Assembly: GCA_964016885.1 (NCBI GenBank)
Contig: OZ024740.1
Span: 340,070,001 to 340,134,000 of the forward strand
Length of the DNA: 64,000 nucleotides
Origin: Eledone cirrhosa
Taxonomy: Eukaryota
Reading direction: 5' to 3'
The translations under genes were made by a program, and so were the position numbers. The notes beneath the pieces were generated by a model. That model searched no databases. It was given only the letters and a program-made list of their open reading frames with translations, and had not been told where the DNA came from. Positions 1 to 64,000 of this stretch are shown here, piece after piece (position 1 is the first letter of the stretch; every line of letters starts with the position of its first letter).

Positions 1-19
1 GTGGCTAATAACTGAAAGA

Positions 20-490
20 ATTTGATCTGCAATCACAGTCCAAAATTCACTACCATACAGCATCACACTTCACACAAAGGCATCATACAGTCGACCTTTT
101 ATATATAGGGAAAAGCCTTTTGTGGTCACCAGTGGAAGTAGCTCTAAACTTTTTCCATCCTATCCTTGTTCTAGTTATTATGCTCTCATCACTCCTTCCT
201 CCATTGCTAATTAAGCCACCTAGATAGCAGAAGCTATCAACCACTTCTATGGGCCTTTCCTGTGATTAGAAAAAGTTTATATCACTGGTGTTCATCCTCC
301 AGTTACCCCTGTGCATCTTCTACACACAAAGTCTTCCCTTCCTGTTAGTCTACCCGTTATCCCACTACACCACTTTCGTACCCAAAATTTACATTGTGTA
401 CATCATATGGGGTTTATGTCTACACTCTTTCTACATACTGTGCAGGACCTTTTCCCTGAAGGAAATAGGTCCTATCTTCTCTCTATAAAT
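20..490 (-). mobile_element. Degenerate RTE-clade LINE fragment (post-RT region)
   Basis: Minus strand gives frameshifted remnants of ESIITRTRIGWKK and KGRLYDA, homologous to the RTE ORFs at 42404 and 61283. Confidence 0.7.
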
Positions 491-767
491 GTGTGTGTGT
501 GTACATCATACATGAAACAAGATGTATCAAATGTTCAACTGGCTTCCTAGAAGTAGTTAACTAGGTGACCAAATTAGAAGTGGAGATAGGTGTTCTGAAA
601 ATACAGTAGCCAGAGTGAGAACCAGCTGGGAAAAGTTCAGGGTGCTATTACTTCTATTGGTTATAAAGGGTTTCTCCCTCTGAGTGAAAAGCTGATTATA
701 TGATTCTTGTGTGCAAACAGCAATACTGCATGAAAGTGTGACTTAGGCTTTGAGTGAAGTAGACTTG

Positions 768-840
768 TAAATCCCGCCAAGGTCAACTTTGCCTTTCATC
801 CTTTCGAGGTCAATAAAAAAGTACCAGTCTAGTAATGGGT
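768..840 (+). mobile_element. SINE fragment
   Basis: aaatcccgccaaggtcaactttgcctttcatcc...gtaccagt core shared with copies at about 14170, 46930, 51660 (minus) and 52500. Confidence 0.6.
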
Positions 841-999
841 CGATTCTTCCTCTATATCACTTTCTCACTCTCTATTCTTCTTTGGAAGAAATATGATGAA
901 CTCAGGGCCGGAGAGGATTGGGCTCCACTGGGCTTAAAATGCTCAAGAAACAGCATATGCCAATACGGCACCCCTACGACTCCATCAGGAGTTACGGGA

Positions 1000-1490
1000 C
1001 AATACAATACCATACATGAAAAACAAAAAATCAATGAACTGGGAGAGTAAGTGAGTAGGAGAGGAGATTGTAATGGTATGGATATGTGATGTATATGGAG
1101 GATAACAGCTGCATAACAAAGTTGATAGAACCTATGGCAGAGGAAGACCTCAGAAAGCTTGTGATGATGAGGTGAAGGCTGACCTTATCAAGAAGATGAT
1201 AAGAATGAATTGATTAGTGTCTGTCATACTACAGAAGACTCCCTTTTTCACACAAGCATAGAGAAGATAGTAGTGAAGAAGCAGCGACGTGTGATTACAT
1301 TTAAGTTTCCGTCTGCTAGTATGCACCACTATCTTTAGACAGCTTGGTTGGTACTAGGAAGGACATCCAGCCATTGAAACCAAACCAAAAGCAAGACAGT
1401 CATCTGCCTGATCAGGCCTCAGTATGCAGCAATCTGTCTAACCTATGCAAGCATGGAAAATGAAAGTTAAACGGTGGTAATAATGATGAC
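1000..1490 (+). mobile_element. Old RTE 3' fragment
   Basis: Remnant tggtatggatatgtgatg (WYG-VM), aggaaggacatccagc motif and atgcaagcatggaaaa...gttaaacg terminus, as in the other RTE 3' ends. Confidence 0.5.
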
Positions 1491-1506
1491 ATATGTATAC
1501 GATCAA

Positions 1507-1547
<41 letters not shown>

Positions 1548-2014
1548 GTAATCTGAGTTTTTCGAATTTTAATAATAATATTCGATTCGTTTGCAATTAT
1601 GAAAACTGCTTCTTTAATAAGCCATGTCAGTAGAATGAGCCCCTCATTCTCGATCTTGTGTTGGCATATATATATATGAATGTATGTATGTATGTATATA
1701 TATCACAGCACGTGTGTGTATGTGATCATATTCTGACAGCCATTGTTACCAGGACTATATAGGATCTTGTATAGAAATATGTAAACATCTTACATAGAAA
1801 AAGTATAGAGTAGTTTGTAAGGTATATTGGTACCGTTGGTAGGGGTCGAAACTGCCAAACACCATCTCAATAGCCGATAACTATGGACATCTATATCCCT
1901 CATTTGTAATTTTTTTTTTTTTTTCGTGTTTTAAAGTTTCCCCTTTAAAAACTGTTTTTCGTTTTGTTTTGTTTCCGTTCGTTGTCGTGTCCTCTCTTTG
2001 ATGATTTTCTTAAG

Positions 2015-2102
2015 TTTATATATATATACATATATATACATATAAATATACATATATATATATATACATACATATATATACATATATACATACATATATA
2101 TA

Positions 2103-2189
<87 letters not shown>

Positions 2190-2409
2190 ATATACATACA
2201 TATATATATATATACATACATACATATATACATACATACATATATACATACTTATATATATATATACATACATATATATATATATACATACATATATATA
2301 TATATACATACATATATATATATATACATACATATATATATATACATACATATAATTATACATACATATATATATACATACATATATATATACATATATA
2401 TATACATAC

Positions 2410-2440
<31 letters not shown>

Positions 2441-2650
2441 CATACATATATATATACATACATATATATATATATACATACATATATACATACATATATA
2501 TATATATACATACATATATATATATATACATACATATATATATATATACATACATATATATATATATACATACATATATATATACATACATACATACATA
2601 TATACATACATATATATATACATACATATATACATACATATATATATACA
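2015..2650. repeat. (TA)n/(TACA)n microsatellite
   Basis: Seen directly. Confidence 0.98.
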
Positions 2651-3193
2651 TGGTGGCTGCCAACTCGTTTTCGAGTACGGCCACTACTTTATATCCATGT
2701 AGGAGAACCCCTACCGATGCGCTGAACGAGTGTGACTTTTTAGTCCAGCCAGCGACTTGAAAACTCTGGTACAAACACTACACTTGTGACAATTATTGAC
2801 ACATAGTGCTGGGCCCATGGTACCATGTGACGACAAGTGCAGAGAGATCTCCAGATATAAAGCAATGCCTGTGCCGTGAAGCTTTTATAGTGAGCAAAGG
2901 CACTGCACAAAGCCAGTCCCACTCTCTTAACCAAGATGATATTTACCAAAAAGAAGAACAAGTCAACATCATTGGATACCATCAGGGTTGCAGGTGTTAT
3001 ATCAGAGTTTTCCTTCTCTTAGAATTCTGCCTTGACAAAGGCTAAGGGGTCATCTCTCCCAGTGATTTTGGATGGCCATTGACTCTTAAGAGCTCCTTTG
3101 CCCTTCGACAGGTTTTGTTTTTAGTCCTGCAGGATGTCCAAAGTCACCCTCCTCACCAAGAAACCTTGGTGGGGTGCCAGTTTAGTCGCCAAC
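2651..3193 (-). mobile_element. Short non-autonomous RTE(BovB-type)-derived element, copy 1
   Basis: Near-identical to 3555-4009, 57324-57912 and 59393-59981. The minus-strand 3' part encodes a C2H2 finger [25 protein letters not shown] followed by a microsatellite tail. Confidence 0.7.
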
Positions 3194-3194
3194 A

Positions 3195-3278
<84 letters not shown>

Positions 3279-3323
3279 CATATATATACATACATATATA
3301 CATATATATACATACATATATAC

Positions 3324-3363
<40 letters not shown>

Positions 3364-3554
3364 ATACATATATATATATATATATACATACATATATATA
3401 TATATATATACATACATATATATATATATACATACATATATATATATATACATACATATATATATATATACATACATATATATATATATACATACATATA
3501 TATATATATACATACATATATATATATATACATACATATATATATATACATACA

Positions 3555-4008
3555 TGGTGGCTGCCAACTCGTTTTCGAGTACGGCCACTACTTTATATCC
3601 ATGTAGGAGAACCCCTACCGATGCGCTGAACGAGTGTGACTTTTTAGTCCAGCCAGCGACTTGAAAACTCTGGTACAAACACTACACTTGTGACAATTAC
3701 TGACACATAGTGCTGGGCCCATGGTACCATGTGACGACAAGTGCAGAGAGATCTCCAGATATAAAGCAATGCCTGTGCCGTGAAGCTTTTATAGTGAGCA
3801 AAGGCACTGCACAAAGCCAGTCCCACTCTCTTAACCAAGATGATATTTACCAAAAAGAAGAACAAGTCAACATCATTGGATACCATCAGGGTTGCAGGTG
3901 TTATATCAGAGTTTTCCTTCTCCTAGAATTCTGCCTTGACAAAGGCTAAGGGGTCATCTCTCCCGGTGATTTTGGATGGCCATTGACTCTTAAGAGCTCC
4001 TTTGCCCT

Positions 4009-4009
<1 letters not shown>
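3555..4009 (-). mobile_element. Same element, copy 2 (further 5'-truncated)
   Basis: Direct repeat of 2651-3105 at a 904-bp offset with a few substitutions; same 3' end. Confidence 0.7.
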
Positions 4010-4044
<35 letters not shown>

Positions 4045-4236
4045 CATATATATATACATACATACATATATATACATACATATATACATACATATATACA
4101 TATATATATATATACATATATACATATATATATATATATACATATATACATATATATACATATATATATATATATATACATATATACATATATCTATACA
4201 TATATACATATATAATATATATATATACATATATAC

Positions 4237-4269
<33 letters not shown>

Positions 4270-4322
4270 TATATATACATATATATATATATACATATAT
4301 ATATAATATATTATATATATAC

Positions 4323-4361
<39 letters not shown>

Positions 4362-4416
4362 CATATATACAATATATATATATAAATACATATATATAAT
4401 TATATAATATATATAC

Positions 4417-4457
<41 letters not shown>

Positions 4458-4947
4458 CATACATACATATATATATATATGACATATATATATACATATA
4501 TATATATATACATATATATATACTACATATATATATTACATATATATCATAATACATAATATATATATATATACATTATATATATATATACACTATTTCA
4601 TATATATATATATATACATATATATACACATACATATATATATATATATACATATATATACACATACATATATATATATATATACATATATATAACATAC
4701 ATATATATATATATATACATATATATACATATACTATATATATATATACATATATTACATTATACCTATATATATATACATATATATACATATACATATA
4801 TATATATACATATACATATATATATATATACTATACATATACATATACATATATATAATATACATATATATATACATATATATATATATACATACATATA
4901 TCATATACATATATATATACATACATATATACATATACATATATATA

Positions 4948-4983
<36 letters not shown>

Positions 4984-5385
4984 TACATATATACATATAA
5001 TATATAATATACATACATATATGTATATACATATACATACATATATACATATTATATATATATACATACATATATACATATATATATATATACATATATA
5101 CATATATATATATATACATACATATATACATATATATATATATACATACATATATACATATATATATATATACATACATATACATATATATATATATACA
5201 TACATATATATATATATACATACATTATATATATATATACATACATATATATATATATACATACATATATATATATATACATACATATATACATATATAT
5301 ATATATACATACATATATACATATATATATATACATACATATATACATATATATTATATACATACATATTACATATATATATATA

Positions 5386-5417
<32 letters not shown>

Positions 5418-6261
5418 CATACATATTACATATATATAATACATACATATATATATATACATACATATAATACATACATATATATATATACATACATATA
5501 TACATATTTATATATATATACATACATATATACATATATATATATATACATATATACATATATATATATATACATACATATATACATATATACATACATA
5601 TATACATACATATATACATATATATATATATACATACATATATACATATATATATATAATATACAATACATATATACATATTATATATATATATACATAC
5701 ATATACATATATATATATATACATATACATATATATATATATACATATACATATATATATATATATTACATACATATACATATATATATATATACATATA
5801 CATATATATACATATACATATATATATATATATACATACATATACATATATATATATATACATACATATACAAATATATACATACATACATATACATATA
5901 TATAACATACATATATATATAAACATACATATACATATATATATACATATATATATACATATATATATATACATACATATATATATATATATATATACAT
6001 ACATATACATATATATATATATACATATACATATATATATATATACATACATATATATATATATATATATACATACATATACATATATATATATATACAT
6101 ACATATACATATATATATATATACATACATATACATATATATATATATACATACATATATAATATATATACATACATATACATATATATATATATACATA
6201 CATATACATATATATATATATACATACATATACATATATATATATATATACATACATATAC

Positions 6262-6292
<31 letters not shown>

Positions 6293-6293
6293 C

Positions 6294-6324
<31 letters not shown>

Positions 6325-6335
6325 CATACATATAC

Positions 6336-6391
<56 letters not shown>

Positions 6392-6436
6392 ATATATATA
6401 CATACATATATATTATATATATATACATACATATAC

Positions 6437-6468
<32 letters not shown>

Positions 6469-6767
6469 ATATATATACATACATATATATATATATATAC
6501 ATACATATACATATATATATACATACATATACACATATATATATATATACATACATATACATATATATATATATACATACATATATACATACATACATAC
6601 ATACATATACATATATAATACATATATATATATATATACATACATATATATATACATATATACATACATATATATATATATATATATACATACATATACA
6701 TATATATATATATATACATACATATATATATATATATACATACATATATATATATATATAACATACA

Positions 6768-6799
<32 letters not shown>

Positions 6800-6805
6800 C
6801 ATACA

Positions 6806-6843
<38 letters not shown>

Positions 6844-7944
6844 CATACATATACATATATAAATATATATACATACAATATACATACATATACATATATA
6901 TATATACATACATAACATATATCTATATATATATACATACATATACATATATATATATATATACATACATATACATATATATATATATACATACATATAC
7001 ATATATATATATATACACATACATATATATATATATACACATACATATATATATATATACACATACATATACATATATATATATATACATACATATACAT
7101 ATATATATATATACATACATATACATATATATATTATATACATACATATACATATACATACATACATAAACATATATATACATACATATACATATATATA
7201 TATATATACATACATATATATATATATATATATACATATATAAATATATATATACATACATATACATATATATATATATACATACATATACATACATACA
7301 TATACATACATATACATATATAAATATATTACATATATATACATACATATACATACATATACATATATATATATATACATATATATATACATATATATAT
7401 ACATATACATATATATATACATATACATATACATATATATATACATATACATATATATATACATATACATATATATATACATATACATATACATATACAT
7501 ATATATATACATATATATATACATATACATATACAAACATATATATGCACATATACATATACATACATATATATACATATATTACACATATACATATACA
7601 TACATATATATACCATATACATATACTACATATATATACATATATATACACATATACATATACATACATATATATACACATATACATTATACATATATAT
7701 ATACATATACATATACATATATATATACATATACATACATATATATACACATATACATATACATATATATATACATATACATATATATACATATATATAC
7801 ATATATATATATATATACATATATATACATATATATACATATATATATATGTATATATATATATATATGTATATATATGTATATATATGTATATATATAT
7901 GTATATATATGTATATGTATATGTATATGTATATATATATGTAT

Positions 7945-7978
<34 letters not shown>

Positions 7979-8087
7979 ACATATATATACATATAAATAT
8001 ATATATATATATATATATACATATATATATTATACATATATATATACATATATATACATATATATATATATATATACATATATATAC

Positions 8088-8118
<31 letters not shown>

Positions 8119-8145
8119 CATATATATACATATATATATATATAC

Positions 8146-8191
<46 letters not shown>

Positions 8192-8350
8192 ATATATATA
8201 TATACATATATATACATATATATATATACATACATATATATATATACATATACATATATATACATATTATATATATACATATACATATATATACATATAT
8301 ATACATATATATACATATATATATACATATATATATATATACATATATAT

Positions 8351-8417
<67 letters not shown>

Positions 8418-8418
8418 C

Positions 8419-8455
<37 letters not shown>

Positions 8456-8577
8456 CATATATAATACATACATATATATATACATATATATATATATACA
8501 TATATATATATACATATATATATATATACATATATACATATATATATATATAATACAATATATACATATATATATAC

Positions 8578-8626
<49 letters not shown>

Positions 8627-8645
8627 GACATATATATATATATAA
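4010..8645. repeat. About 4.6-kb (TA)n/(TACA)n tract
   Basis: Seen directly; the interrupting base switches from C to G at about 7850-7945. Confidence 0.98.
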
Positions 8646-9007
8646 CATATTTTTTAATGTATTTTGAAAATTGATTGAATTTTACTTGTTCTGCTTATCT
8701 TAATATTAAAGTTCTGGTGTATCAAATTAACACCATTGAACAACCCTGAATCATAGACAACCTATGTATTTCTAGGGGTACCTAGTATCCCTGAACATAT
8801 TAACTTATACCTTTTTCTCCGTCCGTTGAGAACAAATCTGTTGCTTTACTAGGCTGCTATTTCTTTAGTAGTAATTGTAGACAGCAAGTCTTTGATTTTC
8901 CCGCTTTTACTTCGGTCCAGTTTACATACGGGTCACTTTTACGACCTTTCAGACCTTTATTAGCTGGCAGGAGGTTGTATATTTTGTCGTTCCTGGGACG
9001 TTTAGCC

Positions 9008-9110
9008 CTAGGATGGGAAAATGCTTCTCTGATGAGCTTTGGTTTTCCATCATGAATCCATCGGATTTATGAGGTTTTACAAAGCGAAACTGATCAGTAA
9101 GGGTCACTAG
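9008..9110 (+). ncRNA. Type I hammerhead ribozyme, copy 1
   Basis: Stem I (ctag/ctag plus tgcttct/agggtca), CUGAUGA, stem II (gctttg/caaagc plus tcatgaatcc/ggatttatga), GAAA, palindromic stem III actgatcagt; predicted GUA cleavage after 9099. Confidence 0.88.
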
Positions 9111-9491
9111 AAGAGGTAAATATTTATATTATATTTTTTAATGTATTTTGAAAAATTGATTGAATTTTACTTGTTCTGCTTATCTTAATATTAAAGTTCT
9201 GGTGTATCAAATTAACACCATTGAACAACCCTGAATCATAGACAACCTATGTATTTCTAGGGGTACCTAGTATCCCTGACATATTAACTTATACCTTTTT
9301 CTCCGTCCGTTGAGAACAAATCTGTTGCTTTACTAGGCTGCTATTTCTTTAGTAGTAATTGTAGACAGCAAGTCTTTGATTTTCCCGCTTTTACTTCGGT
9401 CCAGTTTACATACGGGTCACTTTTACGACCTTTCAGACCTTTATTTAGCTGCAGGAGGTTGTATATTTTGTCGTTCCTGGGACGTTTAGCC

Positions 9492-9594
9492 CTAGGATGG
9501 GAAAATGCTTCTCTGATGAGCTTTGGTTTTCCATCATGAATCCATCGGATTTATGAGGTTTTACAAAGCGAAACTGATCAGTAAGGGTCACTAG
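9492..9594 (+). ncRNA. Type I hammerhead ribozyme, copy 2
   Basis: Same sequence as copy 1; predicted cleavage after 9583. Confidence 0.88.
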
Positions 9595-9976
9595 AAGAGG
9601 TAAATATTTATATTATATTTTTTAATGTATTTTGAAAAATTGATTGAATTTTACTTGTTCTGCTTATCTTAATATTAAAGTTCTGGTGTATCAAATTAAC
9701 ACCATTGAACAACCCTGAATCATAGACAACCTATGTATTTCTAGGGGTACCTAGTATCCCTGGACATATTAACTTATACCTTTTTCTCCGTCCGTTGAGA
9801 ACAAATCTGTTGCTTTACTAGGCTGCTATTTCTTTAGTAGTAATTGTAGACAGCAAGTCTTTGATTTTCCCGCTTTTACTTCGGTCCAGTTTACATACGG
9901 GTCACTTTTACGACCTTTCAGACCTTTATTAGCTGGCAGGAGGTTGTATATTTTGTCGTTCCTGGGACGTTTAGCC

Positions 9977-10079
9977 CTAGGATGGGAAAATGCTTCTCTG
10001 ATGAGCTTTGGTTTTCCATCATGAATCCATCGGATTTATGAGGTTTTACAAAGCGAAACTGATCAGTAAGGGTCACTAG
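9977..10079 (+). ncRNA. Type I hammerhead ribozyme, copy 3
   Basis: Same sequence as copy 1; predicted cleavage after 10068. Confidence 0.88.
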
Positions 10080-10461
10080 AAGAGGTAAATATTTATATTA
10101 TATTTTTTAATGTATTTTGAAAAATTGATTGAATTTTACTTGTTCTGCTTATCTTAATATTAAAGTTCTGGTGTATCAAATTAACACCATTGAACAACCC
10201 TGAATCATAGACAACCTATGTATTTCTAGGGGTACCTAGTATCCCTGGACATATTAACTTATACCTTTTTCTCCGTCCGTTGAGAACAAATCTGTTGCTT
10301 TACTAGGCTGCTATTTCTTTAGTAGTAATTGTAGACAGCAAGTCTTTGATTTTCCCGCTTTTACTTCGGTCCAGTTTACATACGGGTCACTTTTACGACC
10401 TTTCAGACCTTTATTAGCTGGCAGGAGGTTGTATATTTTGTCGTTCCTGGGACGTTTAGCC

Positions 10462-10564
10462 CTAGGATGGGAAAATGCTTCTCTGATGAGCTTTGGTTTT
10501 CCATCATGAATCCATCGGATTTATGAGGTTTTACAAAGCGAAACTGATCAGTAAGGGTCACTAG
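10462..10564 (+). ncRNA. Type I hammerhead ribozyme, copy 4
   Basis: Same sequence as copy 1; predicted cleavage after 10553. Confidence 0.88.
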
Positions 10565-10760
10565 AAGAGGTAAATATTTATATTATATTTTTTAATGTAA
10601 TTTTTTAATGTATTTTGAAAAATTGATTGAATTTTACTTGTTCTGCTTATCTTAATATTAAAGTTCTGGTGTATCAAATTAACACCATTGAACAACCCTG
10701 AATCATAGACAACCTATGTATTTCTAGGGGTACCTAGTATCCCTGGACATATTAACTTAT

Positions 10761-13252
<2,492 letters not shown>

Positions 13253-13964
13253 GATAAATTCCGACCTCACACGCTTACACCTCTCCAAGACAATGTCACT
13301 GGACCGAGACCTTTGGCGGTACTCAGTAATAGAGAAGACCCGCCTTACCTAAATACAAAGTAAAAACCTACTACAGTCAATAGGCATCTCTATCAAAACA
13401 CCACCACCCCACCCCACCCCCCGTCCCACCACCTCCACCCCATCCACACCGCCCCTTTCAATGTAAAGTTATGTTGGTCCCACAACATCCAGGCCGAAAC
13501 AAATGAGATCGTGTAGGTGTCACGACAAAAAAACACACAGTCCACGCTGTAAATGTGGCCGTGTAGGCAACACGGTAAAAACCTCCCAGCCCCACACTGT
13601 AAATGTGGTTGGTGTTAGGAAGGGCATCCAGCTGTAGAAAACCCGCCAGACAGTCCACGCTGTAATGTGGTCGTGTAGGCAACACGGTAAAAACCTCCCA
13701 GCCCCACACTGTAAATGTGGTTGGTGTTAGGAAGGGCATCCAACTGTAGAAAACCCGCCAGACAGTCCACGCTGTAATGTGGTCGTGTAGGCAACACGGT
13801 AAAAACCTCCCAGCCCAACACTGTAAATGTGGTTGGTGTTAGGAAGGGCATCCAACTGTAGAAAACCCGCCAGACAGTCCTATGCGAGCAAGACAACCAC
13901 TCTTGCCTCAAGTGGGAAAACCCCCATCCAAACCCATGCAAGCGTGGAACACGGACGCTAAACC

Positions 13965-13997
<33 letters not shown>
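13253..13997 (+). mobile_element. RTE LINE 3' end with a triplicated 112-bp 3'UTR unit and (GAT)n tail
   Basis: Homologous to 63080-63562; unit starts at 13538, 13651 and 13763. Confidence 0.85.
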
Positions 13998-14031
<34 letters not shown>

Positions 14032-14342
14032 CAGACCTGTCAACTCTCCTCGTCGGACGAGGAGATCGCCCACCTACTTTGGAGTGGATGAGAGATCTCT
14101 CCTTTTGTGAAAATGGGTAAGGCTTTCATATGCTTTCTAGCATAGTTACGTCCCTTTACGGTCTGAGTTCAAATCCCGCCGAGGTTAACTTTGCCTTTCA
14201 TTCTTACGGGGCCGATAAAATAAAATACCAGTAATGCACTGGGTAATTGCTGGCCTTGTGCCAAAAGTAGAAACAATTATGTTAAATCTCCCCATTTTGT
14301 CTCATTTCTTCCCGTTTGGGTTTTTAAAGGTTGGCAGGTCTG
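14032..14342. mobile_element. MITE (probably hAT-type) carrying a SINE insertion at about 14125-14280
   Basis: TIRs cagacctgtcaact / ggttggcaggtctg; a SINE-free relative lies at 39283-39475. Confidence 0.7.
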
Positions 14343-14377
<35 letters not shown>

Positions 14378-14417
14378 TTTTGCGAGTTTTTTTATATGTA
14401 ATCGTGTGTCGAAACAA

Positions 14418-14555
14418 ATATTGTTATACTTGGGGAGGCTCATATTTGTGTAATATTGCCAGAATTAATAACAGAACCAACCAAACAGTGAGTGTGTTCT
14501 GTTATTAATTCTGGCAATATTACACAAATATGACCCTCCCCAAGTATAACAATAT
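14418..14555. repeat. 60-bp inverted repeat with 18-nt spacer
   Basis: Arms 14418-14477 and 14496-14555 are reverse complements with one mismatch. Confidence 0.92.
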
Positions 14556-14651
14556 ATATATATATATATATATAAGATCAAAACAACACAGTAATTTAAA
14601 CATCAACATTCAACAATATTTAAAGAAATGTTTAGAAGTCCCAGTACTCAC

Positions 14652-14735
14652 CTCTTTCTGACCAACTGGACCTGCATTGACCAAACTGGCCAACAGCAGA
14701 ACTGTTAGCAATATTTGTCCTGTTTGGAATGCCAT
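14652..14735 (-). CDS. Probable first coding exon of a secreted host protein (signal peptide)
   Basis: MAFQTGQILLTVLLLASLVNA-GPVGQKE (28 codons) followed by a consensus donor GAG|GTGAGT in phase 0; lies in unique non-TE sequence. Confidence 0.6.
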
Positions 14736-14882
14736 ATTACACTCAAGCTAGCTGGGGTACCTGACTGTTTAGCGTCAATTCCTTTGGCAAACTACGAATA
14801 GGTTACAGGTAGCTACACATTGACAGGTGTGTATCGTTCACAAACTTTAATGCAATACACAACTTATGATTCGGTTGACAGC

Positions 14883-14892
14883 TTATATATAT
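14883..14892 (-). promoter_or_regulatory. Candidate TATA box for the signal-peptide exon
   Basis: TATATATAAG on the minus strand about 150 nt upstream of the ATG; weak because TA runs are ubiquitous here. Confidence 0.3.
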
Positions 14893-15584
14893 ACACACAC
14901 ACTCACACATAGTGAGAGAGACGGGCGAGGAGATAAAAGGTATAGAAAGAGTGAAACGATCGAGTGAGGGGAAAGAGAGAAGTAAGTGTATGTGTTCACC
15001 TGAAAAGCTCTGTCGTTTTATCTCAAGTTATGCATTAAAAGGTGACTGTAGAGGTGTATCGACGACAAAAGTTATGATAGGGTGGCGATGCTAGTATTAA
15101 GTAATGGTGGGGTAATGCGACTATTTTCTTTATTTATTGCGCCTCTACCTGTTCATATAACTTTATTTTTTAGATCTATATATAAACCCTAAATTACGGC
15201 GATATGTCTCTCTGTTACTCTACTGAGTACACATGGAGCATGTCCGAGAAAAAAGCAGGCAGTGTTGACACACAACACACGCACTAACACACATACACAC
15301 TAACACTCACACACACGCTCGCGCTCAAGGTGTAATTGACAGCTCAAGTAACTAGATTATTACAACTACTCTATTATATTGGTCGATATAAACAAGAGAT
15401 TTGTGTCTCGGGACGTTTACTTTAGAGCGAGAAATAGGCACGGTTTCAAATAATTTCTAACATTAATGAGATTTAAATTATTCCACTAAAAGTTGGGGAC
15501 ATTTTACATTAGGTATTTAAAATGACAGCGAATTAAAGGAAAGGGTGAAACCGTATAACTGTTTTTATCTTTCTTTTTCATATT

Positions 15585-15980
15585 TCTGGTGTCATTGATC
15601 CTGGGGCTACCTCCCTACTCACGGCCATAGGCGCTGAGCTGATAGACCGCAGATGTGAGCCTCGCGAAATGGAATGGCTTTTCCAGCGCATCTCTCTCAC
15701 CATCCTCCGGGGAAACGCCTTCTCTCTTCTGTCCGCCGGGGCCGTGGGGCTGCCAGTGCGAGGAACCCCGTTTGTTCATAATAGTGAGTGATGTGGAGGG
15801 CGAAATTAGCGGATGCGATGACAGTGGGAATTCGGCTCCTCTGTGCCCGGGCCTGGTGTACTTGTGTGTGTATGTTTACTTCCATTACTACCACAACCTC
15901 CAAAAGTATAACTTCTTTTTTATTTGTAATGTCATTTATTGCAAATGTTTCCTCCTTTTATAATGTAAAGAATAAAATTT
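15585..15980 (+). mobile_element. CRE-clade non-LTR retrotransposon 3' fragment
   Basis: Frame GVIDPGATSLLTAIGAELIDRRCEPREMEWLFQRISLTILRGNAFSLL, similar to WLFHRLSLSITRGNA at 38995; AT-rich 3'UTR ending in aataaaa. Confidence 0.7.
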
Positions 15981-17310
15981 ATTTGTACTGTATAAAGAGG
16001 AAATTCAAGGGATTTGTGTCTATAAATTTTTACTTATCCTTAGACACGGGAGCGGTTACAAATGAAAGTAAAGAAAATATAAAACATTGATCCTAAGATC
16101 AAAGTTATTCAAAAGTTATTCAAAACATTGGTTATGTTTAGCTTTAGGTATATAAAGTGGCTGACGATAACATTAAAGGAAAAATGCCGACAATAAAATG
16201 AAACAAATAAATCTGCAACACTTACTGTAAGATTATTTCTTTTCTAGGATACATATTCGACTGTCTCATCTTGTTGAGTTAATTTATTGGTGGGTGGCAC
16301 GGCTGCAAGCTGTCTATTGTGGGGGAACGATTGGTATCGAAAAAACAAATCACACATATATCATTCGGAAAATAAATTATCACAAATAAATTTTTCAGTT
16401 TATTCATTTTAAAAAAAAATTAATGGCATAAATTTACAACCTTTCGTTTGAGTTTCAACCACTTTATTGTCTGCCATTTTATATACCTAAAAGTAAACAT
16501 CCCATAAAGATTCTCATAATCAACGTCTTGTGTGTTTTCAACGTCTTTCATGTTCAAATATCCATTTCTTTCCGAGTTTTCGCAGTCTAATCATCAAGGT
16601 TGTCTTGCATTTAGACATTTTAGAACCTTTTAAACCTCAGAATCCTCCCGTTTTTATTTCTATGAATTAGCGATAGCAACAACTATAAACTTCTGTATTC
16701 AAATCAAACCCGCGGGATTGGTGCGATTAAGGGTCAGCTTACGTTCTAAAAGTCCACGCCCGTCTCCAAGAAAACACACTTAAGCAAAAAGGATGCAGTC
16801 TGCAGTCGTGGTAAGAATGAAACTGAAAACGCGCCTCTGACCCTCAGCTGTTTGTTAGTCGGTGTCGCCTGGATGCTCGAGCCGGTTTTAAGATCCAGTC
16901 TACTTCTGCATATATGTGAGAGATCATTGTGAAGCCATCATTTCAGAGGAGGTGGAATCATTTCTGAATGGGGGGGGGGGGGACCAAATTTGGACAATTT
17001 AGTTGTAGTGATCAGATTAGCTCTTTGCATTCTAAAATGGTCGATATGCAATAAACATAACATGTACATAATTGTACCGCATATCCAAATAGATGTGTGT
17101 TTTCGTAGTTTAGGGATAAAATATAATTATTGGAAGAGGAACCGCCACTGTATATATATATAATTAAAAGAAATTATGCTCTGCGCCCTTTCCTAAGGAG
17201 TTAATATATCGAGCTTCTTCGCATTTGGTAAGAAACTGGTATTATACCCAATATATTCATTTCCTATATATATATATATATATATACATACATACATACA
17301 TATAGATAGA

Positions 17311-19851
17311 TTTCTTTATTTACCATAAAGGCATAAAAAGAAGGGACAAATACAAAGGGGGAGTTTACATATAATCGAGTAAAAAGGGTGTAACATGAAA
17401 ATAATCGAAAATAACCTCAAAAGGGAGGGGACGTGATGGTGGTTGCACACACCCCCGAAAAAGTGTGCAATCCTTTGCCCGGGGAGCACATGGAGAAGGT
17501 GCTCCCCTCTCCTTTACTTCTTTACCTACATGATGGTATACAGAGAAGGCCCATTTACACGAGCCATTCTCGCCACTATCACCCACCTTTCATAAAACTG
17601 CCTGTGGCCAAGCACCTCTCTCTCCATTCTTATCCTTCTTCCGAAGTGATATCGGAAGGAGTAGACCAGACTATGGCCAGAGAGGAAGTTGCCTGACCTC
17701 AGACCTTTCAATCGTGTCCACCAAACAACCTCTTTCAACATGGCTATTACGCACAGAAAAACCGCCTTTGCTTCCTTTGTGAAGAGGGGAGGCGGTTTGA
17801 TTGTCATCACGGACTCGGCGGTCAATTTAATCGGCGCCACCCGCGACAGCAGTCGTTCGGTGTAGCCCCACAGATCAGCCACGCCCGGACATTGCACCAA
17901 TGCGTGCGCAACGGTTTCTTCGTGACGCACGCATCTAGGGCAAATCTTTTTTGAGGGATCCCTGCCCGGGCGCCCGTGTCTGTAGAGCCTCTCTCGAACG
18001 GGTAGAGCCCCCCCCCCCCCGGTAGCACTGCCAGGCCAGTGACTTCTGGAAGTTGTCCATTGGTCCTGGGCCGAAAGTCCTACCGAACAGGCTGGCCAGT
18101 TCGTCTTCTTCCATGTCCAGCGACTCTCCAAGGGTGTCATCGCCCCTGCTAGCCACCAGCCCTCTATAGAATGATGAGGTGGATTCTCCACCGATGGCCG
18201 GGCCCGCTTGCCAGAGAGCCCTGAGCGCCTGAGCACACTCAGTGTGCCAGTCTCCCAGTTTTCCGGATCTTTGCTTGACCCAGGACTGTAGCTCGGTGAG
18301 CGAGACGAGTCTCGGAAAGGCTCGTTTCACGAACGGAGCCCACACCGGTTGACCAGTGAGGAATACCTGTAGGTGCCGTAGCCTTAATGCGTGCCTACGC
18401 ATCATCAACCACGGCATCCCCAGCCCTCCTTTCGAAGGTTGTTGGCAGTAGATGGATCTTCTCACCATAGGAGGGCGCTTCTTCCAAAGAAATTGGAAGA
18501 GCATGCGTTCCATGGTGGTGAGTGTTTCCTTAGGGCAAGGCACAACAGTCAGGCGGTAGTAAGTGACGGACGCTATGTAAATGTTCGCCACCTCCGCCCG
18601 GCCTTTTAGGGACAGCTTACACTTGGCCCATTTCTGGGTTAGTGCAAACACCTTGTTCGTAACCTCGTTCCAGTTCTTTTCCACCTGGAGGTCCGGTCCA
18701 AACCAGACCCCAAGCAACTTTACCGGGCCCTCCGTCCAGTGTCCGACGACACCGTCAGGAGGCATCGGTCTGCCTCTCCACGTTCCGAGTTGCAGCCCGA
18801 TGGATTTTTCCCGGTTCAGTTTCGCTCCTGACAACCTGTCGTACTCCTCCAGTAAGGTACCGATCGCCTCGATCTCCGAGTCGGTCGATACCATTATTGT
18901 TACGTCATCGGCGTAGGCCGACACCGCTTTGCTCAATCCTGGTTCCAGGGGGATACCCTGCAACAACTCCAACTTCCTCAGTAAAGGCTCGAGAGTCAAT
19001 ACGTACAGAAGGGAGGAGAGAGGGCACCCCTGTCGAATGGATCGTGTGATTTCGAACGGCTTCGAAAGGTAGCCGTTCACCTTGATCCTAGAACAGATGT
19101 GGTTGCTATGTAAGGCAGTTATCCAGCCTCTGAAAACAGGACCGAACCCAGCCGCCGCTAGCACCGCATCCAGGTAGCCATGGTCGACCCTATCGAAGGC
19201 CTTAGACTGATCCAAGTTGATCAGGGCCCCACCGAAGCCGGGTTTGTTGCCAACCCTCTCTATGATGTATCGCATGAGGTGGAGGTTATCGTGAATGGAT
19301 CTGGATGGGATAGCACATGTCTGCGCATCTCCCACCAGGCCACCCACGACAAGCGCCAACCTCTTTGCTAACACCTTGGCCAAAATCTTTAACTCTGTGT
19401 TTAGCAGGGTTATGGGCCGAAAATTATTTATACTATCCCCCTTGTTCTCGTCCTTCCTCACCAGCGTGACTACGCCCTTGGCTACAGAACAAGGAATTCT
19501 CCCGTTCTGCTGCCAATTGCAGTAGACCGCTTCGAGGAGTTCGGAGAAGAAGACCGGCATTGCTAAATAAAGTTCGTAAGGTATACCATCGAGACCTGGA
19601 GATTTGCGTCTGCTGCATTGGCTCAGCGCATCTCCGATCTCATCAGCCGAGATTGGTCCCTCGCAGGACTCTGCCTCTTCGCTCGAGAGACACGGCAGGC
19701 CGTCGAGGTATGGACCGAAATCCACGCCCCCGCCCGGACCCTCGCCTCCCCCGAACAATCGGGCAAAGTGCCTTTGAAAGGCCTCGCACATCTGCTTAGG
19801 CTCCCGGATCACCCGTCCATCTTCGTCTTGCAACGACCGGATGGTGGATCG
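17311..19851 (-). mobile_element. 5'-truncated Tx1/L1-clade LINE (ORF2 RT plus C-terminal cysteine-rich domain)
   Basis: KSPGLDG, FRPITLLN, LDQSKAFDRV, IRQGCPLS, AYADD, CPRC...ETVAHALVQC; one frameshift in the C-run at about 18010; candidate TSD atagataga. Confidence 0.93.
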
Positions 19852-19866
19852 ATAGATAGATAGATA

Positions 19867-22282
19867 CAGTTGTCCCCCGGTATTCGAGGGGGTTACGTTC
19901 CTGGACCACCCGCGAAGAGAGGAAAACACCGAATATTGGACATGGTCCATAAAAATGCCTATAAACATCAAAACTGTAGCGGTTGTCTCCCTTGTTTTGA
20001 TTGGGATCTAGACGGGAAGTGGAACCCTTTCTGCAACTTCCGGTCAGAGCCCTATAAAACTAACAACGTTAAGCTTCCTTCCTCTCTCTTTGCCTTTTCG
20101 GCACCAGGTCAAGAGTCTTCTCATTTGGCTCTGCCATTAATTTGGCCAACCGGCGCCTGGCCTTAGCCAGGCGCCCTCTGCCAGCCGCGTTTGCCTGGCA
20201 ATCAAAACGGTAACTACTAACTTTGTTTCATTCTAACATCTATCTTTGACATGTCAAGTATTCTATCTACCGTTAATTAAATATTATATACACAAACATT
20301 GTCTCGTTTTGTTACATTCATACAACCAGTAATCTCGCTATATTGGTGACCCTGACGTGATACGAACACGCAGCCGTTCATCGCTATAAGTGGTCACCCC
20401 CAAAAAAAGAAAAAAATAGCACATCTGGTTTTGTGAGTAACATTACGAATACACGGCAAATTTAGCGACAAACTATGAAAATACTCAAGGACACGCACAC
20501 ACGCACATGTGGAATTCGCACAGACATACTTTTTCTCTCACGCATCAATTAACTGTCGCATTTCACCAATATATATATATATATGTTTCTCGTTTCTTAC
20601 AACGAACACTTTCAAAACAAAAAAAACATTTCACGATATATATATATGTTTCTCGTTTCTTACAACGAACTCTTTCAAAACACACAAAAAAAAAAAAAAA
20701 AAAAGAAATTTGATATTCTTTAAAAAACATTTCAACAGGAACATTTATTTTCGATGAACCATTGCCTTTTGTTCTTCGTTTTCTTCATCGTTCAAGTTTT
20801 TTTTTTTTTTTTTTTTTTTTCCAAAAGTTCACACCTATAATTATGCTGATTGAAGCTTTTCTTTTTCATCATTGTCACTTTCAAAATTGCACTATCATTT
20901 TCTCGCGCGTTAGAAATATTTTTTTTCAACCTTGTATTGGCACGTGTAGGCAGCATAAATTCTCGATTCACTGAGATGTCTCTTACTCACAGACAGCCGC
21001 ACGCCATTTATCACCAGGGATTCTTCAGCCTTAAGCTATATTCTTCTATTTGCCGGTTTATAAATTTACAATGTAAATTTACCGTTGATAACCGCGCATT
21101 TATTAAGAATGCTTATTTCTCTGGTCGCTGGCCTCTTGACCCTTCCAGGTCAACGCATTCTCAACATCGACCATCAACTTCGGCTGCTATTTCTAGCACT
21201 TTGCGCAACTCATTTTTTTCTAAAAAAAAATTTTTTTACTGTGAATTTAAACACCGAATACGCTCACTCAGCGAGACAACAGCAGCAGCAACAGCAATAT
21301 AACAGCAACAGCAATACATCAACACAGCTTCACCAAAGCCAGAGAATTTATTTTTGCAGCACTCTTCCTGTGAGAAAATCCATTCGGAGGTTGGAAATTT
21401 CACGATGTACCACAGAACAGAAACCACCTGCATTCATTCTCTGGAACACACTTTCTTTCCTGCTGTCATGTGATTGCACACCTGTGAACTATATTTTGAA
21501 CTTTGAGCTCTTCTATTACTTTTACTTTATTACATTGTATCTTTGGGTGATGGATAGATGGATGTCCAGTCGTTCTCTGGCCAAGAGCGGTTGGTTACCT
21601 TGATATCTATCATTGATTTTTCCAGACATTCTTTTGTCGTAATTTCCATGCCTGTTACAACATTCTCGCCAACTTGCTACATATTTTCATTTCGATTTTT
21701 ATACACTAAAATTCTGGCGGGAGGTTATGTAGCGGTTGTCTCCCTTGTTTTGATTGGGATCTAGACGGGAAGTGGAACCCTTTCTGCAACTTCCGGTCAG
21801 AGCCCTATAAAACTAACAACGTTAAGCTTCCTTCCTCTCTCTTTGCCTTTTCGGCACCAGGTCAAGAGTCTTCTCATTTGGCTCTGCCATTAATTTGGCC
21901 AACCGGCGCCTGGCCTTAGCCAGGCGCCCTCTGCCAGCCGCGTTTGCCTGGCAATCAAAACGGTAACTACTAACTTTGTTTCATTCTAACATCTATCTTT
22001 GACATGTCAAGTATTCTATCTACCGTTAATTAAATATTATATACACAAACATTGTCTCGTTTTGTTACATTCATACAACCAGTAATCTCGCTATATGCCT
22101 ATAAACATCAAAACATAACCTAAAATATAGGGCGGCAAATACAGTATATTGTTATTAATAATTTAGCGTTAAAAAGCGTAAAAAAATATATATTGCCACG
22201 ATAAAAGCCATTAAAAATTCATTTACGATTCCGCGAATAGTTAGGTTCTGATGAAAAATCCGCGAATGCCGGGGGTACATTG
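19867..22282. mobile_element. Tigger/pogo-like MITE interrupted by an LTR element
   Basis: Imperfect 23-bp TIRs cagttgtcccccggtattcgagg / ccgcgaatgccgggggtacattg, each flanked by TA. Confidence 0.75.
19975..22095 (+). mobile_element. Non-autonomous LTR retroelement (TRIM/LARD-like), LTRs 19975-20342 and 21728-22095
   Basis: Two apparently identical 368-bp direct repeats (tgtagcg...cgctata), tRNA-Trp-type PBS at 20344, PPT-like ggcgggagg before the 3' LTR, non-coding interior. Confidence 0.92.
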
Positions 22283-22419
22283 TATATGACAAAAGAAGAA
22301 TATTACAAGAAATCCCATATTTACAAACCTACACTATATAATTACTGATTTACCAAATCCCCCACCCCCTTTATTGCCACCCCTCCTATTATTTAGAACC
22401 TGAGAGTGCCACCAAACTT

Positions 22420-22972
22420 TCCTCCTCTCTATATCACACAAAACTCTCTTTTAACCCCCCTCTCTGTATCTACTAAAATCAAACTCTACCCCTCTCTAAT
22501 ACCACTTTCTATATCTAAGATTAATACATTATCTCACTCTCTATAAATATCTACACTTATCTCTCCCAATCCCCCTCTGTATATCAATCACCCCTAAACT
22601 CTCACCCTCTCTATATCTACTACACGGCACTCTTCCATTATCCTTCTCTGTATATCTACAACTAGCAAATTCCTCCTTTCTCTATATCTACCACACGGTG
22701 CTCTCTTCCAATCTATATCAATTAACACAAAACTTTCCCCCATCTCTGTATCTACTACACGGAACTCTCTTCCAACACCCCTCTATATATCAATTAAAAC
22801 CAAACTCTCCCCCCTCTCTATATCTACTACACGGAACTCTCTCCTAACCCCCTCTCTATATCTACTACACGGAACTCTCTTCCAATTCCCTTCTCTATAT
22901 CAATTAACGCCAAACTCTCCCCTCTCTACATCTACTACACGGAACTCTTCCAAACCCCCTCTCTATATCAAT
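22420..22972. repeat. Degenerate CT-rich minisatellite (ctctatatctactacacggaactctc-type), resuming at 28661-28790
   Basis: Recurring motif on both sides of the Tx1 insertion. Confidence 0.75.
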
Positions 22973-23178
22973 TACCACTTGATATAGACGTGAATTACTT
23001 CGCTCCGGATTTTTACGGATTATTGTCAAAAAAACTGTGAGTTCATTGCTCAATTTAATAGCATTGTTTAGTTTAACCCCTTGCCTGGCCTTCAGACGTT
23101 GAGTCAACTAATTTTCGCCACTTTCTGGGCCGAAATTTTCATTTTCATCTCAAAACTGTGTAGACTTGGTAGTCAGCA

Positions 23179-24963
23179 ATGGATGCCATTTCCACCTCGC
23201 ACACTGTCGTGAGTGCCACGCCCACTAAGAAAAGTGGTGGAGGGAAGGTAGGAGTACAAAGCTTGCAGCCTTCCCCCCTCGCATTATCGAAAAACGTTGA
23301 AAATATTGAAACCACGAAACCAAACCCGGTAAATAATACCAGCACCAACAACAAGAACAATGACAATAACACCACAACCAACAACTGCAACAATAGCAAC
23401 ACCAAGGAAAACATGAACAATATTATCAACAGTGACAACAACAGCAGCAACAAAAAAGACAACAACACCAAAACAACATTCGCACAGACTGTAAAAGAAA
23501 AACGAACTATACACGCCAATAGACATAACAAATGCTAAACAACTATTACAAGACGCAAAACAATTCGTGACTTTTGGCGAAAACGGTGCTTTTAGCATCA
23601 ATTCTCCACAGGAATTACGTAGAGAGGCTGTCCTGAAAACTATGGTTTTCAGGACAATATCGAACGCAACAAGAAAACCAGCTCAATTATCACAAAATGA
23701 AATTGTGCTGGTTCTAAAAGATGCAATGAAGGACATAACCTTCATACAAAAAGGTAAACTGTTTGGTAGCATTTCGGTGCTAATGAACAACCAGTCAACA
23801 GCACAAAAGTACTCGGTATCACCCATTGTGTCCCCCGCTTCACCTTTTTCCCCACATACAGGGGGAAAAGGACACAAAGAATAAAAATAACACACCAAAT
23901 GTAAATATTTGGTGGATACTATGTGGAATCATTGACTTTGATGAAGACAAGATAATTTCAATAGGAAAGTCCTCCGGGGGTGTATTTGGTGGGACCAGCG
24001 TAGAAGTTCTGGTGCAAATGAGCCCAGAACGAATAGCGAATATCCCACAACGCGTGCCTCTGGACGGGCTAACTTATATAAACATTTCAGTGGAGGGAAG
24101 GCGGCCGTCATGTTACCACTGCTTAAGCAGGGGTCACCTGAGGGCTGCCTGTCCTCAATTAACGAGTCAAAAAAAAAAGGCTCTTCTGCCAACCCCGAAC
24201 ACAACAACACAACCACCACCACCACCACAACAACAACACGGAAAAATAACAACACAAAACACTGTTCCACCCAACCCCTCCCCACCTAAAACAAATACAA
24301 AAGCAACCACAACAAAACCCCAAAATATACCACTCCCCAACAACATGGAAGAGGACTCCGTATCAACGTCACCCAGTGACGACGAGGGAGAACCCTTTCA
24401 ACAGGTGAAAAGGAAAAAAAAAAGGCGCCACATTAACAAAAATGCTACAAACACACAACCACCAGCACAAACAGAACAAACATCACAAACAAAAAAACCA
24501 CCCCTCCCCAAAACATAACACATACTACAAAACGCAAACACGCACAAGAACAACAAACAAAAACAAACACAACACAACAAAAACTCTATACATACATTAA
24601 CAAGAACAATAAAACTTTAATGAAAGCGATAGAAAATAACCCTTTGGTGGAAACCGAAGGGATCACTTTCACCTACGCAGCGAACAAACCGCACCTAATG
24701 ATGATTAGGGTCCCAACGGAAACCTATGTAACTTTGAAAAAGAACCATCCAATGCATGTGGACACCAACTGCACCAAACCACATAACAGCGTCCTATTGA
24801 GATGTTTCCCCACCCCCACACCAGACACCCACACCCACCAAACACCCTAATCCCACCACACACTGATGTCCTCACCCCACCACAAACCACCACCCCACCA
24901 AACAACACTTCCAACACCCCCATGGAAATTGTGCAGCCTGGTCCCCAGGAGACGAAGAGGTAA
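23179..24963 (+). pseudogene. Tx1 ORF1 (gag-like, CCHC knuckle), frameshifted
   Basis: CYHCLSRGHLRAAC knuckle, a TFAQTVK motif and a basic PFQQVKRKKKRR motif, split over several ORFs. Confidence 0.8.
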
Positions 24964-25005
24964 GTAATTTCCTCTCCTCTTCCTTTTTACCTCTTCAGCA
25001 CCAAC

Positions 25006-28000
25006 ATGGCCAATATAAGAGTTGGATGTGTGAATGCACGCGGCTTGGGGATGTCCTGGAAACAGGGCAAACTCTTAAATGACCTCAGGTCGCATAGAGT
25101 GGATATAATGGTTATTTGCGAGTCCAGGATCAGCAGCGAGCGCCAACTGGCCCCCATCTTCGACGACTTTGAGATCTACGCATCTCTCTGTCAGCCGAGG
25201 GGTGGGGTGGGGTTGTCGTTCTGCTGCGAAAATACCTGGGTCTTGCCACACAGAAGGTACACCTGGACCCGGAGGGTCGACTGGTGGTTTTAGACGTTGG
25301 CAGTGGTGAAGGTAGAGCTTTCAGGCTGGTGGCAGCGTATGCCCCATCTGGGACACCGCGACCGGACTTCTTCCGACGCCTGGAGATTTTCCTGGGAACG
25401 TCTCGCTCCTTGCTTTTAGTGGGGGACTGGAATGGTATCCTGGATGCACGTTGGGACTATGTAGGGGCATGTCCCGATAGAGGGGGGTGTAACAGCCTCA
25501 AACGATTAATCGGCCGATTTGATCTGGCCGATAGATATCGACTAGATTTTCCGACTGTGCCACGTTGGATGTGGAGTAATCTCAGCGGAACATCTAGGTC
25601 GTACTTAGATAGGTTCCTAGTTAGAAATAAGGATAGGGACATATTAAGCTGTCCACGAATGTTCATGGTTGACTATTCGGATTACAAGTTGGTGACCGGA
25701 GTGGTCAACCTTGATAGAACTCATAGACAGGGACCCGATTACTGGAAGCTAAACTTGTCTTTACCGACAAACAAAGCTTACAGTAAGCGGATTAGCACAC
25801 TAGTTAAGCAGCGTTTGACGGGGGCAATTGTCAACAACAGGTGGTGGGGCTCTCACAAGAGAGAAATTAGAATAGAATCGATAGGTTTTAGTCGGGAATT
25901 AGCATCAGATAGGAATAGAACTGAAAGGGAATTAACAAATAGAGTAGAAGAGGCGATTAGGAGTGGCAACGTGGCCGGCGTGCTGGCGTCAAGAACGGCC
26001 CTAGACCAGTTCTTTGATGCGAAGGACGAGGGCTGCGTTGTCAGGAGTAAAATACGTGCTCTGGGTAACGAGGGAGCCAAAGCTGTTAGCTGGGCCCGAG
26101 TGACAGAGGCAAAAAGTGGAAACAAGTCCACGATTCGGTCTTTGAAGGACCAGGATGGAAGCGTGATCCTTGAACCTGAGCGGATGAGCGCGGCCTTTCA
26201 ACGGCGCTTTGCACGACTGTTCGGGAGGGGCGGCGGGACGGGTGGGGCCATGGATTTCGGTCCATACCTCGACGGTCTGGCGCGGCTCTCGGACGGGGAG
26301 GCGAAGTCCTGCGAGAGGCCGATTTCAGCCGCTGAAATAGGGGAAGCGCTGAGCCAATGCGGCAAACGCAAATCTCCGGGTCTCGATGGTCTACCATACG
26401 AACTTTATGTAGCGATGCCGGGCTTGTTCTCCGGTCTCCTCGAGACGGTCTACAGCAACTGGCAACAGAACGGGATAATTCCCAGTTCTGTGATCAAGGA
26501 CGTAGTCACGCTGGTGAGGAAGGACGAGAACAAGGGGGATGACATAGATAACTTCAGGCCCATAACTCTGCTAAACACAGAGTTAAAGATTTTGGCCAAG
26601 GTGTTAGCGAAGAGGTTGGCGCTTGTCGTCGGGAACCTGGTGGGAGAAGCGCAGACATGCGCAATCCCGTCCAGGTCCATACACGACAACCTCCACCTCA
26701 TGCGATACATCGTAGAGAGGGTAGGGCCCTGATCAACTTGGATCAATCTAAGGCGTTCGATAGGGTTGACCATCGGTACCTGGATGCGGTGCTCGCGGCG
26801 GCAGGCTTCGGACCCGTTTTCAGGGGCTGGATTGCTGCAATGCACAGCAGCAACACCTGCTCAAGAGTCAAGGTGAACGGCTACCTCTCGGAGCCGTTCC
26901 AAATCACGCGATCCATTCGACAGGGATGCCCTCTCTCCTCCCTCCTGTATGTGCTGGCTCTCGAGCCACTACTGCGGAAGCTGGAGCTGTTGCAGGGAAT
27001 CCCCTTGGAACCGGGATTGCGGAAAGCGGTGTCGGCCTACGCCGATGACGTGACAGTAATGGTGTCGTGCGCCTCGGAAATCGGGCAGATAGGCACCTTA
27101 CTGAGGAATATGAAAGGTTCACAGGAGCCAAGCTGAACCGGGACAAGTCCGTCGGTTTGCAACTCGGGACGTGGAGGGGCAAAACGATGCCCTCCTACGG
27201 CATCGTCGGACGCTGGACGGAGGGACCGGTGAAGCTGCTCGGGGTCTGGTTCGGACCGGACCTCCAGGTGGAGAAAAACTGGGACGAGGTAACGGGCAAG
27301 GTGTTTGCACTCGCCCAGAAGTGGGCCGAGTGCAAACTATCCCTGAAAGGTCGAGCGGAGGTGGCGAACGCTTATATAGCGTCCGTCATCTACTACCGCT
27401 TGACCATCGTGCCTTGCCCAGAGAAAACACTCGCCAAAATGGAGCGCGCGCTCTTCCGATTTCTTTGGAAGAAGAGGGCTCCTTTGGTGAGAAGATCCAT
27501 CTGCTGTCAACACCCTTCGAACGGAGGGCTGGTGATGCCGTGGCTGACGATGCGTAGACACGCATTAAGGCTACGGCACCTCCAAGTATTCCTCACCGGT
27601 CAGCCGGTGTGGGCCCTGTTTGTGAGGCGAGCCTTTCCGAGACTCGTCTCACTCACCGAGCTGCAATCCTGGGTCAAGCAAAGACCGAGAAAAGTGGGCG
27701 ACTGGCACATTGAATGTGCCCAGGCGCTCACGGCCCTCTGGCAAACGGATCCGGCAATCAGTGTAGACTCAACCTCAACATTCTATAGAGGGTTGGTGCG
27801 CAGTAAGTGCGACGACGCTCTCGGAGAGGCTCTGGGCATGGAGGACGGCGAGCTGGCCAGTCTGTTCGGTAGGACGTTTGGCCCGGGACCGATGGACAAC
27901 TTCCAAAAGTCCCTGGCTTGGCAATGTTACCGAGGAGCTCTACCCGTTCGGGACAAGCTCTACAGACACGGGCGCCCGGGTAGGGACCCCTCGAAGAAGA

Positions 28001-28419
28001 TCTGTCCAAGATGCGTGCGTGACGAGGAAACCGTCGCACACGCATTCGTACACTGCCTGGGCGTTGCTGATCTGTGGGGCTATGTAGAACGACTACTGTC
28101 GCGGGTGGGACCAATCCGGTTGACCACCGAGAACATTGTCACGATCAAACCGCCTCCCCCTTTCAAAAACGAAGGAGAGGCGGTTTTCCTCTGTGTGATA
28201 GCCATGGCGAAAGAAGTTGTATGGTGGACAAGGTTGAAAGGGCTGAGGTCAGACACCTTTCTCTCCGGCCAACAACTGGTCTTTTTTTTCAAGTACCACT
28301 TTAGAAGAAGGATCAGAATGGAGAGAGAGGTGCTCTACCTTAGCAAGTTTTATGAAAGGTGGGTGAAAGTAGCGAGAATGGCTCGAGTGAATGGGCCTTC
28401 TCTCTATATCAGCCTGTAG
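25006..28419 (+). pseudogene. Tx1 ORF2 (APE endonuclease plus RT), three frameshifts
   Basis: NARGL, AYAP, GDWN, SYLDR and SDYK (APE); QGCPLS and YADD (RT); ORFs at 25006, 25284, 26657 and 27067. Confidence 0.92.
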
Positions 28420-28973
28420 GTGAGAGAGGAGAAGAATGAGAAGAGGAAGGAAGCACCCGCTCTTTGTGCTCCTGAAGAGGAGGGTTGCACATTTTTTAGG
28501 GGGTGTGTGCGACCCATGTCAACGCCCCTCCCTATTGAGGACATCGATTGTTAAATTAAATTTGTTATATGTTTTTTACACGTCTTTTTAAATGTATGTA
28601 AACTCCCCCCTTTGTATTTGTCCCAATCTTTGATGCCCTGGTGGCAAATAAATAGAAATATATATCAATAGACACCAATCTCTCCCCCTCTCTATATCTA
28701 ATATACAACACACTCTCCCAACCTTCCTCTATATATCAACTAACACCAATCTCTCCCCCTCTCTATATTTATCTCTCCCATCTGTCTCTGTATAATATGT
28801 ATATAAATTGTAGCGCATCTATAAATAGATGTGTGTTTTGGTAGTTTGGGGAGAAAAATATAATTATTGGTGGGGGTCAGCCGATTTCTTCCAGAAAGGA
28901 AAAAGGGTAAGAAAGAAAAGTGAGAAAGAGACCTAGAGGGAGAATATGCACGCACACACGCACACACACACGC

Positions 28974-29015
<42 letters not shown>

Positions 29016-29034
29016 ATTCGGTTCGTTTAATAAG

Positions 29035-30430
29035 CATAAGACTGATGATTGTAGCATCTTCACAGCTGATTACCGTGTCTTCTGGGTTCTTCATAGTCCT
29101 CTCTTCTTCGTCCATGACTCCGTCGATGACTTTTTAGACCAGCTACAGATCTGCACGGTTTATGGCACAAGTGGCAGATGAAAGCTGCTCTTCCCACGAG
29201 ATTGATGGGATTGCTGTGTGGCACACACTTTATGCACCATCATGTATCTTTTTAGTCCGGAGCTAGTTCTACAGACTTTATTGCATATCATTGCCTCACC
29301 AGGTCTTTGGAGAATGATGTTATGGGTTATTTTTTCGTGCGACTTCAGGTGACTAACGTAACCAGCTTTCAAGAGGAGTACACGTTAACAGAATTCACAT
29401 GGGACTCTGCAATATTCCATGCGGCAATGTGCCATGTCCAGCGCATTTGAGAAGTTGTTAGTGGAGACTCAATGCTTGGACATTCCACTCTGACAAGGAC
29501 ATCAGTGTCAGGAGTTCTGATTTGCCATTTGATTTTGAGTATACGTCTTAGACATTTCTGCTGAAAATGCTCAAGCAATTTGATATGTTTACGGTATAAC
29601 ATCCAGGTTTCGGAAGAGTATAAAAGAACAATCAAAACATACGTTCTATACTCACACACATTCATTGGTATTGATGGCAATATCGCGATCAGCCCAAACT
29701 CTCTTTTTCAATTTTCCGAAAGCAGCAGAGGCTTTCTGGGTGCGCACTGGTATTTTAGCGTCTAATGAGTCATCTCTTGACATGGTGCTGCCTATGTAGA
29801 CACATTTATTAACTACTCCTAGCCTGGTTCTATGAACTGTGATATTGAGTTCAGTATATGGTTCTCTAGAGACAGAAGTAAACATTGCTTTGGTTTTTTG
29901 TAAGGTTGATTGTAAGACGAAACACCATACACGAAGTTGAGAAACGGTCCTTAAGGTGCTATATATCAGTTTCTGTGTGTATTAAAAAGTCAGCGTCATC
30001 TGCGTAAAGAAGTTCTATGATCAAAGCTTAACAAGTTTTCGTTTTGGTATTAAACCTTTGGTTTGAATTGCCAGTTAGTTATCTGGCTCAAAGAAACTAT
30101 TTTCCAATCTTATTCTGAAATCAGCGATAAAAACATCACCAATACAAAACGGCATCCGTCATGACTGAGAATACGCATGCTCTCTCTCATGTCAAGGGAA
30201 GTCACTGCATTTATACATTTTCCATTACACCCTTTTCAAGTTGAAAACCTTTCCGGTGGCTCTGAACCTCTGAGGATGCCTTTGTCACAATCATAGCAAG
30301 CGTGTGTAAGCAAGGCAACACAAAAGATAGAGCAAAACGGGGGAGCAGAATATCATCTTGCTTTACCCCGTTGTCAATTGAAATTTCCCCAGTCAGTTGA
30401 TCATTGAAGGTAACTTGAGCTTCTATATCC
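29035..30430 (-). mobile_element. Degenerate RTE (BovB-type) LINE with C-terminal C2H2 fingers
   Basis: GVKQ (about 30365), ELLYADDA (about 30000), LLYSSETW, KCLRRILKIKWQ, CHLCHKPCRSVAGLKSHRRSH. Confidence 0.85.
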
Positions 30431-30929
30431 GAATCAAGATGACTGGTAGTTGCTTCAACTGCAGATTTTACAGAGTTTCCTTCTCACCTAATGACGTCTA
30501 TCGTATAACAGAGTACCAGTAGACTGTCGTCTTCTGGCACAGCCCAGGGAATATCTCGTCCCTAACTTGGGCTCTAGATAACTTTTTGTTTTAAACAAGT
30601 GCACCATATGAAAGTAGTCAACTAGGTATTAGGTAACCAGAACATAACACACACAGGTTAAAAGTTAAACAGTTTGAAAAATACGAAGCGAAAAAGCTGA
30701 AACTAGAAGACGGAAAAATTAAAATGCATTTACAAAAATAAATACACATATGTACATACTTTATTGGAAAGCCATTGACTGTGCTGAATTCCTCCACCCT
30801 TTGATGGGTTTTTCTTTTCATCCCACGGAGTATCCAGAAATCACCTTCCGCAATCAAGAGCGGGGAAAGAAACAAAATGGATAAAAATGTAATCGAGAAA
30901 TTTCGTTAACAAAGTCACCCTTTTTGAAG

Positions 30930-32605
30930 TTGGTAGTTAACCTGGGTCTGAATGATGCTTGCTTGGGGGCTCCTCCAGACAACGTCCTTGCAACTGCGAA
31001 GATGATGATTGAGGAGCTGGGTTGTAGGAGCCTTCATGTCAACAGTTCCAAATGCGAACACCCGGCTTCACATCAAGAGACTATTGACCTACTCACAGTC
31101 TTTCCCCTCCATCGAGGTTCCTCCTCCATCAGTATGGTACTCCCTTGGGACCCCAGTTACTGACCAAGCCTTCGAGTCCATCTTTCAATCTAAGTTGGCT
31201 AACCTCAAGCAACTTTTAAAAAACCTCGAAGTCATTGAGCCTCACCAAGGTATTTTTCATTCTCCGGAATTATCTGTCAATCCCTAAGTTGTATTTCTTT
31301 AGAGTTAGTCCGGCGCTTTGACGATCTAATATTCAGTGGGGTCGAGGGTTTGGTCAATGTCCGACTCTCTCCAGAGTCCCGCGACCAAGCTGCCTTACTC
31401 AAACAATTTGTAGGTCTCGATTTGCGTAAGTGTCCCTACCTTGCTTTCTTTCCTCCATTCACACTTGTTTCCCTTTGGTGGGTGACATTCTCTCCTTCCC
31501 AACTTTGACCAGGGAGTTGGATGAAGCTTTACTACAGTGGAGAGAGCTGGGTTTGTCAGTCCCAGTTACTGATGAGGATAGACGGAAGCAGAGAGTATGG
31601 GACAATCTGCGTTCGAGGGAAACTTCCAACTCTCTCTTTGATCTTTCCGATCAATTTTCTAGGTGCTGCTTACTTTCTGCTAGCGCAGAGTATCGGGGGA
31701 CTGGATTGATGCTCTGCCTGTGGCCAACATTGGTCGCCTTCTCAGTCAGGACGAATTCTGCAACTTCATTGCAATCGTGTGGGACCCGACATCTGTGGGG
31801 GTCTGAGATGCCGCTGTAGTAGGTCCCTCGACTCCACAGGGCTTCATGGTTTGTCCTGTCGCCTGAATGCTGGTCGTTTTGCCCGTCACACCGAGCTAAA
31901 CCTGATCATCAAACGGGCCCTGGCTCGGGTTAATATCCCCACAGTTCTGGAGCCGGCTATTTTCTCCAGAAGTGATGGGAAGAGACCAGACGGTCTTACA
32001 CTTTGTCCCTATGGGTGAGAGGTAGGTGTCTCATCTGGGACGTCACAGCCAGTGACTCTTTTGCTCCCTCCCACATCATGGATGCCACTGTGAATGTGGG
32101 GGTCACTGCTTCCGCTGCCGAACGGAATAAAATTCGGAAATACCAGGACTTATCAAACAATTATTTTTTCCAACCTGTGACGTTCGAAATGTTCAGTGGA
32201 GTTGGGTTGCTGACAGCGAAATTCTTGTCTTCACTGGCAGCTCGCCTTACTGAGGTGTCAGGTGATGCCCGTGAGGGTGCCTGTTTATTTTAGCCTCGCC
32301 ATCACCCGTGGTACTGTTGCAAGCGTGTTGTCTTGCCTAAAAGTGTACAATTAACCCCTAAGGTGTAGGGGTGCGGCCGATAGTCACACTTGGTGGTGAA
32401 TTGCCTCCTCTCCCTCCTTTTTGCCTTCTTTTCTTTCCTTTATCATTTTTGCTCATGAATTTATATTATTGTGTTATTATACACGGTTTAGATATATTTG
32501 TCCTGAACGAATTGCGGGTAATGTTTAGTGTTATTTGCGCATTTGTTATGTTATTTATGTATAAATTAAAACATATTTGCAACATTAATTTTTAAGAAAA
32601 AACAA
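30930..32605 (+). mobile_element. 5'-truncated CRE-clade non-LTR retrotransposon (RT remnant plus restriction-like endonuclease)
   Basis: CRC...GLHGLSC knuckle, RH..LN, DGKRPDGLTL and LIWDVT motifs; A-rich tail. Confidence 0.82.
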
Positions 32606-33628
32606 ATAGATCTTGTAGCGACCCCTTACGACTGGAACTCAGAACGTATAGGAGTTGCGTCTCTTTGTGACGGTCGCGACTCCCAGTGGCAGATACGTAT
32701 AGGAGTTGCGTCCCTTTGTGACGGTCGCGACTCACAGTGGCAGATCCATGTACTAAATGGAGTTGCGTCCCCCTGGGGACTATATATTTGAGAACTTAAG
32801 GCACTCTCTCTCTCTCACTTCCTACGCCGCAGCAAGAAGAACCACTTCAGACCTTGCCAAGAGATGACTCCTGTCTTCTCTCTCTCTCTACACGCTCCAG
32901 TCTGGGAGTTGCGACCAACTGACCATCAACATGTAGTAAAAATTATTTCTATTAATTTATTTGACTTCTGTGAAGTAAAACCATGTCACAACACTCACCT
33001 GCATTTATTGTCATTCTTAATAATATATATACAGTGATACTAACATTCTAAATTGGTGACACCGAAAAAAAAAATAGGAAATAGTATCATGTGTATATAA
33101 AAAAAAAAGAAAGAAAAAACATTTAATACAGAACAACACGTTTCATTCTGATCTGGCTGTATTTTACTGATTTCAGCATCTTTATCTGTAACATTTAACA
33201 ATCAAACTCCTCATATGTGCAAAGCGAACATTCCATTTATTTACGTACAAACACAAAAAAAAAATAATAAGATGGTATTGCCGCTAGTTTCCTAGCAAAA
33301 CAACAATTGTATGAATGTTTTTTCTTCTTTTCTTCTTTTCTCTGGCTAAAATTTTTGAGGATGACAAGATGGCGGCTTTCTTCTCCATCAATAGTGTTTT
33401 TGGCGCGAAATCATCCGCCATATTGGTTTTAGTTTTAAATTCCCTGCCTATACCTTGTTAATGACATCGCTCGGTTAGTCGCTCCTTTACATGTTGTCTC
33501 GGATGCATTCTTTTTCCTATCCAGTTGTTTGACAGCGAAAAAGAAGCGATTTTGTTTTCCTTTTCCCTCGTGTTGGAGACATTTTTCCAAACGGAGACAA
33601 TTTTTTGCAGATTACATACAGTATACCA

Positions 33629-34420
33629 ATGGCATCTCATTCTGTTCTACCTACGTACACGAGCGACGTAAGGTTATGGTTCGCCCAACTCGAAGCATTT
33701 TTCGAGGCGAACAGAATTGACAAAGCACAACAACATCCCCTAGTCCTTAGTGCAATTCCGCCGGCACTTATCCCAGCGATTAAGGACCTGGTGTTAGATA
33801 CACCCCTCCGACGCGACGTACAAGTCTCTGAAGGCTGAAATACTCAGTCCGCAGAAAAAAGATTTAGGGCTCTGGTCCATCTGGAGCATATCGGTGATGG
33901 CACCCCATCGAACTTCCTAAAGCGAATGAAGGATTTAACGGAGGGGTCGGTAGCGGAATCTGCCATGTTGAAGCAGTTGTTCTCGCGCCTACCTACCAAC
34001 GTAGAGGCAATTTTGGCCCCCATTAGGGATACTTGCACAGTGGATCAGCTTGCCGCCTCCGCGGACAAAGTTTTTGAAGTCACGGGTGCTTGAGGCAGCG
34101 AACCCCTTGCCGCTGGCTCCCAACCAGCTCAGGCCACACCTGACCATGCCATCTGCGCGGCAGCTCCTACAGAGAGCTTAGCCATTATGGCGATGCAGAA
34201 GTCCATTCAGGAACTCACCCTGGAGCTCCAGAAGATGAAGGTCTGGTGTGGTGCCCGTTCGCGCTCGCGCAGCCGCGGGAGATCTCAATCTTTTAGACGC
34301 CGCCCCAGGTCACCAGCTTTATCTTTATGTTGGTACCACAAGCGTTTTGCCGAGAGCGCGAACCACTGCGTGCAACCTTGCTCGTTTCATAAGGCGGGAA
34401 ACGCCAAAGAGGTCCGCTGA
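33629..34420 (+). pseudogene. gag: Gypsy gag (frameshift and stop)
   Basis: LWFAQLEAFF near the N-terminus; knuckle CWYHKRFAESANHCVQPCSF. Confidence 0.85.
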
Positions 34421-34438
34421 TGGGGGCAGTTGACCTCA
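34396..34438 (+). promoter_or_regulatory. Programmed -1 ribosomal frameshift signal
   Basis: G GGA AAC in the gag frame, 6-nt spacer, hairpin gaggtc...gacctc; pol is in the -1 frame. Confidence 0.75.
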
Positions 34439-37400
34439 ACATAAAGCCACCAAACCGCCATTTCTTCATTAAGGACCTGATGTCCGGAAGAGGTGTCCTC
34501 ATGGATACAGGAGCCTCCTGTAGTATTTGGCCGGTCCATTGCCTTAAAGATACCCCTGTGGAGTTATCTGTTACTCTGCAGGCCGTTAATCACTCGTCTA
34601 TAAAGACGTACGGACAAATCTCGCTTCCTCTCAAATTTCTAAATCTTCGTAGGGATTTTAAGTGGATTTTTACGGTTGCCGATTTGCCATACCCTATCTT
34701 AGGAGCGGATTTCCCCCACAACTTCTCTTTGACTGTGGACGTCCGTGGCCAACGCCTGGTGGATGACATCACCGGTTTTTCAATTCGTAGCCGGAAAGTC
34801 AATGCTCCAACAGTCAGCCCCATATTCTTCATCGCTGCCGCTGGAGACGCCTACTATTCGTTGTTAGGTTCTTTCCCGGAGCTCACTGATGGGAATTTTC
34901 GAGTCACTGAGCCAACACACTCAACTGAACATTTCATTTCCACCACCGGTGCTCCAGTGTTTTCGCGTCCATGCCGCTTACCGGCGGACAAATTAAAGGC
35001 AGCACAGTCCGAGTTCGACCATATGCTGCAGCTGGGCATTATTCGCCCATCCACGAGTCCTTGGGCTTCACCGTTACACATGGTGCCCAAGACTTCTGGC
35101 GACTGGAGACCCACGGGGGATTATAGGAGGTTAAATGCTATGACCGTCCCGGATAGGTATCCCATCCCCCATCTCCAGGATTTCGCATCGTCATTGCAGG
35201 GGTGTAAGATTTTCTCAAAACTAGATTTAGTGCGAGTTTACCACCAAATTCCGATCAGGAAGGAGGATATTCCGAAAACGGCGATTACAACTCCTTTCGG
35301 ATCCTTCGACTTTTTGACCATGCCTTTCGGACTCAGGAACGCCGCTAGCACTTTTCAGCGGTTCATAGACGAAGTCACTCGTGGTCTGGACTTCTTTTAT
35401 GCATACATGGATGATCTTCTCGTCGCTAGTTCCTCTCCGGAAGAGCATATGCGCCACATGCATCTCTTATTTCGGCGACTTCAGGATTACCGCGTTCGTG
35501 TGAATCCCGCAAACTGTGTTTTCGGTTCCACTTCGCTAAATTTTTTAGGCCACCTCATCGACGCCGAAAGTATTAGGCCGCTTCCCCAGCGAGTTCAAGC
35601 CATACAGGATTTACCTCCGCCTACTACACTTCACCAGTTGCGTCACTTCTTAGGCCTAATCAATTTCTATAAGCGTTTCGTTCCTCATCGTGCTAATTTG
35701 CTATCTTCCCTTACTGACATTTTAAAAAATCGTCGTAAGAAGAATGAGGATATTTCCTTGACACAAGGACAGCTTAAAGACTTCCAAGACAGCACTCGCT
35801 AGTTCGTCTTTGCTAGCCTACCCGATACCAGAAGCCAAGCTTTCGCTTTGTGTTGATGCATCTGATACCGCTGTGGGAGCAGTTTTACAGCAGTACAACG
35901 CTGGAAACCAACAACCTTTAGCATTTTTCTCAAGAAACCTGAAACCAGCAGAAACGCGTTACAGCACGTTTTGGCAGGAATTATTAGTCATATATGTCGG
36001 TGAAACATTTCTTTCATATTCTTGAGGGGAGAAATTTTACTGTTTTAACTGACTACAAACCTCTGACCTTCGCTTTGAGGGCTAAAGTCGACAGGTATTC
36101 ACCCAGAGAGACAAGGCACCTGGATTACGTTTCGCAATTTACAAATGATATCCAGCACATTGCTGACTCGCTTAACATAGCTGCAGACGCATTGTCACGT
36201 TTGCCAATCAGCTCCATCTCGTCATCCCAGGAGATCGTCTTAAGTCGTTTAGCTGCAGACCAACCTGCACTCTAATCGTTGGATACTTTTTCTGCCGAGT
36301 TTGCGACTTGCAACTTCAAATATCTGCCCTTGTCGACCACCGACAGGCAGATTCTATGTGATGTATCTACGGATTCACCACGACCTTATGTTCCTGAGAC
36401 TCACCGTCGAATTGTGTTCCTTGCTTTGCACAGCATTTCTCACCCAGGAATTTCAGCCACAGTAAAGCTCATAACGGCTAAATTTTTCTGGCCCAATATG
36501 AGACGAGAAATTACTGTCTGGTGCCGTTCCTGCACACAGTGTCAGAGATCTAAAGTCCACAGACACATCCGGACTCCACTTGGTACTTTCAGTACACCAG
36601 ATGCTCGGTTTCAACACATCACATTGATATCGTTGGACCTTGGCCATTCAGTAGTGGATATTCTTACCTCTTGACCTGCATCGATCGTTTTTCGCGATGG
36701 CCTGAAGCCATCCCCTTAAAAGACATTACTGCTGAGACTATAGCGCGTGCCCTGGTATCAGGGTGGATTACCCGCTTTGGCGTGCCAACAACAGTCACCA
36801 CAGACCGTGGTAGACAATTTGAGTCTCATCTCTTCTCTGAGCTGACAAAGATCATTGGTGCTCAACGGGTTCGGACCACGGCTTATCATCCTGCTTCGAA
36901 CGGAATGGTGGAACGATTCCACCGCCAATTAAAGGCCGCTCTTCGCGCCTATCCAGACTCTCAACGTTGGAACGAGTACCTTCCTATTGTGTTATTAGGA
37001 ATTCGGTCACCAATAAAGGAGGACCTTGGGTTCTCCCCGGCCGAATTACTGTATGGTGCTCCTCTAGCGTTGCCTGGGCAAATGCTTGCCCCTGTTGATC
37101 TTGCTTTTCAGGACCCTCTTTCCTACGTGTCTCGGTTGCGCTCCTATTTTCAGGACTTACCGCCCATGAATACTAGGAAACAAACTATTAAAGCTGCAGT
37201 CCCGAGGGATATTGCCTCGTGGACACATGTATTCGTCAGAAACGACGCCGTTACTCTACCCCTCACATAGCCGTACTCTGGACCCTACCGTGTGTTATCA
37301 CGCACTGAGAAATATTTCACAGTAGACATTAAGGGGTCCAGAGAGACAATTTCGGTGGATAGACTAAAAAGGGCATACAATGATGCTCATACACCCGAGC

Positions 37401-37540
37401 CACAAATACCCCAATCTTTCTCTCTTGTGCATACACCTGCTCCTTCTTCCCCACCTTCACCTACATACAAGACCACGACCCGTTCCAGTCGAAGAGTCCA
37501 CTGGCCCAAAAAACTCTGCCAAACTGTTTTTTATGTGAAC
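34420..37540 (+). pseudogene. pol: Gypsy pol (PR, RT, RNase H, integrase), disrupted
   Basis: DTGA, DYRRLN, MPFGL, YMDD, DAS, HHCC, TDRGRQF, VERFHR and PYSGPY, with stops and frameshifts. Confidence 0.95.
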
Positions 37541-38585
37541 TGGCCACTGGAGCCTCTTTTGTTTTTCTCTTTATTGTATTACTATGTATACATGTACCCT
37601 TTCGTTACTATTTCATGCCTGATTTATACATGTACCTTTTCGTTAATATTTCATGCCTGTGCTGGGAGCCCATACTTGTGGGTTCGCTACAGTTACCTTC
37701 GGGCTTTTCGCCTATCGTCTGGAGGAGGGTACTGTAGCGACCCCTTACGGCTGGAACTCAGAACGTCCCTTTGTGACGGTCGCGACTCCCAGTTGCAGAT
37801 CCATGTACTAAATGGAGTTGCGTCCCCTTGGGGACTATATATTTGAGAACTTAAGGCACTCTCTCTCTCACTTCCTACGCCACAGCAAGATGAACCACTT
37901 CAGACCCTGCCAAGAGATGACTCCTGTCTTCTCTCTCTCTCTTTCTCTACACACTCCAGTCTGGGAGTTGCGACCAACTGACCATCAACATGTAGTAAAA
38001 ATTATTTCTATTAATTTATTTGACTTCTGTGAAGTAAAACCATGTCACAACACTCACCTGCATTTATTGTTATTCTTAATAATATATATACACTGATACT
38101 AACATTCTAAAATCTTATATCTTCTAGAAATTGAAAAACAAAAATGAAAATTTAATGCATTGTTTTTCTTATTCTAAAAAATGAAATCACTTTTTATGAA
38201 GTTACTGATTATTTTGACCTTATGTTCCTGTAAGACAATAATTTATATTGTAATCTTTCTACTTGGAGACAAGACGGAAATTAATTATTAAATATTATTA
38301 AGGAGATGAACCAATCATCAGATTGACCAAGGAAACAATTGATCTTTTCGGAACCTCCTGGCAGAAGGAGCCGGAATTTGAACTCGATGTGTACAGAACT
38401 TGATGTTATACCGCAGAACAACCCGTCTGACTCTCTAACAATTCTGCCAATTCACTGCCCCTGGAATAAAGAAATCCTCTGAAAAATGAAAAGCAAAGTT
38501 AACTGCGTTGGGGTTTGAACACGAAGCGCAGATAGCCAGAACAAATACTGACTCTGCAAATTCATCGCCTATGTACCTAAGATAT

Positions 38586-38735
38586 AATTGTTTCTACTTT
38601 TGGCACAAGGCTAGCAATTATCTCAGTGCATTACTGGTACTTTATTTTAGCGACCCTGTAAGGATGAAAGAGAGATTTGAACTCAGATCGTAAAGGGCCG
38701 TAACTATGCTGCAAAGCATGGCGTCCGATCCTCCG
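38586..38735 (-). mobile_element. SINE
   Basis: Reverse complement of the 14125-14280 SINE; similar to 51588-51780. Confidence 0.7.
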
Positions 38736-38936
38736 AACCTAAAATATAATATTTCGAAGGACTGTTTGTATGCAGAGTTTTGGTTTCGGAAATAGAAATA
38801 TCAATATAAATTTATGTAGAGCTTTAAATTAAACAATTTGGGCTGTCAGATTGATTTAATATTTAATCAGAATACCAATATAAAAACGGACACAGCATCT
38901 GAAATCAGACATATCTAACAACTTTTTCATATGTAT

Positions 38937-39270
38937 TATGTCTTCGTTGGCGACTCGCTTTACCAAGGTGTCAGGTGATGCCCATGAGGGTACCTGGTTG
39001 TTTCATCGCCTTAGCCTCTCCATCACCCGTGGTAATGCAGCGAGGTATTGGCTTGCCTCAAAATATTCCGTTGACTCTTGTGATGTGCGGCCGATCGTCG
39101 CACTCAATGGTGAATTGATGGTCGTTTTCGCTTTTGCTTCCCCCTTTCGCTCTGGTCATATATTTTGGTGCGTTGTTTTTGTGAGGTTCTTAGCAATAGT
39201 TAATTGTATTTGTTACATGTGTTTATCAATGATATTATATTTGTAATGCTATTTATACAACCGTGGAAAT
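38937..39270 (+). mobile_element. CRE 3' fragment
   Basis: Homologous to 32225-32560; SGDAHEGTWLFHRLSLSITRGNA. Confidence 0.78.
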
Positions 39271-39282
39271 TACAAATATATA

Positions 39283-39475
39283 CAGACCTGTCAACTCTCC
39301 CCGTCAGACGGGGAGATCTCCCATTCACGTTGGGGTGGGTGAGAGATGTCTTCTCTTCTGAAAATGGGTGTAACTTTCATTATGTAAAATTTCACCATTT
39401 TGCCGCATTTCTCTTCGTTTGGGGTACTTTTTTTTATTTTACTCTCCGTTTGGGTTGAAGAGGTTGGCAGGTCTA
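39283..39475. mobile_element. MITE of the same family as 14032-14342
   Basis: TIRs cagacctgtcaac / gttggcaggtcta in an AT target; subterminal hairpin ctccccgtc-a-gacggggag. Confidence 0.72.
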
Positions 39476-40719
39476 TATATATATATATTTCTCCTCCCTT
39501 CACAGTGAACCGATCCATTCGCTTTATAGGGAAAACCAGACAGGTCTCGTTAAAAAAGAAAATCAAGAAAATAACCGAAGGGTTATATGCTGGATAACCA
39601 TTGTAAAATAAGGGAATGGAAGAGAGATATAAGTGTTTCTTTAAGGAAATGTAGTTATCAGATATTCATGGGCCCCTCGTTGGCTCATCTCCCACACATA
39701 CATACATTCTTGTAGGCTTATATAATGAAAGATAATTAAATATCGCTTTAAATTGTTAAATTCAACATCAAGGTAGACATTACATTATTTTGAAATTATC
39801 GTATTTGTCTCATTTGCCTGTAGTAATCAGCCTACATTGCTTGTATCGAGGTTCCTAATTATTACGTTTTACCAATATGTTGCTTAAACTACATAGAACA
39901 AATATTGCTGAACGTTTTTTGTTTTTTTTTTTCTTCATTTGCAAACCATTAAGATTGTTTTTTTTTTTGCATTTTCTAATTGCTTTGCAACAGAAAACTA
40001 TTAGTAAATTTGATCTGCTATATGAGTTTCAAACATTATAATTTAATATATGGACTGTTAAGATCCCTTGACTGTTTCCCTTCACCTTGTTCTATGATAC
40101 TTAGTTCAATAGTTTGGCTGTATATGTACGTTCATTTATATGTCAGTATGTTATATATGTGCATAATACTGTGCAGGCACAAATGACACTTGAGATTGAT
40201 ATGTGAAGGGGGGGGGGGTGCATTATTTCAGACATTAAACATAGTACGTGAGTTTCTTCCTATTTGGGGCAAACTGTTTTCTTGCACTTCACGGAATGGA
40301 GCAGAATATTTGGAGGTAAATTATTCTGGTGACCCCACATCATTTTTTTTCACTAGTAAAATGTACACGATCTATGTACTAGTGTTCAAATCTAAGCACT
40401 ATGGTGATGGTTCTTGTTCGCTAAAATATTTAGAAATAATTTGCGCCGTTTTAAAATATCTTGCTGTAAAAGACGAATTACGTTATATAAAACATTCTAG
40501 ATGAGGGTATCCCACCGGTGGGCGGTTTCTACTGTGGGTGGGCAATGACCAACTGAATAGAAAATGGTGGACGATTGGAAATTTTGATGGACGATATAGG
40601 ATTTTGAGTATTAAGAAAGTATTTCAACATTTGCTATCCGAAAAAGAATATTCAAATGAAATATGCAAAGAACCTGTATAAAAAAAATAAAACAGGAGGC
40701 TAAAGGGGAATAACGAACC

Positions 40720-41265
40720 AGTCTCATCTGGGACGTCACAGTCAGCGACACTTTTGCTCCTCCCACATCATGGATGCCGCGGTAAATATGGGGTCACTGC
40801 TTTCTTTGCCGAACAGAATAAAATCTGAAAATACCGGAAACTATCAAACAATTATTTTTTCCAGCCTGTGGTGTTCGAGACGTTTGGTGGAGTTGGGCCG
40901 CTGATAGCAAAGCTCTTGCCATCGTTGGCTGCTCGTCTTACTGGGGTGTTAGGTAATACCCGTGAGGGTACCCTGATTGTTTCAACGCCTTAACTCGTCA
41001 CCACCCGTGGTAATGCTGCGAGCGTGTTGGCTTGTTTCAAAATATTCCCTTGACCTTTATGATGTGTGGCTGATCGTCGTTTTTGTTTCCTTTCTTTTTT
41101 TTTCTTTCTCGCTCTGATCATATATTTTGGTGCGTTATATTTCTGAGGTTCCTAGCAATAGTTAGTTGTACTTATTATATATGTTTAGATTTGTGTTTAT
41201 ATTTTCATTCTGAAAGAATTGTGAGCAATTTGTAATGTTATTTATACAACTGTGAATAAGGTAAT
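40720..41265 (+). mobile_element. CRE 3' fragment
   Basis: Homologous to 32027-32560 (LIWDVT...FQPV.FE.F). Confidence 0.8.
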
Positions 41266-42402
41266 ATAATTTTTGGTATGAGTTTGAATACTTACTATAC
41301 AGGTGGGCGGTGACGTAAAAAAAAGTCTGGGAACCCCTGTTTTAGATCTTTTTTTAACATTGACTTCACAACAAAAACTACAAATATAAAGTGCGTTTCG
41401 GCCGGACATGGAAATTTTTGATCAAACTGAAAGACGAGTTCAAATCTTGACCTACTTCAGTTAAACAATATGATTCATGCCATCCTAATTTCCCATATAA
41501 GGTAATTCTATATATGTCCTCTCTTAACATTTAAGAATGAAATATAAGAAAGTGGACTACCAAGAAGCAATTAATCTATTGTCGCCACCAATATGGTGTG
41601 CCTATACATAAGTATTTCTGCGTGTATCTACGTTGCTGCATTTCTACAGATATAGGTGTACATCAAACATTTTTATGTATATATAGTTGTACATTTTATT
41701 AAGCTGATAACGTTTTATTATTGTTCAAGTGTACCAGAAACACACTGGGTAATTGCTGGCCTTGTGCCGAAAGTAGAAACAATTATTGTTCAAGTGAATT
41801 AAACAATATTTAATAGTTGTGTTCCTTTGATATTTAGGTGGTCCCGCATGTCATGGCCATAAACTTAACATATAAAACAACCAGAATACAATACAAACAC
41901 AAATGTTATTACATTTTCTAAAGACCCAAATAATAATGCTTCAGTGTTTTTTACAGTATAAAACACAGATAGTATACATATAGGCATGACTGTGGAGTTA
42001 AAAAGTTTGCTTTGCAACTATATAGTTTCAGGTTCACTCCCACTTCATAGCACTTTGAGCAAATGTCTTCTATATCCTCAGGTTAATCAATGCTTAATGA
42101 AAGAACTTTTGTAAACTAAAACTGCAGAAGCCCATAGTGTGTTTGTTTACATTTGTGATTATTTCCCATAAACTAGTGCTTCAACAAAAAGAGATTGATA
42201 GGGTAAGTGTAGCAGTAATTTGAAACGCTCCTCAGTAGAGTTTCTTTCACACTATCAAGTGGTCACCAAGAAGGTGACCTTTGTGGCCTCATAGATATGT
42301 TTCCATTGTGAATGGGCTTTCAAGTCGCCAATATGTCTGAGATTTCAACATATCAACCAGCCTCGGCTATTCTTGAATCCCAGAGACAAAGGAAGGAATA
42401 CT

Positions 42403-43563
42403 CATGACAAAGACTAAGGTCCTTATAAGTAGACGAGAAAACAGAACCCAGATCCCCTCAGGGAAATGGCCTTGCTCAGTATGTAGGAAAGGTGTAGGTA
42501 GGAACTCCATCCTTTGCCCCAAATGCAAACAATGGGTACACAAGAGATGTAGCGGGATCTCAGGAAGCTTAATTAAGAATGTAGGATTCACATGCAGCAG
42601 CTGTGCTGAAACAGCAAGCAAACAGCCACAGGAAACAAGTACCACCAATCTCTGGGAGGGCCCTGTAGAAACAGTAGACAGCTTCTGCTACCTAGGTGAC
42701 CGAATTAGCAACGGAGGTGGGTGCTCAGAAAGTACAATAACTAGGGTAAGAACGGGATGGAAGAAGTTTAGGGAACTACTACCACTGCTAGCTGCAAAAG
42801 GCTTCTCCCTCAGAATGAAAGGCAGACTGTATGATGCGTGTATCCGAACAGCGATGTTGCATGGTAGTGAGACCTGGGCGCTGAAGGTGGAAGACTTACG
42901 TAGATTAGAGAGAAACGAAGCCTGCATGCTCCGATGGATGTGTAACAGTAATATACGTGAACGACAAAGCATAAATGAATTGAGAGAGAGACTGAGCATA
43001 AGAGGAATCAAATGCTGCGTGCAGGAGAGGCGGTTACGCTGGTATGGACATGTGATGCGTATGAAGGATGACAGCTGCATAAAAAGGTGCAGAGCACTAG
43101 AAGTTGATGGAAACCGCGGAGTGGGGAGACCCAAGATGACTTGGGATGAGGTGATAAAAGCCGACCTTACCCAACTACACCTCTCAAAGTCAATGACACA
43201 CGACCGTGACTTCTGGCGTCACGCAGTAATACAGGGTACCCGACCTCCCATGGGTACATGCTGAAGCATATAAACAATATGCCCCCCCCCCCCCACCGCA
43301 AGGTGGTCGTGGAGGTGCCACGGCAAAAAAGCACCCAGCCCACACTGTAAAGTGGACGTGTAGGCGCCACGAAAAAGCACCCAGCACTCACTGTAAATGA
43401 GGTTGGTGTTAGGAAGGGCATCCAGCTGTAGAAATCAAGCCAGATCAGTTCCTGTATGAGCAAGGCATGGTCAGCCGACCAGACACTGCCCACAACAGGA
43501 CAACCCGTCTAACCCATGCTAGCGTGGAAGAACGGACGTAAAACGGTGATGATGATGATGATG
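42403..43563 (+). mobile_element. 5'-truncated RTE LINE (open ORF 42404-43264, 3'UTR, (GAT)n tail)
   Basis: KTKV, PHD-like Cys cluster, YLG, MLHGSETW, RLRWYGHV, RGVGRPKMTW. Confidence 0.92.
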
Positions 43564-44687
43564 AGTCTGCTCTTGTACTCTCAGTCACTTAATGTCACAA
43601 AAACAAAGATAAGCACCCTTATAACTCTACCAGGAATTAAGATCTATACATACATAGTCAATACATGAGGTACTCCCACTCCTCATAGGCAACCATACTA
43701 GTTCCTTCCATGTACTACTATTCTATGTTCTGTAGCACTCAGCCAGGAATCTATCCACTGATTCTTGCTCCAATTCTATGTTTTTTCAATTTTGAAATCA
43801 ATCCTTCATTTTGTAGAACAATGGAATCTTCTTTGCCAATAAATCATATCATATTTCTGCTTCTCTATTTCTGTTTTGTTTTATATTTTTCTTTAAATTT
43901 ACTCTTTCAATTTCTTTCTTATCTTCGTTTTTTTTCTCAGTTATTCAGATCTCTCATCAATTTTAACTATTACCACAATTATTTTGCTTTCACAGTTCCT
44001 ACAGAACCAGTTGATTAATTCCTGTATATTGTATATGGTTGTATCATAAATCTCTAATTCTAAAATCTCCAATGTACTACCAATTGCTACAAGCATCATA
44101 CAAGGCATTATTTTAATTTTTCACTATTTTACTACTGCTATAGTCACAGTCATCTTTTCCAGTTTCTGAAGCATATATCTTATATTGAGGGGCATTTCTT
44201 CTAATTTATACCTTGTTTTTACTTTTAACTACCAATTTCTAACAACACATTCTTCCAGTAGTTTCTGAAGTCATTATTTGTTCTTTTTAAATATATTTTC
44301 TTCAATATTCCAACACTGTAACCAAGCAACAAACTAGTTTCTTAACAAAACTATAGAAAATTGAAACACCAAGGAATAAGATTTTTCAATTTTTTCTTTG
44401 GCGTGTTTCTACTCAATTTTAGTCAGACATGTAGCCATTAATGTCTTTATTCCCAAAACTGCGTGATAAAGAAATTTAGTGGTGACAATACATTCAAAAA
44501 ATTATGCTATATTGTTGTTAAAATTATTTTGCTATAATAAAAACATTTTGTTGTCAAAATTCAATGATAAACAGAAAATATTGAGACATCTCTTTTCATC
44601 AATTTTGCTATAATGAATAAATATATATATATATATGTATATTTATTCAATTTTGCTATAATAAATAAATAAATAAATATATATATA

Positions 44688-44835
44688 CCGTATTTCCCAG
44701 CATCGAAGACTTTTTTCGTAAAATAGGTCTCAAAAATCTACCATGCGTCCTGGAGGTTGAAGGTTGTTTATTATTTTTTTCCAAAATTAGGGTACGTCCT
44801 CAAGGACGAAGCATCTTCGGCGCCGGGAAATACAG
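44688..44835. mobile_element. Tc1/mariner-pogo-type MITE
   Basis: TIRs ccgtatttccc / gggaaatacag flanked by TA; a related right half lies at about 53200-53383. Confidence 0.65.
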
Positions 44836-44877
44836 TATATATATATATATATATATATCATCATCATCATCATCATC

Positions 44878-44908
<31 letters not shown>

Positions 44909-45122
44909 GGACTATACTATAAATGCACTCTTCAGCATCATATGCATAACTAATGTCATATCATTGATGTAAATGAAATATAGAACTAGGCCCCAAAACT
45001 ACCTTGAGAAACATCACTTTTGGCAGCAAAAGTTGGAAAGGAACTGTCTGTTTGTATTATCTTGTATTCAGAGGTACATATCTCTCTACTGTTGGTGGCA
45101 TGATAAAATGCACCCAGTACAC

Positions 45123-45248
45123 TCTTCTTTTTCTTTTTCTTTTTCTTTTTTTTCTTTTTCTTCTTTTTTTCTTTTTCTTTTTTCTTCTTTTTCTTCTTTT
45201 TCTTTTTCTTCTTTTTCTTCTTTTTCTTCTTCTCATCATCATCATCAT
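45123..45248. repeat. TTC/T-rich and (CAT)n simple repeat
   Basis: Seen directly. Confidence 0.95.
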
Positions 45249-45249
45249 G

Positions 45250-45980
45250 TACTGTCAGAAGCAACCATCTCCAATTGGTTTGGCTAGATCCCCAAGCAAG
45301 ACCAGCCAAGCTCATAAATGTTATTTAACTACTTTGCTCGGAGTCTACCGCTAAGTCACCTGTCGATTGGTTTTGCCCTTAAAATCTGTCCAACAATTCT
45401 TTCCTAGAGCATTCTAACTATATGTCCATAATATTGGAGCTGTGATCTCTCAATTTGGAGAAGTAGCAGCTCTGATCTCCGAGTTACGCACTCTATCAAT
45501 TAGCATTACTCAAAGACCCTTTGGAGGAACTTCATTTCAGCCTCTTGTATTGCCGATCATATTCTTTTGGTAATTACCCAAGATTCATAGGTAAGGGTTA
45601 GCACAAACACTGAATTGAAGATAGCAAGTTTGACTTTTACACCTACATCCCTTCTTCTGATTACCAAATCCTGAAGCTGGTGCACTGCTGCACCAGCTCC
45701 TGCAATTCTTGCACTTAATTCAGCCTCCTACCTTTCATTCATCACTCATTTACACGGGCCTGGGATACTTGAACTACTCCACCTACTTCAGTGGAACTCC
45801 ATTCACACGTAAAGTGCACTGCACAGGCTTCCTTGAGAGGACAAGTGTCTTAGTTTTCACAGCACTGACTTTCATTCCTGCTGTACAGCACTCAGCATCA
45901 AACCTATCAAATGCATGTTGAAAATCACCTTCTGATGACTTAAATAATACCCTGTTGTCCACAAATTCCAGCTATTTGGT
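45250..45980 (-). mobile_element. Degenerate RTE (Rex3/Expander-like) 3' fragment
   Basis: Minus-strand remnants LLLQIERSQLQYYGHIVRM, SVFVLTLTYES and VEQVEXFKY; (ATG)n tail. Confidence 0.65.
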
Positions 45981-46849
45981 ACATGGCTTAGTAGTTAGGA
46001 TGTTCAGCTCACAACCATAAGATCATGAGTTTAATTCTCAGTGGAGAATTGTGTCCTTAAGCAAGACACTTAATTTTATGTTGCTCCAGTCAATTCAGCA
46101 TGAAAAAATTAGCTGTTCCTGTAATCCAAAGGGCCAGCTTTGTTATACACTGTGTCACACTAAATCTCCCTGAGAATTACAATAAGCCTACAAATATCTG
46201 TGGAATACTCCACTACTTACATGTTAATTTCACTGACAAGCTGTTCTATTGATCAAACAATTGGAACATTCATCATCAGAACCAATGGAAGTCCTACATA
46301 CACATATTGTGAATACAGCAATACTTAAAAACAATATGTACTTGATTTTACTACTATTTCTTCAGTTTCTTAATTAAGGATTTTGTTAAAAAGTATTTTA
46401 AATTATCTAAAATTTAATATTTATTGTCAGGTAACTTCTAAAATACTAATTCTATATCTGCAATAACTTCCAAAGTTTTCTTAAGTAAATACAACAATTT
46501 ATTACTTCATATGTACAAAACGTATACATCTAAAATGGAATATGTTTTTTAAGTTTAAAACCCATCTTGTGTTCAAAATATTAATAGATTAGTAGTTCAA
46601 AGACATTTTACTTGATTGATACCTAGAATGTCAGATCTATCATATTCAGGATGTCTGATTGAACTAAAATTGCAATCTGTTGTACAGGCACACATCATCA
46701 AAGATTTGGTCTCTGTGTATAAAAGGCTGTGCTCTCTGATACAAGTCTTCCCAAACTTTTTAAATATAAACCCTTTAAAAAATAAAATTGTAGCAACACC
46801 CATCCCCATCTTCTGAAAGAAATTTGTTGTGTTATTATTTTAATAAACG

Positions 46850-47065
46850 GGTGGGGGTTGGCAGAATTGGTACAGTGTTGCATAAAATACCATTGCAGTT
46901 TTTGTTCTGGTTCTTTACATTCTGAGTTCAAATCCCACCAAAGTCAACTTTACCTTTCATCCTTCCTAGGTTTATAAAATGAAGCACCAGTCAAGTACTG
47001 GGGTTGATTTAATCAACTTTGCACTTCCACCAAATTTTCTGGCCTTGTGTCTAAACTAGAAATCA
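46850..47065 (+). mobile_element. SINE
   Basis: A/B-box-like tggcagaattgg and gagttcaaatccc plus the shared core and tail. Confidence 0.65.
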
Positions 47066-49730
47066 ATAATTATTTCTAACATAAACCTAAGGGCAGACAT
47101 TTGCGGAGAGGTATTAGTATATTAAATCAACCTCTTGAACTTGATTGGTACTATATTTCAGTGACCCTAGAAGGGTGAAAGGTAAAGTTGATTTTGCCAG
47201 TATTTGAACTTGGAGATCAGGAACAAATACCATAAGGTCAATTTGGTTAATGCTCTAATTATTCAACCAATTTATTTCTAACATAGATACATTCAAGTGG
47301 GGAGTATAACTGAATAAATTGATTTCTGTATTTGACTGGCATTCATTTTATTGACTCTCGGTTTATTTCTCATATCTTTTATTTCTATATAAGAAGTTTC
47401 AAATAAACTCTAGAAAAAGTTTTGAATGAAATTTCATTATTTTCTTTTAACCCGGACAAGGCCAAGTACTTCTGCTAGGATGGATATATATATATATATA
47501 CATACACATACACATAATACAACAATTGGCTGAGGTTCAAAAAGGCAGTGATGACAATAGATATTCAATGACATAGTGAAATCTACAACAAAATATTGCA
47601 CTTCACTTTTGATAAAAATAGTTTTTATTTACTGCCATAAAACCTCCTACATTCACCCACTATTGTTACCATGGAGACAACAATAGTCAAATAGAATGAC
47701 AGTATTAATGTCTGTATATTATGTGGAACATGTCTAAATGTTGAACTTTCAGTTATATATGACAACTAGACAGCATGAAGCCTGTGCATGATTGTCTGAC
47801 CTACTAGAAATATGCTAGGGTAGGCTGAAACATTCATAGGCTGTCTATGAAGAAGTGATGCTAGAGCTGTGAAATCTTGCATACATTAATTTCACTTGGT
47901 TAGAAACCAGTATCGCAGTGATGGTGATCATGACTGAACAATGATACACATGTTTCAAATTCTATATTCTGCTGTTCTGATCAAATGTATCTTGTCAGAA
48001 CGATCAGAAATTTCTCTCCAGAGGAATAAAATTTACAAATTTTGCCCCCTCCGCTATACCCCTTAGCAGCTATCCTTGCTGTTATTGCACACACACCTCT
48101 CCAGTAGTAGTTATTCTCAGCATCACTGTACACCACTACTCCTTCTTTATCTAGGGTCACCTCCACCACCCTCATACTCCTAAATCCTAATGTCCACACT
48201 CTAACCAGGGTCATCACCCACCCATTCCACCACTCTACTCTAGACACCCCCTTAAACACTGACACACTAGTCATAGCCCACTTGTAGCTGTTATTACCAC
48301 AGTACCTCCCAAACAGCTGGAGATCTCCCCTTTCATCCGCCACACCTCACCCTGTCAAATACCTCCACACTTGGCAACAACCCACCCCATCCTTAGAGAG
48401 GAGAGAGCTCTTCAGATGAGTCAATAATGACAACCTCTAGTGACAACACCACCATAAATTACCCAGTACACCTTGTAATGTGGTTGGCAATAGGAAAGCA
48501 CCCCACTGTAGAAACTATGCCAAAAGAGTCAAGAGAAATCTTAACTATGTCAGAGGCTTGACAACCACTCTAGTGTTGGTGAACTACATGATAAACACAT
48601 CCAGTATACTCTGTAAAGTAGTGGGTTATAGGAATGGGATCCAGCTATAGAAAACTTACCAAACAAAGAGTTGGGAGGACTCTTCAGTTGTGTCACAGAC
48701 ATGACAGCCTCCCTGGTTTACATGACAACCTCCCTGATTTTGATGATTTACTTGATAAAGACAATCACTACAGTCTACAAAGTGGTTGTTATTAGGAAGG
48801 GCATCTTGTGATAGAAAACCTTTCAAACAAAGGGTAAAAAAAAATGTTCATAACAACTTCCCTAATTTTGGTGCCACAATAAAATAAACTCAGTAGAGCA
48901 TGGGGTCATATTTCAAGCCCCAGGCCCACTTGGAGGTTAGAGGCTCTGTTTGAATACTGACTGGTCTATGGTGACATGTCTAACCCTTGCCTACAGGGAA
49001 AACAAATGTTAAATGATGTTGATGATAAAATCTTTAATGATAGTTATATTAGTTAATATAATATATAATTTTTTAACCAATGATTATGCTTACTGAGAAA
49101 TAGATAAACATAGCCCCACATAGTGGGGGGAATCTGATTTCATATTTAAATTCAGCATACAAAAGTATACTTTGAACACCCATCAAAACACATGTCACAA
49201 ATTTTTCTGTTGCAAACGCTGACCAGAGGACAAAAAAACAACAGAAATAACTGGTATATTAAGATTAACTTTACATGATATCTATATATTTATATTAAGA
49301 AGAATCTAAACAAATGCTATTGATATTGTTTAGCCTAGGTTAACTCTGATCAAGCAGAACTATGATCAAATGAGTTCCAGCCATAACTATCTCATTTGTT
49401 TGGTAGTATCAAGGACTACATTATTGAATGTGTCTACCTATTTTTAAGCTGGTAAGTTGTGATTTAGCTGGTATTTCTAGCAAGTCATGTAAGAGGTATA
49501 TCCCTAGATGTCATAACTCTTTGTCTATACAAGTTGTTTGACCAGCTATGTACGTGCCATAGGACAGCTTGATCAGAGCTAACCTACAACAAATATAGCT
49601 CTATTTCTCCAGTAAAACTACCATGTTAAATCAGATTATCATGATTTCACATGTGATAGCATTGAAACATTAGTGAATAACTTTACTTCTTTCTCACACG
49701 CTCTATTTCTCTTTTCTCTCTTCCCACCTC

Positions 49731-49783
<53 letters not shown>

Positions 49784-49804
49784 CTCCTCACTCACTCTCT
49801 CTCC

Positions 49805-49846
<42 letters not shown>

Positions 49847-50924
49847 GTCTCGTTTTCTTTATCTCACTTCTTGTGTTTAAGGGAATCAGTCAATGTTGTT
49901 TAATGAGTAACAATCATACTTATATATAGCAATCTAAGGCAGATACATTTGAAACAGTTCCTTGTTCCCTACCCCCAAGGAAATCATTAATCAAGGCACC
50001 ATCAACATGAACGAAAACTTTCTTATAATTCATTCTTTAAGCAGTAAAAGCTATCAATGTTATTTCTGCAATAGAATAAAGTCTATAAATATTTGTCTTC
50101 TCCAAGTATGAAGCACAAACCATATTGTCTGAAATGTTGATAGTGGTTTATTAAACATGACATGGAAAATGAGCTAATGTGAAAGCCACATACTCAAAAC
50201 AACAGCCAAATCTCCAACAAATTGTACCTTACTATTTTTAAAAATTTGCAGGGCAGATTGAATAATGTAGTCTTAGGTACACTATGCCTGAAAGATATAT
50301 GGGATGGTACTGGTAGGGACAGATTTAATCAAAAGTCAGTTTGATCAGAGCTGATCTGTGGCTAAACAACAATACCACAGTCATTTGTATGTTTTTCTCA
50401 CCACATAAGGTGTTACTACTTGCTTCTCTGGGCATGGACATATTGAAGCTGGCAACTTACTTGGTAAACGCCCACGAAATTATTAATCATCTTGCCAACA
50501 ACTCTGAGCACCTTTTTGAATTCCATGGGCATGCTTACAAAGTCAAAAAGCAGCACAGCTCCCATGACTTTTGGAAACATTTTTTCATGCTCAGAGTTGC
50601 TGAAACATAGAACAAACTACCTGCATCAGTTGTTAGCTGCTGAGACACTGCATCCTTCAAAACTTCCATGCTACCTGAAATCCGTCAACACTACATCTGA
50701 TATTCCCCTTCCATACACATGCACATAAGTATCTGTGTGTATATCATGACACTGTTCACTTTCTTGACATTTGTACATTATTCTATGTACTATACATGCA
50801 CCTTTGATGAGTTGTAGTGCACCTGAGCACTGTACACAATAATTTTCAATATTATTATTATATTATTTCCCTTTTTCTATTATATTGAAGAATGTGGGTT
50901 TAAGAGGAATTGGAAGAGAGAAGT

Positions 50925-51181
50925 CTCCATTGGTATATGTGATATGCATGGATGATGATTGCTGGATGAAGAAGTACCAAGAAATCCCAGTGGAAGGAAG
51001 CTGCAGTAGAGTAGACAAAGGAAGACCTGGGTAGAGGTAGTGAGAGCTGATCTCAAGTCACTGAAACTCACAGAGGAGATGACGAAGGAATGTGACATGT
51101 GGAGAGATGCTGTACTGAAAAGAACCTATCCAACCCATGCAAGCATGGAAAAACAGATGTAAAAATAATGATAATGATGAT
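50925..51181 (+). mobile_element. Old RTE 3' fragment
   Basis: RKTWVEVVRADL remnant; aacccatgcaagcatggaaaaacagatgtaaaa terminus. Confidence 0.65.
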
Positions 51182-51587
51182 TTCCATACAGTAAGCTAGT
51201 TACTACAGTTCAAACAAGCAATAGAAAAGACTATACTTAACAAAGGCCAAGAACCCAGAAACATTCATAATGTTAGCTACCATTTGATATTTTCCCATAA
51301 TCATTGTACTATTGTTAATTCTGATTTTGAAAATATAGGAAATGATCAAAATCATCCATATAGAAATCCCGTAATGGTTGTCTACCATAGCAGAGCTCAA
51401 GATAAACAATCTCTTCATTATAAAAATGGAATCAGTTTGACTAATTTCTAGCCTTTGGTTTTCATCAGAAAAAAGTATCCATTTTCTGTCCAGAGAGAGA
51501 TTAATAATTTGTAGCTATTTATAATCTATACAAGCTAGGACTCAACTAAAATGGTCTGTTTCATTTGCATAACAATGCATGAGCTAA

Positions 51588-51780
51588 TAATTGTTTCTAC
51601 TTTTGGCACAAGGCCAGCAATTATCCCAGTGCATTACTGGTACTTTATTTTATCGACCCCGTAAGGATGAAATGCAAAGTTAACCTCGGCGAGATTTGAA
51701 CTCAGATCATAAAGGGCCGTAACTCTATGCTGCAAAGCATAGCGTCTGACCCTCTACTGATACTGCCAATCCACCACCCT
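51588..51780 (-). mobile_element. SINE
   Basis: Reverse complement of the 14125-14280 and 52435-52620 family. Confidence 0.72.
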
Positions 51781-52434
51781 AATACATGAGCTAATAATGT
51801 AGGTTAATTAATCCATGGGTACTATATAACATTTTAAAATAATTTTATATGTAAGCAGCAACAAGCATTTTCAGGCCATTTTTCCCTACTAAAATAAAGG
51901 TTAGATTTGTGGGCCCCTTGAAAGGCTTCATGCTCATCATGAGATCCTTATTGAAGCAATGTTTTACAGCCAAGCCTTTTAGTCACCTCTTCCAACATGC
52001 AGAGTTAATGTGTTCCTATTCAAAACCAGGTACAGTCATAATATGTAAAGTATATCTCATTTTAATACATATACAATTTTATCCACTCTGTGAAAAATAA
52101 ATGAAGTCGTTACACTACAGACTGTTATCTCTCCATAAGCAAATTGACAAATTGGTATATCTAATTTACATAACAATGAGGGTGCTGATTATGTAGATTA
52201 ATTTATTTAGGTAAAGTAATCCTAGACATACAAAAAGAAAGGATGATCATATTTCAAAAGCCTTTGATCATAGGTCAGCATGATCTGGGCTAACCCAAAT
52301 CTAAACAACAATTTAACAATAATTGTATAATGATAAAGTGTGGGAGGTGAGTAGAAGACTATACAGAATGCACCTTTATATTCTAAACTGAAACCCTGGT
52401 GTGGGTTAATAAATAAATATCATTATTGTACATG

Positions 52435-52620
52435 GGCAGTACTGGTAGAACGTTAGATACCATGCTTTGCAGCATAGAGTTATAGCCCTTTACGTTCTGA
52501 GTTCAAATCCTGCCGAGGTTAGCTTTGCCTTTCATCGTTATGGGGGTCGATAAAATAAAGCACCAGTAATCCCCTCCTCTTCAAATTGCTGGCCTTGTGC
52601 CTAAAGTAGAAACAATTACT
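52435..52620 (+). mobile_element. SINE
   Basis: gagttcaaatcctgccgagg...gctggccttgtgcctaaagtagaaacaatta. Confidence 0.72.
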
Positions 52621-54120
52621 GTACATGGGGTACAATGGATCTTGATTGGTTTTGGCAGTTGTTCGATCAATGGAACAGCCTGCTCATGAAATTAACATGT
52701 GTCTGAGAATTCCAGACACATGTACATTTAATATAATTCCCAGAGAGATCCAGTGTGACACAATGTGTGCCAAAGCTGGCACTTTGAATAATAAGTACAG
52801 TCTATTCAACTGGCTTCCAAACAGTTTCTGTCTACCTAGTTTCTCTCACAAGGTATGGGTCGACCCTAGGACTATGGTAAATGACAATTTCCCAAGATGC
52901 AACTCAGTGATTTAATGGTTGCAAAGTGAACTGCTTAACCATCCAGCCATATTGCATCCACATATATGTGGTAAAACAGAATTCAATGTTTGGAGCTTGG
53001 TGGTGTGGAACACATGGTAGAACACCCAGTTAATGGTATTTGGTTCCATCTATTTTATTTTTGCTTTCAAATCTTGCTATGACCAACTTTAGTACTTATT
53101 TTATTGACCTTGTAAATAGTTTTATCTGAGGTCAATTTAATCCACTGCATTCTTTCCCAGGAAATGTGTACCCCTTTGCCAATGTAACATAAATTATCAT
53201 ATATACGCAATCGAGGAATATATGACCCAAAATATTGATGGTAAAATGGGCGGGCAGCTTATATACACCATTTAAACAATTAGCGGCCTTGGCTTATAAA
53301 TAGGGTTGGGATTTTTGCCCATTTCATAGACAAAATGTGGGGTCGGCTTATATTCATATCAGCTTATATTTGCATATACACGGTAATATAAATAAATTAT
53401 TGAAATTGAGAAATACATGGTCCAACCTTTGCCAGCAGGGTAAGTAAATTTTAAATGGTGATGATAATGATTGTTATATTTGATATATTGTTATATTATT
53501 GGAACCTGTAAAAGAAAAATGGCATTCATTCATTTAAGTATATATGTTTAATCCCTGATCCTTTCACTTTTTTTTTTTTAATGGTCTTAAATTTTTATGT
53601 TTTGAACATCAACAATTAAAAATCTGCAATTAAAAAAATATTCTAAACAATACAAAAAGTGCTTTAAAAAATACAGAATTTATATTCCAATGCTTTATAA
53701 ATATATACATTAAAAAATATGAATGTTTTGTAATAGCCCAATAGTCATTCTATCCTCAGCTTCAGCCAGGTATCAGCAATAGGAGTGTCACAGTCCACAA
53801 TTGGGCCATTCAAGTGTTCCCTGTGGGCCTCAGAATTATCTACGTTTTCATATATAAGATATTATGTAATATAGATGTTGCAAATCGAAAAAATATTCAA
53901 AAGTTGACCATTAGAAAAAGGAGTTGTCAATCCCTACCTTAAAATAAATTACTATTAATACTCTATTGCTGAAGATAGTTAATTGGCAGTGTAATTTAGG
54001 GTATTGGCTTAAAAATACCTTGGTTATTTGTTCCAGCTCACTGTTCTCTCAGTTCAAATTCCACCAAGGTCAATTTTATCTTTTATCCTTTTGTGGTCAA
54101 TGAATAGTGTACCAGTTCAG

Positions 54121-54123
<3 letters not shown>

Positions 54124-54197
<74 letters not shown>
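54124..54197. repeat. (CT)n microsatellite
   Basis: Seen directly. Confidence 0.97.
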
Positions 54198-54200
<3 letters not shown>

Positions 54201-54499
54201 ACACACAAGAAAATCAGCTATGCTCCACCTGGAGAGGAAGGGCTCCTCCAGATTTAAAATGGCCAAGACATGACATTACTGCCTTTGAGTCTACTTGATC
54301 AGTGTTGACTTAATCAGTGTTGATAATAAAATAATTATATCATCACCATCAACCCTTGGGTTAGACAAGAACTTTTGAAGCAGAATTCTATGGCTAGATA
54401 CCCTTCATGACACCAACCATCACTTTTTTTTTCCTAAGTAGGATCTATGTTTATGTGCTACATAAATAAATATATAAATTTATATATATATATAATATC

Positions 54500-55255
54500 A
54501 TCTTCATCATCATCATCATTTTACGTCCACTTTTCCTTTCTTGCAAGGGTGGGATGCGTCCTCTTCAGCACAGCATCTCTCCATTCGTCATGGTCCTTCA
54601 TCATCTCCTCTTGAGCTTCAGCAATCTGAGGTCAGCTCTCACCATCTCCACCCCTGTTTTTCGTGGTCTTCCTTTACTACGTCTTCCTCACACCAGGATT
54701 TTTCTTGGCACTTCTTCACCACGCGGTCATCTTCCATGTGCATTATATGTCTTCTCTCCTGTACACTACAGTTTATCCCTCTTATACACAGTTTCACTCT
54801 CAACTCGTCTATGCTTGGTCGTTCACGCACATTGACATTGCATATCCATCGGACATGCTTGCTTGCTTCGTTTCTCTCCAGTCATTGCATATCCTCCACA
54901 GTTGCTGCCCATATCTCACTACCATGCAGCATCGCACATCTCACACAGGCATCATACAACCGACCTTTCATTCGTAGGGAGAAACACTTCATTGTCAACA
55001 GAGGAAGCAGCTCCCTAAACTTCTTCCATCCTGTCCTTATTCTAGATACTATGGCCTCAGAACATCCTCCTCCCTTGATAATCTGATCACCTAGGTATCA
55101 GAAGCTATCAACCACCTTTATAGATTCTACCTGCATTTGAAAATTGTGCCTATCACTGCCACTTCTATCAAATTTCCCTGAACATCTACTGCATATGAAG
55201 TTTTCCCTTCCTGTTAGTTTGCCTGCTATCCCACTACACCTATTATGTACCCAAG
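54500..55255 (-). mobile_element. Degenerate RTE 3' fragment
   Basis: WVHNRCSGI, GWKKFRELLPLL, KGRLYDACV remnants. Confidence 0.85.
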
Positions 55256-55282
55256 ATATATATATATATATATATATATATA

Positions 55283-55932
55283 TCATTATCATCATCATCA
55301 TCAACGTTTAACGTCCGTGTTCCACGCTTGCATGGGTTTGGACGGGGGTTTTCCCACTTGAGGCAAGAGTGATTGTCTTGCTCGCATAGGACTGTCTGGC
55401 AGGTTTTCTACAGTTGGATGCCCTTCCTAACACCAACCACATTTACAGTGGGTCTGGGAGGTTTTTACCGTGTTGCCTACACGGCCACATTACAGCGTGG
55501 ACTGTGTGTTTTTTTGTCGTGACACCTACACGATCTCATTTGTTTCGGCCTGGATGGTGTGGCACCAACATAGCTTTACATAGAAGGGGGCGGTGTGGAT
55601 GGGGTGGGGGTGGTGGGACGGGGGTGTATTTTGTTAGAGATGCCTACTGACTGTAGTAGGTTTTACTTTGTATTTAGGTAAGGCGGGTCTTCTCTATTAC
55701 TGAGTACCGCCAAAGGTCTCGGTCCAGTGACATTGTCTTGGTGAGGTGTAAGTGTGTGAGGTCGGAGTTTATCAGCTCGTCCCAGGTTTTTCTGGGTCTG
55801 CCTATTCCGTGGCTACCGTCTATCTTTATTGCCCTGCACTTTGTTATACAGCTATCGTCCTTCATGCGCATCACGTGACCATACCAACGTAGCCTTCTCT
55901 CTAGTAAACAACATCTGATCCCTCTTATTTCT
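55283..55932 (-). mobile_element. RTE 3' end, inverted near-identical copy of 62922-63562
   Basis: The 66-aa ORFs 55674-55874 and 62981-63181 encode identical peptides, and the 3'UTRs match. Confidence 0.92.
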
Positions 55933-56041
55933 ATATATATAAATATAAATTAGCGAGAATCGTTTTCAGCTCAGGAATTAACGAGAATCAAAACAGACCA
56001 AGGGTCGACTTACACCCGGGCAACGCCGGGTACTTCTGCTA

Positions 56042-56042
<1 letters not shown>
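55930..56042 (+). mobile_element. Short non-autonomous Helitron-like element
   Basis: 5' TCTATATATATAAA; 3' hairpin acccgg-gcaacg-ccgggt then CTAG|T; a degenerate relative ends at 47478. Confidence 0.65.
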
Positions 56043-56081
<39 letters not shown>

Positions 56082-56217
56082 TTAGTACAGATTAAAAGTT
56101 TGAGCAAATAATTTCTGTATTCACCCTTAGCAGGATCATCTGAAACTGAGAAATATCAATTTGTAGATGCAGAAGTAGATATTTAGAAAAAAAAACGACT
56201 AAATATATATATATCTA

Positions 56218-56278
<61 letters not shown>

Positions 56279-56280
56279 AT

Positions 56281-56312
<32 letters not shown>

Positions 56313-56313
56313 G

Positions 56314-56344
<31 letters not shown>

Positions 56345-56883
56345 ATGTATCATCATCATCATCATCATCAACGTTTAACGTCCGTGTTCCACGCTTGCAT
56401 GGGTTTGGACGGGGGTAGTCCCACTTGAGGCAAGAGTGATTGTCTTGCTCGCATAGGACTGTCTGGCAGGTTTTCTACAGTTGGATGCCCTTCCTAACAC
56501 CAACCACATTTACAGTGTGGGTCTGGGAGGTTTTTACCGTGTTGCCTACACGGCCACATTACAGCGTGGACTGTGTGTTTTTTTGTCGTGACACCTACAC
56601 GATCTCATTTGTTTCGGCCTGGATGGCGCGGCACCAACATAACTTTACATAGAACGGGGTGGTGTGGATAGGGTGGGGGTGGTGGTGGGACGGGGTGTAT
56701 TTTGTTAGAGATGCCTACTGGCAAGGCGGGTCTTCTCTGTTACTGAGTACCGCCAAAGGTCTCGGTCCAGTGACATTGTCTTGGAGAGGTGTAAGTGTGT
56801 GAGGTCGGAGTTTATCAGCTCATCCCATGTTTTTCTAGGTCTGCCTATTCCGTTGTATATATATATATATGTATATGTATATG

Positions 56884-56914
<31 letters not shown>

Positions 56915-57050
56915 GTATATATATGTATATATATATATATGTATATATATATATGTATGTATATATATATGTATATATATGTATATATGTATGTATATAT
57001 ATATGTATATATATGTATGTATATATATATGTATATATATATATATATAT

Positions 57051-57314
<264 letters not shown>

Positions 57315-57323
57315 TTATATATA

Positions 57324-57912
57324 TGGTGGCTGCCAACTCGTTTTCGAGTACGGCCACTACTTTATATCCATGTAGGAGAACCCCTACCGATGCACTGAAC
57401 GAGTGTGACTTTTTAGTCCAGCCAACTCTGGTACAAACACTACACTTGTGACAATTATTGACACATAGTACTGGGCCCATGGTACCATGTGACGACAAGT
57501 GCAGAGAGATCTCCAGATATAAAGCAATGCCTGTGCCGTGAAGCTTTTATAGTGAGCAAAGGCACTGCACAAAGCCAGTCCCACTCTCTTAACCAAGATG
57601 ATATTTACCAAAAAGAAGAACAATCAACATCATTGGATACCATCAGGGTTGCAGGTGTTATATCAGAGTTTTCCTTCTCCTAGAATTCTGCCTTGACAAA
57701 GGCTAAGGGGTCATCTCTCCCGGTGATTTTGGATGGCCATTGACTCTTAAGAGCTCCTTTGCCCTTTGACAGGTTTTGTTTTTAGTCCTGCAGGATGTCC
57801 AAAGTCACCCTCCTCACCAAGAAACCTTGGTGGGGTTGCCAGTTTAGTCGCCAACGACCTGACCATTAGACAGGTTGTACTGGGATACATGTTACCAGTA
57901 GCACCAGCAGAC
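57324..57912 (-). mobile_element. RTE-derived short element, copy 3 (589 bp)
   Basis: Homologous to 2651-3193 with extra 5' sequence and an 11-bp deletion in the zinc-finger remnant. Confidence 0.7.
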
Positions 57913-57963
<51 letters not shown>

Positions 57964-57975
57964 CACATGTATATA

Positions 57976-58150
<175 letters not shown>

Positions 58151-58179
58151 GTATTTATATATATATACATATATGTATA

Positions 58180-58229
<50 letters not shown>

Positions 58230-58264
58230 TACATATATATACATGTGTATATATATATATATAC

Positions 58265-58388
<124 letters not shown>

Positions 58389-58401
58389 GTATATATATAT
58401 G

Positions 58402-58440
<39 letters not shown>

Positions 58441-58973
58441 CATCATCATCATCATCATCAACGTTTAACGTCCGTGTTCCACGCTTGCATGGGTTTGGAC
58501 GGGGGTAGTCCCACTTGAGGCAAGAGTGATTGTCTTGCTCGCATAGGACTGTCTGGCAGGTTTTCTACAGTTGGATGCCCTTCCTAACACCAACCACATT
58601 TACAGTGTGGGTCTGGGAGGTTTTTACCGTGTTGCCTACACGGCCACATTACAGCGTGGACTGTGTGTTTTTTTGTCGTGACACCTACACGATCTCATTT
58701 GTTTCGGCCTGGATGGCGCGGCACCAACATAACTTTACATAGAACGGGGTGGTGTGGATGGGGTGGGGGTGGTGGCGGGACGGGGTGTATTTTGTTAGAG
58801 ATGCCTACTGGCAAGGCGGGTCTTCTCTGTTACTGAGTACCGCCAAAGGTCTCGGTCCAGTGACATTGTCTTGGAGAGGTGTAAGTGTGTGAGGTCGGAG
58901 TTTATCAGCTCATCCCATGTTTTTCTAGGTCTGCCTATTCCGTTGTATATATATATATATGTATATGTATATG

Positions 58974-59004
<31 letters not shown>

Positions 59005-59140
59005 GTATATATATGTATATATATATATATGTATATATATATATGTATGTATATATATATGTATATATATGTATATATGTATGTATATATATATGTATAT
59101 ATATGTATGTATATATATATGTATATATATATATATATAT

Positions 59141-59216
<76 letters not shown>

Positions 59217-59229
59217 TATATATATATAT

Positions 59230-60043
<814 letters not shown>

Positions 60044-60050
60044 GTATATA

Positions 60051-60219
<169 letters not shown>

Positions 60220-60250
60220 GTATTTATATATATATACATATATGTATATA

Positions 60251-60300
<50 letters not shown>

Positions 60301-60337
60301 TATACATATATATACATGTGTATATATATATATATAC

Positions 60338-60504
<167 letters not shown>

Positions 60505-60509
60505 TATAC

Positions 60510-60614
<105 letters not shown>

Positions 60615-60619
60615 CACAC

Positions 60620-60676
<57 letters not shown>

Positions 60677-60678
60677 TG

Positions 60679-60711
<33 letters not shown>

Positions 60712-60712
<1 letters not shown>

Positions 60713-63560
60713 AAAAACGTGACAATCACCTGATCACCTATAGATCCGGGGAACACACAAGCCAGGTAGATTATATCCTTACCAGAAGACGTGACAGAGT
60801 GTCTGTCGTAAACACTAAATCCCTCCCCCATGAAGAATGCACCTCCCAACATAGACTGATAATTAGCGACCTCATAGTCAGGACGAGACGTACTCGACAG
60901 CAGAAGAGGACTATCCTCAGGAGAAAAATATGGAAGCTAAAGGACCCCACAGCCAGAAATAAATTTCAAAGCATATTACTTGATGCTTTCGACAGTAAGG
61001 AAGAACATTTACAGTCGGACAATATAGAGGGACAGTGGGAATTTCTGAAAGCAAACCTGCTGATGGCGACAGACGAAGTCTGTGGATGGAGCAGGCCTGT
61101 AGGCAGGAGGAGAGTAACATGGTGGTGGAACAGTAAAGTGGAGGGGTCAATTAAGGCCAAAAAGCAGGCTTGGAAAGTATGGCGGGATGGGGGAAGTAGA
61201 GAAGATTATCAAGTGGCCAGGAGGGAAGCTAGGAGACAAGTGTACTTAGCAAGAAGGGAAGCAGAGGAAAGAAAGTTCAAGCATGTTCTACAACGCGAGG
61301 ACCCAAAAACGTGAGGTGTTCAGGATTGCTAGGCAATGCGTCAAGGAAAACCGTGATATTGTCGGGGAGAAGTGTGTACTAAACGATGATGGCACACTTG
61401 CCATCACCGACGCTGATAAGAAGGTAGCTTGGAAGTGTCACTATGAAAGGCTACTAAATGAGGAGAATAAATGGGAGAAAGACAGTCTCCCCCATATCGA
61501 CCCAATAGAGGGACCAGCAGTGTTAGTCGAGGGGAGTATAATAAGTAAGGCAATCAAGGATATGAAGACGGGTAAGGCGGCTGGGCCTTCGCAAATAGTT
61601 GCTGAGATGCTGAAGGCATCTGGCACGGTGGGACACACCATGGTCACCCGCATAGTTAACCAAGTCGTACAGAATGGGGTTGTTCCGAAGGACTGGCATA
61701 GCAGCATCATCGTTAACTGTTATAAGGGTAAAGGAGACGCCCTAGATAGGAGTAACTATAGAGGCATTAAATTAATCGACCAGGTCATGAAGGTCACGGA
61801 AAAAGTAATAGCGCAACTAATCAGAGAGAGAATTGACCTAGATGAAATGCAGTTCGGGTTTGTGTCAGTAAAAAGTACCACAGACGCTCTTTTCATTGTA
61901 CGACAACTACAGGAGAAGTACCTAGCTAAAAGTAAACAGCTATACATAGCTTTCGTCGACTTGGAGAAGGCCTTCGACAGAGTCCCCCGTTCCATTATCT
62001 GGTGGGCTCTTAGAAAACTAGGTGTCGATGAATGGCTTGTGAGAGCTATACAAGCCATGTATAAAGAAACAGTCAGCAAGGTTAGAATTAACAACGAATA
62101 TAGTGAAGAGTTTAGTGTAAAAGTTGGTGTTCATCAGGGCTCTGTTCTTAGCCCCCTACTATTTATTATTGCCCTCCAGGCTATAACAGTGGAGTTCAAG
62201 ACCGGCTGCCCATGGGAACTCCTATACGCAGATGATCTAACGCTCATAGCTGAATCAATGGCCGAGCTAGAGAAGAAATTCCAAACATGGAAGCACGGGC
62301 TAGAATCAAACGGCCTTAAAATTAACCTGGCTAAGACTAAAGTTCTAGTTTGTAAGAAAGAAAATAAGGCGGCGGTCCCCCGCGGGAAGTGGCCATGCGC
62401 AGAGTGTAGGAAAGGCATAGGTAGAAACTCCATTTTATGTCCCAAATGCAAAGTATGGGTGCATAAAAGATGTAGTGGGATCACAGGTAAGCTAACTAAG
62501 AACACAAATTTTACATGTGGCCGGTGCTCTGGTGCAATAAGTAGCAGCAAGTGCCCACAGAATACTAGCTCTTTTAATTACGTAGAGGGTTCTATAGAAA
62601 TAGTGGACAGCTTCCGTTACCTGGGTGACAAAATCAGCAGTGGGAGAGGGTGCTCTGAAAGTACAGTAGCTAGAGTCAGAACTGGGTGGAAAAAGTTCAG
62701 AGAGCTTATACCACTATTAGCCGCTAAAGGGTTCTCCCTAAAAATGAAAGGCAGGTTGTACGATGCCTGCATACGAACAGCAATGTTGCATGGCAGTGAG
62801 ACCTGGGCATTGTGTGCAGAGGATATACGCAGACTAGAGAGAAACGAAGCTTGCATGCTCTGCTGGATGTGTAATAGTAATATACGGGAATGACAAAGCA
62901 TAAACGAACTAAGGAAAAAATTAGAAATAAGAGGGATCAGATGTTGTTTACTCGAGAGAAGGTTACGTTGGTATGGTCACGTGATGCGCATGAAGGACGA
63001 TAGCTGTATAACAAAGTGCAGGGCAATAAAGATAGACGGTAGCCACGGAATAGGCAGACCCAGAAAAACCTGGGACGAGCTGATAAACTCCGATCTCACA
63101 CACTTACACCTCACCAAGACAATGTCACTGGACCGAGACCTTTGGCGGTACTCAGTAATAGAGAAGACCCGCCTTACCTAAATACAAAGTAAAACCTACT
63201 ACAGTCAGTAGGCATCTCTAACAAAATACACCCCCGTCCCACCACCCCCACCCCATCCACACCGCCCCCCTTCTATGTAAAGTTATGTTGGTGCCACACC
63301 ATCGAGGCCGAAACAAATGAGATCGTGTAGGTGTCACGACAAAAAAACACACAGTCCACGCTGTAATGTGGCCGTGTAGGCAACACGGTAAAAACCTCCC
63401 AGACCCACACTGTAAATGTGGTTGGTGTTAGGAAGGGCATCCAACTGTAGAAAACCTGCCAGACAGTCCTATGCGAGCAAGACAATCACTCTTGCCTCAA
63501 GTGGGAAAACCCCCGTCCAGAACCATGCAAGCGTGGAACACGGACGTTAAACGATGATGA

Positions 63561-63562
<2 letters not shown>
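60712..63562 (+). mobile_element. 5'-truncated RTE LINE (APE C-terminus, RT, PHD-like domain, 3'UTR)
   Basis: TYRSG..SQVDYIL, SQHRL, NYRGIKL, FVDLEKAFDRVP, GVHQGSVLSP, LLYADD; frameshift near 61300 and stop at 62891. Confidence 0.95.
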
Positions 63563-63651
<89 letters not shown>

Positions 63652-63652
<1 letters not shown>

Positions 63653-63822
63653 CACTGTAAATGAGGTTGGTGTTAGGAAGGGCATCCAGCTGTAGAAATC
63701 AAGCCAGATCAGTTCCTGTATGAGCAAGGCATGGTCAGCCGACCAGACACTGCCCACAACAGGACAACCCGTCTAACCCATGCTAGCGTGGAAGAACGGA
63801 CGTAAAACGATGATGATGATGA
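63652..63822 (+). mobile_element. RTE 3' terminus of the 42403 family
   Basis: Nearly identical to 43388-43560. Confidence 0.85.
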
Positions 63823-63837
63823 TATATGTATATATAC

Positions 63838-63871
<34 letters not shown>

Positions 63872-64000
63872 GTATAAGTATGTACACGTACATACATATA
63901 TGTATACCGACGTACAGTAGTATGTATATATATATATACATACATGCACACATATATGGGAAATGAAATATCGTTTCATTTTTTTCCGTTTATCGTTTTC

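Follow-up and report, generated by a model that had tools for sequence, protein, structure and literature searches.

The window, by which we mean the whole 64,000-nt stretch of Eledone cirrhosa DNA analyzed here, contains an element of 2121 nt (19975-22095) that consists of two identical long terminal repeats (LTRs) and an interior of 1385 nt. Its unusual part is the start of the interior, where two tRNA-Trp primer-binding sites (PBSs) and two LTR ends follow one another. The features are as follows.

19956..19974, plus strand: left copy of the target duplication, 19 bp (the norm for the family is 4 bp)
19975..20342, plus strand: 5' LTR, 368 nt, TGTAG...CTATA, with 0 mismatches and 0 gaps against the 3' LTR
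20335-20342, plus strand: LTR end TCGCTATA, followed by the spacer T at 20343
20344..20361, plus strand: upstream (new) 18-nt PBS for tRNA-Trp(CCA), an exact match to isodecoder L055 plus CCA
20362, plus strand: PBS position 19, an A facing tRNA A58 where T is expected; putative misincorporation at m1A58
20363..20375, plus strand: over-copied tRNA, positions 57 to 45, with 13/13 bases matching
20376..20380, plus strand: filler GTTCA, 5 nt, able to pair with GAAC of the extension
20381..20390, plus strand: second LTR end TCGCTATA (20381-20388) and AG (20389-20390), the ancestral LTR/PBS junction
20391..20402, plus strand: downstream (old) short PBS, decayed in the window copy; TGGTCACCCC is 20391-20400
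20403..21727, plus strand: remaining non-coding interior, with a polypurine tract at its end (about 21716-21727)
21728..22095, plus strand: 3' LTR, 368 nt, identical to the 5' LTR
22096..22114, plus strand: right copy of the target duplication, 19 bp, paired with 19956..19974

The longest Met-started frame in the interior has 164 codons. A Pfam search of the two longest plus-strand frames of the element and an Rfam scan of the element gave no match, and ARAGORN called no tRNA gene in the window. Judged by its sequence, this is a 2.1-kb non-autonomous LTR element with CsRn1-type hallmarks. In the CsRn1 clade of Ty3/Gypsy elements (PwRn1, AgCR), the PBS is complementary to tRNA-Trp over about 12 nt, target sites are duplicated over 4 bp, and autonomous members encode a Gag with a CHCC motif (PMC2582038). 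The tandem-PBS family, as we call the window element and its relatives with two PBSs, shares the complementarity to tRNA-Trp, its ancestral 12-nt form having the length given for the clade (PMC2582038), and it shares the 4-bp duplication, which is present in 22 of the 25 fetched copies whose two LTRs could both be resolved (the other three have 6, 0 and 0). It differs from the clade in being non-coding (CHCC Gag and PR-RT-RH-IN pol are absent from the window element), in having a full 18-nt PBS with its extension ahead of the short PBS, and in LTRs that end in TA, not CA. With two LTRs, a PBS, a polypurine tract, no coding capacity and many recent copies, the family answers to the description of TRIM/LARD-like non-autonomous elements; its 2.1 kb falls between the usual sizes of the two classes.

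The 19-bp target duplication of the window copy stands against the 4 bp of those 22 copies. Contigs from other copies of the host repeat span the insertion site and are consistent with the 19-mer being present once, and the long duplication suggests an aberrant, uncoupled integration. Among the contigs of four runs compared with the region, one low-depth contig from a second organism was left out of the evidence. Elsewhere in the window lie an inverted pair of RT-coding repeats (17306-19848 and 26127-28663, 81% identical), a minus-strand RVT_1 match at 17935-20007 and a long minisatellite with an 8-10-nt repeat (10596-13254).

Genes for tRNA-Trp(CCA) are present in the host (ARAGORN on L055, L059-L070 and L074). 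They were found by pattern searches; a genome-wide tRNA family search, in which 63 candidates were scored, returned no Trp gene. About 45 gene copies form a tandem array on C4 (353.39-353.49 Mb), nearly all with A57. Window positions 20344-20375 match gene L070 plus CCA at 30 of 32 bases, differing at positions 10 and 19; when isodecoder L055 is used instead, position 19 is the sole mismatch. Counted on the tRNA-Trp gene, PBS position 19 is opposite A58 of the T-loop, and the match stops at tRNA position 45. Reversed-pattern controls gave 0 matches in 3 Gb, so the tRNA match is not due to chance. Because the over-long copy contains the complement of CCA, its source is the mature tRNA and not the gene. 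The sequence-only reading had proposed a PBS extending some 32 nt into tRNA-Trp, an A in place of the expected T at position 19 (20362), and a second copy resembling an LTR end and PBS. All three stand: aligned to the host genes, the match continues beyond 18 nt to 32 nt with exactly these coordinates, the A faces A58, and TCGCTATA at 20381-20388 is followed by AG and by a short PBS beginning at 20391. To these we can add that position 10 also differs from the major tRNA-Trp gene and that the tandem structure is family-wide. A group of near-identical dispersed tRNA-like sequences with varying anticodons (L033, L035-L043) is, from its sequence, probably a tRNA-derived SINE.

The tandem unit occurs in hundreds of copies across the genome, the LTR end plus PBS being matched exactly 428 times and the unit with its A at position 19, also exactly, 511 times; the inserted unit measures 46-47 nt. 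Among 57 copies picked regardless of position 19 (60 units minus 3 with a different junction), 55 have A, two have G and none has T. A genome-wide search for bases other than A at this position yielded 37 matches; five are members of the tandem-PBS family with G, and no standard junction of the family with T is found among the 37. The use of G at position 19 as a mark of fresh misreading within the family was considered and rejected; three of six such copies retain the template-type PBS. The tip of U5 (the last ~25 nt of the LTR) is much more variable among copies than the PBS unit. On C14, 13 copies of the unit lie between 21.37 and 21.46 Mb, about 4-6 kb apart with one larger gap, and are probably the product of tandem amplification.

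The ancestral state was sought among loci with a short PBS. A pattern of the 12-nt PBS followed by an A-run has 171 matches in the genome, the first 30 of which were fetched. Of these, 21 are relatives with LTR-AG-12-nt PBS and no extension, six are tandem (L380 included) and three were set aside (L384 and L391, which look like other families, and L375, which has no LTR). L242 is a further relative with a single 12-nt PBS. In older relatives the downstream short PBS matches tRNA-Trp over 12 nt. A tree of 55 rows was computed with the PBS region left out (midpoint root, no outgroup). Every standard tandem copy falls within a single starred clade (34 rows; 100/98), and the copies that branch off more deeply have a single PBS. 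Also inside this clade are three copies with a true single PBS and a tandem copy whose junction differs and which has T at position 19 (L233/L316). The PBS state requires 5 changes on the best tree versus 18 for shuffled labels, and the tandem state may have a single origin. Since single-PBS relatives exist and the tandem copies are nested within them, the older of the two sites is the downstream PBS, and the unit was inserted in front of it; this order of events is well supported. An older tandem subfamily has a second unit that reproduces exactly the subfamily's own LTR end, spacer and 12-nt PBS. The internal copy of the LTR end has tracked the real one, from TTGTTATA to TCGCTATA (window 20335-20342 versus 20381-20388). 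Among the copies compared with the window (L180, L181, L190 and L321), intermediates combine the new form of the LTR end with the old form of the internal copy, which suggests that template switching took place later.

Whether the A at position 19 represents a misread methylated base was approached through read-throughs in other families. The search was left open at position 19 and took CCA-bearing copies that reach at least tRNA position 42. It found 26 loci, with T at 17, A at five, G at three and C at one. The base is therefore other than T in 9/26 read-throughs, versus 1/61 gene-type matches (60 T, 1 A; Fisher p=5e-5), a set of which 30 loci were fetched and the rest assigned as genes mostly by their place in the same array; G and C occur in no gene match. 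When the loci are collapsed to junctions, one five-copy family being merged, 7/21 single events are non-T, plus one mixed family. In metagenome contigs there are 18 matches (T 14, C 3, G 1), one with a mismatch at G37 and two sharing a tandem PBS. T is the commonest outcome of a read-through, and the A of the tandem-PBS family is a minority outcome. Three of the other-family copies with A at 19 match array gene L302 at both positions 19 and 20, so the count of A among the 26 may be inflated. Position 30 varies in five of the 26, and the variant bases there match gene alleles. The sequence-only reading had attributed the A to misincorporation at m1A, a modification that the host tRNA-Trp presumably carries at position 58. 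The excess of mismatches at position 19 in other families speaks for such misreading as a process; for the A of the tandem-PBS family itself, misreading of m1A58 would be the origin by extension and is moderately supported by the sequences.

The end points of the 26 read-throughs are also clustered: 20 fall within tRNA positions 35-40 and another five within 27-30. A second mismatch, at G37, is seen in one read-through. By analogy, this fits secondary blocks at modified positions 37 and 26, presumably m1G37 and m2,2G26 of tRNA-Trp. In two of the 26, the sequence runs on into the element's own LTR end (for 16 and 12 nt; 0 in 2000 shuffles), and these re-landings would repeat independently the upstream landing that we propose for the tandem-PBS family. 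Within L325-L350, a non-T base at 19 goes with T at 20 (6/8 versus 3/18; post hoc p=0.008). This association could reflect an A57 isodecoder, a T58 gene or error-prone extension from the mismatch. In a second family (L138, L145, L164 and L246, the last a coding copy), a tandem PBS is likewise fixed; its extension is 3 nt long, and position 19 is A.

In its most frequent form, the upstream PBS of the tandem-PBS family departs from the major tRNA at two bases (79/100 among the matches listed). A fully tRNA-matching version is found in nine rows of an 88-row tree and needs nine changes there (shuffled mean 8.8), at least seven of them forced by starred branches. Renewed copying of the primer into the upstream PBS would produce such a scatter, and the upstream PBS is, on these sequences, probably the site used in most cycles. 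In standard-junction copies its positions 5 and 10 have reverted to the bases dictated by the tRNA, and position 19 has never become T; therefore, either ordinary cycles probably stop at 18 or the RT nearly always inserts A. This lack of T bears on a possible role of the extension in rescuing plus-strand transfer of over-extended products, as do variants at position 30, which occur in four copies, 4/4 with the tRNA-type PBS. The position-30 variants are candidate marks of fresh read-through, with similar variation at other positions of the extension in that class over the rows covered (100 of 147).

A search for the second LTR end without the A that normally follows returned 16 matches, comprising six LTR ends that stop there, eight unit duplications and two spacer variants. 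All six of these LTRs have flush 4-bp duplications, as does a seventh, so the second LTR end serves at times as the integration end. LTRs that end at the second LTR end imply priming at the downstream PBS in those copies. Three of the lengthened copies have only an ordinary double unit at their 5' side, which points to the old PBS as their priming site. Alternatively, the lengthened copies could have been primed on a co-packaged triple-unit RNA from which the strong stop was made. Some elements have three or four units together with a normal 3' LTR. In L167 and in L312, the PBS carried within the LTR extension is not the same in both LTRs of the element, a sign of intermolecular transfer or a heteroduplex.

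We think it quite probable that the unit arose when reverse transcription read through the tRNA primer to position 45, placed an A opposite m1A58 and landed ahead of the old PBS, at the U5 end, and that about 500 copies inherited the result. The starting state is that of the older relatives, with LTR-AG-12-nt PBS only. Plus-strand strong-stop synthesis would have copied the primer past the usual halt at 58 as far as position 45, inserting A opposite the modified base. The unpaired 3' end, after a filler of 5 nt, would then have annealed to the U5 end, and the annealed strand would have re-copied the U5 end, the spacer and the old PBS. The filler GTTCA has no exact match to any sampled LTR end, and microhomology at the junction is about 2 nt; it may be a short fold-back, as it pairs with GAAC in the extension. 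Daughter copies carry the unit, and the new PBS has been refreshed repeatedly from the tRNA. Copies that integrate at the second LTR end would have been primed at the downstream PBS, leaving an LTR longer by one unit, and the expansions of the 46-nt unit to three or four copies may reflect slips between the two copies of the LTR end. The sequence-only reading had seen in the window copy a record of read-through followed by a landing upstream of the old PBS. The order of events, with 21 of the 30 fetched short-PBS loci being extension-free relatives, bears this out; the event is not specific to the window copy and would instead be one old event inherited by the whole lineage.

The main competitor accepts the same read-through and landing and derives the A at 19 from a T58 variant of the tRNA-Trp gene or from a chance mutation in the founder. 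Array gene L302 does carry A at position 19 and is still called tRNA-Trp by ARAGORN, and a tRNA without A58 would present no stop there; the background is ~0-2 changed copies of 57 per position. L302, however, is one of 61 gene-type matches, has a change in the D-arm too, and differs from the element at position 20 (T, against C in the element), which would call for a second change. The sequence-only reading had named a genomic tRNA already carrying that base as grounds for refutation; L302 comes close to such a gene, but with its T at position 20 it is not an exact case of it. Apart from position 10, at which the element matches L055, the only mismatch falls at the one position predicted beforehand (1 in 14 by chance within the extension), and the G or C found at 19 in 4/26 other-family and 4/18 metagenome read-throughs matches no gene. 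We therefore regard this origin of the A as unlikely. Recombinational capture of a genomic tRNA gene or of a piece of a tRNA-derived SINE would draw on the many tRNA-Trp genes and SINE-like tRNA repeats in the genome, but the copy starts with the complement of CCA, which the genes lack, exactly at the LTR end. Moreover, the eight loci that combine a non-T base with a longer tRNA match are seven LTR ends and one array gene; no SINE family is among them, and we give capture very little credence.

It is similarly hard to believe that the downstream part arose by fold-back, as an inverted copy of the PBS region, in place of a second LTR end and PBS. In the window RNA the first PBS does fold onto the downstream arm (-21.1 kcal/mol, z -2.5, 6/200 shuffles), and a true snap-back is known in this genome (L343). 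The same downstream PBS and LTR end nevertheless stand alone in 21 older relatives, which largely refutes a fold-back origin; in addition, the older tandem subfamily has direct repeats and a weaker fold (-14.3), the majority PBS type gives -12.4 to -18.5, and a fold-back could account for the 5-nt filler only. Selection for a PBS hairpin was likewise considered and found to be unsupported, the fold being strong in the window haplotype only.

The steps of read-through and upstream landing proposed above each have a retroviral precedent, and by analogy we regard the tandem-PBS family as a well-documented variant and not a new kind of system. Read-through of m1A58 and over-extension were reportedly treated by Muthuswami in 2002, and Pulsinelli and Temin are said to have described in 1991 misaligned plus-strand transfers in retroviral vectors that led to PBS rearrangements. 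Those vector products belong to single rounds in the laboratory, whereas the tandem-PBS event founded a lineage of ~500 copies. Plus-strand synthesis normally stops at m1A58, with minor products reaching 55/54 or, in HIV, position 37 (PMC13191261). Some lentiviruses and spumaviruses carry a tRNA-complementary primer over-extension sequence right after the PBS (PMC13191261, PMC8599865). The tandem-PBS family likewise has a tRNA-complementary stretch directly after an 18-nt PBS. Its extension reaches position 45 (14 nt), in contrast to the lentiviral one, which extends to about position 54-55 (PMC13191261), and it differs from retroviral over-extension in the mismatch at 58, the duplicated LTR end, the second PBS and its status as a fixed genomic record with the ancestral state visible. 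In mouse ETn/MusD the commonest PBS has two mismatches, and perfect versions scattered on the tree are attributed to primer copying; the PBS mutations examined there, within the 18 nt, do not coincide with modified positions of the tRNA (PMC7472051). The mismatch of the tandem-PBS family, by comparison, is at position 19, on a modified base. A literature search in which older and subscription papers were thinly covered found no published case of a tandem PBS in a genome that is mismatched at 58.

The value of the family would lie in a germ-line record of failure of the m1A58 stop, with the ancestor, the founder lineage and later products in one genome. It also offers a natural test of PBS choice and of the extent of primer copying, and one route by which LTR ends lengthen. 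If the mismatch signature is true, tRNA modifications could be inferred from assemblies alone, including those of animals without tRNA-seq. A wider generalization, which we put forward tentatively and consider rather doubtful, is that over-copying of the primer, followed by a landing further upstream, is a recurrent means by which CsRn1-type elements with a 12-nt PBS remake their start site, that the tandem PBS brings a replication advantage and unit-wise growth of the LTR, and that the mismatches and stops (58, 37, ~27) would preserve in assemblies a record of germ-line tRNA modification.

Enzymes for the non-coding copies would be provided in trans by CsRn1-type Gypsy elements. A co-resident autonomous Trp-primed element (L246) encodes a C-x2-H-x9-C-x3-C motif, DUF7041, RVT_1, RNase H and an integrase Zn domain, and one copy of the tandem-PBS family (L240) has captured a piece of pol that is 69% identical to that of L246; from these two observations we infer a helper of the CsRn1 type. 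Three loci (L239, L240 and L241, at C1 204.39 and 204.43 Mb and C2 26.31 Mb) are head-to-head joins to another Trp-primed family. The joins lie at the LTR end and PBS of that family, with ~5 nt of homology in the filler region, which suggests co-packaging with it.
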